Positions 1 to 64,000 of a DNA stretch of 64,000 bases are shown here, one piece after another. The stretch is taken from the NCBI GenBank assembly GCA_026397015.1, contig JAPLVR010000003.1:160001-224000 (forward strand). Reading direction: 5' to 3'. The stretch is from Candidatus Iainarchaeum sp. GTDB taxonomy: Archaea > Iainarchaeota > Iainarchaeia > Iainarchaeales > JAAZKV01. Below the pieces are notes generated by a model. It saw only the letters and a list, made by a program, of their open reading frames with translations. It had not been told where the DNA came from and made no database searches. Position numbers and translations under genes: made by a program. The stretch's first letter is position 1; each line of letters begins with the position of its first letter.

Positions 1-77
1 TTCCCAAGGATTTTTGTAATTGTCAGGGCACAGTTTGCGCAGTGCATTCCGCCGAGTTTGAATTCCGCCTTTTTCAT
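1..77 (-). CDS. Heavy-metal-associated (HMA) domain protein, N-terminus only (runs off the window; possibly Cu-ATPase or chaperone)
   Basis: Manual translation from ATG at 77: MKKAEFKLGGMHCANCALTITKILG, with the GMxCxxC metal-binding motif. Confidence 0.8.
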   Translation of the reverse strand, partial: MKKAEFKLGGMHCANCALTITKILG

Positions 78-133
78 AAAATCCACACATTTTGCCTGAA
101 AAGAGGCATAATTATTTTTCCTCCAAAATTGAT

Positions 134-712
134 TTAACTTGAGACCATTTTGGCGGGAAATTCCCTGAATACGCTTAAAGAAAGCATTTCTTCAACCGAC
201 GTTTTTGAAGGGTCATAAGTGACTAAAAAATCGTTCGGCAGAAGAAATTTTACCGAATCAATTCCTTGAATTGTTTTCAGCTCGCCCGATATTAGTGTCG
301 CATGGCCCGGGCACGGAATGTCAACCTCCAATTTTACGGAAGCCGTTTCCGCGCCCGGAACCGCTGGTGAGCCATCAATTAGTGAAAAATTTGCAAGCAT
401 CGGGAAAACGAGCATGAAGAAAAATAAATTAACTCCTATTGTGGAGCCATACATCAGGGAAAGGTACTTCCATTTCCTTTTTATTCCTCTGAGAGAAAGT
501 ATGCCGTTGTTCCGCAGGTAAATTGCAGAGGAAATCGTTGCGAAGAGAATAGAGAGAAGAATGAGAAAATAGAAGAAATACCTGTTCATGAGGAGGGGCT
601 TGAAGAGTTGGGTTAGGAAAGTTACGCCAAGTATGGATGCTGCTATGAAAGTTATGCAGCCGATGTGCGGAATGATGCCGTAAATTATTCCTTTTGAAAT
701 TTCTTTTTTCAA
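134..712 (-). CDS. Membrane protein with C-terminal HMA-like domain
   Basis: Three hydrophobic segments, then VDIPCPGHA; lies upstream of the HMA gene on the same strand. Confidence 0.65.
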   Translation of the reverse strand: MKKEISKGIIYGIIPHIGCITFIAASILGVTFLTQLFKPLLMNRYFFYFLILLSILFATISSAIYLRNNGILSLRGIKRKWKYLSLMYGSTIGVNLFFFMLVFPMLANFSLIDGSPAVPGAETASVKLEVDIPCPGHATLISGELKTIQGIDSVKFLLPNDFLVTYDPSKTSVEEMLSLSVFREFPAKMVSS

Positions 713-829
713 GCAAACTCCCCTAAGAATAAAAAATTAACAATTGCAACTCAACCAAAAATTAACAATTGTTAAATAATATTATATCAAACCGAACGCA
801 TTATAAACCTTTCTTAACAATTGTAAATT

Positions 830-1117
830 ATGCTGCCGTGCGAAAAAGCCCATTGGACTTTAATCCCTGCCATCAGGAGGGAGTTTGCAAAAGTATATAT
901 TGAAGAAATCGGTTTGAGTCAGAAAGAGGCGGCGAAAAGACTCTGCATCAGCGAAGCCGCCATTTCACACTACGTAAAGGGCAAGCGCGGCAACACTTCT
1001 GTTTTGAACAAAAAAACAAAAAAATACATAAAAAAACTCGCCAGATCCGGGGCTAAAAACGGGGAGAAACTCATATGCACGACGTGCAAATTCGCAATAA
1101 AGCAGAACCTTTGCTGA
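830..1117 (+). CDS. HTH transcriptional regulator (XRE-like, archaeal type with Cys residues)
   Basis: GLSQKEAAKRLCISEAAISHY HTH; N-terminal PCE and C-terminal CxxC; divergent from the metal genes. Confidence 0.75.
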   Translation: MLPCEKAHWTLIPAIRREFAKVYIEEIGLSQKEAAKRLCISEAAISHYVKGKRGNTSVLNKKTKKYIKKLARSGAKNGEKLICTTCKFAIKQNLC

Positions 1118-1155
1118 CTGCAAAGCAACCGGACAAAAACCCACAATTATTTTAA

Positions 1156-1731
1156 TTGTTTGGATTTCCAATTGAATTTATGTACCAGCAGATAAGGGCC
1201 GCAATCGGCAAGATGGTTGATTCCGGAACGCACATAAATGTGGCCGAGGCAACCGAAATAATCGCAAAAAAACTCGGCCTGAGCGAAGCGATGGTGCAGT
1301 TCGCGCACATTGAAATAAGAAATTCTGTTTTTGAGCCGGAATACAAAAAAATCCCTTACAAACAAAGGATCCTTTTTTTGCCCCACTGCGCAAGGAACAT
1401 CAAGAACTGCCGGGCGAAGCAAACGGGCGAAGGATTGAGATGCGGACATTGCAAATCGTGCGACATCGACAAGGCGGTGAAGCTGGCGGAAGACCTGGGT
1501 TACATGAAAGTTTTCATCGTGCCGGGGGGCAGCATGGTAAAAAAGCTCCTGCAAAAATACAAGCCGAAAGCAGGCATCGGGGTGTGCTGTTTCAACGAGG
1601 CTCTTATGGCATTCGACATGATTAAAGGCAGTGGGGTAGTGCCGCAGGTGGTTTTACTTTTGAACGACGGCTGCAGGGACACGAAAATAAATATGCCTCT
1701 ACTGGAAGAAAGGATAAGGCTAAGGGAATAA
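1156..1731 (+). CDS. DUF116 family protein
   Basis: LFLPHC, CGHCKSC, IVPGGS and GVCC motifs. Confidence 0.75.
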   Translation: MFGFPIEFMYQQIRAAIGKMVDSGTHINVAEATEIIAKKLGLSEAMVQFAHIEIRNSVFEPEYKKIPYKQRILFLPHCARNIKNCRAKQTGEGLRCGHCKSCDIDKAVKLAEDLGYMKVFIVPGGSMVKKLLQKYKPKAGIGVCCFNEALMAFDMIKGSGVVPQVVLLLNDGCRDTKINMPLLEERIRLRE

Positions 1732-1742
1732 CTTGGAAAGTA

Positions 1743-2393
1743 TTACTCTATTCCGAGCAGTTTTTCTATTTCCGCAAAATTTTTGGCAATATAAATGGGT
1801 GCAAATTTTTTCAGCTGAAACTCTGTTGAGATGCCGGTTCTTTTTGCCACAAACGTCACGCCGGCTCTCCTGCACATCAAGCCGTCCTGGTTCGAATCGC
1901 CGACAAAAACAATTTCCTCTTTTTTAACTTTAAGTTTTTTGAGCGCCTTTTCAAGCGGCTCTATGTCCGGCTTTTTATGTTCAACATCGTCGCTTGTAAT
2001 TATGCAATTTACAAACCGCCTTGTTTTTTTGCCGAGAACCGCATTTACAAAAGACCAACGCGACCCGGTCACAATTCCAACTTTGTATTTTTTCGAGGCT
2101 TTTTCCAAAAAAAATTTGGAATCTTCGAACCAAATATCTTTTTCTTTTTTCAGAAGCCTGAGAAAAACCCGCCTCCTGTAATTCACAAAATCGCCAAGAT
2201 TGAATGAAAGTTTATTTTTATCCATGAAATAATACGCCACTTCGCGCGAGTGAACCTGCGATAATTCCCTGAGCTTCTGCCTTGAAATCTTGAAACCGAA
2301 GTGCCTTATCGTTTCATCAAAACTTTTCATTATAAGCGGAATGGAATCAATCAGTGTTCCGTCCAAATCCATCAAAACTGCTTTGAGTTTCAT
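1743..2393 (-). CDS. HAD-superfamily hydrolase (phosphoglycolate phosphatase-like)
   Basis: DLDGTLIDS motif I, KP and VGDS motifs; start moved from 2498 to the ATG at 2393. Confidence 0.85.
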   Translation of the reverse strand: MKLKAVLMDLDGTLIDSIPLIMKSFDETIRHFGFKISRQKLRELSQVHSREVAYYFMDKNKLSFNLGDFVNYRRRVFLRLLKKEKDIWFEDSKFFLEKASKKYKVGIVTGSRWSFVNAVLGKKTRRFVNCIITSDDVEHKKPDIEPLEKALKKLKVKKEEIVFVGDSNQDGLMCRRAGVTFVAKRTGISTEFQLKKFAPIYIAKNFAEIEKLLGIE

Positions 2394-2589
2394 TACAGAG
2401 AGGTTCGGGAAAAGCAATTTAAACCTAAGCGGAGACAAACTCATAAGCCGGCTGCTCTTTGCGGAGCAGGGCTTACCAAGCGAAGCGAAGGTGGGCAATT
2501 CGGCCGGTTTTTTTTAAAAGGCTTGTACGAAGCATGATTCATCGAGCATCAGTGAAGATGAATCTTTTCGCCGGCCTTTCTAAAAGGCC

Positions 2590-2662
2590 GCCCCGATAGT
2601 GTAGCGGTCAAGCACTCCACCCTCTCACGGTGGAAACTCGGGTTCGAGTCCCGATCGGGGTA
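2590..2662 (+). tRNA. tRNA-Glu(CTC)
   Basis: Acceptor GCCCCGA/TCGGGGT; anticodon arm CCACC-CT-CTC-AC-GGTGG; T-loop TTCGAGT. Confidence 0.95.
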
Positions 2663-2762
2663 TATCGTAAAACAGGGTATATTATTCGCCAGATTACTGG
2701 TTGTACAAACCTTTATATAGCGACCAAACTCGAAGAATATATTATTCTCAGAGTTGGTTTGA

Positions 2763-3932
2763 ATGGTAGATTTGTACAATAACAAGGCGAGGTATGCCCG
2801 AAAAAAAAAAGAACTAATTGATGAGTTCGAGGGCGAAATAAAAGAAATTTTGAAAAAGTACGTTGCCCTGCATGACTCAAAATTTGAACGCGAACAAATG
2901 GCTTACGGCTCTGCCTTACGAAGCCTTGAAACCGCACGGGACATTTCCAGTTGGAAAGATATATTTTCAGAGAAACCTTACTCAGTTGAAGCGGCTAAAG
3001 AATGGTGGAAGCACCAATTAGTAAGACCAAGTCAGAAGAGCAAACAAAAGCTGACCATTAGTACCTTGGAAAAGGCACAAGGGCAAGCGTCAAAATTTTT
3101 CAAATTCCTTGAATTCCTAGAAACTGAAAACGACATTGCTTTTTTTAACACTCAAAAATTACCTCCTGCAAAAGCCAGCAGGTATTTTATCGTGGAAATA
3201 CCAAAAAAACAAAAAGAAATCCCCCGCCTCAACCTAACTAAATTTATTGAGGTGTTTCATACTTTGACAAAATCCCCCATGTATTACGAACGGCTTGCAG
3301 GAATTCTGTTCATTGCTGCTTATGATTTGGGTTGCCGGTTTGGCGAACTCGCTTCACTAAAGAACAAGAGTTTTCAAGTGGTTGAAGGGCAACTGCTAAT
3401 TAACTTGGAGGACTCAAAAACCAAGACGAGAACCGTTGTCCCAATCTTGTCAAAAAAATACTTAATTAATTGGCAATCCATGTCGCCAACTCGCGATGAC
3501 CCCGAAGGATACTTCTTTTGTGACCGAAAGGGCAGCTTTGTTCCTTATGACAAGGTCAGTATGGCTTTGAAAGAAGCGTGTGCTAAGGTCGGTTTTGAAT
3601 TTCCAGGATGCAAATTATGGCATTACCTTCGCCACGAATTTGCTTCTCGGGCCTACCAAATGCCAGAAAATCTAATTAGGTATTACCTTGGTTGGAGTGA
3701 TGGAAGCATTAGAGCAGTTTATTCGCACAATAATTGGAAGGAGTGCTTGCCATACCTTCACAAAATGAACGAGGGGCACCCATTGCTTGATGAGCCTTTA
3801 TCCGTACTTGAAAAAGAAGAAACAAACAAATTTGAGAGCCAGCTCGAGCAATTGATAGAGAGCAAAGTTGTTGAATGGTTAAGAAACAATCAAAAAAACG
3901 GAGGTGATTTACATGAAGAAATACAAATTTAG
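2763..3932 (+). CDS. int: Tyrosine recombinase/integrase
   Basis: Catalytic set GCR...SKTK...HYLRH...LGW...VYSH; starts 100 bp after tRNA-Glu. Confidence 0.9.
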   Translation: MVDLYNNKARYARKKKELIDEFEGEIKEILKKYVALHDSKFEREQMAYGSALRSLETARDISSWKDIFSEKPYSVEAAKEWWKHQLVRPSQKSKQKLTISTLEKAQGQASKFFKFLEFLETENDIAFFNTQKLPPAKASRYFIVEIPKKQKEIPRLNLTKFIEVFHTLTKSPMYYERLAGILFIAAYDLGCRFGELASLKNKSFQVVEGQLLINLEDSKTKTRTVVPILSKKYLINWQSMSPTRDDPEGYFFCDRKGSFVPYDKVSMALKEACAKVGFEFPGCKLWHYLRHEFASRAYQMPENLIRYYLGWSDGSIRAVYSHNNWKECLPYLHKMNEGHPLLDEPLSVLEKEETNKFESQLEQLIESKVVEWLRNNQKNGGDLHEEIQI

Positions 3933-4050
3933 ATGCACTCGCTGCGGAATAGTTGTTGAATCAGACACAATTCCCCCAGAAAGAAAACTTGTCGGACCAT
4001 GCACTCAAGTACACAACGGAGAACATTATTGGTACAAAATATGGGGGTAA
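3913..4050 (+). CDS. Small zinc-finger protein (45 aa, not in the ORF track)
   Basis: MKKYKFRCTRCGIVVESDTIPPERKLVGPCTQVHNGEHYWYKIWG; RBS GGAGGTGA immediately upstream. Confidence 0.6.
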   Translation: MKKYKFRCTRCGIVVESDTIPPERKLVGPCTQVHNGEHYWYKIWG

Positions 4051-4172
4051 TGAAGTATCTTGGCAGATATGACCAAAAGTGCGCAATGGCGACCACTATT
4101 GGCTATACCATGGTGGCAAGGCACTCTAAGAGCATTTAAAAAGATAAAACTGAAAATATTATTGGTGTTGGG

Positions 4173-5402
4173 ATGAAAACGATTAACCATACATGGGATT
4201 TTTCTGGTGCCAATACTAAGTACTACACTCACGGCATTCATTCTTATCCCGCAATGATGATTCCTCAAGTTGCCCACAGAATAATAGAAGAACATGGAAA
4301 AAATGCAGAAACTGCTTATGACCCATTTTGCGGCTCAGGAAGTGTATTACTCGAATTCAAAACCGCAGGAATCGAATGTTATGGCTCAGACTTAAACCCA
4401 TTAGCAATACTCATTAGCAAAGCAAAAACAACTCCTATTGCTACAGAAAAAATTGAAAAAGCATTTCAAAAAATATCTCAACGGATAAAGGAGATTGAAA
4501 ATAAACCTTGTGAAGAACCCAACTTTTCAAAAATAGATTTTTGGTTCAAAAAGAAACCCATCAAAGACCTTGCAATAATCAAGCTAGCTATTGACGAGTT
4601 AGAGGAAACTACTCTAAAAAACTTTTTCCTTGTTTGCTTTAGTGAAACAGTTAGAAAAAGCAGTAACACCCGTGGAGGAGAGTTCAAACTCTACCGCCTA
4701 GGAGAAAAAGATCTTGCGAAATATAATCCCAAGGCAAATGAGATATTTGGAAAAATATACCAGCGTAACGTGGCTGGCATGAATGAACTTAACAATCTAA
4801 CCAAACAAAAAGAACTTCCAAGTGTTACTGTTCTTGAAGCAGACGTAAGCAAAAAAGTCCCCATAGAACCCAAGAGCATAGACCTGATTGTTTCATCCCC
4901 CCCTTATGGGGACAGTAGGACCACTGTAGCTTATGGGCAATTCAGCCGATTAAGCATGCAATGGCTCGGAATTAATCACAATAAAAATACTGACGTGGAC
5001 AAAAATAGCTTGGGCGGTAAGCCACAAAAAGAAAACCTCGTAGAACATTCCACAAATCTCGAAAAAGCCATCTCAAAAATAAGCAAAGAAGATGAAAAAA
5101 GAGCTCAGGACGTGATATCTTTCTTTAATGACTTTTATCTTGCTGCACAAAACATAGAAAAAGTCATGAAAGAAAACTCAACCATCGCATGGGTAGTTGG
5201 GAATCGAACAGTAAAAGGCATAAAAATTCCAACTGACCAGATACTCGTCGATATGTTCAGAGACCTCAATTACACCCATGATAAAACAATTATCAGAAGC
5301 ATTCCATCAAAAAGAATGCCAAGAAGCAACAGCCCGACAAATAAGAAAGGGGTTTTATCTCCAACAATGAATGAAGAGTACATCATTATTTTGAAACGGT
5401 GA
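4173..5402 (+). CDS. N4-cytosine DNA methyltransferase, M.MvaI-like
   Basis: THGIHSYPAMMIPQ, DPFCGSG (SAM-binding) and SSPPY (catalytic). Confidence 0.85.
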   Translation: MKTINHTWDFSGANTKYYTHGIHSYPAMMIPQVAHRIIEEHGKNAETAYDPFCGSGSVLLEFKTAGIECYGSDLNPLAILISKAKTTPIATEKIEKAFQKISQRIKEIENKPCEEPNFSKIDFWFKKKPIKDLAIIKLAIDELEETTLKNFFLVCFSETVRKSSNTRGGEFKLYRLGEKDLAKYNPKANEIFGKIYQRNVAGMNELNNLTKQKELPSVTVLEADVSKKVPIEPKSIDLIVSSPPYGDSRTTVAYGQFSRLSMQWLGINHNKNTDVDKNSLGGKPQKENLVEHSTNLEKAISKISKEDEKRAQDVISFFNDFYLAAQNIEKVMKENSTIAWVVGNRTVKGIKIPTDQILVDMFRDLNYTHDKTIIRSIPSKRMPRSNSPTNKKGVLSPTMNEEYIIILKR

Positions 5403-5611
5403 AGCTTATGACAGTACACGAATCATTAAGAGATGGAAGAAAAATATACAACACGATAAAGAAAGATGGCGACCGACTAATTTTTTCTAAAGATTTCCCA
5501 AATTGCAAAGGTCTTTATCCCGACTGCCCCTCAAATCCTTCGCTTACGGAAAAAAATTGTAGAACCTGCCCAAAAACAGACGAATTGAAAAAACCAAAAA
5601 TGGAAAGTTAA
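5399..5611 (+). CDS. Small Cys-rich hypothetical protein
   Basis: Overlaps the methylase stop (GTGA); four Cys including CRTC. Confidence 0.5.
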   Translation: MKLMTVHESLRDGRKIYNTIKKDGDRLIFSKDFPNCKGLYPDCPSNPSLTEKNCRTCPKTDELKKPKMES

Positions 5612-5623
5612 TATGGTGAACAA

Positions 5624-6121
5624 ATGACACTTCAAAAACAAAACATCTGCAATGCGGGGGAGTATTATTTTGCATCAATACTTTCAGCACAAAATTTTAC
5701 GGTAACCATAACTCTTGGAAGGGCAGAAAAGTATGACATACTTGCAGTAAATGAAAAAGGAAAGACAATAAAAATATCTGTAAAGTCAAGATACAAAGAG
5801 GCAGTAAAAAGATTTCCTTTAAAAGAAAGTGATGAAACTAATGGTGCTGACGATTTCTTTTATGTCTTTGTTCGGCTCAACGAATTTAAAAAAGAACCTG
5901 ACTTTTGGATTGTTCCGAGCAAAAGAGTTAATGAACTGACTCATCACGCTTCGCACATTTATTTTGACATCAAAAAACGCAAAGATGGCAAGCGCCACAA
6001 GGATACAGGAATAAGGAATTTTTGGTTAGTCATAAATAAAACAAGTAAAGGGCTGTTTCCAAAAAATTGGGAAAACGAGCTAAAGACTTATCACAAAAAT
6101 ATTTCTCAACTTACTCGTTAA
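5624..6121 (+). CDS. PD-(D/E)XK-fold nuclease-like protein
   Basis: GEY...YDIL...ISVK pattern; RBS GGTGA. Confidence 0.6.
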   Translation: MTLQKQNICNAGEYYFASILSAQNFTVTITLGRAEKYDILAVNEKGKTIKISVKSRYKEAVKRFPLKESDETNGADDFFYVFVRLNEFKKEPDFWIVPSKRVNELTHHASHIYFDIKKRKDGKRHKDTGIRNFWLVINKTSKGLFPKNWENELKTYHKNISQLTR

Positions 6122-6161
6122 TATTTAAAGCAAAGATATTTTCAAAAAAGGAAGCGAAATA

Positions 6162-6641
6162 ATGACTGATGAAGAAAGTTTAGATTATCTGAAAAAAACA
6201 TATCCTTCAATTTTGTCTCAAGCAAAATCCAATCGAGACGAATATTTCTCGAAAGTTATGGGTAACGTTAAAACGTACTGGCGGAAGAAAAACTCGCTGG
6301 TGTTTAAACGTTCTCAAGAAAATTTATTCATTTTTGGATTCTATTGCGAAGCATGTGTCGTGTCAAGAGTTGTTTTAGAGGATGCCATACGGCGAAAATA
6401 TAATCCTTCTTCAAAGAAAACACTCGAAACGATTATTGATGAATGCCTTATAGGCAAAACAAAAGATTTAGCACACAAAATACGAAAGAATGGAAATAAT
6501 TTTGCCCATGAAAACTGGCGCAGAAGACAACCCTTATTTCCAGAAAAAGACGAAAAGGAAAAAGCCATGAAATCTGCAAAAGCGTTAAATCAAGTATTAG
6601 TTGATTTGGGTTATAAAGAACCAGAGTTTTTTCAGGGTTGA
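6162..6641 (+). CDS. DUF4145/HEPN-like protein
   Basis: SRVVLE...IRKNGNNFAH motif typical of DUF4145. Confidence 0.55.
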   Translation: MTDEESLDYLKKTYPSILSQAKSNRDEYFSKVMGNVKTYWRKKNSLVFKRSQENLFIFGFYCEACVVSRVVLEDAIRRKYNPSSKKTLETIIDECLIGKTKDLAHKIRKNGNNFAHENWRRRQPLFPEKDEKEKAMKSAKALNQVLVDLGYKEPEFFQG

Positions 6642-6691
6642 AAAGCACTTAAAAACCCTAAGTTAGGGAATATTTCGGAGGGTTATCCTCA

Positions 6692-6979
6692 ATGAATATG
6701 CAACGTGTACAAGAAACTCTCGGCAAAGTTGGGGGAAGAAACCTTAGTTCAAGCACAGAAGCCTTGCAAGAAGGTTTGGAATACATTGCAGGAGAGGACG
6801 ACCAAATTCCTTATGCAGGGTATGCACAAGGGTTAATAGAACGTGAACTTGAAAAACGCCAAAATAAGGAAAACATTGCAATTGCTAAAACAAACCTGTT
6901 TTGGCAAAAAGTTGGCATCATTGTTTCAGTCATTGCTGCGTTTATTGCAATACTTATTGCAATTTACTTAAAAAAATAA
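6692..6979 (+). CDS. Hypothetical protein with C-terminal TM helix
   Basis: RBS GGAGG; hydrophobic C-terminus. Confidence 0.55.
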   Translation: MNMQRVQETLGKVGGRNLSSSTEALQEGLEYIAGEDDQIPYAGYAQGLIERELEKRQNKENIAIAKTNLFWQKVGIIVSVIAAFIAILIAIYLKK

Positions 6980-6984
6980 AGTAA

Positions 6985-7212
6985 GTGGTTTTCATGCAAA
7001 TCGTGTTGTGTGCAAGTTGTCAAAAAGGTTATTTGTGCTTCAAAAAGAAACATCTTGAAAACATTATTGAGAATAATGCCCCAAGAGAACAATTCAGATG
7101 CACAAACCCTTTGTGCAATAGAATTTTTTCTGCCGAAGACGTTAGAGGGATATATGCGTTTACTCGTATGAAACCAACACCCCCAGACCATTGGTTGCTT
7201 AATCAAAAATAG
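6985..7212 (+). CDS. Small Zn-ribbon protein
   Basis: CASC...CTNPLC. Confidence 0.5.
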   Translation: MVFMQIVLCASCQKGYLCFKKKHLENIIENNAPREQFRCTNPLCNRIFSAEDVRGIYAFTRMKPTPPDHWLLNQK

Positions 7213-7345
7213 ATATTTTAGTACACGTGCCTCATTTAAGTACAGGTTTTACATTAAAATACGCAGCCCTGGCGTGGGAAAGTTTTAAATATTAGTTAAC
7301 ACAATAGTACTTGGTGGTGGTGACGGCTTACGAAAACCCGCCACA

Positions 7346-8164
7346 TTAATTCTTATCAAAAATTCTGGGTTTTGGAAATAATATTATTCTAAAATCGTCA
7401 ATATTAAATCTGCCAACTCCCACCATCTTGGATTTTAGCTTAAGTAAATATTTCTCGCTTTGAAATTTTTCCCCGTAATTTTGTCTCAGCCATTGTGAAT
7501 ACAGTTTTTGATAGGCATAACATACTGCGTCTGCAAAATCAAAAAATGTTGATTTATGAGATTTATCAATGTTTAATTGTCTGAATACATGATTAATTTT
7601 GTCATAATCTGTTCCTTTGTCAACAAAATGTTCATGCGCTTGTGTTAATTCTTTAGCTAATCGCAAACTTGATTCAGAAAGATTTACACAACCAAAAGAA
7701 TTTTGTTCCTCATTTTTTATTTTTATAAAACCTTCAAATCTCTCTAAAAGTACCATATATGCAAATGGATAGGGATTAAGGGGCGTTCTGTATTGTTTAC
7801 GATGTTCAATATTGTCAATCACAACTGCAATTACATTAATTTCTAAAGATGCCAAGAAATCATAAAACTTTTGTAAAATATCTTTTCCTTGCTGTCTTGT
7901 TAGTATTCCTACATAAGGATTTTTTCTTGAATTCTTGCCGCCACTAATTTCTTTTATATTATTTAAATCAACTGAATGAATTGGCACATCAATAAGACTT
8001 TCTGGAAAATTCTGCTTTTTAAACTCTCGAAATCTTGCAATATAATCGTTTAGATGTTCTTCTTTAATTATTATGCCTCCCAATACAAAAAAGTCATATT
8101 CTTTTTTCCACCACATATCATATATTTTCGAGTTTCCAGATTCATCAAGATATAGGAAAAACAT
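7346..8164 (-). CDS. DUF3800 family protein (RNase H-like fold)
   Basis: N-terminal YLDESG, FVLGG, and C-terminal FADAVC motifs. Confidence 0.8.
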   Translation of the reverse strand: MFFLYLDESGNSKIYDMWWKKEYDFFVLGGIIIKEEHLNDYIARFREFKKQNFPESLIDVPIHSVDLNNIKEISGGKNSRKNPYVGILTRQQGKDILQKFYDFLASLEINVIAVVIDNIEHRKQYRTPLNPYPFAYMVLLERFEGFIKIKNEEQNSFGCVNLSESSLRLAKELTQAHEHFVDKGTDYDKINHVFRQLNIDKSHKSTFFDFADAVCYAYQKLYSQWLRQNYGEKFQSEKYLLKLKSKMVGVGRFNIDDFRIILFPKPRIFDKN

Positions 8165-8397
8165 ATCAAGATAATAATTTTTTTCTTAATAAGCTTATCT
8201 TACTGCTGAATGCAATGCCCTTATTCAGCATGCAGACTTTACGAAAAGTCCTTTTAACACAAATCACATAAGCACTGTCTAAAAACGGCTTTTAGTACAG
8301 TTGCCCTTTATTTGGGCTTTAAGTACAAGCCCGAGCACAACAAAATCTTTAAATAACCAAACAATTTTACGAACAAAATCAGCAGCAGCAAAAATAC

Positions 8398-9141
8398 TTA
8401 AAGTACTTTCTTTTTTTTCACATATAATATATCTAAGTTTTTTTCCATTGCCCTAAAAGCGGTTCCATGGTCGTGACGTTTTCCTTTTAGTCGCCCGCTC
8501 TCATAATGCCCTAAGCGAATGTCAATTTTTACGACGCCGTGATACAACGCACTTATGAAACCCTTAAAGTCAAACCCTTGCAGCGCATATGCTTCTTTGT
8601 ACAAAAATTCTTCCTTTTTTGATTTATTAAACCTTGACTCGGCCTTAACAAGAAGCAGTGCATTCTTGAACTTTGTTTCAAATGCTTTTTGCAAATCACT
8701 CTTTAGCCAGTAACAAACAATTTCCCCTTCGCCATTAACTATGTTCAATCGGTCTTTTTTGCCTTTGACTTTTAGTTTTTTTCCATTTCGTAATTTAATA
8801 AATCGATTGTTTTCGAGAGTTACATGCAATTCAAGGTCACCACCCGCTTCTTTGCTGGGATATCCATATGTGTTGCGTATGCACAAGTTTATTCCTCGTG
8901 GCAGTGGGGATTTTGTAAAAAGAGTAACCATACTTGACGAGTTTATCCTTGCTGATTTTAATTCAAATTCAATGTGGTCAGGACCAGCAACATTGTTCTC
9001 TTTCATCCCAAGTTCATCTTCAAGGGTTTTTCCTACCCCCGTATCGCTTAAACGGTGAGTCTCAATATACCCTCTTTTCTTAATTTTTTCCAGCTTTTTC
9101 AGAAAAGCATCAAAAGAAAGCATGAATAAATTGAATTGCAA
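8398..9141 (-). CDS. MvaI/BcnI family restriction endonuclease
   Basis: DTGVGKTLE, ENN...PD...ELKS, TLFTK and HDHGTAFR motifs. Confidence 0.85.
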   Translation of the reverse strand: MQFNLFMLSFDAFLKKLEKIKKRGYIETHRLSDTGVGKTLEDELGMKENNVAGPDHIEFELKSARINSSSMVTLFTKSPLPRGINLCIRNTYGYPSKEAGGDLELHVTLENNRFIKLRNGKKLKVKGKKDRLNIVNGEGEIVCYWLKSDLQKAFETKFKNALLLVKAESRFNKSKKEEFLYKEAYALQGFDFKGFISALYHGVVKIDIRLGHYESGRLKGKRHDHGTAFRAMEKNLDILYVKKKKVL

Positions 9142-9218
9142 TTAAAATAAAAGGTTTCGCAAAAGCGGCACAGAGGCTGGTCAGGGATTTAAAAACCATT
9201 AAATGGCAAAGTACTTTA

Positions 9219-9698
9219 GTGAAACAAATGAATGCAGTGACTGAAAGATATCTTGAAAAACTCAAAGCAGTGGAACAAACTAAAGAATTTCCATTTGACT
9301 TGATTTCAAAAAAAGTTTACCTCCTTTTAATGTTCCACAACACAATAAACGCAAAACCTAGTGGGCTTGAAAAATCATACAAAGAGGTGATAGATAAAGC
9401 AGGCATAAAGGATTATGCACCCATGCTACTAGACTATGCCTTGCTTGAAATAAGGGATTTTTATAAAAAGGCATGGCTTAAATTCAAAGAAAGCATTACC
9501 TACCCAAAAACTCACGAAAAAGTGCAAGTATTTAGGGATAATGTTGTTGGGCACTTAAAAGAGGATGTTGATTTGCTAGACCTTTTGAAGGAATACTCAA
9601 AAATTAATGCCGAGGGAGGATTCCAAGAAATTTATAACGAATGGACCATTTTCCGCAGCATGCTTTTTGAGAAAATTAATGCAGAAAAGGTTTCATAG
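9219..9698 (+). CDS. HEPN-like (AbiU2-like) hypothetical protein
   Basis: Helical-looking protein with an R-x5-H motif, FRDNVVGH. Confidence 0.45.
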   Translation: MKQMNAVTERYLEKLKAVEQTKEFPFDLISKKVYLLLMFHNTINAKPSGLEKSYKEVIDKAGIKDYAPMLLDYALLEIRDFYKKAWLKFKESITYPKTHEKVQVFRDNVVGHLKEDVDLLDLLKEYSKINAEGGFQEIYNEWTIFRSMLFEKINAEKVS

Positions 9699-9729
9699 AT
9701 TTATTTTTTTCGGGAAATGGTGAATAGTC

Positions 9730-11031
9730 ATGGCTGATGGGAGGGTTATTGCATTTATTTGCGTTGTAGGAGTAATAATTGCAATTATATTAATTGCTTT
9801 TTTGAAGGCGTATATTTTCACCCCAATTGGAAATACACAGATTACCCAAACAACTCAACATTATCTCCTTGCCAATAATTGCGATTCAAACAGATTTATT
9901 CAGGAGTATGGCCGGCATGAAACATGGGGGCAATTTTCGTACAATTCCAAGGATTACTTTATCCTTTATTTTAACAATAACTGGCCAGCAATAGTTGAAT
10001 CAGCAAATGATGGAAAGTGTTATTTTGTGGATAATGAACAACAAAGTGAAGACCTGTTTCGCACGGCATATTTTGCCACTGCCATTTATTCAGTTGATTC
10101 AAATTTTTATTCGCCTTTCATTCTATGCAACAGGCCAAGTGTTGGCGCACAAAAAGTTTGTGATATTACCTCGGCTATAACAAATGCGCTAGATTCCATC
10201 ACTGTTAATTTGATTGTGCATGTTCCTGATTCGGCATTTGATGCAGTGAAAAGTAAACTTGAAGGAGAAGGTTTCACTGTAATAAATGTACTTAAAAACG
10301 GAGTAAAACTAGTAAAGTATGTTAAAGGAAGTATTGCCTTTACTGTTTCTATCGAGTTGATAAAAGAAACTTCCTGTGCATTAGCTGATGCCCAAGAAGT
10401 TAAGATATTCCACACCGCTAATGACATTAACCAAACATTTACCGATGCTAAAAATGCTATTTTTAACTCTGACACTTTGCCAATAATTGTTGCAACCAAC
10501 GAAACACTTAAAGATTTGTATTTAATACGAGCCCAAAACACCAATATCGTTAAAGGGGCAACTGATTGGTTGAGCAATACCATGGTTTCCCCATATTGCA
10601 ATTCTTTCAACCCAATAAATGAAATAAATTCTTTTGAAAATAAAACACAAAATGTCGATACGAATGGCGTTACAATGGCCACTCTTTATTATTCAACTTA
10701 TCTGTCGCTAAAAACAGCCGCTTATAGCCAACTGCAGATTGAAAATTCAGAAAAGGACAGGTATCAGCCCGATACCTTCAAATGGTTTTTTCTCACAGGC
10801 AAATCTATAGGATATACAACTCTTTCATCAGGAGCTAATAACATCGCAAATCAGCAATTGTTCAAATCAGCTACAAACGCCTCAAAGGATTTTTTGCCTA
10901 ATTACAAAGAATACTGGTGGGAGATCACCCCCTTAGACTACGTCCCAAGTTTGGCAGCAGTTATTGTAATTTTACTAATTGGGCTTATTGCGTTCTTGCT
11001 TCCAATGACACTCAAGCCAAATGAAAGTTAA
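9730..11031 (+). CDS. Membrane-anchored extracellular protein
   Basis: N- and C-terminal TM helices; Asn/Thr-rich ectodomain with Cys residues. Confidence 0.7.
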   Translation: MADGRVIAFICVVGVIIAIILIAFLKAYIFTPIGNTQITQTTQHYLLANNCDSNRFIQEYGRHETWGQFSYNSKDYFILYFNNNWPAIVESANDGKCYFVDNEQQSEDLFRTAYFATAIYSVDSNFYSPFILCNRPSVGAQKVCDITSAITNALDSITVNLIVHVPDSAFDAVKSKLEGEGFTVINVLKNGVKLVKYVKGSIAFTVSIELIKETSCALADAQEVKIFHTANDINQTFTDAKNAIFNSDTLPIIVATNETLKDLYLIRAQNTNIVKGATDWLSNTMVSPYCNSFNPINEINSFENKTQNVDTNGVTMATLYYSTYLSLKTAAYSQLQIENSEKDRYQPDTFKWFFLTGKSIGYTTLSSGANNIANQQLFKSATNASKDFLPNYKEYWWEITPLDYVPSLAAVIVILLIGLIAFLLPMTLKPNES

Positions 11032-11104
11032 GTTACTGTTATCTTCTTTGACACAGGATTAAACCCTACAAGCCCAGCAAAAATAGTTTCTTTTTTCACT
11101 TTTA

Positions 11105-11662
11105 TCACCCTTTATTTTTCATATAATCCTTCATAAATAGCGCTTTTTCCACGTCTCTGCAACTTAGACCCGTTTGTTTAGATATTTGCCTTACTCTCTC
11201 AAAAAACTTGATGAGCGATATGGTGCTGGAGTAATCTTTTACTTCTTTCTCACTGCCAAACAATTCCCTCCACGCGTGTATGTCAAAAACACAATACTTT
11301 TTTGGGTTATAAAATGTAAGCGCTACGCTGCACACGGCATTTCCAAATCCTCTAATTGTTTTGAGTAATTCTACTCTTACTTCGTCGCTTTTGCCTGATT
11401 CAAATGCTTTCTTTGTCAGAAGAATAATGCACTCCTCAGGAATCTTGTTTATGTGATTGAGTTCGGTTATGCGCCTATTTCTGTTTCTCTTGTCATCAAA
11501 CTTCCACTTTATGAGTTCAATCAGCTCTGCCTTTTTTATTTGCTTGTTTTTCTGGAAGTTCTTTGTTAACTCTTCTTCCGTTTCTTTTTCCGATAAGCTC
11601 TCCAGTTCAGCATATTTTTTTAACCATTGAAGAAGCTCTTCTTTGCTGTACTGTTTGTCCAT
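11105..11662 (-). CDS. HhH DNA-glycosylase-like protein
   Basis: TIRGFGNAVCS helix-hairpin-helix followed by VFDIH (candidate catalytic Asp). Confidence 0.55.
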   Translation of the reverse strand: MDKQYSKEELLQWLKKYAELESLSEKETEEELTKNFQKNKQIKKAELIELIKWKFDDKRNRNRRITELNHINKIPEECIILLTKKAFESGKSDEVRVELLKTIRGFGNAVCSVALTFYNPKKYCVFDIHAWRELFGSEKEVKDYSSTISLIKFFERVRQISKQTGLSCRDVEKALFMKDYMKNKG

Positions 11663-11749
11663 TCTGCCTGAATTATGATTTGTAACCCCTTTTAACTATT
11701 GCCTGTTGGGCAATAAAGGTATTTATCGGGCAACAACCGGCTTTGTTTC

Positions 11750-12031
11750 ATGAATGAAGCGCAGCTAAAGGCTATTTCCGACCCAACAAGACTCAAGATA
11801 CTAGGATTACTTGCCCAAGAATCTTTGACCAACACGGAACTTTTCGATAAACTTGACAAAAAAAAGCTTGGACACGGTTTGAAGGGCAGAGAAGCCGTAT
11901 ACAAAGCCCTAAAAAAACTGAAAAACGCGGGTTTAATTAAGAGAACCTTCAAAGAACGAGTTGGCTACAAATATACCCTAGATTTTGCCGAATTAAAGGT
12001 TGAAGGTCGCCTAATCCTAAAAATCAAGTAA
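11750..12031 (+). CDS. ArsR-type winged-helix regulator
   Basis: LKAISDPTRLKIL...VYKALKKLKNAGLI. Confidence 0.8.
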   Translation: MNEAQLKAISDPTRLKILGLLAQESLTNTELFDKLDKKKLGHGLKGREAVYKALKKLKNAGLIKRTFKERVGYKYTLDFAELKVEGRLILKIK

Positions 12032-12161
12032 AAAAACCAGCCAAAACTAAAGGACATAACCTGTTTTTCTTTTTGTTTTTGATTTCCTTTTAAAAACGCC
12101 ATTGGGGGTTTTTTATTAATTATTGGTTGCCAATTGCATGGTTAAACATTGGTTATTTTGG

Positions 12162-12902
12162 TTAGAGGTAAGGAACCAAGTACGGTCGCATGCCGACCAT
12201 TGATTCGAAAATATGTTTCCTAAACCCGAATTTTATGTAATCAAAAATTTCGTAGAATTCCACTATTGTGAATGATATTCCTTCGTACTCGCCCAAATCA
12301 TACAATCTGGCTTTTTCTTTCAAATAGTATGCCCTTTGTTTTTGAGGGATTAGTTCTGTGAGTGCGTCCATTAATTCTTGCCAATTTTCTTTTTCAGCGA
12401 GGATTACGGCATTCACCAGCTTACATTCGCCTTCTCTTTGGAAGAATGCAGGGGTGTGATAGTAATTGAATCGCTTACGAACATCAAAAAGAAGTGAAAC
12501 TATTGTGACGGCAAGGTTTTCGCCACAAATTTTTTTGCAAGCGTGATAATAATCTTCAACACTAAAAGATTCAGGCAAGTATTTTTTTAGCGCGAATCCT
12601 CTTTTTTTGCCTAACCAATCTAATCCAAAATTGAGTGCATCGGTTACTGCCCATGGGTCTCGCCGTTGAAGTTCAGTAAGGTCAAGGATTCGTTGGAGTT
12701 CTACCACAAAATAAATGATTTTGTCATCTCGCAGCATAAATTCTGGCGCATTCTCGACGAGACCAGTCGTGCTAGTTCCGAAGTATGGGTAAATGCTTGG
12801 TTTAGGCTCAAGCAGCCAAGCATCGCATTTCTCAAAGTAGACCCCAGTGCCTGGAAGTGCTTCCAACAATTTTGAGAGCGTGTTTGCTTCCAATGATACC
12901 AT
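12162..12902 (-). CDS. Hypothetical protein
   Basis: 246-aa ORF; no motif recognised. Confidence 0.6.
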   Translation of the reverse strand: MVSLEANTLSKLLEALPGTGVYFEKCDAWLLEPKPSIYPYFGTSTTGLVENAPEFMLRDDKIIYFVVELQRILDLTELQRRDPWAVTDALNFGLDWLGKKRGFALKKYLPESFSVEDYYHACKKICGENLAVTIVSLLFDVRKRFNYYHTPAFFQREGECKLVNAVILAEKENWQELMDALTELIPQKQRAYYLKEKARLYDLGEYEGISFTIVEFYEIFDYIKFGFRKHIFESMVGMRPYLVPYL

Positions 12903-12973
12903 TTCCTTTTTATTACATTAAGCCATAAATAATTTTTAATGGTATTGCCTGTTAGGCAACAGCCGTGGTTGAA

Positions 12974-13888
12974 ATGAAAATAAAAATATTTTTGGTTGTT
13001 TCATTAATCATACTAATTCTGCTTTTTGCCGGTTGCACCGAAGAGACTCCGCGCGGAAATGTAGCCGCACCAGGGAACAATCATCCAACGCCAACACCAA
13101 ATAGCACTGATAATACAAGCACAACCGAAGCGCCGACAAGAGACTTTTTTTTAATAGGCGAATCATACACAAGCGATGATGGTTTGCAAATAACAGTCAC
13201 AAGAGTGGCGAACATGGAAAATTGTGGTCGAGACGATGCAGGGTGCACAAGTGTTTATACTGAAATAACTAATAATGGACAAAAAGCTAATTCAGCATAT
13301 TTCATGCAACCGGTGATATTAGAGGATACAGGAAATCAAATCGAGTTAGCAAGCTATGGATGCCCAAATGAGTTAGAATATCGAAAAGACATATATCCTG
13401 GAGTTATACAAGAAGGTTGGATTTGTTTTGATAAAATATCAAGCGCTGCAACAAACCTGAAAGTCGTTCTGCCAATGGGTTATGGAAATAAAGTTAATTT
13501 GGTTTATGGATTACCTGCCAATGCGATTCAAACAGCCAAAAAAACTGCAACAATTTCTGTACAAGACCTTGCCGGGGAATATAATGGCTATTACACAAAT
13601 ATCACAGGAAATGTCGTCGTAGAAAATACTGGAGAAATAAATCTTGATGATCTAAAAGTTGGTCTAAATTTTAAACAAAATGGAGTTTCTATTCTTGAGG
13701 ACAAAGAGATAAGACCTTTGATATTATACTCACTTGCCCCAAACAAAACCGATCAAGCGGAACTATCCGTGATGGAAACAAAAAACATATTCCCAGGCGA
13801 CTATAACGTGGATTTTATTCTGTGGGATAAAACAGGAGTTCTCACACAAACAACCCGTACACTAAAAGTTATTCCTGGCACAAGCTAA
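12974..13888 (+). CDS. Lipoprotein with Ig-like (DUF4352/CARDB-like) domains
   Basis: Lipobox LFAGC, Pro/Thr linker, beta-rich domains (IYPG...GWICF; VENTG). Confidence 0.65.
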   Translation: MKIKIFLVVSLIILILLFAGCTEETPRGNVAAPGNNHPTPTPNSTDNTSTTEAPTRDFFLIGESYTSDDGLQITVTRVANMENCGRDDAGCTSVYTEITNNGQKANSAYFMQPVILEDTGNQIELASYGCPNELEYRKDIYPGVIQEGWICFDKISSAATNLKVVLPMGYGNKVNLVYGLPANAIQTAKKTATISVQDLAGEYNGYYTNITGNVVVENTGEINLDDLKVGLNFKQNGVSILEDKEIRPLILYSLAPNKTDQAELSVMETKNIFPGDYNVDFILWDKTGVLTQTTRTLKVIPGTS

Positions 13889-14185
13889 AGCAACCCTCTT
13901 TGCACCCCTTATCTTTGGAGGAACATCTAATCCAAGCCACCTTTACTTTGCCCTGTACTCCTTCGGTAAAGAAAAACAACCACCACCAACCTGTTTTTTT
14001 AAAAAAAGGTACTTCCGTAAAGGAGAAATGCCTTTGGTAACCTAAATCAAACCATCCCCAAACAGATTGCTGTTGATTCACGCTTTCAAATCACAGTCAA
14101 ATCAAAAACTTTGGTTTATAAAAAATTATATTCCTAATAAATCCCTCGCCCGTGCTGCGTGCCTTCTTTCCCGTTTTTTTAGTGG

Positions 14186-14214
14186 GGTCATAGGGGGCTT
14201 GCCCCCTAGTGACC
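14186..14214. other. GC-rich stem-loop, candidate replication origin element
   Basis: GGTCA-TAGGGGGC-TT-GCCCCCTA-G-TGACC, just downstream of the helicase gene and near an AT-rich tract (~14110-14140). Confidence 0.4.
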
Positions 14215-14253
14215 AACGTTTCTGAAGGGATTTCCCTTCCTTTCCTTTTTTTA

Positions 14254-15330
14254 CTAAGTGGTAAAAGGAGAAAAAGGATGAACCACTACGTAATGCCCCT
14301 TTGTAGTTCGAGTGAGAATGCCCCTCTTGCACAACCCGGTAAGCGCTTTTTCCCTTGCCGATTGAGAATACGCACGGAATTCACGAGTTATGTCTTCCGT
14401 AGTGAGCGTATTCCTCTTGTTTTTTTTAACCCAATCAATGATTTCATTTTCGAGTTTCTCATGAACTTTGGGTGGCGTTACAGATTCGCATGATGGCGTG
14501 TAGGTGTTGATAAGCTCGATGACAACAGCGTTTTTTCCATTGATGAGGTCGTCGCGAACCATGAATTTGAGTCCTTGGTTCAACCCGTCATTGTCGCGTT
14601 GTAGTCCTACTTCGAGCTTGTATTCGGCTATGTAGTCTTCTTCCTTGATTTTGCTGAGAATGAGCATGTTGCCTACCATTGCTGCAAAGTCCCCGCTGCC
14701 ACGCGCATCTCTTGGCTGTACCGAATCGGTGCTTTTAACGGTGTGATGCAGTAACAAGAAAGAACAATTGTATTTTGTGAAGAGTTCTTTTGCTGCATGG
14801 AATACCCTTCTAACGTCTTCCGCGCTATTCTCGTTTCCCTGCATCACCCTGACTATTGAGTCCATTATGACTAGGTCAGGTTTTACCTCTTTGATTACCT
14901 TTTCCAGCCGTGCCTTGCCTTCTGGCGTGGTCAACACAAGCCCCTTCATTGAAATAAACATCATGTTGTTGTAGATGTCTTCAATTTCGGAGGGGCTTAG
15001 CTGCATACCAGCAACAAGTTTTCCCAAACGAGTAGCTACACGACGCTCCCCGTTCTCTTCATCGTGGTAAAGCACCCTGCACTTTTTGGTTCCACGATTC
15101 AAGAATTGCCGACCCGTGGCACAAGAACACGCCATGAACAAGGCTACAAAGCTTTTGAACTCTTTTGCCTTGCCCACGAGCATGTCTACGCCCTCGTCAG
15201 AGAGCAGTCCTTCAATACGCCATTCCTGTGGAGGCAAAGGAGTCGTTAGCAACTCCCTTGCTGTAATGAACTCCTTTGCCTTTAATTCGGCGAGATTTTG
15301 CTTTAAAATCACATTTTGGTTTTCAGCCAT
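14254..15330 (-). CDS. AAA_25/RepA-like (RecA-fold) helicase with C-terminal winged helix
   Basis: Walker A GKAKEFKS, YHDEE, Walker B VIMDS, LLHH and RGSG motifs. Confidence 0.8.
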   Translation of the reverse strand: MAENQNVILKQNLAELKAKEFITARELLTTPLPPQEWRIEGLLSDEGVDMLVGKAKEFKSFVALFMACSCATGRQFLNRGTKKCRVLYHDEENGERRVATRLGKLVAGMQLSPSEIEDIYNNMMFISMKGLVLTTPEGKARLEKVIKEVKPDLVIMDSIVRVMQGNENSAEDVRRVFHAAKELFTKYNCSFLLLHHTVKSTDSVQPRDARGSGDFAAMVGNMLILSKIKEEDYIAEYKLEVGLQRDNDGLNQGLKFMVRDDLINGKNAVVIELINTYTPSCESVTPPKVHEKLENEIIDWVKKNKRNTLTTEDITREFRAYSQSAREKALTGLCKRGILTRTTKGHYVVVHPFSPFTT

Positions 15331-15331
15331 A

Positions 15332-15709
15332 TTAATCCACCTTTGAGTTTTTTTTAGTTTCAGACAAACAGCGCTTATATGATTCTAACCGCTGCTCAAT
15401 TTCGTCATCTTCGTTCTCTATGCTGGGCACGTATTTTCTGGGTTTACCAACAAAGATTAATTGAGTACGACTCCCGTCACCACCTGCGTTTACAAAAAAG
15501 ACGCATTCTTTTCTGTTAACCGCGTATAGTGGGATACGGTTTCCATTGATTTCTTGCTCTGCTTTCTCTATCTCTTTGAATGTCTTCAAAAGCATTGGCC
15601 CCAAATCAATCACTTGTGGTTTACTCACAGTTAATGTGATTCCAATCTCGTAATTCCCGTCGCCAACTGTGTGCTCATGGTCTATTTCTGCAATTTCCAT
15701 GCGACACAT
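15332..15709 (-). CDS. Hypothetical protein (replication operon)
   Basis: Tightly coupled to the helicase; RBS GGGGTGA. Confidence 0.6.
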   Translation of the reverse strand: MCRMEIAEIDHEHTVGDGNYEIGITLTVSKPQVIDLGPMLLKTFKEIEKAEQEINGNRIPLYAVNRKECVFFVNAGGDGSRTQLIFVGKPRKYVPSIENEDDEIEQRLESYKRCLSETKKNSKVD

Positions 15710-15817
15710 TTATTTCACCCCCCCATTATTTTGCCCTGCCAATATTGCCCAAACCCGGCTTTCTTCCAAGCCATGCTTTTTGGCAACTTTTTCCATTATT
15801 TTTTGTAAATCAATCAT
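15710..15817 (-). CDS. Small putative DNA-binding protein (35 aa, not in the ORF track)
   Basis: MIDLQKIMEKVAKKHGLEESRVWAILAGQNNGGVK; RBS GAGGTGA; TAA directly abuts the next ATG; HTH-like pattern. Confidence 0.55.
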   Translation of the reverse strand: MIDLQKIMEKVAKKHGLEESRVWAILAGQNNGGVK

Positions 15818-15900
15818 TTTGATTCACCTCGAGACACCCTGACTTTTGGTCGCTTTATAAAGAAGAGCATTATAAAAAAACTTCGACCAGTCAATGAGTT

Positions 15901-16560
15901 ATGCTTGAAGAAAATTATTTGCCTGAAAAAAGTTGTTTGACAGAAGAAGAAAAGCATCTAACAGACCCTGGGCGAGACATTATTCGTCAATATAAGACAA
16001 AGAAAAAAAAACTTTCGGCATTGATTATCTGCGCCCAGTTTCTTTTGAGTTGTTTTTGGACAGAAAAAAAGAGATTATTTTACAAAGCCCTTATGAGTGG
16101 AAAATACCCTGAATATTATGACAGAGAAGAAAAGGCTGAGGTCCCTTTAGAAAATTTAGTTTATGAATGCAGATTTACACTGGCAGAGGTATGGGATTAT
16201 TTTACGCAAAATCATGACTTAACAGAAGTTATTGAACACGAAACAAAATTGAGTAACAGCTACAAGCAAGAATACTTAGAGGAAGTAAAGAAGGGAAACT
16301 ATATGATACACGACAAGAAATTTGTAGAAAAATTAATTCTTACGAATAAAGAAATAACACCAATTGACATTACGCATCATAGTGCGATGGAAGGAACTAA
16401 TTCAGCTATTTACTGCTATGAACCAAAGACAGGCGCTAGGTTTTGGCATGAGACAAGAGGATTGGATAATGCTGGGCTAGAATTATATTTTGACAAAGTT
16501 ATGCAACCAAGACTAAAAAAAATGTATTCGGTGCTTTTATCCAATTTGAAAAAAAGTTAG
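15901..16560 (+). CDS. Hypothetical protein
   Basis: 219-aa ORF at the right end of the island. Confidence 0.6.
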   Translation: MLEENYLPEKSCLTEEEKHLTDPGRDIIRQYKTKKKKLSALIICAQFLLSCFWTEKKRLFYKALMSGKYPEYYDREEKAEVPLENLVYECRFTLAEVWDYFTQNHDLTEVIEHETKLSNSYKQEYLEEVKKGNYMIHDKKFVEKLILTNKEITPIDITHHSAMEGTNSAIYCYEPKTGARFWHETRGLDNAGLELYFDKVMQPRLKKMYSVLLSNLKKS

Positions 16561-16645
16561 GTTTGAAAAAACATTGCCGTTTAAAAATATATTTATTTAT
16601 ACATAACATATTCGAGTTTGGAATATAGGTTGAAACAACCTTAAT

Positions 16646-16658
16646 CCGATCGGGGTAT
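16646..16658 (+). repeat. attR: duplicated 3' end of tRNA-Glu
   Basis: Identical to 2651-2663. Confidence 0.85.
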
Positions 16659-16669
16659 TTTTTTCTTAA

Positions 16670-16822
16670 TGGGGCATGGGGGGATTGAACCCCCGCCTGA
16701 CGCTTGTTCTCGCCTTTCGCCAGCCGCTACAACGCTACTGCAAGTAGCGCATCAGCGTAAATCGTTGTACACGGGCGAAACCGTGTCCCGAAGCGCCGAT
16801 CCTACCACTAGACTAATGCCCC
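16670..16822 (-). tRNA. tRNA-Pro(CGG) with an 82-nt intron at 37/38 (16705-16786)
   Basis: Exon 1 GGGGCATTAGTCTAGTGGTAGGATCGGCGCTTCGGG; exon 2 AGCGTCAGGCGGGGGTTCAATCCCCCCATGCCCCA; relaxed BHB. Confidence 0.9.
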
Positions 16823-16846
16823 TTAAATAGAAAATTAATGATAAAA

Positions 16847-18328
16847 TTAATAAAAAGGAAGCAGGAAAACAATGCTGGCCAAATAAACGATGAACACCAA
16901 TTTTTCGTCATAATTTTCTTTGTTAATGAGGCAAAATTCCAGAGCTGCAAAAAACACAAGCGGCATTAAAAGCAGCGGATTATTGAAAATAAAATACGCC
17001 AAAAAATAAGCCGCAACAAAAAAAGTGCCGATTAAAAGCTTCGCGTTTTTCATTCCGAGAAGAACGGGGAGAGTTTTTATTCCGTTTTTTTTGTCCTCGT
17101 CCAAATCCTTAAGATCAATAAAATTTATTGCAAGCGAAACTCCAACGAGAAAGAAAACCGTTATTGAAAGGGGAAATGAAATTATTTGGTTACCAGCCAA
17201 AGAATACCCAAGGATTACAAGAATAAGGCTGTTAAGAGAAAGAAAAAATTTTGAAATAAAAGGAAACCTTTTCAACCTTAAGGGCGGAGCCGAATATATG
17301 AAAAAAATGCATGCCCCGAAAAGCAAAACGGCCGCGGAAAAAAAATTCGCAATTGCGGAATAAAAAAGCCCAAGCAGCAGGAAACCTCCGGCTAAACCTT
17401 CATTGGCCTTGCCGGCTTTCAACTCTGAATCCGCAACATCATTTAATATTGCAGAAGAAATTCCAACACAAAATATCCCAATTGGAATCAAAACGAACTG
17501 AAAAATATTTTCACCGGACAAAACAAAAACGCCGCTTTTGAGCCCAATAAAAACGCCCGCAAAAAACATCAATTCATAATGGACAAGGCGCAACCCTCCT
17601 TTGCCCCCTAATAACCAGAAAAATCTTTTTTTATCGGAAAAATAAAAAACCAGCGCGCCCAGCACAAAAATCAAAACCGCATAAATGCTTGAAAAAACGA
17701 TGTCCCAACTGTCAAGCAAATTTACCCCCAAAAAATCAGAAACAAATTTGAGAAAAAAAGGAACCAACAAAAAACAGAAACCGCAAACATAAATCAAAAA
17801 AATGCAAAAAAAACTTTTAATAAACCCTAATTTTTTTGAATAAAAATAAAAAAATGCGAAAAGCAGCGCAACCAGTGCAACAAGCTTTATTCCGGGCGTC
17901 ATGCCCGCGGGCGCGAAGCCTCCTCCAAAAGTAAAAAATCTGATTAAAATATCATTATGGATGTCGGGCAAAAGATAGGATATTGTGAACCCCTTGCCGC
18001 CGCTCAGAATAATATCCACAATCGGGGCAAAAATTATCAGCGTAAAAAAAGGCAGAATGGTTCGTGCTATTTTTTTTATTTCAACCCCTGTAAAAAAGCG
18101 GAAAAACAAAACCAGCACAAGAAAAAGCGCGGCATAATAAAGATAGAAGTGCAGGAACATCCACGTATCCAATTTGGCGCCGCTGAACAGGACCTCGAGG
18201 AAATTTCTCAAAGTTACTGAAACAAAAAAAATAAGAATTAAATAAACGAAAGGCACTTTTGAATTTTCAAGCTTTTCTACAAAACGCTTCAAATTTTTTA
18301 TGCCTTTCCTTCTGTGTCTTTCCATCAT
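16847..18328 (-). CDS. UbiA prenyltransferase family protein with extra N-terminal membrane domain
   Basis: NDVAD and DLKDLDED Asp-rich motifs, YSAPPLRLK; multi-TM. Confidence 0.75.
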   Translation of the reverse strand: MMERHRRKGIKNLKRFVEKLENSKVPFVYLILIFFVSVTLRNFLEVLFSGAKLDTWMFLHFYLYYAALFLVLVLFFRFFTGVEIKKIARTILPFFTLIIFAPIVDIILSGGKGFTISYLLPDIHNDILIRFFTFGGGFAPAGMTPGIKLVALVALLFAFFYFYSKKLGFIKSFFCIFLIYVCGFCFLLVPFFLKFVSDFLGVNLLDSWDIVFSSIYAVLIFVLGALVFYFSDKKRFFWLLGGKGGLRLVHYELMFFAGVFIGLKSGVFVLSGENIFQFVLIPIGIFCVGISSAILNDVADSELKAGKANEGLAGGFLLLGLFYSAIANFFSAAVLLFGACIFFIYSAPPLRLKRFPFISKFFLSLNSLILVILGYSLAGNQIISFPLSITVFFLVGVSLAINFIDLKDLDEDKKNGIKTLPVLLGMKNAKLLIGTFFVAAYFLAYFIFNNPLLLMPLVFFAALEFCLINKENYDEKLVFIVYLASIVFLLPFY

Positions 18329-18391
18329 AACCGAAATATAATCTCAAACCTATTATTTAAATCCTTTCCGCGCCAAAAATACGTTGATTAA

Positions 18392-19123
18392 ATGAAAAGT
18401 GGAAAAAAGAAGAAGGGAAAAAAACTTTCGGCCGAAGGGTTTGAGCCAAAAGGAATAAGAAAAGTTTTCAGTGAAAGACCGGGCTTGGCGGTTGCCGCAG
18501 CGATTTCTGCGGTAGTTATTGTTCTGTTCATAGCTTTGCTGATTTCGAACCCGCTTGCAAGCAGGGAGGAACTAGCCTATGCCGGCGCCGTTTTTGAAGA
18601 GAACCAAGCGACAATTAGCGACTATTTAACCCAAATCGACGAAGAACTAAAAACAGATTACACAAACACTCTTGACGACGATTACCTTTATTCGTTAAAA
18701 GCGGATCTTGAATGGCTAAAACAAAAGGAAATTAGTGCACACAGTTCGCCGCAAAAAAAAGAGGTTTACCTGAAAGAAATTGCCTTCAGCGCTTTGCTCG
18801 AAATGATAATGCAGGTAAATCAGAACATAGCAATTGACATTGGAAACCCGGATTATGATTCGATCATTTCTCTCGCACTGTCAACAGATACAAATTCAAT
18901 TGAATTGTTTTTGGCAGAGGATTTTAATGACTCAATAAATCCGAAAGAATACGCAATTAAAACAAACGAAATATTAAATCAGCTTCTGAAAGAATATGTT
19001 GCCGAAAAGAAGGTTTTAATCGGGAGTGACGCCTCGATTGAGAGAAGATACGTGGAAGCAAAAAAAATAATCCAAATAGGCTACATTAATTTTGATTATT
19101 CGGAATATTCGGAGTTCGAATAA
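18392..19123 (+). CDS. Single-pass membrane hypothetical protein
   Basis: Basic N-terminus, TM helix, acidic ectodomain. Confidence 0.65.
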   Translation: MKSGKKKKGKKLSAEGFEPKGIRKVFSERPGLAVAAAISAVVIVLFIALLISNPLASREELAYAGAVFEENQATISDYLTQIDEELKTDYTNTLDDDYLYSLKADLEWLKQKEISAHSSPQKKEVYLKEIAFSALLEMIMQVNQNIAIDIGNPDYDSIISLALSTDTNSIELFLAEDFNDSINPKEYAIKTNEILNQLLKEYVAEKKVLIGSDASIERRYVEAKKIIQIGYINFDYSEYSEFE

Positions 19124-19755
19124 GCCAATATTGCATTTAAATCGCTTATTGATATTTCTCCAACCGCCTCTTCATTTAAGAAAAGCCTTCCATTTTTTGG
19201 AGGCGTTTTCCACACGCCCTCGAACCCGTTCTTGTCTATTTTTTTGAAATATTTTTGCACGGTTCTGAACTGTTTCCTGTTTTCTTTCAGGTTTTTGCAG
19301 CCGGCTTCCCCAAGCCTGTAAAGCCCGCAAAAGGGATAACTTTCCCTATATCCCGGAAGAACAATGAATGGAAAAAGTTTGCACACTTCCGGCCTGGCGG
19401 AATAAATTTTGCAGCTGTTGCCCCTCAAAAGAAACGAGCACCTTTTCCCGTTTCTTTTCAATGCAATCTGCGGGAGAACGAAAAAACTCTGCGGGGAAAA
19501 ACCCAATTTTTTCTCAATCGATTTGTAAATTTTTTTCGGAAAAAAAGTTGAAGGGCACGTAAGAAGGCCCGGCACGGTTTTTGGAAAAACCTTCACCGAC
19601 AAAACACAGTTTTTTTCCAAAAAATCATTTTCAGAAACCTTGAGAAATTTGGAAATTCTTTTTGATTCTTCGGGAAGGATTGTTATCCAATAGCGCCTGC
19701 AGCACTCGCCGCACGCGAGGCAGATTCGGCTTTTTTTCTTTTTGTCCAGTTTCAT
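19096..19755 (-). CDS. YkgJ/CxxCxxCC family Fe-S protein
   Basis: CLACGECC...CSFL...CKIY..RPEVCKLFPF. Confidence 0.85.
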   Translation of the reverse strand: MKLDKKKKSRICLACGECCRRYWITILPEESKRISKFLKVSENDFLEKNCVLSVKVFPKTVPGLLTCPSTFFPKKIYKSIEKKLGFSPQSFFVLPQIALKRNGKRCSFLLRGNSCKIYSARPEVCKLFPFIVLPGYRESYPFCGLYRLGEAGCKNLKENRKQFRTVQKYFKKIDKNGFEGVWKTPPKNGRLFLNEEAVGEISISDLNAILAYSNSEYSE

Positions 19756-19874
19756 TGAAAAATCTCTGCTGAGAAGATTTTAAAAAGCAAAAGACAGTAC
19801 TGCCGATGCGAGAAAAATTCCCTTAATTGCAAATATTTATTAAGGACTTAAATCAACCTTTTAATGCAATTTTT

Positions 19875-20387
19875 ATGGTTGACAAGGAAAATGTCGTTCC
19901 AACGATAAAGCAATATCCGTTGGAGAGAGTAAAGATACTGAAAAAGTTTATCGCGAGCGAAATAGGCTATTTGATATGGGGAATCATATTTGCCGGATTA
20001 ACCGTCCTTTTGTCGCTCGCGCCAATAATCTCGGGAATTTCTACAATATTGATTATGTCAATCGTTGTTTTGTTTTTGCTGATAACGGCTATCAACTGGT
20101 GGTATCAAACGAAATATTATGAGACCTATTACTATGACATTAGGCAAAATTTTCTGGTCATAAAAAAAGGAGTTTTTATGCCGAGAGAAACCACCCTCCC
20201 ATTTGAGAAGCTGCAGGATGTTTATGTTGATCAAGACATTTTTGACAGAATCTTCAATCTGTGGGACCTGCACGTTTCAACCGCAACAATCATGTCAGGA
20301 ATGGAAGCGCACATTGACGGCGTAAATATTGGGAACGCCAACGTCATGCGCGAAATTCTGCTCGGAAAAATAAAAGAAACAAAATAG
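19875..20387 (+). CDS. Membrane protein with bacterial PH domain (YdbS-like)
   Basis: Two TM helices plus IKKGVF...LPFEKLQDVYVDQ...FNL. Confidence 0.75.
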   Translation: MVDKENVVPTIKQYPLERVKILKKFIASEIGYLIWGIIFAGLTVLLSLAPIISGISTILIMSIVVLFLLITAINWWYQTKYYETYYYDIRQNFLVIKKGVFMPRETTLPFEKLQDVYVDQDIFDRIFNLWDLHVSTATIMSGMEAHIDGVNIGNANVMREILLGKIKETK

Positions 20388-20395
20388 GTTTTTTT

Positions 20396-21880
20396 ATGAC
20401 AATTGAAAACAGGGTTTTCCAGCCGAGCATGCTTAGCATTATTCCCGCGTTGGGCTTTGTCCTTTTTTTTCTTTTTATTTGGCTTTTCGGGCTGTTGATC
20501 TTTACCCCGCTCCTTTTTCTGCTCGTTTTTTTTGGCGCAGTAATCTTAATCGGCGGGATAGTTTATTTGAAAGTGAAAAACACATATATAGAAATAAAGG
20601 AGGACGGCATTCAGGTGAGAAAGGGAATTATTGCAAAATCACAATCCCTTTTCCTGTTCTCTAACATACAGGATGTCGATGAATCGCAGGGGCTTCTTGA
20701 AATTATTTTTGGACTGAAAACGCTTAGCATAAAAACGATGACTGCCGGTTCAATTCTTGGCGGAAACGTTTCGGGCCTAAGGCAGGACGATGCAAAGTTC
20801 ATAAGAGAATTTGTTCTGAATAGGATAAATGAGGATTCTTTGAAAAAATTAAAAAAGGAGAGCCCAAAAGTGTTTGAAAAAGCCGCAGCTGGTTCCGAAG
20901 CGGATGAAGAACTTGTCCTCAACCCGTGGCCTGTTCATTTCTTCAAGGCGACAGCGATACCTTACTTGTTTGCCATCATTTTCACAATCGTATGGTTTAC
21001 AGCAGGACTTTTTTTTCAGCCGCTAATGACACTTTTCTTTTATTTTATAATATACATCCTGTTTTTCATAGTAATTTCCCCAATCAGCCTCCTTATCAGA
21101 ACAATTTCCTTCAAGTACAAGCTTGGAAAAACAAGGATTGAAATAATTTCAGAATTTTTGTCATTTTACAGAAGCACCGTTCCGTTCTATAAAGTACAGG
21201 ACATAATCTTGAACAGAAGTCTTTTCGATAAAATTGTCGGCCTTGGCAACATAAGAATCGAAGCGGGTGAAATGACTGTTTATACAAAACAGGGGGGTTC
21301 AAATGTTTCCTTCAATATTATTCCTGCACTCGATTTCGGCAATGCGCTTAAGCTTAAAGATAAAATATTTGATTTTTTGTCGGTAAATTTGACTGAACTT
21401 GTGCCGGAAATCTCAAAACGATTTCCTCTTGAAAAAAGAAAAATTTTGAAAAAAACTATTGTAAGGTCCCTCTGGCTCGTGATTATCGCTGCAATTATCA
21501 TTGCATTAATAAGTGTCAGCCCTTACTTTGCTGTTTTCGCAGGCTTGATTGTTATGGCACTGATTTTACTCATTTTGATAATACTCATCCACCAGTGGCT
21601 GTACCTGAAAGGTTATTACTACAATGTCTCAATCGACGCAGTATTCATCAGAAAGGGCGTAATAAATTCAAACGAAATAATACTCCCTTTCAAGATGATT
21701 CAAAATGTATTTGTAGATCAGGATATTCTTGACAGGTTGTTCGGGCTTTATGACGTGCATATTTCAACCGTAACGAACACTTCTGCATTTTTATCCCATA
21801 TTGACGGCGTGAACAAAGAAAACGCGGAAAAAGTGAGGGACATCATTTCAAGATGTATGACTGAACAAAAAAACAAATAG
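20396..21880 (+). CDS. Membrane protein with three bPH_2 domains (YdbT-like)
   Basis: Three repeats of 2 TM + PH (IQDV, VQDI, IQNV). Confidence 0.75.
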   Translation: MTIENRVFQPSMLSIIPALGFVLFFLFIWLFGLLIFTPLLFLLVFFGAVILIGGIVYLKVKNTYIEIKEDGIQVRKGIIAKSQSLFLFSNIQDVDESQGLLEIIFGLKTLSIKTMTAGSILGGNVSGLRQDDAKFIREFVLNRINEDSLKKLKKESPKVFEKAAAGSEADEELVLNPWPVHFFKATAIPYLFAIIFTIVWFTAGLFFQPLMTLFFYFIIYILFFIVISPISLLIRTISFKYKLGKTRIEIISEFLSFYRSTVPFYKVQDIILNRSLFDKIVGLGNIRIEAGEMTVYTKQGGSNVSFNIIPALDFGNALKLKDKIFDFLSVNLTELVPEISKRFPLEKRKILKKTIVRSLWLVIIAAIIIALISVSPYFAVFAGLIVMALILLILIILIHQWLYLKGYYYNVSIDAVFIRKGVINSNEIILPFKMIQNVFVDQDILDRLFGLYDVHISTVTNTSAFLSHIDGVNKENAEKVRDIISRCMTEQKNK

Positions 21881-21969
21881 ACCATAAAAAGCTGACTAAG
21901 AAAATCTGCAAATGTAAAGTTTTAAAAAGTAATTAAGGCTCAATCTATTTAGATCCGAAAGGAATTGGA

Positions 21970-22737
21970 TTAATGTGTTTGCCAGAGTAGCTCAACGGTA
22001 GAGCTGCACTCTTGTAAAGTGCGGGTTGGGGGTTCAAATCCCTCCTCTGGCTCTAAAATGTGCTTAACCTTTCTAAGATGCTTTTCATTGGAAAAACCAA
22101 TTAATTCAACCCATTTCTTTATCTGCCCGTTGCCATAAATCACAATGTCATATCTGTCGTTCCAATCGGTTTTTGACTTGGAACAATAAATCGAAAAATC
22201 TGCCGAAAGGATCTCTTTTAATTGTGAAAATAAAGGCTTGCTGTATGTTACCAAATGTATTCTTCCGTATGGTTTTCTGTAAATATTTCTTTCGTCAATG
22301 TAAACGCATCCATCCGTATCGGCTATTCCTCTTATTGCTGCATAAATAAAACTTTTTTTAGAAACCAATATTTCTTCAGGTATTTTAACGGTTAGCGTTT
22401 TTTCTCCCGGGACAAATTCAAACCTTTCGGTCAGCAAAGAAAATGCGAACTTTGAATAAATATTTAGAATTATTGCATTTGAATCTTTTCTGAAACTTGG
22501 GTTGGCGGTTGCGCCAAAGAGTTTCCTAGCAAGTGGGGCAAGCCTGTTTACTAAATAATCCTTATCAAGATTAGCATCACCTGTGACGCTTATGTGATAG
22601 TTTGGCTTGCCGCTTTGTTTAGTGTAACCGCTGACGCATCCATCCCCAATAACCGCGCCAATAAATTCGCACAACTCTTCTGTCAATGGAAACTCATCAA
22701 CGGGCGTTTTTCCAAAATGATGCCCAGAAAATTCCAT
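21970..22737 (-). CDS. Free-standing double-motif LAGLIDADG endonuclease
   Basis: FIGAVIGDGC and IRGIADTDGC motifs, IGFSN; the C-terminus reads antisense through tRNA-Thr. Confidence 0.85.
   Translation of the reverse strand: MEFSGHHFGKTPVDEFPLTEELCEFIGAVIGDGCVSGYTKQSGKPNYHISVTGDANLDKDYLVNRLAPLARKLFGATANPSFRKDSNAIILNIYSKFAFSLLTERFEFVPGEKTLTVKIPEEILVSKKSFIYAAIRGIADTDGCVYIDERNIYRKPYGRIHLVTYSKPLFSQLKEILSADFSIYCSKSKTDWNDRYDIVIYGNGQIKKWVELIGFSNEKHLRKVKHILEPEEGFEPPTRTLQECSSTVELLWQTH
21981..22052 (+). tRNA. tRNA-Thr(TGT)
   Basis: Acceptor GCCAGAG/CTCTGGC; anticodon arm GCACT-CT-TGT-AA-AGTGC. Confidence 0.95.
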
Positions 22738-22784
22738 GCAATAAATTTATATTATTCGTCGGTTCTTAATGATTACGAGGCTTC

Positions 22785-22819
22785 CGTGCCGGTCGGGGGT
22801 TCGAATCCCTCCCGAGGCT
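22785..22819 (+). tRNA. Orphan tRNA 3' half (Thr-like); split-tRNA half or pseudogene fragment
   Basis: CGTGC-CGGTC-GGGGG-TTCGAAT-CCCTC-CCGAGGC-T followed by a T-run; no matching 5' half found in the window. Confidence 0.6.
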
Positions 22820-22832
22820 TTTTGTGATTTCG

Positions 22833-23177
22833 ATGCCGTTTAAAAGAAAAATCCCCGCGATAAATCAGGGGCAAGAAAAAATTTGGGAACTTAATTTTGC
22901 AAGCGGAAAAGGCGCGCAGGGGATTGCTTACGCTGAAATAAAAGAAAGCAATTCCCACTACCACAAAAAAATCACAGAACACTACTTCATATCGGGCGGC
23001 AGCGGAACAATAACAATAGACGGCAACATTGCGAAGGTTGGAAAAGGAGATTTAATTACAATAAAGCCAAACCAAGTTCATTCTGCAAAGGGCGGCTTTT
23101 TAGAGAAATTGGAAGTAGTTGTAATAAGCAGTCCCGCGTGGAAAAAGGAAGACCATTTTGTGGCCAAAAAAGGCTAG
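22833..23177 (+). CDS. Cupin domain protein
   Basis: HYHKKITEHY and PNQVH motifs. Confidence 0.85.
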   Translation: MPFKRKIPAINQGQEKIWELNFASGKGAQGIAYAEIKESNSHYHKKITEHYFISGGSGTITIDGNIAKVGKGDLITIKPNQVHSAKGGFLEKLEVVVISSPAWKKEDHFVAKKG

Positions 23178-23246
23178 AAAAAGTCGGCAAATTTTCAACC
23201 AAAAGAAAGCCTTTTATACTTCTGCAAGGGAATTATTTAGGTTCTT

Positions 23247-23441
23247 ATGGCTGAGAAAAGAGAGTCGAGGGAAATTCTTATAGGAATGGCTTCGCTGCTG
23301 GCCGGAAGCTATTTTGTGCTTTCCGGAATGGAAGTCATAGATATTCCATTCAGAATTTTTGAACAGGGGCTGAGCATTTTGCTTTCCGTTCTTTTGGTCG
23401 GGATAGGAGTTTACCTGCTTACAAAAAACACAAACAAATAG
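23247..23441 (+). CDS. Small two-TM membrane protein
   Basis: Two hydrophobic segments; TATA-like TTTATA upstream. Confidence 0.6.
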   Translation: MAEKRESREILIGMASLLAGSYFVLSGMEVIDIPFRIFEQGLSILLSVLLVGIGVYLLTKNTNK

Positions 23442-23517
23442 GCTCTGAAGGGAATTTTTTTATAAAAACCATTCGGGCAAAATTTCTTTTTCGCCAAACC
23501 CTATTTTTCTTCGAAAA

Positions 23518-26500
23518 TTATTTTATGCAGCCGGCTGAGAGCGAATCTTCCCTTGAGGAGAGGCTGTGCCCGTTGGAGGCATCAGCAGTTGAAAGGCTTC
23601 CTTCGTTCCAGAACAGCATTGCGCGGTTGCCCATATTCGAAATGCAGACATCGCCCTGTTTAACTGCATCGAACAAATCTTCAAGGCTAAAAATGCGGGA
23701 ATTGTTTGTCTCGTCGTTGAAAACCATTCCGCCAATTCCCTTAAGCGGAGCGGAATTTGCGTTGCTTCCCTGAAGAGTATGAAGCGAGGTTCCCTGAATC
23801 GGCTGAATCGAATATGATTCAGAAACTGGGGAATAAATGATTGTCTTGAAATAAATGTCGCCGCCCTGAACAGCCTCATCAAATTTGAGCCCGTAATATC
23901 CTCCAAACTTGGAATCCGGATAAAGGAAATAATTCTTTGCTGCGGAAGTTCCTGAAAAGTCCCTGCATTTTCCATTGCCGATTCCGGTTAAAAGCAAAAA
24001 GCCGGGGCTTGTTGAATTAATGTCTTTTGAGTCGCGCATGGGCTTGTAAAGCAGCTGCGCCTTTTCTCCCGAATTTGCGTGCGTTGAAACTATCAGCGGC
24101 GTTGCAAAAGAGGGTGCAAATGTTATGTATGAATTCGCATCGGTGCCGCCCTTCGGGTTGTACGCATACTTGTAATCAAAAAGCTTTCCTCTCATCGAAT
24201 TTAGGCTGTTTATTTCGAAAAGGCTTTTCGCGTTGCGGTAAGGAATATTCAAAAGGGCTGTTGAGCCTGATTCAATTATGCTTCCCTTATTGTCAACATT
24301 GAAATAATCGTCATTCCCGCCGGAAATTCCGAATCCGTAGCCGTCGCGCTTTGAAACGCCGCCAACAACTACAATTCCGTTTTTATCCGTTCCCGGAGAA
24401 TTTTGGTCCGCGACACCCGGCGAATTTGCGTCATAAACATTTCCATCCTCTGGGATAACATCTGTGGAACTTTCCATTCCTACTGCACCGTCAAAAGGGG
24501 AATAATAGAAGACGCTAAAAGAATCGTTGATTGGCTTTACAGGATAGAGTTGGAAAATTATTTTTGCGCTTGGCGCTCCTGAAGAAAAGAGCCCAGTGTC
24601 TTTCAAATCGGCAAGCAGTCTCACACTGTATTCTCCCGCATCGGGAACAACAAATCTGTCCGAAGCAGAGAAACCCGCGGCTTCTGAACTGTAATAACAA
24701 TTTGCACCCCTAAAATATTTTGCCATCCCCTTGTCGGAATCCGTAAATGAGGGGTGCGAAAGCAGTATTTTTGTAGTGTATTCTTTCGTGAAATCCTGCT
24801 GGAATTTTGTCCCGAAACCATCCTTCATCAATTTGACGTTGAAATTCAAAATCTTTTCAAATTCGTCTGCATTGCCTGAAACGAAATAATACAGCGCGGG
24901 CTTGCCGTCGTACAAGCGGGTGGTAAGAGGGAGGTAACACTTCGGCAAATCTTTTGGTAAGTATTCACTCGGCTTTACGATTTGCAGCACTTCAAGAGAA
25001 GGATTTGGCGGACAGGAAGCGGAAATGCTTTTCAGCGCCTCATCAAATGCGGTAAGTTTTTTGCTCAAAACAATTGACATTTGGGCGGCGTCCAAATACT
25101 TTGAATCATCAAACCCATCCCATTTCCACGAGAGATTTATATTCGGGAGGGCGTCCTTTCCTTCCGCGCCCCTAGTTAAACCGTTTGAACAGCTGCCAAG
25201 TTTCAATCCTGTTGCGGCTTCAACCCTTGGCGCAGCATTAAATTTGAAATGGAATTTTTTTGAAACGGTTTCGGTCGAGGCATCCGGAATATTGAAAGGG
25301 CCGAAAGGCTGGCCGTCAATTTTCACAATTTCGCCGCCTTCTTCATTACCGCTGCTTTTTGGTTTCTCTTTCACAGTAGTTACGGTAAGTCCTGAATCAT
25401 CGCCTTCTGTTGAAGAAGAAGTGCTTGAATCTGCGCCGTTTCCATCAGTGCTTTCTGCCAGCGGACCGTGAATGTGCTTCGTTGCATTCAAAGTAACTGT
25501 CCCGTAACCGTTTTTCACCAAACCATTATTTGAGAAAATTACGCCGACTTCCTGCTTCTCAAAAACATCAAACATTTTCGCATCGCTGAAACTCCAAGTC
25601 GCGCCGACGCCCTCATTTGAAACCCCTATCGGCTTGCCGTCCTTCACCAAATTAATTACGTAATCAGTTAAACCCAAATCAATTCTGTTGGCGCAATCCT
25701 GAGTAAAAGACTTGTTTAATCCTTCTGTGAAATTGGCCGCCTCATCCTCTGCGCTTGTTGAATCACTGCTGCCGGAATCGCCCGCAAGCAAAATTTTATT
25801 TGAATTAAATTTATTAGTTTGGGAAGAGGTGCCTATGTTGCCGGTATTCAAGCCTGTGCCCGTTCCGGTTAAAGCCGTTCCGGTGTCCGCGGTCGTGTAA
25901 ACGCCGCCTTCATATGCGCCTGCGATGTAGCCGTGCGAAACTGCGGAAGCGATTAAACCAGCCAATCTTTTTTTGTTGTAAGAAGAATCCGCGAAGTTGG
26001 CGCTGGAATAAGTTGCAGCATCACTTGAAGCTTTTTCATCATTTGAAAGCTCGCCCGCCGCAATTATTGCCGCATCAAGAGAATCAATTGCTTTTTGCTG
26101 CACATCAATCACATCTCCATAAGTTGAAATCGTTGATTCATACGCCGATTTGGCGCCGTCAATGTCTGCGCCGGTATCTTTCATCATATTTAAAAATACT
26201 GCAAATACGTCTCCTGCTGTAACAAGAATATCCAAGGTGCTTGTCACCATTTCAAGTGTTAAGCCACTGCTAATCGAAGCAAGTTTCGTCCTTAAAGCAG
26301 GATCAGAACCACCAACACCTGTGATTAAAAGACACTTCGCATATGCCGCCGCACACTTTTCGTCGCCGCTGCACTTTAAACATTCTGTCGCAATAACAGT
26401 AATTCCTCCGGTTCCGGTAGCCACTACCATTTCTGCTTGGGCACTCCCAATAGCGGTATGTGCAGTGTAAAGTTCAGACAATCTCGCCACATACAACACC

Positions 26501-29043
26501 GTTGTAATGTGCGAAAGCCCATCAATAACATCAATAATTTCACTTTTTCCGAATTCATTGGTTTCTTCCAAATCATCAAGCGCATCCGTTGCCGAATTCA
26601 AGCTTTCAGTTGCCGCTTCCAAATTTGCTATTGTTTCTTCGTGTGCGCCCTTTGCCATTTCCAAATATTTTTTAGCATCCGCATCATCGCTTGATGCAGA
26701 GTAGAAAGCATCAATTGCAGCAGCTTCCAATGCTTTTTGGGCATAATTTACAGCATTTTTGGAACTTTCAACTGCCGCATTGGCGGATTCCAACGAAGCC
26801 TTTGCAAATTCTAATGTTTCATCCGCACTTGCTTTTCCGTCCCCCTCAGACAATGTCATCACTGAATCTACTGCTTGCATCATGCTCGTAACACTATCAA
26901 GAATTAACAAAAAACCTTCAAAATAACTTATTTCATATGCGGTTTTTGCAGTGACATATGAAGAAGCGACTTTGCCAGCAGCTGGAATTGCAATCAGTGT
27001 GCCGGCTGTTGCAGCAGATGGCCCACAAACCGAACCTGCAATAGCCGCCGCAGTTACAGAAGCAACGTACATGTTTACTGCATAATCCCCTCCAGTGAAC
27101 AATCCCCAGTTCACAACACAAACAGCTCCTTGAGCGGTTAACTCCGTAAGCGCCAATGTTAACTGAACTGTCGCAACCGTCTTCCCGTAATCCGTTCCTT
27201 CCCCAAATGAATCAACTGCAGCTTGCGCAGCATCGACAGCGGATTGCGCGGCATCTTTTACTTTGAGGGCTTCCTCATGAGCTTTTATTGAATCCAAATA
27301 AGCTTTTTTTATCAAAGCATTTCGCGGAGCGGAAAACGCCTGCGCCGTTGCGCGCGCCTCATCAATTTGCTTCAGAGTTTCTGTCAGGGACGCCTGATAT
27401 TTTCCGACGCCTGCTTCTTTTCCTAAGTTGTTCCACCAGCCGCTTCCACCGGTGGAAGTGTCTTTTGATGTGCTTGAACTATTTACATCAGTAGAACCGC
27501 TTCCGCCTGAATTTGAATCAGCGGACAATGCTTCGCCTGCATTTGCATAAATGTCGCAGATGCTTGCATTCACATGAACGTCTTCCGCAAGAGTCGGGTT
27601 GGAGACGCGAATGGAATCTTTCGTGCCATTTCCAAGCAGAGAAATCACAAACTTATCGGGCTTAAGCATCTCATCGCTTGGCTCAACAAAAACTTCTTTT
27701 TCCGCAATGAATGCTTTTTTGTAGCCGACAATGTTTGCGTGAACTGTTAAGCCGTAAACGCCCGGAATTTCTCCTTTTGTAATCATAATTGTTTTTTTGG
27801 AATTGCCGCGGGGGGAAAGGCTGAATGAAGCCGGAGAAATGTCAATTGAGCCCTCGCTCGCGCCGCCGGTGCACCCATCATCGCCGTCGCAGATATAGAA
27901 CGCTATTGAGTCGGAGCTGCAGGCGGAAGCGTCAATTGTAATTTCCGCGCTTTCTTCGCCCTTCGGAATAACTAATTCTGATTTTGAAAACTTTACGCAC
28001 TGCTCTAAATTGTCCAATGCAACATCAAAATTAATTCCGACTCCGTTTTGGTCCGAGCCGAACATCACCGAAAAATTTGCTTTCTGCCCCGCATACTCGA
28101 CAAAAGGGGTAAAAATTATTTTTGCGGGGTAATCGCTTTTCGTAGCGGAATTTGTTAAAAGCGCCGGAGAAAGGGAGAGCGTTCTTCCCATTAATTCTCC
28201 TTTCTTATCCGCCATAACCACCTCGACTGTCCCCATTTGTTTGCTGTTCCATTTTACGTAAGCATTCAAATCCGCCTTTGTGTCGCAACTTACTTTAAGT
28301 TTGAAATCCGTTTCGAGCATTCCGAAGGGAGTTGATTCTCTCACCGAACTTTTGTTGAGCGCGAGGCAGCCGTTTGAAAAGTAATCTTTTATTGTCACGT
28401 GGACAGGAATCGTTATTATTGTTGTTTCATTCGTATCGGGATTGAGAACGGTAATTAGAACATTGACATCGTATTCTCCGGGCGGCAATCCTTCGGGAGG
28501 AAAGAGGTCAAAGGAAATCCTTCCATTCGCATCCACAGCAGCATTTTCAACCAGCCACACTATTTTGCCGTCGGTGCTTTTTCCCTCCGCCTTAACTATT
28601 ATTGAATTTGGGGAAACCAGCGGCTCGCCCTTGATGCGCAGGGAAACTCTTGCGGAGGAATCGCCTGAAACCATAACTGCTTCCAACGGCGGGCCTTTTG
28701 AATTAATTGTTTTGTCTGCCTTTCCGTCCTGGAAATGCTGAATCGTTCCGGCAACATCATTTCCTGAGTCGTCGGTAAACGAGTATGCACCCGAACCGGA
28801 AAAATTTCCCGGATTCATTAAAACGAGCAAAATTATTATTGCGACAACGATTGCAACAGGAACGATAAGCTGATTTCTTTTATCTTCCAAAAAAAATTCT
28901 AACTTGGTCAAAAGCCCTTCCTTTTCCGCGCTTTCTTCCTCTTCATCGCCGTAAAAAGAGGGTTTGTATTCTCTGGGCGAATAGTCTTCTTCAATGTCAC
29001 CATAATAACTATCAGAACCCTTTGAGCGCTTTTTTGAAGCCAT
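23518..29043 (-). CDS. Giant membrane-anchored surface protein (~1840 aa)
   Basis: Charged N-tail, one TM helix, beta-rich domains, central Ala-rich coiled coils; ATG at 29043 preferred over the TTG start. Confidence 0.8.
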   Translation of the reverse strand: MASKKRSKGSDSYYGDIEEDYSPREYKPSFYGDEEEESAEKEGLLTKLEFFLEDKRNQLIVPVAIVVAIIILLVLMNPGNFSGSGAYSFTDDSGNDVAGTIQHFQDGKADKTINSKGPPLEAVMVSGDSSARVSLRIKGEPLVSPNSIIVKAEGKSTDGKIVWLVENAAVDANGRISFDLFPPEGLPPGEYDVNVLITVLNPDTNETTIITIPVHVTIKDYFSNGCLALNKSSVRESTPFGMLETDFKLKVSCDTKADLNAYVKWNSKQMGTVEVVMADKKGELMGRTLSLSPALLTNSATKSDYPAKIIFTPFVEYAGQKANFSVMFGSDQNGVGINFDVALDNLEQCVKFSKSELVIPKGEESAEITIDASACSSDSIAFYICDGDDGCTGGASEGSIDISPASFSLSPRGNSKKTIMITKGEIPGVYGLTVHANIVGYKKAFIAEKEVFVEPSDEMLKPDKFVISLLGNGTKDSIRVSNPTLAEDVHVNASICDIYANAGEALSADSNSGGSGSTDVNSSSTSKDTSTGGSGWWNNLGKEAGVGKYQASLTETLKQIDEARATAQAFSAPRNALIKKAYLDSIKAHEEALKVKDAAQSAVDAAQAAVDSFGEGTDYGKTVATVQLTLALTELTAQGAVCVVNWGLFTGGDYAVNMYVASVTAAAIAGSVCGPSAATAGTLIAIPAAGKVASSYVTAKTAYEISYFEGFLLILDSVTSMMQAVDSVMTLSEGDGKASADETLEFAKASLESANAAVESSKNAVNYAQKALEAAAIDAFYSASSDDADAKKYLEMAKGAHEETIANLEAATESLNSATDALDDLEETNEFGKSEIIDVIDGLSHITTVLYVARLSELYTAHTAIGSAQAEMVVATGTGGITVIATECLKCSGDEKCAAAYAKCLLITGVGGSDPALRTKLASISSGLTLEMVTSTLDILVTAGDVFAVFLNMMKDTGADIDGAKSAYESTISTYGDVIDVQQKAIDSLDAAIIAAGELSNDEKASSDAATYSSANFADSSYNKKRLAGLIASAVSHGYIAGAYEGGVYTTADTGTALTGTGTGLNTGNIGTSSQTNKFNSNKILLAGDSGSSDSTSAEDEAANFTEGLNKSFTQDCANRIDLGLTDYVINLVKDGKPIGVSNEGVGATWSFSDAKMFDVFEKQEVGVIFSNNGLVKNGYGTVTLNATKHIHGPLAESTDGNGADSSTSSSTEGDDSGLTVTTVKEKPKSSGNEEGGEIVKIDGQPFGPFNIPDASTETVSKKFHFKFNAAPRVEAATGLKLGSCSNGLTRGAEGKDALPNINLSWKWDGFDDSKYLDAAQMSIVLSKKLTAFDEALKSISASCPPNPSLEVLQIVKPSEYLPKDLPKCYLPLTTRLYDGKPALYYFVSGNADEFEKILNFNVKLMKDGFGTKFQQDFTKEYTTKILLSHPSFTDSDKGMAKYFRGANCYYSSEAAGFSASDRFVVPDAGEYSVRLLADLKDTGLFSSGAPSAKIIFQLYPVKPINDSFSVFYYSPFDGAVGMESSTDVIPEDGNVYDANSPGVADQNSPGTDKNGIVVVGGVSKRDGYGFGISGGNDDYFNVDNKGSIIESGSTALLNIPYRNAKSLFEINSLNSMRGKLFDYKYAYNPKGGTDANSYITFAPSFATPLIVSTHANSGEKAQLLYKPMRDSKDINSTSPGFLLLTGIGNGKCRDFSGTSAAKNYFLYPDSKFGGYYGLKFDEAVQGGDIYFKTIIYSPVSESYSIQPIQGTSLHTLQGSNANSAPLKGIGGMVFNDETNNSRIFSLEDLFDAVKQGDVCISNMGNRAMLFWNEGSLSTADASNGHSLSSREDSLSAGCIK

Positions 29044-29194
29044 TTTTCCCACTGAAAACCCGCAATTTTGCCGCAACAATTATTCAAAAACCTGCAACCT
29101 CGCTGTAACTATTATATGCAATCTTGCTATAACTATTATTTCTCTTTCATATATATATGCATGTTGTTCTGCGGAATTCATTAATTCAAACGCA

Positions 29195-30166
29195 TTAATC
29201 CCTTTCAATTATTTTGGTTTTAAAGCGGCTTTTCCTTTTTTTCAGCAAAACAATTCTTGACTCCTTTTTTTCTGATTCATATGCATAGGAAGGCATCTTT
29301 TCGAGCAGCTGTTCCGAATATGCTTTCACCTCGGAGTGGGAAGGCATTGCCTCGTACTTCAGGCGGCGCCTTGAAAAGCCGAGATTCATATACGCTTTAA
29401 CCTCGATGAAATCGCTTTGAACGGCTTCCAAAACTTCCGCAAATTCGCACAATGTTTCCTCGGAATAATTCAATTCTTTTATGAGTGTTAGGCGGATAAC
29501 CGTTCTGCACGGAAGCAGTTTCAGAAGCGCGAGAGATTTCAAATAATTTTTCCAGCCGTTTTTTTCGGTGTTGCATGTGATTTTTCTGTAAAGCCCTTTA
29601 TTTGGAGCCGCTATGGAAATGTAAAGCTGGGTCGGGAGGGAATTTTTTTCCCACAACTGGAAAAGCATTTTTGGGTTTTGGCCGTTTGAAACCAAAAAAA
29701 CCGTTTCTGTTTTTGGTCTTTTTTTCAAAAGTGAAATCAGCTGGGGAAGTTTTTTGTAAAGGGTGGGTTCGCCGCTCAAAGAAATCGCCCAGTGTTTTTC
29801 CTCCATCGCTTCGTCATATCTTTTTCTTGCAGAAGCGCCGCTGCTTTTGAATCCGCTGATAAGAATTTTTCTTTCTTCAATCAACCCTTCAATCATTTTT
29901 TCCGGAGAGAGCGGAGAAGGGGGTTTGCCTCGCATATATTCCATCGGGCGCCAGCAAAAGACACAGGAATTGTTGCACCACAAAGCACTCGGAGTAATCT
30001 GGTGGCAGCTGATGCAGTGCGCGCCGTAAAAGTCCTGCTTGTAGCAGTGCCCCTTGCCCCTGAGCGCTTTCTTGTTCCACTCGCACACCTGAATTGCGGC
30101 ATCGCCGTTGCCGAAGAAACGGTACTGCTTTTTCCTGAACTCCCTTAAAAGACTTTCCTTGTTCAT
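29195..30166 (-). CDS. taw1: 4-demethylwyosine synthase (radical SAM, TYW1/Taw1)
   Basis: CYKQDFYG, CNNSCVFCWR, AISLSGEPTLY, PTQLYIS, FIEVKAYM. Confidence 0.9.
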   Translation of the reverse strand: MNKESLLREFRKKQYRFFGNGDAAIQVCEWNKKALRGKGHCYKQDFYGAHCISCHQITPSALWCNNSCVFCWRPMEYMRGKPPSPLSPEKMIEGLIEERKILISGFKSSGASARKRYDEAMEEKHWAISLSGEPTLYKKLPQLISLLKKRPKTETVFLVSNGQNPKMLFQLWEKNSLPTQLYISIAAPNKGLYRKITCNTEKNGWKNYLKSLALLKLLPCRTVIRLTLIKELNYSEETLCEFAEVLEAVQSDFIEVKAYMNLGFSRRRLKYEAMPSHSEVKAYSEQLLEKMPSYAYESEKKESRIVLLKKRKSRFKTKIIERD

Positions 30167-30260
30167 TGAAATTATTGGAGTGAGGAGTTTTTTTAAACAG
30201 GAATTTTTTTAAACAAAACAGGCATTACTTCTAACAGCAAATATAAATCTGAGACAAAGG

Positions 30261-30707
30261 GTGAAAAAAATGGAGGGTTCAATACAATTCATTTCGAATT
30301 ACGAGGATTGGAAGGCAATAAAAAAAATAAAGATAACAGGGCAAACTAATCCGAGAACGGTTGCGGAGTTTCTTGCTGGCCTTTCAACGAGCCTTGATTC
30401 GAAAGTAGAATCAAATTTAAGAAAAATAGTCGCGCTCGACAAGCTGGACGCGGCGGTAAAAGAACTTGCATTCGGAAAAGGGGATTCGGCAAGGGCGCTT
30501 GAAGAAATCAATTCGAGAAAAATTTCTGCCGTAATAAACGAAATTATTGAGCTTCCAAATTTGCAGGCGAATGAAAAAAAGGAATTGCAGCAATTCTGCA
30601 GGGTTTATGCGACAAAAAAGGCCCTGAAAGAATGCGGGCTCATGGTTGATTATTCGGAAATCGATATTCCCGGAATGAAAAGGCTCAAGAAAAAAAAAGT
30701 TGAATAG
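30261..30707 (+). CDS. DUF2666-like archaeal protein
   Basis: IQFISNYEDW..IKKIKI N-terminus; IPGMKRLKK C-terminus. Confidence 0.55.
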   Translation: MKKMEGSIQFISNYEDWKAIKKIKITGQTNPRTVAEFLAGLSTSLDSKVESNLRKIVALDKLDAAVKELAFGKGDSARALEEINSRKISAVINEIIELPNLQANEKKELQQFCRVYATKKALKECGLMVDYSEIDIPGMKRLKKKKVE

Positions 30708-30790
30708 GTTAGAAAAAACCCTATAAATTAAAATAGGTTAGAAAAAACCCGATAAATTAAAATAGGTTAGAAAAAAATCCAATAAAAATA
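30703..30790 (+). repeat. Tandem repeat, 29-bp unit x ~3
   Basis: AATAGGTTAGAAAAAACCC(T/G)ATAAATTAA starting at 30703, 30732 and 30761 (third copy degenerate). Confidence 0.9.
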
Positions 30791-30843
30791 ATATCAAACA
30801 AAAATATCAAATAAAAATTCATCTGAGAAAAAAAGTGCTGTAA

Positions 30844-31680
30844 ATGTTCGACGAAATAATTGCCAACCAAATTTTGCAGGGATTCATGAGCCCCGCGCTT
30901 ACCTTATTTTTTCAAATAGTGACTTTCTTCGGCCACCCGATAATTTGGTTCGTTGCGGCTGCATGGCTTTTCTGGCTCGGAAAGGAAAAAAGAAGCGCAA
31001 TACTGGTTTCGCTTATCGTGGCGGTCGCAGTAATTTCAACCGGGGTTAAAACGCTGATTGCGAGGCCGCGGCCGGCGGGAATTGAAATACTTGAAATGCA
31101 GGACACGACCTATTCGATGCCCTCAAGCCACGCCGCAATAGGCGGGGCGATGTACGCGTTCTTTGAAAAAAAATTGGTCGGAAAATTAAAACCTCTTCAG
31201 GCACTCCTTCTCGCGGCAATAATTCTGATAGCGATTTCAAGAATCTATTTGGGCGTCCACTTCCTCAGCGACGCAATTGTCGGGCTTTTTTTGGGTTACA
31301 TCATTGCAAAGGCGGTTCTGATTTACGAAGAAAGAATGGTAAAAATAAATCTGGTAAAACTTGTCAAGATGGAATGGCCTTTCCTCCTTTCAATAATTTT
31401 CATCGCATCCATTCTTCTGATTCAACTGCTTCCGAGCGCCCTTTACGAGGCACAGACGCTTCTCGGGTATTATTTTGGTTTTATACTTCACAAACAGGGG
31501 CACAAAATATACGACGCAAAAAACAGGCCCCTAATACTTTTAATCGGAACCGCACTTCTTGCAGCAATCGGCTTTTTCGCGTATGAAATCGGGGGAATAG
31601 TCGGCGCTGTGCTATTCTTCACCGCCGGATTATTTGTAACGTTCATCTGGCCGTTTGCTTACTCAAAGTTGAAGCTTTAA
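30844..31680 (+). CDS. PAP2 family phosphatase
   Basis: KTLIARPRP, SMPSSHA, SRIYLGVHF. Confidence 0.9.
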   Translation: MFDEIIANQILQGFMSPALTLFFQIVTFFGHPIIWFVAAAWLFWLGKEKRSAILVSLIVAVAVISTGVKTLIARPRPAGIEILEMQDTTYSMPSSHAAIGGAMYAFFEKKLVGKLKPLQALLLAAIILIAISRIYLGVHFLSDAIVGLFLGYIIAKAVLIYEERMVKINLVKLVKMEWPFLLSIIFIASILLIQLLPSALYEAQTLLGYYFGFILHKQGHKIYDAKNRPLILLIGTALLAAIGFFAYEIGGIVGAVLFFTAGLFVTFIWPFAYSKLKL

Positions 31681-31735
31681 CCGGCTTCAAAAGTCAAGGA
31701 TAAAACTTTAAAAACAAAGCAGCAACTAATTATAG

Positions 31736-31848
31736 GGTTTTGTCCGCAAAGCGGAGAACCAATTGTTTGTGGCAGTTGCATTTGCGAAGTATGCTGCATC
31801 GAGCGAAAGCGAAGATGCTGCTCAGATGCCAACTGGCTGCAGCAGTTG
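31736..31848 (+). ncRNA. Structured putative 5' leader of tRNA-Tyr
   Basis: TATA-like TTTAAA at ~31707; hairpin TCCGC-AAA-GCGGA, then a long imperfect stem 31761-31847 capped by GC-GAAA-GC. Confidence 0.45.
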
Positions 31849-32022
31849 CCCCCCTTAGTTTAGTAGCTTGAACGCTCGGCTGTAGATATAGCCCTTTTCT
31901 TTTCGAAAGAAAAGTGCTATCATCCCAAAAGAAATTTTAGGATGCTTTTATTTCAGCGATTGCTGATACGAGTAAAAGGAATAGCTACCGAGAGATCCCC
32001 GGTGCAACTCTGGGAGGGGGGA
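31849..32022 (+). tRNA. tRNA-Tyr(GTA) with a 101-nt intron at 37/38 (31886-31986)
   Basis: C1:G72 acceptor CCCCCCT/AGGGGGG; CTCGG-CT-GTA-G|A-CCGAG; BHB central helix CTGT/ATAG. Confidence 0.9.
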
Positions 32023-32088
32023 TTACACTTATAGTGCAATTCAATCAATTAGCAAAGATTTATATTAATTAAAAAATATTGTGTTGAT

Positions 32089-32322
32089 ATGGGACTAAGA
32101 AGATTAATACGATTGAAAAAGCTTCAACGCTTGAAGAGGGATCCGGAGCGAAGAGCGCAACTTGAAGTTGCCCGGGACTTTAGAAGATACTCTAGAATTA
32201 ATCAGGAACCCAATTCACTTACTGGTGAAAAAGATCCAGGCATGTTACAAATTGCAAGCAAACAACGAGCAACCGCTAATAGAATTACAGCTGATCTGAA
32301 GAAAAAAAGAAAATCTCTGTAA
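32089..32322 (+). CDS. Small basic hypothetical protein
   Basis: 77 aa; TATA-like TTTATAT about 30 nt upstream (leaderless layout). Confidence 0.6.
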   Translation: MGLRRLIRLKKLQRLKRDPERRAQLEVARDFRRYSRINQEPNSLTGEKDPGMLQIASKQRATANRITADLKKKRKSL

Positions 32323-32519
32323 TTTGTTGCTAATCTACAGAATGGCGCTGGCTGCGGCAGTCGAGAAGGGGGAATTCCCTTTAGAGGGGCACCACCTAAA
32401 CTAGTTCGACCACAAACTCTTGTTTTTACTACACACGCCCCTCAACTGCAAAAAACACGCAATCTTACTTGTAAGAAATCCTTAAATATTAGTTTGAATA
32501 CAGTATTAACGGTGATTGG

Positions 32520-32768
32520 ATGCAGCCAATAGTTGAAACAACAAAGATGTCCACAAAAGGGCAAATAATAATACCTAAAGAAGTAAGGGATTTCACCCAA
32601 AGCAAGGAAAATACACTGTTTACAGTAACGCCAGTGAACACTGACACGATTATCCTCAAAAAATTAAACAGGCAAGAAATGGTGAAAGAATTCCAAAAAA
32701 TAAGGCAAGAAGTAAAAGGCAAGCTTTCAGAGGATGAAATCAATGACCTCATACACAAAGTTCGATAG
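32520..32768 (+). CDS. AbrB/MazE/SpoVT family antitoxin
   Basis: TKMSTKGQIIIPKEVR. Confidence 0.85.
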   Translation: MQPIVETTKMSTKGQIIIPKEVRDFTQSKENTLFTVTPVNTDTIILKKLNRQEMVKEFQKIRQEVKGKLSEDEINDLIHKVR

Positions 32769-33177
32769 CCGAAAACTCGTCCTAGACACAAACATAATAA
32801 TTTCAGCGTTAATAGGAAAGCACGGCGAATCGGCAAAACTATTCGAAAAACTAATCCAGGAAGAAATTGACAACTATACAAGCAAAGAAATCATCCAAGA
32901 AATAATTGACGTGCTAAACAGAAAAGAAATAATAAAAAGAACAGCAAAAGAAGCAAGAACATTCATCCTAGAACAATACCTCACACACTCAAAAATAGTT
33001 GTGCCAAAAGAAAAACACAAAATCACGGCACATGAATCAGACAACAAATTCATTGATACGGCAATTGAAGCAAAAGCAAGCTTTATCGTAAGCGGAGACA
33101 AACACTTGCTTGAAATAAAAGAATTTAAAGAAATAAAAATAATAAGAGCAAAAGAATACTTAGGCAACGGAAAATGA
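32734..33177 (+). CDS. PIN-domain toxin (VapC-like)
   Basis: VLDTNIIIS, DNKFIDTA, IVSGDKHLL; overlaps the antitoxin gene. Confidence 0.9.
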   Translation: MKSMTSYTKFDSRKLVLDTNIIISALIGKHGESAKLFEKLIQEEIDNYTSKEIIQEIIDVLNRKEIIKRTAKEARTFILEQYLTHSKIVVPKEKHKITAHESDNKFIDTAIEAKASFIVSGDKHLLEIKEFKEIKIIRAKEYLGNGK

Positions 33178-33277
33178 AAAGCAAACTGCCAACCAAGAAC
33201 AACCCGCGTGCAACTCTGGGGGGATTACATTTATATAATTCAAACGACTTATGCTTAGATTGGAGTGGTGATTTTAT

Positions 33278-33574
33278 TTGAATAAAAAATTTGGTTTAAA
33301 GTTTTTATTTGATCCGCAGTTTTTATTTGATTTACAGTTTTTAGCACTCAAAATTATAGGATTGCTGATTGCAACATATTTCATCTCAAACCTTTACTTT
33401 ACGGCAATCACAAGCACCTTTGCAAATTTGGAATATTTAACTTACTACTGGCCATTTTTTACTCTGGAAATATTAGCCGCTTTAATAGGGCTGTATTTAC
33501 TTTTTCGGCAAAAGAAATTCCCGGAAATGAAAATCCCTGAAAAACAAAAAAATGGGAATAAGAAAAAGAAATAA
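33278..33574 (+). CDS. Two-TM hypothetical protein
   Basis: RBS GGTGA, TTG start, two hydrophobic segments. Confidence 0.55.
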   Translation: MNKKFGLKFLFDPQFLFDLQFLALKIIGLLIATYFISNLYFTAITSTFANLEYLTYYWPFFTLEILAALIGLYLLFRQKKFPEMKIPEKQKNGNKKKK

Positions 33575-33648
33575 ATATGCGGAACGGCCCCGACTGCAGC
33601 AATCGGGGAGGGGATTTATTTTTATACAATTCTTTGTTTGATTTAGTC

Positions 33649-34746
33649 ATGAATAAATCAATGCGAGATGCTACGACTGAGCCTATTCTGGATTATTCCA
33701 AGTTGCTGCGCCCCGCCAACTTTATCGGGGCTTCTCAGGAGGGGATTATTTCTTTTGGTTCGGGCCAACCTGACCTTGCTCCGCCGCAGGAAGTTTTTTC
33801 CGGCTTAGGGTTGCACAGGACATTCAAATACGGGCCTGTTGCCGGGCAGGACACATTAAGGGAAGCGCTTGCGAAAGAAAACCCCTTGTTTAGCAAAGAG
33901 CATTTTGTTATAACTAACGGGTCTTCGGAAGCGCTGGATATTATTTTTCGCGTACTTGCAAAACCAAAAGACAAAATACTGATACACACGCCATACTACT
34001 ATTCGTACAAACCATTACTAGAGCTAAACAATTTTGAACCCGTATTAGTAAATACCGTCAAGGGGAAAATTGATATGGGGGATTTTAGAAAAAAAGTTGT
34101 GGGGGTCAAGGCTGTGTTGATTAATTCTCCGAGCAATCCTACCGGCGTGATTCAAGAAATCAGTGCGCTTAAAGAAATTGAAAAAATAACAAAAGACCTC
34201 GATATCCCTCTGGTGTCTGATGAAGTGTATAAGGACTTGATTTATGAGAGAGAAAATTATTCTCTTTCAGGGCCGCACGTGATTACGGTGAATTCATTCT
34301 CAAAAACATTCAACCTGTGCGGTTTGCGCGTAGGGTACTTATTCTCCAATGACTTGGGCATAGTAAACAAAGTGATTAATTTCAAGTCCCATAGCTCAAT
34401 GAACACTTCAATTCTTTCCCAAGAGATGGCAGTGAAAGCGCTTAGTGTTCCGAAAAAGTTTATACGGGACCAGGTCAAGATTTGGAAGAGCAGAAGGGAT
34501 TTGATATACGAGGGGCTAACTGAAATGGGCCTTGATTTGTGGAAACCGGAAGGCGCATTTTATGTTTTCCCAAAAATCGACAACCCCGAAAAATTCGTGT
34601 ATGAGATGCATAAATACCACAAGGTTATCACTTACCCCGGAACCTGGTTTGGAGACAACGAACGGGTAAGATTTTCTTACGCTCTTAACGCAAACAAAAT
34701 TGAGGAAGGACTAGAGCGAGTGAGAAAGTACTTACACCGCCCATAA
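33649..34746 (+). CDS. PLP-dependent aminotransferase class I/II
   Basis: GQPD, NSPSNPTG, SDEVY, SFSKTF...GLRVG, GAFY; start reassigned to the ATG at 33649. Confidence 0.9.
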   Translation: MNKSMRDATTEPILDYSKLLRPANFIGASQEGIISFGSGQPDLAPPQEVFSGLGLHRTFKYGPVAGQDTLREALAKENPLFSKEHFVITNGSSEALDIIFRVLAKPKDKILIHTPYYYSYKPLLELNNFEPVLVNTVKGKIDMGDFRKKVVGVKAVLINSPSNPTGVIQEISALKEIEKITKDLDIPLVSDEVYKDLIYERENYSLSGPHVITVNSFSKTFNLCGLRVGYLFSNDLGIVNKVINFKSHSSMNTSILSQEMAVKALSVPKKFIRDQVKIWKSRRDLIYEGLTEMGLDLWKPEGAFYVFPKIDNPEKFVYEMHKYHKVITYPGTWFGDNERVRFSYALNANKIEEGLERVRKYLHRP

Positions 34747-34883
34747 TTCTGGCACCGTAGCAACTCTGGAGGGGGATTTTTTTCTTATTACTGCACCGCC
34801 TTTAGGCAGTGCATATGTGTCGGTGCCAGCGGACGAAACCGCCGAACGATATGTTTAAATTCTGTAATTTACAGAATTTGTGC

Positions 34884-35246
34884 ATGACAAAGACTCGTAT
34901 AAGAACGCTTTCCAAAGAGGTAATAATTAACATAAACAAGAAATTCTCTGATGGAATAATGCGAAATGAGGGGGAAATAGACCACGTAGTGTACAAAGTT
35001 GCCGGTACCAGAGGGATAGATAGAAAAGCCGCTACATTGCTAATGGACATTGCAAGAAAGCATGCTTTCACTGACGGAAATAAAAGAACCGCTTATGAAT
35101 CAATGCTTACATTACTTGAACTGAATGGAAAAAAACTTGAAGTTGGAGAAACATCGAGATTTAATGTTGTTGTTTGGGTAGTAAAACCGAAAACAAATTT
35201 AGAGGAAATAATTACGTGGATAGCAAACCACACAAGGGGTAACTAA
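34884..35246 (+). CDS. Fic/Doc family toxin
   Basis: HAFTDGNKRTA Doc-type motif; start reassigned to the ATG at 34884. Confidence 0.85.
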   Translation: MTKTRIRTLSKEVIININKKFSDGIMRNEGEIDHVVYKVAGTRGIDRKAATLLMDIARKHAFTDGNKRTAYESMLTLLELNGKKLEVGETSRFNVVVWVVKPKTNLEEIITWIANHTRGN

Positions 35247-35247
35247 A

Positions 35248-35376
35248 ATGAAAGTAATAAAAGTCAAAGGAAAAAGAGAACCAATAACAATGGCTGAATG
35301 GAGTGACGTTAAAGAAATGGTTGAAAGACACCTAAAAGAAAACAAAACATTCTACGCACAACTAGCTGAATTATAA
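35248..35376 (+). CDS. Small putative antitoxin (42 aa, not in the ORF track)
   Basis: MKVIKVKGKREPITMAEWSDVKEMVERHLKENKTFYAQLAEL; starts 1 nt after the Doc stop; RBS AGGGGT. Confidence 0.6.
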   Translation: MKVIKVKGKREPITMAEWSDVKEMVERHLKENKTFYAQLAEL

Positions 35377-35499
35377 TTGTGACAAGCAACAGTTTTGACC
35401 GTAATCTTGAGCGCCCCGTGTGCAACTCTAGGGGCATTCCTTTTTTCTGGTTTAGCTGCAAACAAAACTAATTTATTGCTTAGCTTGTAAAATTAGGTA

Positions 35500-35910
35500 A
35501 TGAAAATAACCTTGTGCTCGAGCTACAGATTCTTTGACAAATTATACGCAATAAAAAAGGCGCTGGAAGAAAGGGGTTACGAAGTGTTTTTACCGAGCAT
35601 GCGTGATTACCATCACCTTGAAGAAACCGCTCTCGCAAAAATACAATACAACCTAATCAAAAACCATTTCAGAAAAGTTGACAAGTCTGATGCAATCTAT
35701 GTGGCGAATTATGACAAGGACGGCGTAAAAGGTTACATAGGAGGAAACTCCTTCCTTGAGATGGGAAAGGCTTTTGACAAAGGAATTCCAATATTCCTCA
35801 TGAATGAGATCCCAACCCAATCGCCATACAGAGAAGAATTAATCGCGCTCATGCCGATAGTAATCGGCGAAGACTGGGATCTAATGAATAAATTGCTTAA
35901 AAAAAGGTGA
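35500..35910 (+). CDS. Nucleoside 2-deoxyribosyltransferase-like fold protein
   Basis: GYEVFLP, SDAIYVAN, YIG.NSFLEMG.A. Confidence 0.6.
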   Translation: MKITLCSSYRFFDKLYAIKKALEERGYEVFLPSMRDYHHLEETALAKIQYNLIKNHFRKVDKSDAIYVANYDKDGVKGYIGGNSFLEMGKAFDKGIPIFLMNEIPTQSPYREELIALMPIVIGEDWDLMNKLLKKR

Positions 35911-35916
35911 CTAAAA

Positions 35917-36159
35917 ATGAAATTAAAAACAAAAGCTGAAAAGAAAAAGGTAAAATCGGAAAAATATGTCCGGGTATGCCCGATGTGCAGGAGCGCAAAA
36001 CTTTCAATAAACAACTCAAACCCCTTCTTTGTGAGTGCCAATATTTGGGAATACAAGTGCGGGAACTGCGGCTACAAAAATGCCCAGAGCCTATTCCCTG
36101 AAATAAAAATTCCCGAGAAACAAACAGGCGGAAAAAAGAAAAAAACGACAAAAAAATGA
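35917..36159 (+). CDS. Small Zn-ribbon protein
   Basis: CPMC...CGNC; RBS AGGTGA. Confidence 0.65.
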   Translation: MKLKTKAEKKKVKSEKYVRVCPMCRSAKLSINNSNPFFVSANIWEYKCGNCGYKNAQSLFPEIKIPEKQTGGKKKKTTKK

Positions 36160-36223
36160 GCCTAAATGCCCCCCACAGAGAATGTTTATATACAACCAAG
36201 AAGCTAATTTGTTAAGTGGCATT

Positions 36224-36841
36224 ATGAGAAGAATCAACAGTCTGTTTGGAAGAAGAAAAAAACCGCTCAGCGAATCCGTAAAGAAAGCGCGTGAAAAAAG
36301 GTTGTTGGAGAGGAACACTCCGCCTACAAAAAAGGGTGGGAAAAAGCCGTTGAGGGAAAGTTTCTACCGCGGCTTTACTCCGAATAATTTGAGTGCAAAA
36401 GAGCAAAAGGAAACGGAAAGGGCAATCAAGGTGCTGGAAAGGGCAAGAATGAAGGGGATGAAAAATACCGTTATAAAAACCACTATTGGCACGCATGTTG
36501 GCGAGTTATACGGTTTTTGGAACGCATTACTTTCGGCCACAACAAACACATCAATAATGCGCGGGGCCGGAATTTACTTTAAAGCCACAATTGCGGGCGG
36601 CGCAATCGGATACGGAATCGGGCACGCTAAAAATGTGCCCCTTGTAAGAAGGGCGACAAAACTTGTCGGCAGGGCGCTCTACAAGGAACAGAAAAAGAAC
36701 AGGGATTTGCGAGAGTTCTTGGAAAAATACAGGTACGTTTACATCAATATGACCGGGGACATTGTCGGAACCAGGCTTCCAAAAATAATATTCGGAAGGA
36801 TGCGGCTGAGAACAAGTAAAATAATCGCCGGAAAATATTAG
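36224..36841 (+). CDS. Highly basic hypothetical protein
   Basis: Arg/Lys-rich N-terminus, Gly-rich GGAIGYGIG segment; TATA-like TTTATATA upstream. Confidence 0.6.
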   Translation: MRRINSLFGRRKKPLSESVKKAREKRLLERNTPPTKKGGKKPLRESFYRGFTPNNLSAKEQKETERAIKVLERARMKGMKNTVIKTTIGTHVGELYGFWNALLSATTNTSIMRGAGIYFKATIAGGAIGYGIGHAKNVPLVRRATKLVGRALYKEQKKNRDLREFLEKYRYVYINMTGDIVGTRLPKIIFGRMRLRTSKIIAGKY

Positions 36842-36902
36842 GGGCGTTTAATCCCTGCAGCCACCCGCAACAATTTTTAATTGAATCCACAGAAACTTCA
36901 TT

Positions 36903-38021
36903 ATGATTCCGAAAAACATTTCCGAATTAGTTACCTTCTCGCCGAACAGGTTTGAGCCGATACATGACTGGTTCTACTATAAGGAAGGGTACGCAAAAAA
37001 ATTGGTTGAGTGGCTGGTAAAGGAATACAACCTGGAAGGCCCCATTTTTGACCCGTTCTGTGGAAGCGGGACAACAGTTTTGGCCGCAAAACAGATGGGC
37101 ATTGAAAGCATCGGGTGCGATGTTTCGCCGCTCGCGGTTCTTGCATCAAAAGTAAAAACAAGGAATTATGAAGTTGAAACGCTGAAAAAAAAGCTGGGCG
37201 AATTCAGGGAAATGAAAGTTCCTCCCGAGCAGTTGACGCCGCGCGACGAAAGGCTGAGAAAAATAATCAGCAGGGGAAACTGGGAAGAAATGCATTTTTT
37301 GAAAAAAAAGATTGAGGAAATTGGAGACGAAAAAGCAAGAGATTTTTTTTATTTGGCAATGGTTGATTCTTTCGGTGCAGTGGCGCAGGTGGTAAAAGTC
37401 GGGGGGTCGCTGAGAAGGGCGAAAAAAAATGTTCCATCAATGAAAAAGTTTTTCGAGAGGAAATGCGAGAGGATGATAAGGGATTTGGAAAGGGGGAAGA
37501 AGGGGGTGGAGCCGGAAGTAATCGAAGCCGATGCAAGGGTTTTCAACCTCGAGGAAAATAGTATTGGTTCCATAATTACTTCACCGCCGTACTTGAACAA
37601 AATCGAATACACTACCGTTTACAAGCTCGAGCTTATTTTGTTTTTCAAGGTGCAGGAAACGCAATTGAGGGCTTTCATCGGGGATGAGCCTCAAAACATC
37701 AGGGGAACAAAAATAAAAATCAAAAATTTTCAAAAGTTTCCGCCGATTGCGCAGGCATACTTTGAAGATATGGAAAAAGTGATGGTGAACTGCTTCCGCT
37801 GTTTAAAGCCGAAAGGGAAAATGGTTATTGTTGTGGCTGGAGGATGCCTGCCAGATAGAATAATTCAGAGCGACGAAATTTTGTGCGATTTGGGGCAGGC
37901 GATTGGATTCAAAATAATCGATATTATTGCCGCAAGAGAAATTTTTTGCCACGCAAACAGGTCGATAAAAATCGGGAAAGTAAGGGAAAGCGTTATTGTT
38001 TTGGAGAAGCCGGAAGTTTGA
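36903..38021 (+). CDS. Orphan amino (likely m4C) DNA methyltransferase
   Basis: PIHDWFYYKEGY, DPFCGSG, TSPPY. Confidence 0.85.
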   Translation: MIPKNISELVTFSPNRFEPIHDWFYYKEGYAKKLVEWLVKEYNLEGPIFDPFCGSGTTVLAAKQMGIESIGCDVSPLAVLASKVKTRNYEVETLKKKLGEFREMKVPPEQLTPRDERLRKIISRGNWEEMHFLKKKIEEIGDEKARDFFYLAMVDSFGAVAQVVKVGGSLRRAKKNVPSMKKFFERKCERMIRDLERGKKGVEPEVIEADARVFNLEENSIGSIITSPPYLNKIEYTTVYKLELILFFKVQETQLRAFIGDEPQNIRGTKIKIKNFQKFPPIAQAYFEDMEKVMVNCFRCLKPKGKMVIVVAGGCLPDRIIQSDEILCDLGQAIGFKIIDIIAAREIFCHANRSIKIGKVRESVIVLEKPEV

Positions 38022-38090
38022 AAAGAAAGGTATAAATACCATGAAGAACGCTATACTTCGGGAAGGATTTCCGATTTTTGAGGTGGTTTT

Positions 38091-40340
38091 TTGAAAAGGT
38101 TTCTTGGAATAGTTTTATTGGTCGCAGTAATTATTTTATTTTCAGGGTGCATCCAACCGCCAGTATGCGGAAACGAAAGATGTGAAATAGGAGAGAACCA
38201 AGACAACTGTTCAGCGGATTGCTCGTCACAATCGCCGCCTTCGGTGCAGATCTTTGAGCCGGAAATCAACGGTCTTGTTGTGACCCAAAACGGCGTTGCA
38301 CAGCCTAACTGTGGAAGCTTTGACGAAACATACTGCGCAAACTATTCCGCTGGCCCAGACCAAAATGGAACAATATTCAACGGGCCCATTGCATTTGAAT
38401 GGGGCGACGGAAGTGTTTCATGTTCCTGGTTCCCTGCGGAACATCAATATGCACAAGCCGGTGAGTATACAATAAGCGTAAGTGCAAAAAATACCTGTAC
38501 CGAAACGATCGGCGGCGCAACCAGAATTGTGCGAATAAGTTCAGGTTCTTGCGGAAATTCAATATGCGAAGCAGAAGAAACGCCTCAAACATGTTCCGAT
38601 GATTGTAGCATAATTTCTCCGGGAGTTTACGAGCTAAATATCGGGGACAAAATATTTGTTGAAGGAGGCGGAAATTTTGCAGGCGAAATACTGTCAATAA
38701 CATTTATTGATGTGGTTCAGCCGGGAACGGGCCCAAACATGCCCTACCAAGGGAAATGGACACTAAAAAACAACTACACATTACTAAAAATTGTCCAAAA
38801 AGCGCCGGGCACTTACTTAAACGACGAATTCGGATCAAATTATTTTAACCGCAATCCGAAAATATACGTTGAAGAGGTTGCGTTTAATCTGCAAACCGAA
38901 AAATATTTCGCAAAAGTGAGGATAACAAGCGGAATAGAAATAAGGACTGACCAAGTGTTCCCGTACGATCCGGCGCAAACAACAAATCCAGAATGGACTG
39001 GGCACGCGAACACTGTTTTGGAAGGAAATAAAGTCAAACTTCTCTCAATTGAAATAATGAATAATTGGTCATATGACCAACCAACAAACGAGAGTTCGAC
39101 ACAGAAAATCGTCCTCGCAAAAAACCAATCAATAAAACTCCCTTTGGATTATGGGCACATAACTTACGAAGGCCTTCAAGGGGAAAACCCTGAAGTAACC
39201 GAAACAATTGGCGGAAACACATTAAAAATAACTGATACTTTTGGAATCCAAAGAGAAGTTCCATTAGTAATCCAGCTGGGATTCGGTCTTAACGAGATAA
39301 TGATTTCAGGAACCCCATTTGTTGTTTATCTCGCTAAGCTTGAAAACACTGAAAAGGATGTTGCCAGGTACTGGCCTTACTCTAGAACTGCCGCGGCAAT
39401 TCCCGACCCATGGAAAAACCCTCCGGCAGGTTACAATGACATCTCATATTCAAACAAAAGCGTAACAAAAACAACCCTAAGCTTCTGGGTAAATACAACC
39501 AGCATGTCGCCAAAATATGCCCTAGGGGTTGACAAAACAACCGGGCAGGCATGGCTTTTACTGTCCAGCCAGTCATTCCGCGTTAAATCTGCAAGCAGAA
39601 GCGGCATTCTTGAGGTCGGAAGCACCTGCATCCCATCAGCCACGCCGGACCAAAGGCCGTATTACCTGCCGGATTTAACCACGTTAAATGTTCTTACCGG
39701 GGCCGGCTATTCAATAATGCCGTCTGATGGGGATTCTTACGAATTCACTTCAAAAATGACACTCAAGGATTATGACAATCCGCAGGGAGTAGATTTTTAT
39801 CTCGGGACGTCGGATGATTTGCTCGTAAACAGCACAAATAATAAAGCAAGGTGCAGCACGGCGGACAATGAGGCGGAATATATTCATTGGAACCTAAATG
39901 AATACACAACCGCGGCATCCACAAAGCTGCTGCAGGGATACACTACTTACGGCACAAAGGTAACGGTCAGCGAGGGAATTGGAAAAGCATACGTTCCGCT
40001 TTACACAAAGGTCATGGCGCACACAACTGTAAACATTTCCAACCCAATTGAATTATTCCTGAGAAACAAAATACAGGATTCAAATCAATTCATTTGGGAT
40101 ATAAGCTCCAATGATGTGTACAGCGAAAAAATAATGCTTGAGGCAACCGCGAGAAATCAGACAATCGCAAACGGCTTTTATCCGGGCGAGGTTGTTTTGT
40201 CAATAGGAAAAAATGGAATAGAATACTACGTCACATTCAACCAGCCTGCCGATATCGGCACCGAAATAAATTTCATGGGCAAAAATTATAGGATTGCGGA
40301 AATCGGATTAGGGCGCGTATTCCTTGAAGAAGTGCAATAA
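38091..40340 (+). CDS. Secreted lipoprotein with Cys-rich motifs and a PKD-like domain
   Basis: LFSGC lipobox, CGN..CE..E...C..DC x2, WGDGS...HQY..AGEYTISV. Confidence 0.7.
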   Translation: MKRFLGIVLLVAVIILFSGCIQPPVCGNERCEIGENQDNCSADCSSQSPPSVQIFEPEINGLVVTQNGVAQPNCGSFDETYCANYSAGPDQNGTIFNGPIAFEWGDGSVSCSWFPAEHQYAQAGEYTISVSAKNTCTETIGGATRIVRISSGSCGNSICEAEETPQTCSDDCSIISPGVYELNIGDKIFVEGGGNFAGEILSITFIDVVQPGTGPNMPYQGKWTLKNNYTLLKIVQKAPGTYLNDEFGSNYFNRNPKIYVEEVAFNLQTEKYFAKVRITSGIEIRTDQVFPYDPAQTTNPEWTGHANTVLEGNKVKLLSIEIMNNWSYDQPTNESSTQKIVLAKNQSIKLPLDYGHITYEGLQGENPEVTETIGGNTLKITDTFGIQREVPLVIQLGFGLNEIMISGTPFVVYLAKLENTEKDVARYWPYSRTAAAIPDPWKNPPAGYNDISYSNKSVTKTTLSFWVNTTSMSPKYALGVDKTTGQAWLLLSSQSFRVKSASRSGILEVGSTCIPSATPDQRPYYLPDLTTLNVLTGAGYSIMPSDGDSYEFTSKMTLKDYDNPQGVDFYLGTSDDLLVNSTNNKARCSTADNEAEYIHWNLNEYTTAASTKLLQGYTTYGTKVTVSEGIGKAYVPLYTKVMAHTTVNISNPIELFLRNKIQDSNQFIWDISSNDVYSEKIMLEATARNQTIANGFYPGEVVLSIGKNGIEYYVTFNQPADIGTEINFMGKNYRIAEIGLGRVFLEEVQ

Positions 40341-40366
40341 ATAATACGATTCTCAAAGGGCGATTA

Positions 40367-40401
40367 GTTTTTTTCGCCAGCCTTTTTGTAAAAAAGGCTG
40401 G
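40367..40401. repeat. REP-like palindrome (family also at 2565-2590 and 44290-44320)
   Basis: TTTTCGCCAGCCTTTTT-GTA-AAAAAGGCTGG. Confidence 0.7.
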
Positions 40402-40556
40402 TTTGAAACCTTAAGTTTTGGAAAACAAGAGGTTTGCTTTTTCCATAATGCATCCTTATTAGCGGGGGCGCAACTAACATTAGTTGCCTTCTATTAAATG
40501 CACCAAAAAAGAGATGCACTGCAACTGAAGGCACAACTCCAACACGGTGAAAAAAA

Positions 40557-40913
40557 TTGAGTCTTATAAAGCTGACTTTCGGCGGAAGGAATCCAAGCGC
40601 GGCTGACGCAATAGGCAAAGGAAAATTGAAGGTTGTTAAAACCGACAAATTTTACGGAACAGAAGCCGTTTGCGTAATAGGAACACTCGTTGAAGGGGCT
40701 CTTTCTGTAAACATGTGCATTCCGGAAAAGAATGCAAAAATACAGAGCCTGGAATCGAACTATGGCGATGATTACTGCGTAAAAGAAGGTGCAAAGGTAA
40801 CACTCATGGTTTTGGGGATAAATAAGAGCGACTTTAACACGGGGGATGACATACAGTTCCAAAAGCTTGCGGTGATTGCCGGCAAACCGAAGGGAAGATT
40901 GATAATCGCATAA
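40557..40913 (+). CDS. Hypothetical beta-barrel protein (EF-Tu domain II-like)
   Basis: VIGTLVEG...KIQSLE...GAKVTL pattern. Confidence 0.45.
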   Translation: MSLIKLTFGGRNPSAADAIGKGKLKVVKTDKFYGTEAVCVIGTLVEGALSVNMCIPEKNAKIQSLESNYGDDYCVKEGAKVTLMVLGINKSDFNTGDDIQFQKLAVIAGKPKGRLIIA

Positions 40914-40931
40914 ATTTTACGGATGGTGAGC

Positions 40932-40962
40932 AGCCCGGCCTGCCCCCGGCGGCAGGCGGGTT
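40932..40962. other. GC-rich intergenic hairpin
   Basis: GCCTGCC-CCCGGC-GGCAGGC with flanking CCC/GGG. Confidence 0.5.
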
Positions 40963-40994
40963 TAAATCCTTAATTGGACTAATTTTATTTCAGT

Positions 40995-41555
40995 ATGGCA
41001 AATCTTTTCAATCCACAAAATATCCAAGATAAACTGAAAAATCCAATGAAAAAATTGTTCTCATCGCAGGCGTCGGTTGAAACAAAACAAATAATGCTTT
41101 ATGCAACCGGTCTAATCATTATCCCGCTTTTATCCAACAATCAATTGATAACGGGCGCATTTGTAAACACAATATTGATACTTGCCGCGCTGAACTATTC
41201 CCTCAAAAAAACTTTTTTCCTCTCATTCATCCCGAGCACGACAATTTTTTTAACAGGGTTTTTCTTCGGCGGCGTAACAGCCGCAATCGCGTTGATGCTC
41301 CCTTTCATTTGGGCGGGAAACTTTTTGTTGATGCTTGCAACAAAAAAACTTTTCATTGAAAAGAAAAAAAATTATTTCATTTCTGCTACCGGGGGGGCAC
41401 TGGCAAAAACCGCTTTGCTTTTTTGTTCTGCAACAATGCTCGCTTCATTCTCGCTTATCCCAATCGTATTCGTTTCGACGTTTGGAATAATGCAGCTGGC
41501 AACAGCCGAAAGCGGCGCAATGATTGCTTTTATTTTAAAAAAAGCAAAAAGATAA
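40995..41555 (+). CDS. Multi-TM protein, ECF S-component-like
   Basis: NQLITGAFVN, LPFIWAGN, QLATA motifs. Confidence 0.6.
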   Translation: MANLFNPQNIQDKLKNPMKKLFSSQASVETKQIMLYATGLIIIPLLSNNQLITGAFVNTILILAALNYSLKKTFFLSFIPSTTIFLTGFFFGGVTAAIALMLPFIWAGNFLLMLATKKLFIEKKKNYFISATGGALAKTALLFCSATMLASFSLIPIVFVSTFGIMQLATAESGAMIAFILKKAKR

Positions 41556-41580
41556 AAACAGGCATATTCACTTTCATAGT

Positions 41581-42318
41581 ATGTTAATTGAACTTTTCCT
41601 GTCTCTTCTGGCAATTTCCCTCGTCTCGCTGATAGGCTTATTTTCATTTGCGGTAAACTCAAAAAAAATCGGGAAATTGCTCGGAGAAATGGTTGCGTTT
41701 GCGGTAGGCGCTCTTCTCGGGGACGTTTTCATCCATCTCCTTCCGGAACTTGGAAAAAACGGGTTTTCACTTGAAATTTCAATAACGATTCTTGCTGGAA
41801 TGGTTTCATTCTTCGTGCTGGAAAAATTCATCCACTGGCACCACTGCCACCACGTCGAGCATGGAAAAGCCTGCCAGAGATTCACATACATGAGCATTTA
41901 TGGCGACGCGCTGCACAATTTCATTGACGGGATAATACTTGCAGGCGCTTTTATTTCGGGAAACGTAATCGGCTTTTCAACCGCAATCGCGGTTTTTCTG
42001 CATGAAGTGCCGCAGGAAATCGGGGATTTTGGAATTCTGCTGAAAGGCGGCTTCACAAAGAAAAGAGCATTGTTTTATAATTTCGTGACGGCGCTTACGA
42101 CATTCGTGGGAGCGGGATTTGCTTTATATTTCAGCACGCTAATGGAAGGAATTGCCCCTTTTTTTATCGCTTTTGCCGCTGGAAGCTTTTTGTACATCGC
42201 CGGAACGGATTTGCTGCCGGAACTGCACAAAGAATTCTCACCAAAAAAAATATTTTCACAGATATTTTTTATCATTCTTGGCATAGGAGTAATGGGCGCG
42301 CTCTTACTGATAGGGTAG
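41581..42318 (+). CDS. ZIP family metal transporter
   Basis: HWHHCHH loop, HNFIDG, HEVPQEIGDF. Confidence 0.92.
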   Translation: MLIELFLSLLAISLVSLIGLFSFAVNSKKIGKLLGEMVAFAVGALLGDVFIHLLPELGKNGFSLEISITILAGMVSFFVLEKFIHWHHCHHVEHGKACQRFTYMSIYGDALHNFIDGIILAGAFISGNVIGFSTAIAVFLHEVPQEIGDFGILLKGGFTKKRALFYNFVTALTTFVGAGFALYFSTLMEGIAPFFIAFAAGSFLYIAGTDLLPELHKEFSPKKIFSQIFFIILGIGVMGALLLIG

Positions 42319-42379
42319 ATAACAAGTCTGCAAATCTTCGAAGCGGAAGTAATTTAACCAAGAAAAGAGGAATTACTTA

Positions 42380-43081
42380 ATGAAAAAAATATTCAGAACA
42401 CCTTTTTTCAATGGAAGGAAAAAAAGAATTGAAAGAGCAGTAGAAAGGGCAAGGGCATTGCGGGCGAGAAAACGCGTTCCATGGAAAAGAGGAATATCCG
42501 AATTACACGAGATGAACGAATCGCACGCGAGAGAACTTATTGCAAGAAAAATAGTTCTTCCTGCGGCAAGAAAAGCGCTTGGAAGGCATCTAAAAGCGGT
42601 CCTGATTTTCGGGAGCGCACAGCAGGGAGTAAGGGAATCAGTGCTTGGCCACAGGAAATATTTGAATGAACGCCCCGCACTTGCCATCCCGAAAAAAAGC
42701 GATCTTGATATATTACTGATAAGCACAAAAGCACCTGACAGAGAATCTTACCAGACAATGGCAGGGCTTTCAAGCATGGTGCCAATTGACCTTGAAAATA
42801 CTTTGGGCGGGCAAATGGGTGCCGGCGGTTTCATTAGAAGAAAAACAAAAAAAATCGAAAAAACTGTTTCAGACCTGAAAATACTTAATCTGGGATTTTA
42901 TGTGCATTTCGAAATAGTGCACCCTGATGTTTTTGCGAACGAAATGCGCAACATTTTTTCTCCATTTCAAGTGATAAGCGGGAAGAAATATGTTCAGCAA
43001 ATACTTGAAGAAAAATTTTTCGAAAGGCTGCCGAGAATGAAAAAAGAACTCAAAAAAGATTATCCTTTGAAGTATTCATGA
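42380..43081 (+). CDS. Nucleotidyltransferase-domain protein with basic N-terminal extension
   Basis: IFGS...SDLDILL pol-beta motif. Confidence 0.65.
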   Translation: MKKIFRTPFFNGRKKRIERAVERARALRARKRVPWKRGISELHEMNESHARELIARKIVLPAARKALGRHLKAVLIFGSAQQGVRESVLGHRKYLNERPALAIPKKSDLDILLISTKAPDRESYQTMAGLSSMVPIDLENTLGGQMGAGGFIRRKTKKIEKTVSDLKILNLGFYVHFEIVHPDVFANEMRNIFSPFQVISGKKYVQQILEEKFFERLPRMKKELKKDYPLKYS

Positions 43082-43092
43082 TTAAACTTTTG

Positions 43093-43686
43093 TTAAAGCG
43101 CGGGCGAAGTAACTTTCTCAAGCGCTTCCTTCAACATTGCTTTTGCGCCGCCGTAGTTGTGCCCGGGCCAAATTATTATCTCAGGATTTTTTTTTGAGAA
43201 CGCTGAAAGCTTTTCCAGCGAAGCGCGCATTTCATTTTCATCGCCGCCGAAATCGGCTCTTCCCGTGCCGTCGGCAAACAGCACATCGCCGGTAAATAAA
43301 TTATTTTTAATCAAAAAACAAACGCTGTCGGAAGTGTGGCCGGGAAGGAAAAGCGTTTCAATTCTGAAACCCGCGACTTCAATTTCCGGGCACTTTTTTA
43401 AATCTTCAAAACTTTTCAAAAGGATTCCTTTCTCAATAAAGCAATTCACGTTTCCGGCATGGTCGAAGTGGGAATGGGTTACTAATTGAAAAATAACTTT
43501 TGCGTCATTTTTCCTTATTGCTTTTTCTATTTCTTCAATTGAGCCGGTCGCATCAATCAAAACCGCTCCGCCATTTTTTCCGATTACAAGATAAGAAAAA
43601 TTGTTGTCGAAGCCGCGGACATTTACCTGAATTATTTTTACTTTTTCCGGTTTTGGAGATTTTTTTAGGCTTTTGGAGGAAACCAT
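43093..43686 (-). CDS. MBL-fold metallo-hydrolase (glyoxalase II-like)
   Basis: THSHFDH, PGHT, FTGD, PGH. Confidence 0.9.
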   Translation of the reverse strand: MVSSKSLKKSPKPEKVKIIQVNVRGFDNNFSYLVIGKNGGAVLIDATGSIEEIEKAIRKNDAKVIFQLVTHSHFDHAGNVNCFIEKGILLKSFEDLKKCPEIEVAGFRIETLFLPGHTSDSVCFLIKNNLFTGDVLFADGTGRADFGGDENEMRASLEKLSAFSKKNPEIIIWPGHNYGGAKAMLKEALEKVTSPAL

Positions 43687-43721
43687 AATGGTTTTTATAC
43701 TGCGGAAACATCTATAATGGT

Positions 43722-44147
43722 ATGGCGGAAAGGAAACCCAGCATAGTAAGATTAGTGCTGACAATCATTGTTGCGGCAATAGTTTTCTTTGTCGTTTCGA
43801 TGGCGTTCAGCTTCCTGACAAAAATGTTCTTTCCTTATGACATGGCAGCGATTGCAGGGTCCAGGTTGGTAACGGACCCGCTAATGATGGCATTCTTCCT
43901 ACATCCACTAATATATATGGTCGGAGTAGTCATACTGTATCCTCTGCTCAATCTGAAGTGGAGCACCGTTGAGAAGGGAACCGCTTACGGTTTTATTTTG
44001 TGGCTGATGATTTCGCTTCCCGAAGCGTACGTAATATTTACAAGCATGAGTGATTACCCGACAGGATTTTACATAGACAAGCTTTTGTTCGGGCTGGTTG
44101 CATGGATTGCAACCGGAGTAACGATTGCATACCTGTTGAGAGAGTAA
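43722..44147 (+). CDS. Four-TM membrane protein
   Basis: Four hydrophobic segments. Confidence 0.65.
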   Translation: MAERKPSIVRLVLTIIVAAIVFFVVSMAFSFLTKMFFPYDMAAIAGSRLVTDPLMMAFFLHPLIYMVGVVILYPLLNLKWSTVEKGTAYGFILWLMISLPEAYVIFTSMSDYPTGFYIDKLLFGLVAWIATGVTIAYLLRE

Positions 44148-44319
44148 ACTGTTGAAAGAATATTTGTCCAACCGCTATTTGCTACGACGCGAGAACTCAA
44201 AAATACATTTAACTACTTAACTTTTCACAAAAATTTAAAGCAGCGAAAAGACCTTTCATAAAAAAGGCTGTGCCGAACGAAGTGAGGCGTTTTTCGCCAG
44301 CCTTTTTCTCAAAAAGGCT

Positions 44320-44391
44320 GCCCCGATAGTCTATTGGTTAGGATTCACCCCTGTCACGGGTGAGAGCCGGGTCCGAATCCCGGTCGGGGCG
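44320..44391 (+). tRNA. tRNA-Asp(GTC)
   Basis: Acceptor GCCCCGA/TCGGGGC; CACCC-CT-GTC-AC-GGGTG; T-loop TCCGAAT. Confidence 0.95.
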
Positions 44392-44504
44392 TTTTGGGCG
44401 AAAGGCCTATCTATTAACAGTGTATATTTTAACAATAAAAAAAAGAAAAAGCAAAACCTTTAAATACAACCTCGATACACAAAATAATATTGGTTGCGAT
44501 TTCG

Positions 44505-47500
44505 ATGCGAAGACAAGTTTTGTTCTTATTTATGATTCTTCTTTCGGCGACTGTTTTTGCGGACTACTGTGTTAACAGGACTGGACCCGGTTATCTTGTG
44601 GGTTGCGGTGTGCTAGGAGTACAAAGCGGGTTTTCAACCTGCATTTATAACACCGACGCCGCCATGACTAAAATTAAGACTGTATTGAATTATACTGGAC
44701 CGAACTGCGGAGTAAGAGTTACTTGTTACAATATTGGCAGTGGCGCTAGTGCTGGTCTGCAAGTTTGTGCGGGATATGATACTGGTTGTTATGCGCCAGG
44801 CGCAGGGTCGTGCGTTTGCAGCCCGAATAGCCAATTTGCCCCTGAAACATGTTCAAATGGTTTTACCTATAAAACTTGTAACGGTAATGGTGACGGTTAT
44901 TCACAGGCGAACTGCCAGCGGATTGGCGGTAACTGCAGCGGTGGAGACATATTTTATACATCCAGGCTTAACACATCCTGCCCCCCAATAAACGGGCAAT
45001 GTGTTCAAGACGTTTATGGCGCCCTAAATGGCCTGGGATACTGGGAACAATCCTCAGGGGCAAGGGCTTACTGCGATACTGTGAATTATCATGGCCTTCA
45101 GGTGGCACAGGCATGCGTTAAAACAGATGGTTCATGTATCCCAAAGGTCTGTACAGCGAATGCGTATGAGACGAGGGTGTGCACCAACAACAAGGGATTC
45201 CAATGGAGACAATGCAACGGATCTGGAACAGGATACAACGCCGACTGGTCAGCCTGCATAACCATCCCGGGAGGAAACTGCACCACAACAACCGGCGACC
45301 AATTCTACACACTAAGAGCAAACACCACCTGCACCCAATCAGGACTAGCAGACGGATCATCATGCAGCCAAAACTACACTAACCAATTAAACTCACTAGG
45401 ATACAGCGGACCATACACAGGAACAAGAGTGTATTGTGAAAGCGGGTCATATGCAGGTTTTACAGCGGGAGAGGTGTGCGTAAAAACAGATGCAGCCTGC
45501 AACCCACCAATCTGCACAGCAAACGCATACGAAGCAAAAGTATGCGCCAACAACAAAGGATTCCAATACAGAAAATGCAACGCAAACGGAACAGGATACG
45601 AACCAGACTGGCAACCATGCACAGCACTGCCTGGAGGGGATTGTAAAACAATAACCGGGGATTTATTTTATACATCAAGACTGGAAGGCAAAAACTGCTC
45701 CCAATACGGGTTCGCAGGACAGACTGGATACTCGGCATGCGTACAAAGCATTAACAGAAGTGTTTTGGACGCAGTAGGATATACGGGACCATACATCGGA
45801 GCAAGAGCATACTGCGACGATGAAACATACCAAGGCGCAACTGCAGCAGAAGCATGCGTAAAAACAGATTCTTCTTGCGGAGCACCGTGCACAGTGGGGC
45901 AAATAGAAGCACAAACCTGTGACAATGACAATGGATACAAGTACAGAACATGCAACTCAACAGGAACGGCATGGAACGACTGGACCACATGCGCACCGCT
46001 ACCAGGAACAAACTGCGGAGCAGGAACAACCAAAATATTCTACAAAGCATTCCTCAACAAAACATGTGCGGAAGTCGCCCAGGGAAGAACAAATGTCTGT
46101 ATACAAGACGTATTCCAAATAGCGTGGAATAATGGGTACAGGGGCCTGGCAACGGGGGCAAAGGTATATTGTGATGATTACAGGACATCAAGCTTATACG
46201 GGGCAGGATTCTGCGTAAAGGTGGCTACGGAATGCGACCAGTCAGTCTGCACACCCGGAAAATACGAGGCAAGGGAATGCATAAACAAGAGGGCGGATAC
46301 CAAAATGCCAAGCGGATATCAATACAGGCAATGCAACACAACAGGGCAAGCATGGGGCGACTGGTCAACATGCGCACCAATACCGGGAATAAACTGCGGA
46401 ACCGGAATCACAAAAATATTCTACTACCCGAAACTCAACGTTACGTGTGCAGGGGTCGGGATACCGACAAGCGGACTATGCATACAAACAGTACTCCAAC
46501 AAGCAAAAGCACTCGGATACACCGGACCAGAAACAGGCGCAAGAGCATATTGTGATAATTACAGAACCGAAGATATATTCGGTGCGGGAGCATGCGTAAG
46601 AACGGACACAGGCTGCAATACCGGCTGCATATGCACCGACCAATACGACCCTGTTTGCGGAACAGACGGAAAAACTTATCCTAATGAATGCGCCGCGAGA
46701 TGCGCGAAAATAGCGGTCGCGTATGAAGGCGAATGCAAAGAAAACTGCGCAAAGGAAGGGGAAGGAATCTGCAACACATGCACACCGGGAAGCGGACCAA
46801 CGGAATGCTGCACCGGGCTGACAAAAATAACGCCCGCAAGTAAGCTAAATGATGATTGCACTTTGAAAAATATAGTCGGCGGACAATCATCAGTCTGCAC
46901 CCATTGTGGAGACGACATTTGCGGAACCGGAGAAAACAAATGCAACTGTCCACAGGATTGCAATCCCATTAAATGCGAAACAAGTAAAGATTGTTTAAGG
47001 GGTTGCATAGGGCCGAAAGCGACTTACGGTTCCTGCACGAACGGGCAATGTGTATATACTAGATGTGAAACGGATGGCAGTGGCATTGACAGATGTGCTG
47101 CAGACACCGCACCGCCAACGTGCGACAAAAGATGCGACGCGGACTGCGAAACCAACGCGGACTGCATGGTTACTTGCGCCCAAAATTTATGCGCGATTGG
47201 CGAAACCAATTGTGCAGAATGCCCTGAATACACCTGCAACAGAGAATCCTGCGAGTGTGAGCCGGTAGTAGTACCTGTACCGCGGTTTAATTTGACAGTG
47301 CATACTGGCTGGAATATTTTCTCGATACCCGGAGCATTGAGCCTACTGAGCAATAATTGCGATTCAAGCAGATTTAGAATTTACGAATACACCCCCTCTT
47401 CAATACCTTGGTTTGTTCCTGTAAGCAACGTTGAAATAGGAAAGGCATATTTACTATATTACCCTCTGGCAGATTGTTCGGTGAGAGGAACCATAACAGA

Positions 47501-47780
47501 GGCAATCAGTTCAAGCGAATTGCCGGCTGTCAGAACAGGCTGGAATTTCATACCTGTTCTTGTTGATATGATTGGAATGAAGGTGAGCGATCTTGTACCT
47601 GATTGTGGAGCCGTTAGGGCGTACTTCTACGATGCCGAAGCAGTTGGATTCGTTGACATAACTAATACTATTTTAACTTCAAGTGATTTAGGCCAAGGAT
47701 TCGGATTGTTTGCAATGAATGGCTGCACGGTTACAACACCATCGGAACCTGGCTTCCCTGCATTACCGGAGGCTGACTAA
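44505..47780 (+). CDS. Secreted Cys-rich repeat protein with a Kazal domain
   Basis: Signal peptide; five ~120-aa repeats; CTDQYDPVCGTDGKTYPNEC; C-terminal GWN repeats. Confidence 0.8.
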   Translation: MRRQVLFLFMILLSATVFADYCVNRTGPGYLVGCGVLGVQSGFSTCIYNTDAAMTKIKTVLNYTGPNCGVRVTCYNIGSGASAGLQVCAGYDTGCYAPGAGSCVCSPNSQFAPETCSNGFTYKTCNGNGDGYSQANCQRIGGNCSGGDIFYTSRLNTSCPPINGQCVQDVYGALNGLGYWEQSSGARAYCDTVNYHGLQVAQACVKTDGSCIPKVCTANAYETRVCTNNKGFQWRQCNGSGTGYNADWSACITIPGGNCTTTTGDQFYTLRANTTCTQSGLADGSSCSQNYTNQLNSLGYSGPYTGTRVYCESGSYAGFTAGEVCVKTDAACNPPICTANAYEAKVCANNKGFQYRKCNANGTGYEPDWQPCTALPGGDCKTITGDLFYTSRLEGKNCSQYGFAGQTGYSACVQSINRSVLDAVGYTGPYIGARAYCDDETYQGATAAEACVKTDSSCGAPCTVGQIEAQTCDNDNGYKYRTCNSTGTAWNDWTTCAPLPGTNCGAGTTKIFYKAFLNKTCAEVAQGRTNVCIQDVFQIAWNNGYRGLATGAKVYCDDYRTSSLYGAGFCVKVATECDQSVCTPGKYEARECINKRADTKMPSGYQYRQCNTTGQAWGDWSTCAPIPGINCGTGITKIFYYPKLNVTCAGVGIPTSGLCIQTVLQQAKALGYTGPETGARAYCDNYRTEDIFGAGACVRTDTGCNTGCICTDQYDPVCGTDGKTYPNECAARCAKIAVAYEGECKENCAKEGEGICNTCTPGSGPTECCTGLTKITPASKLNDDCTLKNIVGGQSSVCTHCGDDICGTGENKCNCPQDCNPIKCETSKDCLRGCIGPKATYGSCTNGQCVYTRCETDGSGIDRCAADTAPPTCDKRCDADCETNADCMVTCAQNLCAIGETNCAECPEYTCNRESCECEPVVVPVPRFNLTVHTGWNIFSIPGALSLLSNNCDSSRFRIYEYTPSSIPWFVPVSNVEIGKAYLLYYPLADCSVRGTITEAISSSELPAVRTGWNFIPVLVDMIGMKVSDLVPDCGAVRAYFYDAEAVGFVDITNTILTSSDLGQGFGLFAMNGCTVTTPSEPGFPALPEAD

Positions 47781-47783
47781 AGC

Positions 47784-48005
47784 ATGGAAAAAAAATTTGT
47801 TTTAGTTATACTTATTTTGGCAATAGTTGTTTCAATGCTGCTGCTTGGCTGCACATATGAGGCGTCAGTTTGCGGCGACAGAATGTGCAACGGGCGGGAA
47901 ACAGCCAGCACATGCCCTAATGATTGCGGAAGCAACGCTGCATCGCCACCTGCACTGCCTGCCAACGGAGACAGCGGAGTAGAGCCAACAATGCCTTGGC
48001 AATAA
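47784..48005 (+). CDS. Small Cys-rich lipoprotein
   Basis: LLLGC lipobox; CGDRMC...CPNDC. Confidence 0.65.
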   Translation: MEKKFVLVILILAIVVSMLLLGCTYEASVCGDRMCNGRETASTCPNDCGSNAASPPALPANGDSGVEPTMPWQ

Positions 48006-48100
48006 AATATTCTAATATAAAATTAGAGTTCATCGTGGGCAAATCGAAAAATTAATTATTAAAAAAAGCAATTTATACATAACCCTGATTATTTTAAAAA

Positions 48101-49615
48101 TCATTTTTTTGCCAGCGCCTTGTTGATTCCTTTTATCAGCGCCTGCGCACTAGCCATAACGATGTCCTCGTTAATGGCTTCCGCCTCATAAATTTTTCCG
48201 CTGCCGTTTGAAACTTTTACAACAACATCTGCCAACGCATCCGTGCCGCCTGTAATCGCCTTCAAATAGTAGTCCTTCAGGAAAATCTGCTGGGGGATGA
48301 CTGATTTTATCGCATTGCTTACCGCATCAACCGGACCCAGCCCGTAACCAACCGCCTCAACACTCTTGCCGTCAATCACGAGTTTTATTTTCGCCTTCGG
48401 CCTTGTTTTGTTTCCGGTTTCAATAAACAGTTCGTCAAGAACTACACGCTGCTCTTCTTTCTTCAGTTCCTTCGTAACATCACCCGCAATCGCCACGATA
48501 TCCTCTTCAAGGACAATTTTCTGCTTGTCGGCAAGGTCCTTTATTTTTTTGGTCACTTGGGCAAGCTGCCCCTCGCTTAAAATGAAGCCCATTTCCTCAA
48601 GGACTTTTTTCGCCGCGTGCTTTCCGCTGTGCTTACCCAAAACAAGTTTTGTTTTTTTGCCGATAATTTTTGGATTAATTATTTCGTAAGTTTCTGAGTT
48701 GGCAAGGATGCCGTGCTGATGGATGCCCGATTCGTGGGAGAAGGCGTTTTCGCCGACTATGGCCTTGTTGCGCTGAACGGAAATTCCAGAAAGGCTGCTT
48801 ACCATCTGCGAAGTTGCATAAATTTCTTTCAAATTGATATTTGTTTCTGCTTTGAAAAAATTTTTGCGCGCATAAAGGTTCATTGCGACCTCTTCAAGCG
48901 CGGCATTGCCTGCGCGCTCCCCCAAACCGTTAATTGTGCACTCTACCTGCGAAGCGCCGTTCGCTACGCCGGCAAGGCTGTTTGCAACCGCAAGACCCAA
49001 ATCGTTGTGGCAATGGGTGCTTATTGCAATTCCTTCAATATTCGGCACTTCTTCCCTAATTTTTTTCACCAAGACGCCGTACTCTGCAGGCTGGGAATAG
49101 CCGACCGTATCTGCAACATTTATGGTGGAGGCGCCGGCTTCAATCGTTTTCTCGATAACCCCGAGCAAAAAAGGCACATCGGAACGGGTTGCGTCCATCG
49201 GAGAAAATTCTATGTCGTTACAGAGGTCGGAAGCGAATTTTACCGCCTCAACGGACATTTTTAGGGCATCCGCACGCGAAATTTTGAACTGCTCTTTCAA
49301 GTGGATATCCGAAGTGGACATAAATGTGTGAATGCGGGGCTTTTTCGCGCTTTGAAGCGCTTTCCACGCAACTTTTATGTCATTTTCGCGGGCGCGGGCA
49401 AGGGCGGCAATCTTGGACTTCTTAATTATCGAAGAAATTTCTGAAACAGCTTTGAAGTCTTCGTCGCTCGAAACAGGGAAGCCTGCTTCAATAATATCCA
49501 CTCCGAGTTTTTCCAGTTGCTTCGCTATGATAATTTTTTCGCGATGATTTATGGTTGCGCCGGGGCTCTGCTCGCCATCCCTTAATGTCGTGTCAAAAAT
49601 TTTTATTTTCCTCAC
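48101..49615 (-). CDS. leuA: 2-isopropylmalate synthase
   Basis: [41 protein letters not shown]-terminal GPVDA regulatory domain. Confidence 0.9.
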
Positions 49616-49704
49616 TTTATTTCCCCCACAAATTTTCCCCTATTATTTTTTCCGCATTATTTTCCCTTATTATTTCCCTCATAACCATCACACATATTTA
49701 ATAT

Positions 49705-49746
49705 AAAAACAATGAAACAGCGCCTCCCAAAAAGTAGTGGAAAGCG
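49705..49746 (-). terminator. Hairpin plus T-rich tract between the uORF and leuA
   Basis: CGCTTTCCA-(8 nt)-TGGGAGGCG-CTGTTTCATTGTTTTT on the minus strand. Confidence 0.5.
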
Positions 49747-49747
49747 G

Positions 49748-49849
49748 TTAACCCAGAAGCAAGAGCAAGTAAGCGAGAACTGTTCCGAGAACGAAGAGGC
49801 CTACAGCAGATGAAAAATCGCCTAAAAAACTTATTCCTGTTTGCCTCAT
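49748..49849 (-). promoter_or_regulatory. Leu-rich leader peptide uORF (33 aa, not in the ORF track)
   Basis: MRQTGISFLGDFSSAVGLFVLGTVLAYLLLLLG; BRE/TATA-like AAGAAACCTTTTAAAA about 35-50 nt upstream. Confidence 0.6.
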
Positions 49850-50078
49850 AAAAATCTCTCTTTCCCTATTATGCGCTTCCCCCTTTTAAAAGGTTTCTTG
49901 TTTGGATACTGAAACAAAAAATACATCCAAAAAGGGTTTTCTTGCGTAAAAAAAGGCGGAAAAACTGAAAAAATTACAAACCAAAGAAATGCCAAAAATT
50001 GCATGCCAAAAAAAGAGAACTGAAAAAACCGTGCGCCAAAGAAATACAAATAAAAGGGAGTTAGGGCATAATTAATCA

Positions 50079-50660
50079 ATGAGGAAAGCCCCCAAAAAAA
50101 CAAATCCTGTTCAAAAAAAACCTTCGCAGAAAAAGCCCCGGGTTTTATCTTATGAAGAGGCCTGGGGCGGTTTTATGCCCGAAGTGGAAGAGGCACTCAT
50201 CAAGGAAAGATTGGCAAAAATGGCCCGAATTGAAAAGAGATTTGAAAGGGCTATGCCCTCCAAGGAAAGAAGCGTTTACTGGATTTATGCAAAAAGAAAA
50301 AAAGGAAATTATCCCGCGCATACCGAACGCGGCGGAAAGTGGCTGGTTTTCGTTGACGAACCTTACATTGATGCTGTTTGGAAAAAAATAAAAAAGGCGA
50401 CGGCGGACGGGCGCCTCGGTGGCTACACAAAAGTTTCAACGGCAAAACCCCTTTCGGAGGAAATGGCGAAGCGTACCGGCATGGCGGACAAGCATGTGAG
50501 AGTGGTATGTGTTTACACATATGACTATCAGGACAAAGTGGATTCCATGCGAATAAGGGAAGAACTAAGGAAGATGGGGATAATCAAAAAAATACCTTAC
50601 AAGCCCGATTATGCTGCCGGAAAATACGGCGTCGAAACTGTTGTAGAATACGAGGCTTGA
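50079..50660 (+). CDS. DUF1917 (eIF4E-like fold) protein
   Basis: GKWLVF, W..I..AT..G.LG, KVST, VCVYT.D, YKPD. Confidence 0.75.
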   Translation: MRKAPKKTNPVQKKPSQKKPRVLSYEEAWGGFMPEVEEALIKERLAKMARIEKRFERAMPSKERSVYWIYAKRKKGNYPAHTERGGKWLVFVDEPYIDAVWKKIKKATADGRLGGYTKVSTAKPLSEEMAKRTGMADKHVRVVCVYTYDYQDKVDSMRIREELRKMGIIKKIPYKPDYAAGKYGVETVVEYEA

Positions 50661-50865
50661 CAGCAAAAGTTGGCGGCGCAATTTTGAGGGATTTTTCCGT
50701 TCTCCCGCCTGCAGAAAAATATAAATAAAAGGGCTTCTCTGGCCCCTTATTGTATAAACGCGAAAGTAAGGGTGATAAAATTGTACAAGAACAGAAAAAG
50801 AAAAAACAGAAAAAGGCTTATGAAAAGCAGAAGAAAGTAAGGCGCAAAAAAGACGACAAAAAATA

Positions 50866-51450
50866 ATGGTTTTTATGCAGCCGCGGGACAGAACAAGCAG
50901 TCTGATTGGCCAGATGTTTTCCGAGTGCCACAACAGACTCGGAAGAAGCGAAGACCCCGTAAATTATGCCGGCATAATGGAATCTGTCAACTCCTCGATA
51001 ACGGAGCTGCAAAAAGTACTTCCCGAAATCGGAAAAGACGAAAGGAAGCTCGTGCTTTTTGAAGCAGCAAAACAGTTAGATTTGTTGAGGGCTAGGTTCA
51101 GGGAATCAAAAAAAGCTGAAATGACCGAACACAAAAAAGGGTTCGTTACTTTTCTGAATGAAAGGATGGTAATGATTATTGCACTCCTGCTAAAGGAAGA
51201 AAAGGACTGGCAGCTGGTGAAAAGGATTGACCAGATGATTACGCCGATTTACTATTTTGAAAGGGAAAAAGTATCGGACGCAATGAACTCAAAAGTTCCG
51301 TGGACGCCGGTTGCAACAATCGACCAGGAATATGCGGTTGAAATTTTTAGCAAACGGTTTGAAAGCGTGCTTAACAGGAATCCCGAACTCAGGGAGCAGA
51401 TGGAAGAATACAAAAAATTTTTGGAGCAGAGTGCCCCAAAAATCGAATAA
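50866..51450 (+). CDS. Hypothetical helical protein
   Basis: 194-aa ORF; no motif recognised. Confidence 0.55.
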   Translation: MVFMQPRDRTSSLIGQMFSECHNRLGRSEDPVNYAGIMESVNSSITELQKVLPEIGKDERKLVLFEAAKQLDLLRARFRESKKAEMTEHKKGFVTFLNERMVMIIALLLKEEKDWQLVKRIDQMITPIYYFEREKVSDAMNSKVPWTPVATIDQEYAVEIFSKRFESVLNRNPELREQMEEYKKFLEQSAPKIE

Positions 51451-51511
51451 AAAAATTTCAAACGAAACTCGAATAAAAAAATTTTAAGAATTGAAAACCC
51501 GGTTTGCAATG

Positions 51512-51883
51512 TTAAGAATAAATTATTTTTTTCAAATCAATTTTTCTTATTCCTATTTCGAGGAAGCCGTCCGCACGCCCCTTGACAAGTTCACCGCTCA
51601 ATATCGAGCCGTCGGCTGCGCTCGCCAGAACATTCATCTTTATGATGAGTTCTTTTCCTTTCCTCTCAACAGTTCCATTGGCCGTTTCAAGTTTGAATCT
51701 CCTGTCGCGCGCATGATTCGTTACAGAACCTATTTTTCCATGGGAACTCACTTCAAAGTCGCGCATTCCGCCGTTAGAACTCACTATTAACCCATATTTT
51801 ATGTCATTTTCTTTCGTGAAGGCATCTAAACATTTGCAAATATCCTCTCCGTCATCCAAAGACATAGTTATAACCCCTGCCAT
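51512..51883 (-). CDS. PPC/DUF296-like protein
   Basis: LDDGEDI...L..F...DI..G pattern; RBS GGTGGTGA. Confidence 0.55.
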   Translation of the reverse strand: MAGVITMSLDDGEDICKCLDAFTKENDIKYGLIVSSNGGMRDFEVSSHGKIGSVTNHARDRRFKLETANGTVERKGKELIIKMNVLASAADGSILSGELVKGRADGFLEIGIRKIDLKKIIYS

Positions 51884-52185
51884 TTTTTCACCACCATAAA
51901 AAAAGACGATAACTCAAAAAAATTATGAAAATTACCGTTCTTTTATCACTCCGATTCAGCACTATATACCCTTTATCGGGAATATAAACCTAATCATTCA
52001 ACCGGCCTGCTGATTTTACCATAATTTTCAATTATTTTATTTTTTTTTGCGGTGTTTTTTGAAAATATTTAAAAAAAATAAAAAAACATTTTCGTCAAAC
52101 AACGTAAACAGACAATTTAAATACAACCTCTGACATAACAATAGCGATTGGTACAAACATCAAATTAAAAGATTAACAAAGCAGG

Positions 52186-55100
52186 ATGATCAATTTGGAA
52201 TTTTTCAAAAAAAATCTGATCTGTTTCGCAGTTCTATTTTTCGCTTCGATTATTCCGGGCGTTTGCGGTGCCGCAGTGCAAATTGACATAAACGGGCAGT
52301 ATTATCTCGGCGGAGCGGTGACAATATCCGGAACAGTTGCTCCGGCGGCTGCAAATGATTTGAATATTTATCTTACCAACGCGTCAAGCGGCGCGGTATT
52401 TGACAGCAACACTGTGGCTGCCGATGCAAACGGGGCGTATTCCATAACATACAATTATTTGAGCGCTGGCGACTATAACGGGCTGGTAACAGATGCAAAT
52501 TCAAGCGCGACCAATAGATTTTACCTAAAAATAACCAATTATGCAAGCATAGACATCAATTTTGTTGGAAGTATGCCGCCTTTAAATATCGGCCAGGCAT
52601 TGGTTGCGAATTTTACTTTGAGGGATTATAATAATGCAGTGGTAACAAGTGATTACAACATCGCATTAAAACTTGTTGATTCGGATGGAACCGTTGTCAA
52701 GGATCAAAACAACTATGTTCCAAAATCAGGCGGGGCAAACAGAACTGATGATTATAACTTCGGCGCTCTTCCCACTCCAGGAACATATACAATAATAGTG
52801 GACAACGGAGTAACTGGGTTTAATGTTCCAGTGATAGCGTACAACTTATTTGTTAATTCGTTCAATTCCAGCACCGGCGACCCCCAAAAGATATTTGCCG
52901 CGGGACAGGACGCGAATGTAAAGGTGTTCATGAGCAACACAAGCGGAACCCCGATAACAAGCGGAACTATTTCAGGAACAATACAAGCGCCAAGTAGCGT
53001 TACACAATCCCCACTAACTTTCACCCCATACGGCGGCTATTTCATGGCGAATACGGGCGCATTAAGCACGCAAGGAGAATATACAATAAGAGTTAGTGCG
53101 AGCGCACTCGGTTACAGCCAAAACCAGGAATTAAAACTTAAAATCCAAAGCTACTCGATGTTATTGCAGCCGAAAAAGAATGAAAGCGCCGGAAAGAAAG
53201 AGAGGATGAAGGGAGCATACAGCACTTCTTCGCAGGCGATTCTTGAACTGAGCATAACCGACTTGAACACAAACATGGCTCTCGCAGGATTGGATTTGAA
53301 TAGCGCCTGCAATAAAAACAAATTATCGCTTACTGTTTACAAGGCGGGTTCGACTGTTGGAACAAGCGTTACTTTCGATGTGAATAATGTGCCGGATAAG
53401 ACATGCGATTTGAATTTTGTTACGCCTTCATCAACAGGAGAATATCGTTACAAACTGGTCGGCACGGACATGAATGTGGCAAATACTGTGCAGGATTTGG
53501 CAACATCAACCGGATTGAAAGTGCAGAATCAGATGGTGTTCTTCGACGCGGTTGATCCATCTGCATATGCGCAGGATTCGAGCAATTCGTGGAAATTCAC
53601 TTTCTACAAAGATGAAAACATCGGGTTTGTTGCAAATGTAATTGATTTGAATGTGAGTGATGATGCGGATGTTTCTGCAGTAAGTAAGGCAACAATAATG
53701 CAGAACGGCCAGCGCATAACAATAACCAACACTGTTGATAAAAATTATCTTGATTATAACGCGGAGTCGCATGTGCTGTTAATGCTCGGAAGCGCACTCA
53801 CTGATAATAATGTTTCCGCAGGGTTCGTTCCGATAGAATTCACGGTAGATGTAAATTCAAATAATGACGCGATGGATGCGAATAGCATTACTGCATTCGG
53901 CGCGTTCAAATACAAAATAATGAATATTTCTTCGATGCCGGCGGATGAAAACGGCGGCTCAAAATCAACAATGTTCGGACCGCCGGTATTCCACTCAGAT
54001 ACCGAAGGAGTTTACCTTCAGGTTTCGGTTACGAATGCGGGCGGAACTGCGATAAAATATGCCAATGTTGAGCTTTACTCTCTTAGAAATGTAGATGACT
54101 GGAATGAACTGAGCGTTGCCCCGATAAACGCGATTTCGGATAACAATAATCTTATTACGAGCAGCGCCGGAACGGCACATCTTCACTTGGGCACACTCTC
54201 TTCAGGGATTTACTTCGGGCAGGTGAAAGTAACAAACGGAAGCACGATTGATTATGGGGATTTCTTTTTGATGGTGAAAAGTTACATTGTTAATGCACAG
54301 CCATTGACAGTGGAAAACGGCCAGTGCATGTTCATGAATTCAATCGGACAGAACAGCGATTTCAACATGGTGATAATGGCGATGAACCCTGCGCTGGGAA
54401 TGCCTGTTAATGATTATGTTCCGGATGAAAACGGCACGAAAGTGTTCCTCATGAGCATGGGGGAAGAATTCAAGGAACCGACAATATACGATGTTACTTT
54501 GAGCAGCCCGTTTGATTTCAATTGTACGGGAATGATGGGTCCTCCGGGCGAAGTGCAGACATTCAAAGCAATGACAGTTCACCCGAACGGCGATTCTAAC
54601 TGGCAGGCGGGAAATTACAGGGTGCTTGTGAAAGGAAGTTCTGCTGAGCTTGGAGCGGAAGCCGGAGACGGCTTTTTCAGGGTGCAACCATTTAAATTCA
54701 GTTTAATGCCGTTGGCAATGACGGGCATGGGCGGCGGAGACCAAAAGATGCTTAATGCGACACCGGGTTCGGCTTTTGATTTCAATGTCATATCGGACAA
54801 GAGCATTACTCTGAGAGCAATTCTTGTTGATGAAAAAACACAGCAGGATGTTAACAGCAATATTAATTTTGTTAACAACAGCAACACAGTCAATGCAAAT
54901 GAACTCACAACCGTTTCGGTTCTTATCCCGTCAAATATCCCTTTATCTGAATACCCGCTGATAGTTTTCGGTGATGACACTTCGGGCAACCAGGCGGAGC
55001 AGGATTTATTCCTAAGAATGAGCCTTTTCAATTTGGTTGTGCCAAGCGGTATTGGAAATCAAAATCTGCAGTATCAGCAAAGCAATACGGGGGCATATGA

Positions 55101-56709
55101 CACAAACATTTTGGATGATGCTACAAATGGAAACCTGCGCCATTCAAGCGGCCCTGGCGACAGCGGGCATTATTGTGATGGAAATGTTACTGTCGGCGAC
55201 ATCAACTATAACAGATGGATTATGGCCGGCACGGATTGGGCCAGAAATGATTTGAATCATTTAATGCTTGTTAACACAATCGATCAAAATGTTTGGATTG
55301 ATTATGACAATGACTGCAATTTTGTTCTGGATGATGCGGACAGCAACAGACATGTTGGGGATACAAACATAGGGTCAATGACTGATGGAAACGCCATGCT
55401 CGTAACGGACATCACCTCAATGGCATTAACATACATGAAAAAGCCGTTTGATTTTAATAATTCAAGCAGGATGCAGGGAACTTTTATCGGGCAATATCCT
55501 GTTGATGAAAATATAGGCGTGCCGATAATAATTAAGAATTTGGACGGCACCACTACTGCGGATATTAACGTAACAATAAACAGGGCGATGCTACTGCCTT
55601 CCTTTGGAATGGGAATGCCACAGGAAACAACCGGGTGGACGGCGTGGCAGGGCACAACCGACGCCGACGGCTTTGCAAGGGCAATCTTGAATGTGTCAAG
55701 ACCCGGAACGTACATGCTTGAAATAAAAGCGACCAATACTGCGGGAACGTCACAAATATTCAAGCCGTGGGAAGGAATGGTAGTTGAAGCGAAGAAGTAC
55801 AAAACTGAAATGTTCCTGCAGAACCAAATAGGAGATATTACAATTGATTTCAACAATGTGCTGGCTGGGAGCGGCGTATTTATTGAAGATGACGAAAGCA
55901 GCGGTCCCGGAGATAATGGCGACGGTTTAGACCAGACATGGTACGATGCAAATTACGGGCTGTTTGATGAAAGCGCAAGAGACTTTGATTTGGATAAGGA
56001 TGGCGCCAAAGACAAAAACTTTTATTTCATAAAACTGAACGATGCGTTCCACACGGCCAATTCTGGAATGGACGCAAATATTCTGGTTGACGATGACACT
56101 AATTTTTGCAACATACTGTACAGAGGGCCAGACAACAATAGAGATGATTGCGACCAAAATGTTTTGGGCGAAGTCGGATTGAATGAAGGCTGGTTTGACA
56201 ACACAAGCGGGCTCTTCCTGTGCCCGTACAGCAACGCCCAAGGTTCAATGCAAAACACTTCATGCGGAAACAATGAAGCGGTTTATGCGATTTCAGAGAA
56301 CGACACAAATGTCAATGATAATGATGCGATAATAATCAACAGAACCACCTGGAGGGCGCTTGATAATACAGGAAACAATTGGGGGTTATGGATGATAAAG
56401 GACGGCATAAACAATGCCGCAGGTTCAAGCACAAACACATGGACTATATTCAAAGATCTTCAGGGAGTAAAACTTAATTCTTCAGGCACGATGAGCGCAA
56501 AGCTTTTCAGGACAAGCGCCAGGCCACAGATGAACCAGCAAAATACGATGATTCCTATGCCAGGAACGTATCCGGGAACGATAACCGGCGGCATAGGAAA
56601 AATTAATTACGGCAATCTGCCGGATTCAAATTATTCAATGGCGGTCGATGTAAACATCAATAATGATTTGCAAACGCAATACGAAAACTTTGAAATAAGG
56701 TCGTCATAA
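52186..56709 (+). CDS. Large secreted surface/S-layer-like glycoprotein with Ig-like domains
   Basis: Signal peptide, many N-x-S/T sequons, repeated D-x-N motifs, G.Y.(V/I) beta strands. Confidence 0.75.
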   Translation: MINLEFFKKNLICFAVLFFASIIPGVCGAAVQIDINGQYYLGGAVTISGTVAPAAANDLNIYLTNASSGAVFDSNTVAADANGAYSITYNYLSAGDYNGLVTDANSSATNRFYLKITNYASIDINFVGSMPPLNIGQALVANFTLRDYNNAVVTSDYNIALKLVDSDGTVVKDQNNYVPKSGGANRTDDYNFGALPTPGTYTIIVDNGVTGFNVPVIAYNLFVNSFNSSTGDPQKIFAAGQDANVKVFMSNTSGTPITSGTISGTIQAPSSVTQSPLTFTPYGGYFMANTGALSTQGEYTIRVSASALGYSQNQELKLKIQSYSMLLQPKKNESAGKKERMKGAYSTSSQAILELSITDLNTNMALAGLDLNSACNKNKLSLTVYKAGSTVGTSVTFDVNNVPDKTCDLNFVTPSSTGEYRYKLVGTDMNVANTVQDLATSTGLKVQNQMVFFDAVDPSAYAQDSSNSWKFTFYKDENIGFVANVIDLNVSDDADVSAVSKATIMQNGQRITITNTVDKNYLDYNAESHVLLMLGSALTDNNVSAGFVPIEFTVDVNSNNDAMDANSITAFGAFKYKIMNISSMPADENGGSKSTMFGPPVFHSDTEGVYLQVSVTNAGGTAIKYANVELYSLRNVDDWNELSVAPINAISDNNNLITSSAGTAHLHLGTLSSGIYFGQVKVTNGSTIDYGDFFLMVKSYIVNAQPLTVENGQCMFMNSIGQNSDFNMVIMAMNPALGMPVNDYVPDENGTKVFLMSMGEEFKEPTIYDVTLSSPFDFNCTGMMGPPGEVQTFKAMTVHPNGDSNWQAGNYRVLVKGSSAELGAEAGDGFFRVQPFKFSLMPLAMTGMGGGDQKMLNATPGSAFDFNVISDKSITLRAILVDEKTQQDVNSNINFVNNSNTVNANELTTVSVLIPSNIPLSEYPLIVFGDDTSGNQAEQDLFLRMSLFNLVVPSGIGNQNLQYQQSNTGAYDTNILDDATNGNLRHSSGPGDSGHYCDGNVTVGDINYNRWIMAGTDWARNDLNHLMLVNTIDQNVWIDYDNDCNFVLDDADSNRHVGDTNIGSMTDGNAMLVTDITSMALTYMKKPFDFNNSSRMQGTFIGQYPVDENIGVPIIIKNLDGTTTADINVTINRAMLLPSFGMGMPQETTGWTAWQGTTDADGFARAILNVSRPGTYMLEIKATNTAGTSQIFKPWEGMVVEAKKYKTEMFLQNQIGDITIDFNNVLAGSGVFIEDDESSGPGDNGDGLDQTWYDANYGLFDESARDFDLDKDGAKDKNFYFIKLNDAFHTANSGMDANILVDDDTNFCNILYRGPDNNRDDCDQNVLGEVGLNEGWFDNTSGLFLCPYSNAQGSMQNTSCGNNEAVYAISENDTNVNDNDAIIINRTTWRALDNTGNNWGLWMIKDGINNAAGSSTNTWTIFKDLQGVKLNSSGTMSAKLFRTSARPQMNQQNTMIPMPGTYPGTITGGIGKINYGNLPDSNYSMAVDVNINNDLQTQYENFEIRSS

Positions 56710-56741
56710 AATAAGTTTGAAGTTATGAAAACGGTGGAAAG

Positions 56742-58253
56742 ATGAAAAGGATTTTGGCAGTTTTAATAATGCTTGTTGCGATGGTCGGCTTTGCGGCTGC
56801 AGCGAGCGTTTCTCTCTCGCTAAATTCGCTGGAAACGATTGCGGAAGGCGAAACAGTCACGCTGACCGCCACTGTCACCGCCGTCGGGGATTCTGTGGGC
56901 AATGTTTCACTTCAATTGGGCGACCTGTCGCCGGGCGTAAGCACTTCAGACTCATCAACTCAATCCGTTGGGACATTGAGTTCCGGGCAAAGTTCTTCGA
57001 AGAGTTGGACAATTAGGGGGGATGTCGCAGGAACTTATTCTTTTAACGTCACGGCGTCCGGCACGGATGTAAGCGATGTGTTTCAGAATGCTTCAATGGT
57101 TGTGAACACCGCTGCATTTATCGAAATAAGCGACAAGACCTGCAGTGAAACGACGATGGATATCGGAGAAACAATAACAATGAATTTTATTGTAAAAAAC
57201 ACCGGTGGAAGTTCTGCAACTGTAACGACGACAATGAGCGGTTATTCAAGCAGATTTACTCTCACATCCGGAAGCGTAACTTCAAGCGCGGAGATAACGG
57301 CCGGTTCACAAAGCAGCAAATCTTATTTGTTCACGGCGGCAAGCGCCGGAACGGCAACAATAACCGCCACGGTAACTTCCACAGAAAATAATCCGACGGC
57401 ACAAACTTGCGCCGTAACAATAAACGCCGCTTTAGATACGAGCGACGACGATTCAGAAACTGTCAGCGGAGTCCCCGCAGGGGATATAATACTCAGCAGG
57501 GTGCTTGATCAAAATCCAAGTGTGGAAGAAATAACTGCAATCTTAAGTTCTGCCGGTTTAACGCAGGAATCGATTGACAGAGCAGTAAGCCTGCTTGAAA
57601 AAATCGGCGTAAAAAAAGAAGTAATTGTTCGTAAAAGAACGTTGACTAACGGCACCACAGCTTACACTACCACAATAACATTCACAATAAAAAATAAAGA
57701 CGGCACAAATCTTTTGAAAAATGTCAAAGTAATTTTGGAAATTCCGAAAACGGTTGCGGAAAATGCTTCCGAACTTGTGATTCCTTCAAATGAAAATTAC
57801 ACCATAATAAAGGCCGACCCAATACTTGAATTTGAAATTGCGGAAATAGCGCCAAACGGCACTGGAAAAGTTGACATCGACATAAATAAGCAGATAAGCG
57901 GCGCGTTGGCGGATTCAATATTACAAGCAGTAGTTGCCGATTTCGAAGAGGCCGCTGATTTGTGCGTCGGAAAAAACTGTGATGATGAAAATCCCTGTAC
58001 GACTGATGCATGCAGTGGGGGCAATTGCTCAAATACCAGCGTCACTAATGGAACTGTGTGCGGCGAGGGAAAAAGTTGTAAGGCAGGGGCATGTGTTTTA
58101 ATCGCTGCTGAAGAAAATCAAGAAGGAGAGCAAACTCCTGAGCAGAAGGCGGCACAGGACCAGACCAATTTACTACTCATAATCGGCGCAGTAGTTGCAC
58201 TAATACTTATCATCGCAATAATTGGGGCAATTGTACTCAAAAAAAGAAAGTAA
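56742..58253 (+). CDS. Surface protein with Ig-like domains and C-terminal TM anchor
   Basis: Signal peptide; Ser/Thr-rich beta domains; CDDENPCTTDAC; TM helix followed by KKRK. Confidence 0.8.
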   Translation: MKRILAVLIMLVAMVGFAAAASVSLSLNSLETIAEGETVTLTATVTAVGDSVGNVSLQLGDLSPGVSTSDSSTQSVGTLSSGQSSSKSWTIRGDVAGTYSFNVTASGTDVSDVFQNASMVVNTAAFIEISDKTCSETTMDIGETITMNFIVKNTGGSSATVTTTMSGYSSRFTLTSGSVTSSAEITAGSQSSKSYLFTAASAGTATITATVTSTENNPTAQTCAVTINAALDTSDDDSETVSGVPAGDIILSRVLDQNPSVEEITAILSSAGLTQESIDRAVSLLEKIGVKKEVIVRKRTLTNGTTAYTTTITFTIKNKDGTNLLKNVKVILEIPKTVAENASELVIPSNENYTIIKADPILEFEIAEIAPNGTGKVDIDINKQISGALADSILQAVVADFEEAADLCVGKNCDDENPCTTDACSGGNCSNTSVTNGTVCGEGKSCKAGACVLIAAEENQEGEQTPEQKAAQDQTNLLLIIGAVVALILIIAIIGAIVLKKRK

Positions 58254-58304
58254 ACCGAAAAAAATCCAAAATCAGCCCCCGTTACCGAATAAAATGACCC
58301 GAAC

Positions 58305-58889
58305 TTATTCTTGTTCCTCAGTTGCCAATATAGCTCCATACCTGAAAACTCTCATTCCAAGTCTGACCCATTCGTCAGGGGCAAGGCCTGCTTTGAGACA
58401 GAGGTGCGAAAGAAATTCCTCTTTTGTTTCAATTTCTTCCCAGACACTTGGAAGGAATGTCGCGCTGCGGAAGCCTTTCCGGATTATCAAACCGTCTTTT
58501 CCTGCAACAATTTTTTTCAGCAAATCGGCGGGAGAAGAAAATTTCATTTCAACAGCATCTGTGAGAACTGAAACCTCGATTTTCAAATCGGAAAGTTCAT
58601 TTTTTGAGAGAGGGTTGAAACGCGAATCCTGAAATGCGGCGTTAACTGCATTTTCTATAATGTCAAGGTAAAGGGGCTGCATCGCGTCAAGGTGGCCGAT
58701 ACACCCTCTCAGCTCGCTCCCATTTGTCAAGGTAACAAAGCAGGCCTTTTCTTCCAACAAGTTTTTTGGAACCACTTTTTCGGAAAGTTTTAGAAGCGCG
58801 CCGCCGCTAAAAAAATATTCTATTGATTTGCGCGCAAGCGAAACACAGAACTTTTTTTCTTTTTCATTCAAGGAAAATTTTGAACCCAT
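58305..58889 (-). CDS. amrA: AmmeMemoRadiSam system protein A (AMMECR1 family)
   Basis: CFVTL...LRGCIG, DSRF, EVSVL, ATFLPSVW, LCLKAGL. Confidence 0.92.
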   Translation of the reverse strand: MGSKFSLNEKEKKFCVSLARKSIEYFFSGGALLKLSEKVVPKNLLEEKACFVTLTNGSELRGCIGHLDAMQPLYLDIIENAVNAAFQDSRFNPLSKNELSDLKIEVSVLTDAVEMKFSSPADLLKKIVAGKDGLIIRKGFRSATFLPSVWEEIETKEEFLSHLCLKAGLAPDEWVRLGMRVFRYGAILATEEQE

Positions 58890-58951
58890 TATTTCACCCT
58901 CAACACAAAATTACCACGCAAAATTATTTATTATTGCCCCTTACTTCCCCC

Positions 58952-59710
58952 CTATTCCACAAAAACAATCGAAGCGTAGCCGACCACTTTGCTTTTGTCT
59001 CCGGCGGTATCGCCCGAATTTTTGTACTCAACCAAAACCGGTTTCCACTTAAATTTTTTTGCAATAATCATCAATGCGGCGATTCCGGTTTTGCCGCAGG
59101 CGTCGCCCGAAAGCAGAAATTTTTTCAAATCGAGAGAAATAATCGCAGCGATTGTTGCGTTATCAATTCTGTTTGCGTCGTCATAACGAAGATAATGACT
59201 TAAGTCGGAGCTTGCAACCAGCACGGAATCTTTTGAAACAAGCGGCTTAATTTTTTCAGCCAGTTCTTCGGCGGAAATTTCGCCGTAAATTAATGGCACG
59301 AGAACAAATTGTTTGAAAATTTTCTGGAGAAAAGGCACTTGAACTTCTAAGGAATGCTCCACATCGCCCCGAATTGCATCAATGCCCGGCGCCTTTTCTA
59401 CTTTCACTAATCCTAATGGTGTTTCCCAATTCTGGTCAAACGAATATGCACCTTCAAAATACGCCTGATGAGAAGGACCGAACAGCACAACTTTCTTTGC
59501 TCTTGACCTTTTTAGCAAAACATATGCGGGGGAGGCAACGGATGCGGAATACACATAACCTGCATGGGGAACTATTGCGCCGCGGATTTTTCCTGAAATT
59601 TTTTCAGAAATTGTTTTGCTTTCAAAAAGCAATTTGTCAATAAGTTCTGAAAGTTCGTCCTTATCGGCGGGATAAAATTGGCCGGCATAAACCGGCTCTC
59701 TTATATTCAC
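58952..59710 (-). CDS. amrB: AmmeMemoRadiSam system protein B (MEMO1 family)
   Basis: AGQFYP, PHAGYVYS, GPSH, EHSLEVQ, SSDLSHY, ACG, VGY. Confidence 0.92.
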   Translation of the reverse strand: MNIREPVYAGQFYPADKDELSELIDKLLFESKTISEKISGKIRGAIVPHAGYVYSASVASPAYVLLKRSRAKKVVLFGPSHQAYFEGAYSFDQNWETPLGLVKVEKAPGIDAIRGDVEHSLEVQVPFLQKIFKQFVLVPLIYGEISAEELAEKIKPLVSKDSVLVASSDLSHYLRYDDANRIDNATIAAIISLDLKKFLLSGDACGKTGIAALMIIAKKFKWKPVLVEYKNSGDTAGDKSKVVGYASIVFVE

Positions 59711-59742
59711 TCACACGCCCCCTGTTTTTTCTTTTTCAACTT

Positions 59743-60789
59743 TTATTCAAAAACACCTTCTATTTTTTCGCCGCAATCCGCACATCTTGCGCTCCTCGAA
59801 AGGCCCCCCGCTTTTTCTAGCCCGCCCATGGCGACGCCGTAAAGGCTTCTCTCAATAATTTTCGCACCGCAATTCGGGCAATAGGTGCTTTCCAAATCCG
59901 AATCAGAAAGATTGCCGCCGTAAACAAATCTCAGCCCTGCATCCTTCCCTATTTTCATCGCCTCTTTTATCTGGTTCGCAGAAGTTTTTGGAATTCCCGC
60001 CATCTTGTGGCACGGATGAAAAGCGGAAACGTGCCACGGAATGCTTTTATCAACGGAAGAGATAAAATCCGCCAACTGCTTCAAATTATCATGCGAAGTG
60101 TTTTTACCCGGAATTAGAAGCGTAGTAATTTCGGTCCACGTTTTGTTTTTATGGAAGGATTTTATTGTTTCGAGAACTCCTTCAAGTTTTGCGCCGCAAA
60201 TTTTTTTATAAAATTCGTCATCGAAACTTTTCAAATCAATATTAATCGCGTCAAGTTTTCGCCGCAATGATTTTATTTGTTCTTCGCTTTCGTATCCGTT
60301 GCTTACAAAAACGGTTCCGAAATTTTTTTTTCTTGCAAGGGCGATTGCGTCAAGGCAATATTCGATTGAAATGGCGGATTCGTTGTATGTGAATGCGACG
60401 CTTTTTGCGCCGCTTTCTTCCGTAAGGGAAATGAATTTTTCCGGGCTCACTTCCTGCATTCCCGGCAAAAGTTTTTCAACCTGTTCGCCTTTCACGGCGG
60501 AAATATCATAATTTTGGCAGAAGGCGCAGGAAAAGTTGCAGCCGAAGAAGCCGATGCTCATTATTTCAGTTCCGGGCTTGTAGTGGAACAGCGGCTTTTT
60601 TTCCATCGGATCAAGATGGATGCTGCAAGGTTTTGCATAAGTAATGAGAAAAAGCTTGCCGCCAATATTTTTGCGCACGCCGCAGATACCGAAGCGGCTT
60701 TCGGCTATTGTGCAGCCGTGCCTGCACGCGCTGCATTTCACCGCGTTCTCCGGCTTTTCAAGCCGCTTATAAAATGTGCATTCCTTCAT
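59743..60789 (-). CDS. amrS: AmmeMemoRadiSam system radical SAM enzyme
   Basis: DPMEKKPLFH, GCNFSCAFCQN, NIDLK; clustered with amrA and amrB. Confidence 0.92.
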   Translation of the reverse strand: MKECTFYKRLEKPENAVKCSACRHGCTIAESRFGICGVRKNIGGKLFLITYAKPCSIHLDPMEKKPLFHYKPGTEIMSIGFFGCNFSCAFCQNYDISAVKGEQVEKLLPGMQEVSPEKFISLTEESGAKSVAFTYNESAISIEYCLDAIALARKKNFGTVFVSNGYESEEQIKSLRRKLDAINIDLKSFDDEFYKKICGAKLEGVLETIKSFHKNKTWTEITTLLIPGKNTSHDNLKQLADFISSVDKSIPWHVSAFHPCHKMAGIPKTSANQIKEAMKIGKDAGLRFVYGGNLSDSDLESTYCPNCGAKIIERSLYGVAMGGLEKAGGLSRSARCADCGEKIEGVFE

Positions 60790-60899
60790 TTTCTACCCGC
60801 GAGAAAATTATCCTGGGAAGTTGTTAAAAAACCGCGGGCAGAGAATGTTTTAATAGGTTTCGCAGACAAAATACTTCAATAAAAAAACAGGCGCCGAAC

Positions 60900-61949
60900 A
60901 TGGATTTGTACTCCCAAATTTATTTTGGAAATTCCATAATGCAATTTCTGCAGTTTTTCGGAATAATAGTTGCATCCATACTGGCGGGAAAGGCGATAAG
61001 CTTTATTTTTGCAAACGCCCTGACAAAGATTGCAAAAAAGTCCAATAACACTTTTGACGATTTCTTGATTGCGGCGCTGAAAAAGCCGATAACCGTTTTC
61101 GCAATACTTGCAGGAATGTATTTCGCATTTGGATCCCTCACTCTGGAGGAAAGCGCGCGGCATCTGGCCAACAGGGGCTTTGAAATAGCAGTCATAATTT
61201 ATTCGGCGTGGCTGGCTACAAAAGCAACAGATTCGTTCATTCAAAAGGTGCTTAAGCCGCTGGCAAAAAAAACCGATTCAAAACTTGATAACCAATTGCT
61301 GCCAATTTTTTCGAAATCGGTCAAAGTGGTTGTCTGGATTATGGCGGGAATAATAATCATAAGGAGTTTCGGCTATGACATAACGGCGATTCTTGCAGGG
61401 CTTGGAATCGGCGGCCTGGCATTTGCCTTCGCTGCGCAGAGAACAATTGCGGACATTTTCGGCGGAATAAGCATTCTTTTTTCAAAACCTTTTGTGATAG
61501 GCGACACCATTGAGACGGGCAGAGTGATGGGAAAAGTCGAAGAAATTGATTTGAGGAACACAAAAATAAGGGATTCGGACGGAAGGATAGTTACGGTGCC
61601 CAATTCGACGATTTCCTCCGAAGAGATAAAAAATATAACTTCGGAGCCTACAAGGAAAATCACGGCAAACCTCGGGCTGACTTATGGCACTTCGACGGAA
61701 AAAATAAAGCAGGCGATGAAGATAATCACAAAAGTAGTAAATTCAAATGAAAACTGCAAGCCGGAGCCGCAAATTTATTTCAGCGAATTCAGGGATTTTT
61801 CCGTTAACCTCCTGGTGATGTACTATGTCACCGACAAGGAAAACTGGCAGCAGATTAGGCACGACGTTAATATGAAAATTAAGTCTGAATTCGACAAGGC
61901 AAAAATCGATTTTGCTTTCCCGACGCAGACGGTTCATGTGCAAAAATAA
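60900..61949 (+). CDS. mscS: Small-conductance mechanosensitive channel
   Basis: GLGIGGLAFAFAAQ, KPFVIGD, VPNS, FAFPTQ. Confidence 0.92.
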   Translation: MDLYSQIYFGNSIMQFLQFFGIIVASILAGKAISFIFANALTKIAKKSNNTFDDFLIAALKKPITVFAILAGMYFAFGSLTLEESARHLANRGFEIAVIIYSAWLATKATDSFIQKVLKPLAKKTDSKLDNQLLPIFSKSVKVVVWIMAGIIIIRSFGYDITAILAGLGIGGLAFAFAAQRTIADIFGGISILFSKPFVIGDTIETGRVMGKVEEIDLRNTKIRDSDGRIVTVPNSTISSEEIKNITSEPTRKITANLGLTYGTSTEKIKQAMKIITKVVNSNENCKPEPQIYFSEFRDFSVNLLVMYYVTDKENWQQIRHDVNMKIKSEFDKAKIDFAFPTQTVHVQK

Positions 61950-62111
61950 AAATCCCAAAAAGTTAATTTTTTTGCCCAAAAACAAAGAAGTGCTACATAA
62001 CCGCACCGGCTTTTGAACAATCACTTTACTTTCGGTCTTTTACCGTGTGAAAAAAAATTACAAAGTAAACAAAAAAGCAAGCTTAAATACACAAAAGACA
62101 TTATTTTGTGG

Positions 62112-64000
62112 ATGAAAAAAGCCGTCTTAATCGCGGGCATTCTTTTGTCGCTAATCATACTTTCTGGGGCAGCGCTCGCGGAGGATTGTGTTTGTACCGA
62201 TGTATACGAGCCCGTATGCGGAGTCGACAAAAAAACATATGGAAATGAGTGCAACGCAAACTGCGCCGGAATTGAAATTGCTTATAAGACAGGATGCTCT
62301 CACACCTGCGAAGATATCTCCTGCACACTTACCTGCCCATATGGAGTTAAAGCTGATGAATACGGCTGCAAGCTCTGCGAATGCAACGAAATTAGCTGCG
62401 CCGGAGAAGGAATGGGAATCGCGGTAATACCAAATCCGCCGAGCTGCTGTGAGGGACTCAATCAAATACCCCCGAAAAGCGGGGACCTCTTAGGCATTTC
62501 CGGAATATGCACTGCAAAATGCGGCAACGGAAACTGCGACACAGGAACAGAAACTAATTATAATTGCCCCGAAGACTGCCAGCCAGTGCCATGCAAAAAC
62601 GATGGAGAAGACATTCCGGTTATTGAGAATCCTCCTGTATGCTGTGAAGGATTAAGGGCTGAACCAATATATGACAGGAAAGGAGTTAGTGCGATATGCA
62701 AAAAGCCGACCCCTTGCATCGGCACCATCGACGAACAAGGGTGCAAAGTAGTGAAATGCGATGATGGCAGGTATGAAAGAAATTGTCCAACCACCCCGAC
62801 ACCGGTAACATGCGAAAAGCAGGAAGATCCTGCAACTAAATGTGTAATAAAAAAATGCAGCGATGGATACATTGATAGATGGTGCCCGACACAGCCCACT
62901 GAATGCAAAACTTATATTGATGAAAAGGGCTGCAAAGTAACTTCCTGCGCAGATGGGACCAGACGAGATTGTCCGACGCCCGCACAAGAGGAATGCACGA
63001 AATATGTTAGGGAAGACGGCTGCGTAGTGAAGAAGTGCAAAGAGGGTGCCGTAATGATTGATTGCCCGACTAGTACAGTACTTCCTGCAAGTGCGGTACC
63101 CACAAGCTGCATCGAAGTGAGAGATGAAAGCGGAAATGTTGTAAGCAGGCAATGCCAAGCGGTTGCAGTAAATGAAGTGCCAATTTTCACAACCGCCTGC
63201 CCAACAGATGAAGACAATAAGAGAAAAATAGAAGCGTGCAGGCTCTCAAACGGAAATCCATTTACCGAAGCATCCTCAAATGGGTGCAAAGTAATCAATT
63301 GCCGGATGGCAACATCAAGTACCACCAGTGGCGACGCAACGCCGGCCGTTGCAACAACCTGTCCGGGGCAGCCAATTGAGGAAATTAGAAAAATAAAGGA
63401 TGACTGCAAGCAAAATGCCGGCGAAATAATTGTGAAGTTTGATGGTGGCGGATGCGAGAAATATTACTGCATAAAAAACTGGGAGCAGGACTGCAGAAAG
63501 GAAAAGGACATTCCTGCTGAAAAGAAGGATTCCTGCGAAAAGCAGGGCGGGCAATTTATATTAAAAACAAACGAAAAGGGCTGCATTACATTCATTGACT
63601 GCATCACGACCGGACAGAGTAGCTATGCTTCATCGGAAATAAAAAAGACGCCCGATGTTGCAGAGCTCACTGATTTGGCTTTTAAACTGGAAAGCCTGAA
63701 AATAGAATTTGAGGGCCTTGGAAAGAAAGCAGACGGAATTGCAGCATATTACGAAGAAAACGGAAATGAGGCGGATGCGAACAGGTTCAAGAGGGTTGCA
63801 GGCATGCTCTACTCCGCAAAGGACAAAATCGATGAAATCAAGAATATGATACGGGAAAACCTTGATAACTTCGATGAAAGCATGGCAAGGGAAGTAAAAG
63901 ATTCCATAAGGTACATAAAGGAAATACTGCTGAAAGACATTCTTTACATTATGCTCGGTGGGGAGGGAAAAGCCGGGGAAACCTGCAAAAACATTTCCTG
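62112..64000 (+). CDS. Secreted Cys-rich protein (Kazal + antistasin-like + repeats), truncated by the window end; not in the ORF track
   Basis: MKKAVLIAGILLSL... signal; CTDVYEPVCGVDKKTYGNEC; CTLTCPYG..DEYGCKLCEC; repeated GC.V..C.DG units. Confidence 0.8.
   Translation, partial: MKKAVLIAGILLSLIILSGAALAEDCVCTDVYEPVCGVDKKTYGNECNANCAGIEIAYKTGCSHTCEDISCTLTCPYGVKADEYGCKLCECNEISCAGEGMGIAVIPNPPSCCEGLNQIPPKSGDLLGISGICTAKCGNGNCDTGTETNYNCPEDCQPVPCKNDGEDIPVIENPPVCCEGLRAEPIYDRKGVSAICKKPTPCIGTIDEQGCKVVKCDDGRYERNCPTTPTPVTCEKQEDPATKCVIKKCSDGYIDRWCPTQPTECKTYIDEKGCKVTSCADGTRRDCPTPAQEECTKYVREDGCVVKKCKEGAVMIDCPTSTVLPASAVPTSCIEVRDESGNVVSRQCQAVAVNEVPIFTTACPTDEDNKRKIEACRLSNGNPFTEASSNGCKVINCRMATSSTTSGDATPAVATTCPGQPIEEIRKIKDDCKQNAGEIIVKFDGGGCEKYYCIKNWEQDCRKEKDIPAEKKDSCEKQGGQFILKTNEKGCITFIDCITTGQSSYASSEIKKTPDVAELTDLAFKLESLKIEFEGLGKKADGIAAYYEENGNEADANRFKRVAGMLYSAKDKIDEIKNMIRENLDNFDESMAREVKDSIRYIKEILLKDILYIMLGGEGKAGETCKNIS

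Follow-up and report, generated by a model that had tools for sequence, protein, structure and literature searches.

In archaea, several integrative elements are known to occupy a single tRNA attachment (att) site in tandem, a process that has been called 'gene capture' (PMC6563490), and the tycheposon islands of Prochlorococcus are also tandem tRNA att arrays (bioRxiv 10.1101/2020.12.28.424599). As described in these two sources, and as proposed for the locus reported here, a tyrosine integrase directs insertion into the 3' part of the tRNA gene, and each insertion restores the tRNA and leaves a partial copy. Re-use of the site pushes older inserts outward, and the accessory genes of the island are interspersed with partial tRNAs. 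A unit in these systems is an entire element of several kb that brings its own integrase; the shortest cryptic element of the Thaumarchaeota survey measures 2.6 kb and still encodes one (PMC6563490). Integrons are the other point of reference. Like the present locus, they are tandem rows of short, mostly co-oriented ORFs with a recombination site between them, their cargo typically includes toxin-antitoxin, acetyltransferase and orphan genes, and the adjacent integrase is often missing (PMC9668308); integrase-less attC clusters (CALINs) have been reported in Archaea (PMC9668308). Gene gain and exchange are poorly understood in the DPANN archaea, which are host-dependent and have very small genomes. 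In the literature searched, supplementary files being outside this search, we found such arrays described neither for Iainarchaeota nor for DPANN.

The window analysed here is a 64,000-nt stretch of a Candidatus Iainarchaeum sp. genome (G000; GCA_026397015.1 JAPLVR010000003.1:160001-224000), and the relatives compared with it belong to the Candidatus Iainarchaeum family (DPANN). With introns allowed, ARAGORN identified a tRNA-Tyr(GTA) gene with a 101-nt intron, which had been missed by the default ARAGORN run and by Rfam. The 3' exon of this gene is 92-100% conserved in the relatives. Downstream of it, five degenerate copies of the tRNA-Tyr 3' end, all on the same strand, delimit five modules of 0.35-1.16 kb (Table 1). 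A first-pass annotation had proposed these five repeats, and their positions and plus-strand orientation could be read directly off the window sequence. Every repeat lies close behind a stop codon, and a T run often comes next.

Table 1. The tRNA-Tyr locus of the window and its downstream modules (positions counted from the first letter of the window)
Feature	Position	Strand	Content or basis
tRNA-Tyr(GTA) gene	31849-32022	+	ARAGORN with introns
Putative proximal attachment-site copy (tRNA-Tyr 3' exon plus ATT)	31987-32024	+	
Cassette 1	32025-32347	+	Orphan basic ORF 32089-32322, 77 aa, no Pfam family
Repeat B1 (degenerate, putative type B site variant)	32348-32376	+	Sequence
Cassette 2	32377-33202	+	AbrB-family antitoxin 32520-32768 plus PIN toxin 32734-33177
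Repeat A1 (T-arm plus 3' end, 4 nt deleted)	33203-33226	+	
Cassette 3	33227-33589	+	Hydrophobic orphan ORF 33278-33574, 98 aa
Repeat B2 (putative type B variant)	33590-33616	+	Sequence
Cassette 4	33617-34754	+	Class I/II PLP aminotransferase 33649-34746, E 4e-56
Repeat A2	34755-34778	+	Matches to tRNA 3' end
Cassette 5	34779-35413	+	Doc/Fic toxin 34884-35246 plus 42-aa ORF 35248-35376
Repeat A3 (final array repeat)	35414-35438	+	Matches to tRNA 3' end and repeat profile

The repeats are specific to this locus. In both orientations, the 898,628-bp genome contains only three exact matches to the 10-mer GCAACTCTGG (window positions 32004, 33210 and 34760), all at the tRNA-Tyr locus, and the copy at 35422 differs by one mismatch. 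For a 17-mer with up to three mismatches, two matches were found in the window against 0.12 expected, a number reached in 1 of 100 shuffles. Repeat A1 matches the tRNA 3' region at E 7e-5 and the repeat profile at E 1.5e-5, and its likeness extends into ACATTTATA; the motif GCGGAACGG lies upstream of repeat B2 and is also found at the type B copies of relatives. A genome-wide terminator-like motif, named in the first-pass annotation as one of the observations that would count against it, was rejected on the restriction of GCAACTCTGG to the tRNA-Tyr locus. The annotation had also proposed to scan other tRNAs for similar arrays. Of the 37 tRNAs of G000, tRNA-Tyr alone showed, at the threshold applied, a non-tRNA copy of the 3' end that lies on the same contig and no more than a few kb away. 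The scan of G000 tRNAs also returned a tRNA-Thr-like 3' half at 22779-22813 of the window.

The position of the repeats, close behind stop codons and often before a T run, would suit a functional RNA or regulatory element (terminator or tRNA-like 3' processing signal) that has spread among genes and takes no part in recombination. This explanation is very improbable, as the motif is absent from the rest of the genome and an extra base in most copies disrupts the pairing of the T-arm. Moreover, DNA folds of the five repeat regions on both strands do not surpass those of shuffled sequence (z between -2.07 and +1.06) and have no common hairpin, an Rfam search at E values up to 10 gave nothing relevant at the repeats, and the sequence is that of the tRNA 3' exon and delimits integrase elements.

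Two earlier proposals on the origin of the repeats had to be given up. Type B had been seen as a fusion of the 16 nt of local leader to the tRNA 3' end. The same type B is found in G001, G006 and G036 despite differing tRNA-Tyr leaders, and its likeness to the leader 16-mer (2 mismatches) is equalled at two unrelated places of the genome; type B is a site variant common to several genomes. The repeats had also been taken for decayed duplicate tRNAs, and are instead att-sized copies of the 3' exon. Repeat A3 (CCCCGTGTGCAA) has an extra base that is also present in the attR of an integrase element, CCCCGTGTGCAA being the signature of element-borne sites, and repeat A1 (CCCGCGTGCAA) has a variant of this extra base. 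Many cassette repeats have the element-type CCCGTGTGCAA instead of the tRNA's CCCCGGTGCAA (16 exact among 127 left flanks). On the cassette side, conserved motifs run 20-30 nt past the tRNA-identical core. Right-flank motifs recur, TTTTTATA is the commonest 8-mer after repeats (21 of 121), and right-flank similarity tracks the downstream cassette (0.0 vs. -0.186). No linkage was seen between the left arm of a repeat and the upstream cassette, whereas a simple attP model predicts one; descriptively, left arms are more alike within one genome. The repeats of the window are the most decayed among the arrays seen, those of relatives being better kept. Among 62 non-independent repeats, those farther from the tRNA are not clearly more decayed (rho 0.18, P = 0.16), and strict growth with the newest insert next to the tRNA is therefore not demonstrated.

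The gene contents are those proposed for the five modules (an orphan, AbrB plus PIN, a membrane protein, here a hydrophobic orphan, an aminotransferase, and Doc plus a partner), with profile scores of 33.8 bits for AbrB (cut-off 28.3), 86.1 bits for PIN (cut-off 29.15) and 52 bits for Doc (cut-off 38.65). No integrase is encoded within 31833-35438, also as proposed. AT-rich TATA-like octamers, read by eye, lie about 20-50 nt upstream of each start codon in G000. Cassette 2 stands first after tRNA-Tyr in G007 and G008, with 74-85% nucleotide identity. The aminotransferase of cassette 4 has matches in only 2 of 36 genomes of the same family, at 27-28% identity, and its best match (66%) lies outside the family.

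The array architecture recurs in the family, at 11 loci from 10 genomes and on 20 of 28 independently assembled metagenome contigs with an exact repeat, these 20 containing 2-7 repeats each. Extra copies of the 3' exon were found downstream of tRNA-Tyr at 12 of the 21 loci examined, always on the tRNA strand. At the 11 loci, the 43 intervals between repeats have a median of 864 bp and 41 of them do not exceed 2,512 bp; an integrase is present in both of the others, which measure 3.9 and 7.9 kb. Start codons mostly follow the end of the preceding repeat by 50-90 nt. In the arrays, 63 ORFs of 60 aa or more are on the plus strand and 15 on the minus strand, 10 of the latter falling in two integrase elements. 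The cargo is enriched in toxin-antitoxin genes, and PIN/AbrB, Doc/Fic, ParE, MazF, HicB-like and RelE-like genes occur across the arrays.

Cassettes are exchanged between genomes, with breakpoints at the repeats. The first-pass annotation had proposed to compare the region downstream of tRNA-Tyr across relatives, and the modules do differ there. In G001, of the same genus, both flanks are kept and two unrelated cassettes replace the five of G000, none being common; homology between the two genomes ends at the tRNA end and restarts 14-23 nt past the last repeat (23 nt after A3). Cassettes recur across several genomes with their 5' boundary at the repeat unchanged, at other array positions and beside other neighbours. 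All 33 HSPs between genomes with a length of 200 bp or more are confined to one cassette each and none crosses a repeat, while random placement gave 13.9 expected crossings, with a minimum of 5 in 1000 trials. The metagenome contigs L153 and L154 agree completely (100%) along an 8,829-bp stretch that ends in ...GGATT and have 0 nt in common beyond it, a cassette following in one and an integrase element in the other. Likewise, the identity of L141, L162 and L138 lasts until a repeat, after which they pass into three different cassettes within 1-6 nt. This exchange supports the core of the first-pass reading, i.e. a tRNA-anchored gene-capture array without an integrase of its own and filled from outside.

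A tyrosine integrase lineage sits at the same tRNA in relatives. A PF00589 integrase (E 2.8e-20) lies 23-86 nt downstream of tRNA-Tyr in G017, G021, G034, G031, G006 and G025, and an integrase of this lineage lies within the array of G036. In these seven genomes the integrase gene is inside an insert of 3.9-10 kb beside the tRNA, and in G017, G036 and G006 the element is in or at an array. The window shows only part of this classical attL/attR arrangement: a same-strand direct repeat of the tRNA 3' part is present at the far end of the insert, and no integrase lies in the insert. In G000, which is 85% complete, the lineage integrase was not found; of its three PF00589 genes none is in or beside the array, and the best match (34% identical) adjoins tRNA-Ser. 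Only 2 of the 10 array genomes (G017 and G036), with the caveat of MAG incompleteness, and only 4 of the 28 metagenome loci possess the integrase.

Such arrays might be the remains of full-size islands, i.e. tandem integrase-bearing elements at tRNA-Tyr whittled down by deletion, in which toxin-antitoxin genes were left as their loss is counter-selected and the cassettes never moved as small units. Tandem re-use of one att site is known for tyrosine-recombinase elements (PMC6563490; 10.1101/2020.12.28.424599). The integrase elements in or at three arrays and the toxin-antitoxin cargo also fit this explanation, as do a 27-aa C-terminal remnant of an integrase directly after tRNA-Tyr in G018 and the final gene (202 aa) of the G017 element, which is a repeat-bounded cassette in another contig. 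(Against PHROGs, only the integrase and an Avd-like protein of this element match.) We nevertheless consider erosion of large islands unlikely. The geometry is uniform, with nearly all units within 2.5 kb, co-oriented ORFs and 50-90 nt from repeat to start codon, and tblastn found no integrase fragments in the small cassettes. In addition, the 5' cassette boundary is identical across genomes at differing positions and beside differing neighbours, and random decay does not predict that contigs with identical upstream sequence switch cassette exactly at a repeat.

Breakpoints at a common 25-40-nt repeat would look alike after homologous recombination. The repeats could then be old att scars that now provide short homology, co-occurring strains swapping cassettes with host machinery and no site-specific enzyme. 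The frequent arrays in which no cognate integrase was found (8 of 10 array genomes; 24 of 28 metagenome loci) point in this direction, the breakpoints match the identity block, and the greater likeness of left arms within a genome is as expected from gene conversion. However, the identity blocks span only some 22-40 nt, the integrase lineage found at the same tRNA has this repeat as its att site, and many repeats carry the element-type sequence rather than that of the tRNA. Conservation beyond the core is, furthermore, expected of an extended recombinase site. Exchange by homologous recombination alone is an improbable account, less so than an RNA element and more so than eroded islands.

The reading that we favour, with a probability of roughly 0.6, is that small cassettes without an integrase, mostly toxin-antitoxin genes, were mobilised in trans and integrated one after another by site-specific recombination. 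The tRNA-Tyr 3' exon would be the chromosomal attachment site of the tyrosine integrase lineage of the family. The mobile unit would be a small circular module of 0.35-2.5 kb, with 1-3 co-oriented genes under their own TATA-like promoter and a copy of about 25-40 nt of the tRNA 3' exon. Modules would integrate one by one at tRNA-Tyr or at a resident repeat, and every event would restore the tRNA and leave a partial 3' copy between cassettes, which would produce the tandem array. As there is no integrase gene in the cassettes, the enzyme has to be provided in trans, and its source would be a 4-10 kb integrase-bearing element at the same site, present in some genomes only. The window cassettes have att copies on both sides and no recombinase of their own, as expected of trans-mobilised units. 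An array together with the integrase of a candidate helper occurs in G017 and G036, and no such integrase was found in G000. We infer the action of the lineage integrase on the cassette repeats, a circular form of the cassettes and the order of their insertion. Toxin-antitoxin or addiction cargo would stabilise the array. The array of the window is probably inactive, a degenerate, integrase-less orphan.

No circular cassettes were seen, terminal overlap being found in 0 of 28 metagenome contigs, and the exact repeat was not found in viral contigs. In contigs of the public runs X1 and X2 the stretch is unchanged on one contig; these runs are possible sources of the genome and thus not independent. 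Contigs of X3 and X4 (another study, small shares) showed three loose ends at 32024 and one joint from 32024 to 32449 with unknown intervening letters, which is compatible with relatives carrying other cassettes after the tRNA and is no proof of excision.

If serial integration in trans is correct, these genomes possess a compact gene-shuffling device in which sub-kilobase cassettes are swapped between strains at a short repeat, and this would account for a hypervariable hotspot. It would be a functional parallel to integrons, assembled from an ordinary att site in a tRNA gene and an integrase that is borrowed, and would mean that evolution can produce cassette arrays repeatedly. With one integrase and a site of about 40 nt, it would also be a simple archaeal recombination system that lends itself to testing. 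For annotation, the partial tRNA copies delimit cassettes and are not to be taken for tRNA pseudogenes. Going further, and at somewhat less than even odds, Iainarchaeum-family DPANN may hold a second, independently evolved cassette-capture platform. There, tRNA-Tyr would serve as attI and the 25-40-nt repeat with its conserved right arm as the cassette site, the mobile, exchangeable tyrosine integrase of a visiting element would insert, excise and shuffle promoter-bearing single-gene cassettes among strains and genera, and the array of the window would be a fossil.

Among known systems, integrons offer an analogy only. The first-pass term 'integron-like' holds for the tandem short co-oriented cassettes bounded by a site, seen in the window and in relatives, and not for the machinery. 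Membership of the integron/attC class was rejected: there is no attC fold, no Rfam match and no IntI, the tRNA-Tyr-linked integrases of relatives scoring 47.5 and 49.4 bits on TIGR02249 (cut-off 265). Whereas attC is a folded imperfect palindrome, the site here repeats the 3' exon of a tRNA. The recombinase linked to it belongs to the generic Xer-like tyrosine integrases. When a cassette moves, the conserved site goes with its 5' end, and each cassette appears to have its own predicted TATA-like promoter instead of a common Pc.

In ICESt1/ICESt3 and SXT/MGI, cis-mobilisable elements (CIMEs) and accretion at att sites occur, and mobilisable islands borrow the integrase of a helper. As proposed here, att-flanked DNA without integrase lies at the site of an integrase-bearing helper, and excision and integration in trans would follow. 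Such islands are of kb scale, with one or two per site, whereas the present arrays contain up to eight single-gene cassettes; no elements of this type in DPANN archaea are described in the literature searched. The pdif modules of Acinetobacter plasmids carry one or two genes, often toxin-antitoxin, between short recombinase sites, with the enzyme encoded elsewhere. Their sites are inverted XerC/XerD sites on plasmids, in contrast to the direct repeats of tRNA-derived sequence in a chromosomal array. The likeness to tycheposons is one of architecture only. The present arrays belong with the tandem tRNA att arrays, as a variant whose units (median 864 bp, 1-3 genes) carry neither integrase nor integrase debris and recur as discrete cassettes.

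The five degenerate copies of the tRNA-Tyr 3' end, of type A (A1-A3) and type B (B1, B2), are specific to a single locus. The tRNA-Tyr(GTA) gene itself carries a 101-nt intron and was missed by Rfam and by ARAGORN in its default run, but was called by ARAGORN with introns allowed. All five repeats were confirmed on the + strand, where the first-pass annotation had placed them. Counting both strands of the genome (898,628 bp, 6 contigs, 42% G+C; the window is 160,001-224,000 of contig C5), the exact 10-mer GCAACTCTGG is present three times, in the tRNA (32004) and at 33210 and 34760, all at the tRNA-Tyr locus, which excludes the genome-wide motif considered earlier; the copy at 35422 is one base off. 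Using the tRNA 3' region as query, permissive BLAST found A1 at E 7e-5, with similarity running past the tRNA end. The T-loop reads TGCAACT and is kept in all relatives, its G sitting at what we take to be the near-universal U55. The same G was seen in tRNA-Thr(GGT) and in one tRNA-Met of this genome. ARAGORN reported introns in 13 of its 37 predicted tRNAs (70-150 nt for 9 of the 13), and because of tRNA introns several isotype calls are shifted in relatives.

Features of the window, in window positions
Feature	Position	Strand
tRNA-Glu(CTC)	2590-2662	
Tyrosine integrase, 389 aa	2763-3932	
DNA methyltransferase	4173-5402	
LAGLIDADG-domain ORF	21970-22737	-
tRNA-Thr(TGT)	21981-22053	
tRNA-Thr-like 3' half	22779-22813	
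Two-hairpin leader	31775-31848	
tRNA-Tyr(GTA)	31849-32022	
Stretch with the tRNA-Tyr T-loop	31997-32013	
Repeat B1	32348-32376	+
Repeat A1	33203-33226	+
Repeat B2	33590-33616	+
Repeat A2	34755-34778	+
Repeat A3	35414-35438	+
tRNA-Asp and 1096-aa ORF	44319-47780	

The gene contents described for the five cassettes were also confirmed (an orphan ORF; AbrB and PIN; a hydrophobic orphan; a class I/II aminotransferase; Doc and a 42-aa ORF), and no integrase lies within the stretch. Of 36 same-family genomes, only 2 have a match to the aminotransferase, and a weak one (27-28% identity); the best relative (66% identity) belongs to another family. That relative, at approximately 1390-2540 of locus L165 (G055:C33), also adjoins a tRNA, being 38 nt 3' of a complete tRNA-Leu(GAG)-like gene.

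The repeats share the core TGCAAyTCTGGGAGGGGGGATT, i.e. the T-loop, the 3' half of the T-stem, the 3' strand of the acceptor, the discriminator base and TT. In many copies, a diverged whole 3' exon (ACGAGAAT...) extends to the left of the core, and these extended copies carry one extra base (CCCCGTGTGCAA vs. CCCCGGTGCAA in the tRNA), which is also found in the attR of an integrase element. The signature is present unaltered in A3 and in variant form in A1 (CCCGCGTGCAA), so the copies are att sites brought in by elements, which contradicts their earlier description as decayed duplicates of the local tRNA. Type B (GGCGGAACGGyGCTGGCTGCGGCAsTCGGGGAGGGGGGATT) is common to the window's genome and the relatives G036, G006 and G001, and closes the integrase element in G006 and G036. 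These four genomes differ in their tRNA-Tyr leader, so that type B can no longer be viewed as a fusion of the local leader with the tRNA 3' end. To the right of the repeats, recurring flank families run from a short hairpin or an A-run through CyGArCAGA to a TATA-like box, with TTTTTATA in 21 of 121 right flanks. Right-flank similarity tracks the downstream cassette (mean score 0.0 vs. -0.186), and left arms are more similar within a genome (0.031 vs. -0.114). No attC-like fold was found in the repeats. A regulatory or RNA role for the repeats themselves is very improbable.

Such arrays occur across the family. Searching 61 related genomes with the tRNA-Tyr region, we found both tRNA exons and, in many genomes, several extra same-strand hits consisting of the 3' exon only. 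Among 21 loci (the window and 20 fetched from relatives), 12 had extra 3'-exon copies 3' of tRNA-Tyr (3, 7, 4, 5, 3, 3, 3, 6, 1, 2, 2 and 1) and the other nine had none; in a profile search, every copy was on the strand of tRNA-Tyr. The 43 inter-repeat intervals (11 array loci, 10 genomes) have a median of 864 bp, the first two units of the window (352 and 850 bp) being counted as one because the degenerate B1 was missed. All but two are at most 2,512 bp, and the two larger ones (3,878 and 7,864 bp) each contain a tyrosine integrase. The next start codon mostly follows a repeat by 50-90 nt, and ORFs of at least 60 aa are mainly on the + strand (63 vs. 15); 10 of the 15 on the minus strand come from the two integrase elements, and one more is an antisense ORF called spuriously. 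No integrase debris was detected in the small cassettes by tblastn, and the correlation between a repeat's rank in its array and its decay is only weakly positive (rho 0.18, p 0.16, n 62). That the arrays are full-size islands decayed at tRNA-Tyr is unlikely. The window's own array is degenerate, its repeats being among the most decayed (3-7 edits in 22 vs. mostly 0-4 in most other arrays), and is probably an inactive example. Further downstream, a tRNA-Asp is kept 7-12 kb 3' of tRNA-Tyr in several relatives, with a variable intervening stretch. Directly after the tRNA-Asp of the window is a 1096-aa ORF without a Pfam family, whose similarity to an integrase is at chance level (E 0.027).

We compared the cassettes between genomes. 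The window's genome and the same-genus G001 agree in the upstream flank (DUF2666, PAP2), in the tRNA and again downstream of the array, where homology restarts 23 nt past A3 in the former and 14 nt past the last repeat in the latter. Between these flanks are five and two cassettes, respectively, and none is common to both, in agreement with the first-pass annotation, which had looked to relatives for modules differing at the repeats. The AbrB-PIN cassette is at position 2 in the window and at position 1 in G007 and G008 (74-85% nucleotide identity). A Fic cassette is shared by G036, G001, G007 (where it is present twice) and G051; a ParE/DUF2683 pair recurs in 4 places and a MazF cassette in 4 genomes. 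None of the 33 directional inter-genome homology blocks of at least 200 bp crosses a repeat, each falling inside one cassette, against 13.9 crossings under random placement (minimum 5 in 1000 trials), a descriptive result because the genomes are related and the blocks form reciprocal pairs. The cargo includes toxin-antitoxin genes (PIN, Doc/Fic, ParE, MazF, HicB-like, RelE/HigB-like), an AAA_14/DUF4143 ATPase, a GNAT acetyltransferase, DUF6498, a reprolysin-like 807-aa protein and many orphans.

Exchange breaks precisely at the repeat. Scanning metagenome contigs for the exact pattern, we obtained 28 loci, 20 with 2-7 repeats and 4 with an integrase; none of the 28 showed a terminal overlap. 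The populations behind L022, L145, L153-L155, L141 and L162 have near-perfect repeats. In two metagenome contigs (L153 and L154), 8,829 bp ending at the last T of tRNA-Tyr (...GGGAGGGGGGATT) match at 100% identity, and the two have 0 nt in common beyond that base, one continuing into a cassette and the other into an integrase element. Three others (L141, L162 and L138) match at 100% or 99.99% identity (486-8,901 bp) as far as the repeat closing an integrase element, then enter three different cassettes within 1-6 nt. Chimeric assembly joins are unlikely, as the repeat is shorter than the usual assembly k-mers. The window's locus was unchanged in contigs from its two likely source public runs; contigs from two public runs of another study break at 32024, a weak signal. 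Homologous recombination at the scars alone, as the source of this exchange, appears improbable, and the same site is occupied by an integrase in relatives.

In G017, a 329-aa protein (L021, 2512-3501) with a Phage_integrase domain (E 2.8e-20) and SAM-like N-terminal domains starts 65 nt after tRNA-Tyr. Its relatives (44-91% identity) are directly 3' of tRNA-Tyr in G021, G034, G031, G006 and G025, and after the fourth cassette in G036, while G018 retains a 27-aa integrase C-terminal remnant after tRNA-Tyr. In the wider integrase family, for which 214 relatives were collected, 32 of 79 loci have a tRNA 23-274 nt upstream, which is tRNA-Tyr in 10 cases, including one ARAGORN-called Asn with the same 3' end. 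The tRNA-Tyr-linked integrase scores under every NCBIfam cut-off (XerA, 110 vs. 220; integron integrase, 47.5 vs. 265). This lineage was scored as not found in the window's genome (85% complete), since the closest match has only 34% identity and adjoins tRNA-Ser. Outside the array, this genome has three PF00589 genes, on contig C3 beside tRNA-Ser, in the window beside tRNA-Glu and on contig C1; the last, the strongest match, may be the housekeeping XerA-type recombinase. The G017 integrase element also contains a 116-aa ORF (L021, 3572-3922) matching Avd of diversity-generating retroelements (PHROG 3206, E 9e-10); no reverse transcriptase domain was seen beside it, the neighbouring 505-aa and 656-aa ORFs having no Pfam or PHROGs match.

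The best-supported reading, to which we assign a probability of about 0.6, is serial site-specific integration at tRNA-Tyr. Small cassettes devoid of integrase would integrate one after another at the tRNA-Tyr att site, mobilised in trans by the integrase lineage that visits this site on its own 4-10 kb element, and their toxin-antitoxin cargo would stabilise the array. The tRNA-Tyr-lineage integrase would thus act on the cassette repeats; we infer, in addition, a circular intermediate for the cassettes and the order of their insertion.

Other tRNA genes of this genome show associated features. A conserved two-hairpin leader of ~70 nt precedes tRNA genes in 14 copies, that upstream of tRNA-Tyr and 13 further ones (e.g. 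C1:56721, C1:170652, C3:18283, C3:56162, C5:157754, C6:28257, C6:41680), 11 of the 14 being 31-95 nt 5' of ARAGORN-called tRNAs. It has an invariant internal loop (TCGAGC...GCGAAGA), presumably K-turn-like, compensatory changes in 5 of the 9 pairs of hairpin 1, and a hairpin 2 abutting tRNA position +1; the window copy has no match in Rfam. The LAGLIDADG-domain ORF is found between tRNA-Thr(TGT) and a tRNA-Thr-like 3' half whose acceptor strand is mismatched to it, and candidate explanations for this stretch (21970-22813) are an att scar, half of a split tRNA and the insertion of a homing endonuclease. The tRNA-Glu gene is followed 100 nt on by the 389-aa integrase, then by the methyltransferase and a PD-(D/E)XK-like ORF. 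This stretch (2590-6700) is probably another integrated element with a restriction-modification system; at the threshold used, no att copy was recovered at its far end.

In the literature searched at main-text level, no account of such arrays in Iainarchaeota or DPANN was found. According to one article (PMC6563490) and the tycheposon preprint (10.1101/2020.12.28.424599), the repeated use of one tRNA att site and partial tRNAs strewn across islands are known. The units of these tandem-att islands and tycheposons are multi-kb and integrase-bearing, whereas here they are small and integrase-less. Integrase-less attC clusters are reported in Archaea (PMC9668308). Integrons, including these archaeal clusters, resemble the tRNA-Tyr arrays in array logic and kinds of cargo, but differ from them in site and enzyme.

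Follow-up and report, generated by a model that had tools for sequence, protein, structure and literature searches.

The window analysed here, a stretch of 64,000 nt, belongs to a 0.9 Mb genome (G000; 85% complete) whose host is an archaeon, as the first-pass annotation had claimed: the SSU rRNA is archaeal, two TBP domains are encoded on the window's contig, and a wyosine-formation radical-SAM gene lies inside the window itself. On the minus strand, a gene for 2-isopropylmalate synthase (leuA) is preceded by a TATA-like box, a Leu-rich upstream open reading frame (uORF), a hairpin (P1) and a T-rich tail (Table 1). All of these had been described from the letters alone, down to the nine pairs of the hairpin and the approximate distance to leuA, and each was recovered at the same coordinates. 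The peptide encoded by the uORF ends in LLLLLG, with a single Gly codon between the Leu run and the TAA (49750-49748), and a single unpaired C separates this stop from the 5' arm of P1. The hairpin (-11.4 kcal/mol) carries a T5 run in its loop and was classed as terminator-like in a pattern scan. From the T-rich tail to the GTG of leuA (49615) the distance is 90 nt.

Table 1 Elements of the leuA leader region in the window.
Element	Position	Strand	Description
TATA-like box CCTTTTAAAAGG	49893-49882	minus	33-44 nt 5' of the uORF start; presumed promoter of leader and leuA
Leader uORF MRQTGISFLGDFSSAVGLFVLGTVLAYLLLLLG	49849-49748	minus	33 codons plus TAA; 9 Leu
Five consecutive Leu codons (TTG CTC TTG CTT CTG)	49768-49754	minus	Presumed sensing codons
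Hairpin P1, arms CGCTTTCCA/TGGGAGGCG	49746-49721	minus	9 pairs (5 G-C, 2 G-U), loop of 8
T-rich tail CTGTTTCATTGTTTTT (T3 + T5)	49720-49705	minus	Candidate U-tract termination signal
TATA-like sequence TTTATATTAAATA	49707-49695	minus	Overlaps the T tract; possible internal promoter, unconserved
Purine-rich spacer	49679-49619	minus	Five G(2-5)A(3-6) repeats, period ~13 nt
leuA, 2-isopropylmalate synthase	49615-48101	minus	504 aa, GTG start, C-terminal regulatory part

Judged by family scores, which are the sole basis for the assignment, the LeuA of the window is of the bacterial type, in line with the earlier reading of its sequence. It scored 677.7 bits against NCBIfam NF002086 (curated cut-off 532) and 632.5 bits against TIGR00973 leuA_bact (cut-off 598.7; residues 3-498 covered), and fell under the LEU1_arch cut-off. 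Its feature-based neighbours, taken as a lead only, were bacterial LeuA clusters with LeuA_dimer.

We then compared leuA-type loci in the 196 genomes of an order. Of the 49 loci with readable upstream DNA, 48 had a uORF that ends in a run of Leu, or of Leu and Val, a count that overstates independence owing to kinship among the loci. All 23 loci of the first set (L001-L023) had such a leader, including L006, where it stands ahead of a whole operon, and L019, which was judged by eye only and is left out of the statistics on 47 leaders given below. In the second set it was found at 25 of 26 loci (22 by criterion and three by eye). L060 sits within an operon and was not testable for a leader; L024, whose gene is cut by a contig end, and the fragments in G049 were excluded from all counts. 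The uORFs of the relatives, uncultured organisms like the host of the window, are 21-40 codons long and, with one exception, place the run 0-2 codons before the stop. Both the reading frame and the position of the stop relative to the hairpin are conserved among loci, and the N-terminal parts of the peptides are polar and mutually unrelated. Across the related genomes, then, the Leu run and a covarying hairpin are kept in an otherwise divergent peptide, which is the outcome that had been named beforehand as support for an attenuator.

Such ORFs are rare in the genome at large. Among 5476 ATG-ORFs of 15-60 aa in G000, 75 have at least four Leu in the last nine residues, corresponding to 0.019 per 450 nt on one strand, and only two have a run of at least five Leu there, the window uORF being one of them. 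No uORF of this kind was seen at six loci of a paralogue (30-37% identical), no Leu leader at the two nearest bacterial leuA loci (48-51% identity), and searches of the class and the phylum gave no carriers beyond the order. The window peptide matched no Pfam or NCBIfam family, none of the 47 leader peptides exceeded the Pfam cut-off, and ten of ten leader peptides looked up, that of the window included, were missing from a collection of 15 billion proteins. At the RNA level, Rfam 15 gave no match at the window locus at E up to 10 and none at 20 leader loci at E up to 0.1; at 20 further leader loci, searched at the gathering score, it returned a tRNA only.

The spacer between leader and leuA has features of its own. 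In the window its repeats have a period of 13-14 nt and 3.1-3.7 copies, the last repeat forming the Shine-Dalgarno region of leuA. By eye, GGRAAAA repeats resembling these were also noticed in the spacers of L003, L041, L050 and L051. A second ORF in the spacer, MREIIRENNAEKIIGENLWGK (49682-49617), ends 1 nt before the leuA GTG and had suggested translational coupling; as comparable ORFs, mostly with non-ATG starts, occur in only 21 of the 47 spacers, the arrangement is not conserved and the idea was dropped.

The composition of the peptide tails follows the content of the operons. Over the last 12 residues of the 47 leaders, Leu makes up 56%, Val 14%, Ile 3% and Phe 0.4%. Free replacement of Leu by Ile, Val or Phe, the pattern that was to count against Leu sensing, was therefore not seen. 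The genes downstream of leuA in relatives are ilvB, leuC, leuB and ilvE. Where ilvB follows leuA, all 19 leaders have at least two Val in the last 12 residues (mean 3.0), compared with three of 23 leaders in operons without ilvB (mean 0.39); the remaining five of the 47 could not be assigned for ilvB. The regulatory codons thus match the operon products, as is expected of multivalent leaders. We conclude that the uORF is very probably a cis-acting sensor of Leu, or of Leu and Val, of some kind.

The hairpin is tied to the end of the uORF. Its first paired base lies between -3 and +3 from the stop in 41 of 46 leaders, and in all 30 leaders of the f20/f23-like group the hairpin that scores best begins at -1 to +3. 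Compensatory changes affect seven of the 11 consensus pairs in the g3 group. The covariation score on a model-based alignment was matched by none of 500 shuffles, to be read in the light of a poor covariance-model alignment (71.7% of cells paired) that contains spurious rows (L017, L014 and the plus-strand matches of L054 and L057). Since MAFFT left the 3' arms ragged and the model alignment was poor, we gave more weight to the g3 pairs and to a list of distinct helices. Compared with shuffled sequences P1 is only moderately more stable (median z -1.2, below -2 in 15 of 46), and the whole 250-nt leader of the window is not more stable (z +1.19). When the consensus was folded with the footprint of a ribosome masked, P1 was present with a free or a stalled ribosome and absent with a ribosome on the stop codon, and no alternative helix appeared. 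Whether P1 forms would thus, on grounds of geometry only, depend on how far the leading ribosome has moved.

A terminator/antiterminator pair conserved in every group was not found. Strong pairing between the Leu codons and the 5' arm (1:2) is confined to the f20 and g5 groups; in the window it is weak (-3.1 kcal/mol, rank 45 of 46). The g5 leaders have a 3:4-like helix followed by T6, and the f23-like ones a long P2 helix. The first-pass annotation put forward a pairing between the Leu codons and the 3' arm; it is possible in the window (-9.3 kcal/mol), yet over 30 leaders it proved non-specific.

A TTTAWATA-like box with at least seven of eight matches precedes the uORF in 31 of the 47 leaders, most commonly at -28 to -30 from the ATG, and from this spacing the uORFs of many relatives are probably near-leaderless. 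In the window the box lies at -41, and a leaderless uORF is not clear there. Ahead of leuA itself, none of the 47 leaders has a perfect (8/8) TATA box within 70 nt, and the best matches lie at scattered positions. A promoter of leuA's own at TTTATAT, raised earlier as a refuting possibility, is therefore not a conserved feature, though a local promoter in G000 alone is possible.

Within 90 nt past the uORF stop, a T run of at least five occurs in 28 of the 47 leaders and one of at least four in 40; the leaders lacking them, 19 and seven respectively, are chiefly f23-like. Runs of T7-T9 stand between uORF and leuA in the g3 and g5 groups. Across G000, 51% of long ORFs are followed by a T run of at least five, with no preceding hairpins; the mid-gene figure is 25%. 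Such hairpin-less termination agrees with the archaeal U-tract termination by aCPSF1/FttA, as set out in PMC8716108. A beta-CASP ORF of 643 aa is present.

Taken together, the best explanation, and in our view a probable one, is that the window holds the sensor portion of an attenuator of the leuA operon that works through the ribosome and is built from archaeal expression signals. The first-pass annotation had arrived at a Leu-sensing attenuator with archaeal promoter signals, and the conserved uORF, the hairpin and the TATA box before the uORF support it. A TATA-box promoter would give a transcript whose 5' end coincides with the start of a very short ORF or precedes it by a few bases, and the last 5-12 codons of this ORF would be Leu, or Leu and Val where ilvB is co-transcribed. 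With this run at the very end of the ORF, the speed of the first ribosome would report charged tRNA-Leu (and tRNA-Val). Geometrically, a ribosome at the stop codon would cover the 5' arm so that P1 cannot form, and one held in the Leu run would leave the arm free so that it can.

The step under control is probably premature transcription termination. When Leu is plentiful and P1 absent, RNA polymerase would stop at the U tracts of the spacer. Because the terminators of G000 are hairpin-less T runs, this termination would probably be aided by a factor of the aCPSF1/FttA type that needs free nascent RNA; some subgroups may instead use an alternative 3:4 hairpin. When Leu is scarce and P1 forms, the nascent RNA would be folded, termination suppressed and leuA transcribed. 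This polarity, with P1 meaning read-through, we assign tentatively. In leaders whose P1 runs straight into T runs, the pair resembles a bacterial terminator; if it acted as one, the terminator would form under starvation, which is the wrong polarity for a biosynthetic gene. We propose that the conflict could be solved by the hairpin serving as an anti-terminator of factor-assisted U-tract termination.

Whether such an attenuator still works in G000 is a separate matter. Here leuA is the sole branched-chain pathway gene detected: tblastn with the proteins of relatives did not find leuB, leuC, ilvB or ilvE, and the Iso_dh and aconitase families had no match in the genome. With those genes absent a Leu-responsive switch has no evident purpose there, and it may be a relic or serve another use of LeuA. 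On the relic account, uORF and hairpin arrived with a leuA acquired laterally from a relative of another family and now regulate nothing. The relationships of the protein fit this, as the closest LeuA proteins (66-72% identical) are found in family f20, family-mates of G000 carry a short type (49-59% identical) and G001, of the same genus, holds only the 33%-identical paralogue. So does the leader, since hairpin and tail resemble those of f20 leaders such as L041 while the 1:2 pairing typical of that group has been lost. However, leuA is intact and above the curated cut-offs, and the uORF, the Leu run, the hairpin and the T tracts show no damage either; at 85% completeness, moreover, the missing pathway genes may simply be unassembled. 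We regard a relic as unlikely, and it would bear only on present function in G000, not on the nature of the element.

A different mechanism for the same sensor is translational attenuation, in which the transcript always reaches leuA and a ribosome stalled on the Leu run exposes the leuA ribosome-binding site. The architecture, a near-leaderless uORF with terminal cognate codons, is like that of the mycobacterial leaderless sORFs as described in 10.1101/834739. The pyrimidine-rich Leu run is broadly complementary to the purine-rich spacer and the Shine-Dalgarno sequence, the whole-leader fold of the window pairs it with GGGAAA repeats adjoining the leuA start, and a T run of at least five is missing from the 19 leaders noted above. 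Duplexes between the Leu run and the leuA translation initiation region nevertheless lack cognate specificity (-9.56 versus -9.13 kcal/mol; median rank 23 of 46), and pairing of the Leu codons with the leuA Shine-Dalgarno sequence, the logic of the actinobacterial LEU element, was rejected as a candidate for this reason. The spacer, of 36-264 nt, is not conserved, the conserved P1 adjoins the uORF stop and not the leuA start, and in the g3 and g5 groups polymerase must get past T7-T9 before it reaches leuA. We hold this mechanism, too, to be unlikely, and retain control of termination as the preferred reading.

It is highly improbable that the uORF stands alone as a gene encoding a hydrophobic microprotein, expressed from a separate promoter and with P1 and the T run as terminator, leuA having a promoter of its own. 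The last 19 residues of the window peptide are hydrophobic and had been flagged early as a possible transmembrane helix; a hairpin and T tract right after the stop look like the terminator of a small gene, and the TATA-like TTTATATTAAATA comes next. The strictly hydrophobic run of this peptide is, however, only eight residues and reaches 19 when T and Y are allowed, none of the 47 peptides has a strict run of membrane length (at least 18; median longest run 10), and some consist only of LLLLL after a charged N-terminal part. Their tails of Leu and Val alone are unlike the usual membrane mix, and their Val content tracks that of the operon. The uORF is strictly linked to leuA-type genes and never to the paralogue, no promoter box is conserved ahead of leuA, and ordinary terminators in G000 have no hairpin. 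The comparative counts (48 of 49 loci, where about 0.02 per locus would be expected), together with the conserved frame and stop-hairpin spacing, refute a chance ORF in AT-rich intergenic DNA, numerous as short ORFs are in G000; the probability of such an origin is negligible.

Enterobacteria control amino-acid operons through leader-peptide attenuators such as leuL, the multivalent ilvBN and ilvGMEDA leaders, trpL and pheL. The archaeal leaders share with these a short ORF with a cognate run between promoter and first biosynthetic gene, a codon mix that fits the operon products (Leu versus Leu and Val), a hairpin that would depend on ribosome position, and U tracts before the structural gene. 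They differ in the TATA-box promoter and the probably near-leaderless uORFs, in placing the codon run invariably at the C-terminus and the start of the hairpin no more than about 3 nt from the stop, and in that no universally conserved 1:2/2:3/3:4 set was found. Because the ordinary terminators of the host are hairpin-less, the archaeal hairpin probably acts otherwise than the bacterial ones. There is no sequence similarity to the leader families of Rfam or Pfam.

Factor-dependent attenuation is also known in bacteria, where Rho acts at the tna operon and at riboswitches. Its logic, and that of aCPSF1/FttA termination (PMC8716108), parallels our model: free nascent RNA permits termination, here at U tracts, and a ribosome or structure prevents it. 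The literature searched gave no case of aCPSF1/FttA termination regulated by a leader peptide; this link is one that we infer.

Two further bacterial systems place a cognate-codon uORF in a similar position. In the actinobacterial LEU element, according to PMC1262725, the Leu codons pair with the leuA Shine-Dalgarno box in a base stem, and translational control through the ribosome-binding site was proposed. A Leu-run uORF stands ahead of leuA in both systems, and a further likeness may be a pseudoknot, possible between the P1 loop GACTTCTG of f23-like leaders and a conserved downstream CAGAAGTC. Unlike the LEU element as presented there, the archaeal Leu-codon:Shine-Dalgarno pairing is non-specific, the conserved helix adjoins the uORF stop, and the sequences are unrelated. 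The mycobacterial polycysteine leaderless sORFs, termed a 'Cys ribulon', work through a stalled ribosome that frees a sequestered ribosome-binding site (10.1101/834739). With these the archaeal uORFs have in common an unannotated, probably leaderless first cistron with a cognate-codon tract; in contrast to the mycobacterial case, no duplex hiding a ribosome-binding site was found in the archaeal leaders, which also belong to another domain of life.

Cognate-codon uORFs had been suggested for other amino-acid operons too, and trpE operons of the same order bear this out, with a conserved mini-ORF containing a Trp codon at 11 of 20 loci. The motif has no occurrence in the G000 genome and none in 395 kb of other loci. 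A scan of G000 for further cognate-run uORFs gave nothing convincing; hisG follows hisI, and the 500 nt inspected there contain no His-run ORF. The Trp mini-ORFs suggest a regulon run by the ribosome, akin to the 'Cys ribulon' (10.1101/834739). It is conceivable, though less likely than not, that an archaeal 'ribulon' exists at the level of the phylum (215 species genomes searched), in which a small-genome lineage runs amino-acid biosynthesis on ribosome-based sensors with a Leu(/Val) and a Trp part. In the Leu part, the stop-adjacent hairpin would be the anti-terminator of hairpin-independent, factor-assisted U-tract termination. In the Trp part, a hungry UGG codon after CUU would drive a +1 frameshift into trpE, or into a second Trp-rich frame before a co-located tRNA-Trp gene. 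The Leu leader itself offers no open alternative frame for such a shift (median +1 frame of one codon).

Leader-peptide attenuation is the textbook proof of transcription-translation coupling in bacteria. To our knowledge ribosome-stalling attenuation has so far been established only there, and full-text literature searches turned up no report of an archaeal amino-acid operon attenuated through a leader peptide. Archaea have a polymerase of the eukaryotic type, which needs no hairpin to terminate at U tracts. The introduction of PMC10219788, citing reviews, says in general terms that uORFs act in archaea too. A conserved Leu leader before leuA suggests, from comparative sequence evidence, that archaea use ribosome-stalling attenuation. 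With a polymerase of this type and hairpin-less termination, a codon-specific leader would demonstrate that archaea put coupling to regulatory use. If true, this would be the first archaeal example of a translating ribosome attenuating transcription, reached by a solution that differs from the bacterial one. Since the leaders are unannotated and have no Rfam match, they would also constitute new families for annotation. They offer a compact natural test object for how a ribosome or a hairpin modulates archaeal termination, and they bear on whether the design arose twice or travelled with bacterial-type genes, as well as on when genome-reduced, probably host-dependent archaea make their own amino acids.

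The first-pass annotation had described, upstream of leuA on the minus strand, a TATA-like box, a short ORF (uORF) ending in a run of Leu codons, a hairpin (P1, starting within about 3 nt of the uORF stop) and a T-rich tract, and all of these elements are present in that order. A single unpaired C separates the uORF TAA from P1, whose folding energy is -11.4 kcal/mol and which was listed as terminator-like in a pattern scan. An Rfam search at this leader locus gave no match. The encoded LeuA (504 aa) exceeded the curated thresholds of two isopropylmalate synthase models of bacterial type but not that of the archaeal LEU1 model, in agreement with its earlier description as bacterial-type. Purine repeats similar to those in the spacer before leuA were also seen in the spacers of the related loci L003, L041, L050 and L051. 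The repeats show general complementarity to the P1 5' arm and the pyrimidine-rich Leu run, and may serve as a protein-binding array, as standby ribosome sites or as decoys.

Features of the window leuA locus, of related leader loci and of their surroundings (window positions unless a locus is named)
Feature	Location	Strand	Comment
TATA-like box CCTTTTAAAAGG	49893-49882	minus	first element of the leuA leader region
uORF MRQTGISFLGDFSSAVGLFVLGTVLAYLLLLLG, 33 codons, 9 Leu	49849-49748	minus	window sequence
Five consecutive Leu codons, TTG CTC TTG CTT CTG	49768-49754	minus	then one Gly codon and TAA
P1 hairpin CGCTTTCCA/TGGGAGGCG, 9 bp, 8-nt loop ending T5	49746-49721	minus	
T-rich tail CTGTTTCATTGTTTTT	49720-49705	minus	directly after P1
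TATA-like TTTATATTAAATA	49707-49695	minus	candidate local promoter; not kept in related f20-type leaders
Purine-rich spacer, five GGGAAAA-type repeats, 13-nt period	49679-49619	minus	almost pure purine; G(2-5)A(3-6) repeats, period ~13 nt, 3.1-3.7 copies (TRF)
leuA, GTG start	start 49615; ORF 48101-49615	minus	last element of the region
Very large ORF, 1096 aa	44490-47780	plus	flanks the leuA locus; cysteine-rich, internal repeats
Very large ORF, 1507 aa	52186-56709	plus	flanks the leuA locus
Rfam tRNA match, 153 nt, 43.1 bits	16670-16822	minus	not called by ARAGORN; probably an intron-bearing tRNA
121-aa ORF	L006:3940-4305	minus	genome G040; between Leu leader and ilvE-leuA-leuB
tRNA-Leu near leader	L007:2865-2951		anticodon TAG
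tRNA-Leu near leader	L013:3645-3726		anticodon GAG
tRNA-Leu near leader	L015:374-457		anticodon GAG
tRNA-Leu near leader	L018:366-449		anticodon GAG
tRNA-Trp(CCA) carriers	L067, L068, L069, L071, L072, L076, L079		ARAGORN

The host genome (G000, in which the window is G000:C5:160001-224000) measures 0.9 Mb, is 85% complete and is archaeal, with two TBP domains on the window's contig, an archaeal SSU rRNA and a wyosine-formation gene in the window. At this completeness leuA is the sole branched-chain amino-acid pathway gene found in it: a search of G000 for the Iso_dh and aconitase families gave no match, and neither did tblastn of the relatives' ilvB, leuB, leuC and ilvE at E <= 1e-5. A genome of the same genus has no leuA of the window type, the nearest LeuA proteins (66-72% identical) belong to another family, f20, and the window hairpin and tail resemble f20 leaders, which suggests that gene and leader were acquired laterally together. 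The window leuA is probably a laterally acquired orphan.

LeuA was searched in 61 relatives, then in the order (196 genomes) and then in the class and phylum (215 genomes). Matches at E <= 1e-80 occur in 50 of the 196 genomes of the order, and the class and phylum search returned no LeuA-type carrier outside it. Upstream DNA was inspected at 49 loci of the window LeuA type (L024, whose gene is cut by a contig end, was excluded from the locus counts). A Leu-run uORF was observed upstream of 48 of these 49, the loci being kin by descent and the counts not independent, compared with a chance expectation of about 0.02 uORFs per locus. Among the 5476 ATG-initiated ORFs of 15-60 aa in the whole G000 genome, 75 have at least four Leu in the last nine residues, a rate of 0.019 per 450 nt on a single strand; a Leu run of at least four occurs in four ORFs and one of at least five in two, among them the window uORF. 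Every locus of the first set (L001-L023) has a short ORF ending in a Leu run, including L019, whose leader MHHNNIQTNSAINTVQTLALLLLL was recognised by eye, and L006, where the leader ORF MQAGKNSPQKITFSQNKRLISSLSLLNLLLLK precedes a 121-aa ORF, ilvE, leuA and leuB. In the second set the search detected a leader in 22 of 26 upstream stretches and three more were recognised by eye, namely L051, with just three Leu in the last nine residues, L056, which starts with TTG, and L058, which starts with GTG and whose stop is displaced four codons into the hairpin. The single locus where no leader was seen, L060, is represented by a stretch that lies behind ilvE inside the operon and does not include the operon start. 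No Leu-run uORF was found at six loci of a paralogue (30-37% identical, in many of the same genomes) or at the two nearest bacterial leuA loci. Between groups the peptide N-termini cannot be aligned, but the tail is retained, as is its spacing from the stop; the relatives show a Leu run conserved in an otherwise divergent peptide, which had been named as a mark of attenuation. None of 47 leader peptides matched a Pfam family, all ten peptides tried were absent from the protein collection, and 40 leader loci gave no Rfam family match except a tRNA.

Over the last 12 residues of 47 leaders, Leu accounts for 56%, Val 14%, Ala 9%, Ile 3% and Phe 0.4%, with all six Leu codons in use; K, S, N and T are abundant in the N-terminal parts. 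The first-pass annotation had allowed that the tail might be the transmembrane helix of a microprotein and that Leu might prove freely replaceable by Ile, Val or Phe. The membrane helix was rejected because no peptide has a strictly hydrophobic run of at least 18 residues (median 10) and some are charged until the last six (e.g. MSSKYAYKTVSKDFAKPKTVLEKLLLLLR); free replacement does not fit the scarcity of Ile and Phe or the distribution of Val, which tracks ilvB. Where ilvB lies directly downstream of leuA, all 19 leaders have at least two Val in the last 12 residues (mean 3.0), compared with 3 of 23 (mean 0.39; L012, L021 and L022) where it does not; five loci could not be scored. The window leader has no Val in its terminal run, and ilvB is absent downstream. 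As judged from these sequences, the tail is to be read as a set of codons rather than as a membrane helix, and its Val content tracks operon content. Further genes found downstream of leuA are leuC, leuB and ilvE. Bacterial leu leaders carry Leu only and ilv leaders are multivalent; the archaeal leaders follow the same codon logic, Leu only or Leu plus Val according to the operon.

LeuA-type proteins of family f1 (L007-L023) are short, about 380-417 aa, and those of L007 and L013 have just the HMGL-like and HCS_D2 domains and lack the C-terminal regulatory part of long LeuA. Since that part mediates feedback inhibition in the long enzyme, the leader may be the sole Leu-responsive control of these enzymes. 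In 4 of 22 long loci a tRNA-Leu gene is found no more than 1.5 kb from the leader-leuA(-ilvE) unit; two of these genes closely follow ilvE in the same orientation.

In all 30 f20- and f23-like leaders the most stable hairpin begins between -1 and +3 nt, counted from the final base of the stop codon. At least 12 distinct helix sequences occupy the P1 position, among them GCACTCC/GGAGTGC, ACACCC/GGGTGT, GCGCCCC/GGGGCGC, GCCATCTC/GAGATG.GC and GATACCTCC/GGGGGGTATC, and in group g3 RNAalifold gave 11 consensus pairs with compensatory changes in 7, so that the covarying hairpin anticipated for related genomes was recovered. On a covariance-model alignment that was poor and fitted to structure (31 matches, four spurious), 71.7% of cells pair, and the covariation score was matched by none of 500 shuffles and lay above all slid controls. 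The excess of P1 over dinucleotide shuffles is modest (median z -1.2; z < -2 in 15 of 46). In masked consensus folds P1 was present with the RNA free or with a ribosome six codons before the stop and absent with a ribosome on the stop codon; P1 is thus predicted to form with no ribosome present or with one stalled in the Leu run, and to be blocked by a ribosome that has reached the stop. In these models, this dependence on ribosome position is the one structural statement valid for all groups.

Pairing of the last codons with the P1 5' arm (1:2) is clear in f20 leaders (CTAGGA with TCCTAG, and a compensatory CTAGAG/CTCTAG version in L055) and in g5 leaders (CTTCTTGC with GCAAGAGG), and weak in f23-like leaders and in the window (-3.1 kcal/mol, rank 45). 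Overall, cognate 1:2 duplexes average -7.2 kcal/mol compared with -5.6 kcal/mol for non-cognate ones (median rank 11 of 46). The g5 leaders hold a 3:4-type helix and then T6 immediately before the leuA SD. In f23-like leaders GACTTCTG in the P1 loop pairs with CAGAAGTCNTTAGA, a nearly invariant segment further downstream; longer versions of this helix overlap the P1 3' arm, and the pairing may be an alternative helix or a pseudoknot. The CAGAAGTCNTTAGA motif is found some 45-70 nt past the uORF stop in leaders of the f20- and f23-like types (L005, L002, L038, L039, L044-L062). Its conservation is one of sequence and not of covariation, and it may accordingly be a protein site. Towards the leuA initiation region the Leu run showed no cognate specificity. 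Its pairing with the P1 3' arm, proposed earlier, is possible in the window (-9.3 kcal/mol) but showed no specificity among the leaders. Past the Leu run, the alternative reading frames are closed.

Of 47 leaders, 31 have a TTTAWATA-like box (at least 7 of 8 matches) ahead of the uORF, most commonly 28-30 nt before the ATG (at -41 in the window), a spacing that points to leader mRNAs that are leaderless or almost so. No TATA-like box at 8 of 8 was found in the 70 nt preceding leuA in the leader set, and the best matches are scattered. The first-pass annotation had considered a promoter of leuA's own as a challenge to attenuation; such a box is not conserved before leuA, but a local promoter could operate in the window. 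In the g3 genomes (L012-L019) a palindromic motif, TGTAYWWWTTGTTACA, lies 20-45 nt upstream of the leader TATA box; as a candidate transcription-factor site, it may place these operons under a second, protein-based control.

In 28 of 47 leaders a T run of at least five lies no more than 90 nt past the uORF stop (g3 10/11, g5 plus L058 6/6, f20-like 8/14, f23-like 4/16), and 40 of 47 have a run of at least four there. In G000, T runs of at least five follow 51% of long ORFs compared with 25% at mid-gene; the 36 nt before the post-ORF runs average -3.5 kcal/mol compared with -4.1 kcal/mol inside genes, and -8 kcal/mol or lower is reached in 9% and 10%, respectively. Since T runs are enriched after ORFs with no extra structure, ordinary terminators of G000 are hairpin-less T runs, and P1, at -10.7 kcal/mol before a T run, is therefore a special feature rather than part of a normal terminator. 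A report on other archaea describes hairpin-less U-tract termination with aCPSF1 cooperating with the U tract (PMC8716108). G000 encodes a 643-aa beta-CASP ORF, a candidate aCPSF1/FttA.

Cognate-codon uORFs, for which a search of other amino-acid operons had been advised, were found at trpE, a gene present in 59 of the 196 genomes of the order. Among 20 upstream stretches (L063-L082, e.g. L068 and L065), 11 contain a mini-ORF with the invariant motif GAY-YBA-CTT-TGG, a motif that occurs neither in the G000 genome nor in 395 kb of other loci. The mini-ORF peptides (MQGDSLWLQ, MNSGDLLWLH, MARRDLLWSNFQ) follow the pattern ..GD[SLR]LW.. or ..RRDLLW... In 7 of the 20 loci ARAGORN called a tRNA-Trp(CCA) gene in the interval from the Trp leader to trpE, and an intron-bearing tRNA-Trp copy was recognised there by eye in L074; the 5' region of the operon seems to include the cognate tRNA. 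By eye, the segment after the mini-ORF stop pairs with the first codons of the mini-ORF, with compensatory changes (GCAAGGC/GCCTTGC, AAAAGGC/GCCTTTT, ATGGCTAG/CTAGCCAT). The +1 frame at CTT-TGG is open for at least 29 codons at 11 of 12 sites, compared with only 5-10 for the +2 frame. It ends in 2-3 Trp codons at five trpE loci and is trpE itself in three tRNA-less loci (L064, L065, L073), and trpE of L065 has no ATG, GTG or TTG among its first ~77 codons. This suggests a Trp-starvation +1 frameshift at CUU-UGG, for which prfB and Ty1 are comparison cases.

The comparison across relatives establishes, at the level of sequence and predicted folding, a leader ORF that is conserved and codon-specific, a hairpin that depends on ribosome position, a promoter found ahead of the uORF alone, and U tracts in the majority of spacers. 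We propose that the leader ORF would be translated and that stalling at Leu or Val codons would let P1 form, favouring read-through into leuA. A terminating ribosome would instead mask the P1 5' arm and leave the nascent RNA open, and the transcript would end at the U tracts, probably with the help of an aCPSF1/FttA-type factor, or at the 3:4 helix in some groups. The uORF is very probably a cis-acting Leu/Val sensor. Transcription termination is the favoured candidate for the controlled step. The polarity in which P1 formed means read-through is offered more tentatively. Two points argue for it: a biosynthetic operon needs to be on under starvation, and only with P1 as the ON state do all stall positions along the 5-12-codon run lead to one and the same structure; L058, with its stop shifted into the hairpin, fits it. 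Against it, P1 abutting a T run looks exactly like a bacterial terminator, and many f23-like leaders have no U tracts at all.

Within the full-text literature covered, most subscription journals lying outside it, amino-acid leader-peptide attenuation appeared only in bacteria, as in accounts of the actinobacterial LEU element (PMC1262725) and of mycobacterial polycysteine leaderless short ORFs (10.1101/834739), with no archaeal case; one source says in general terms that uORFs act in archaea too (PMC10219788). The Trp mini-ORFs indicate that cognate-codon leader ORFs may be a general habit of this lineage. The leaders described here would bring leader-peptide attenuation, a known principle, into a new domain of life, with a termination chemistry that probably differs from that of its bacterial counterparts.
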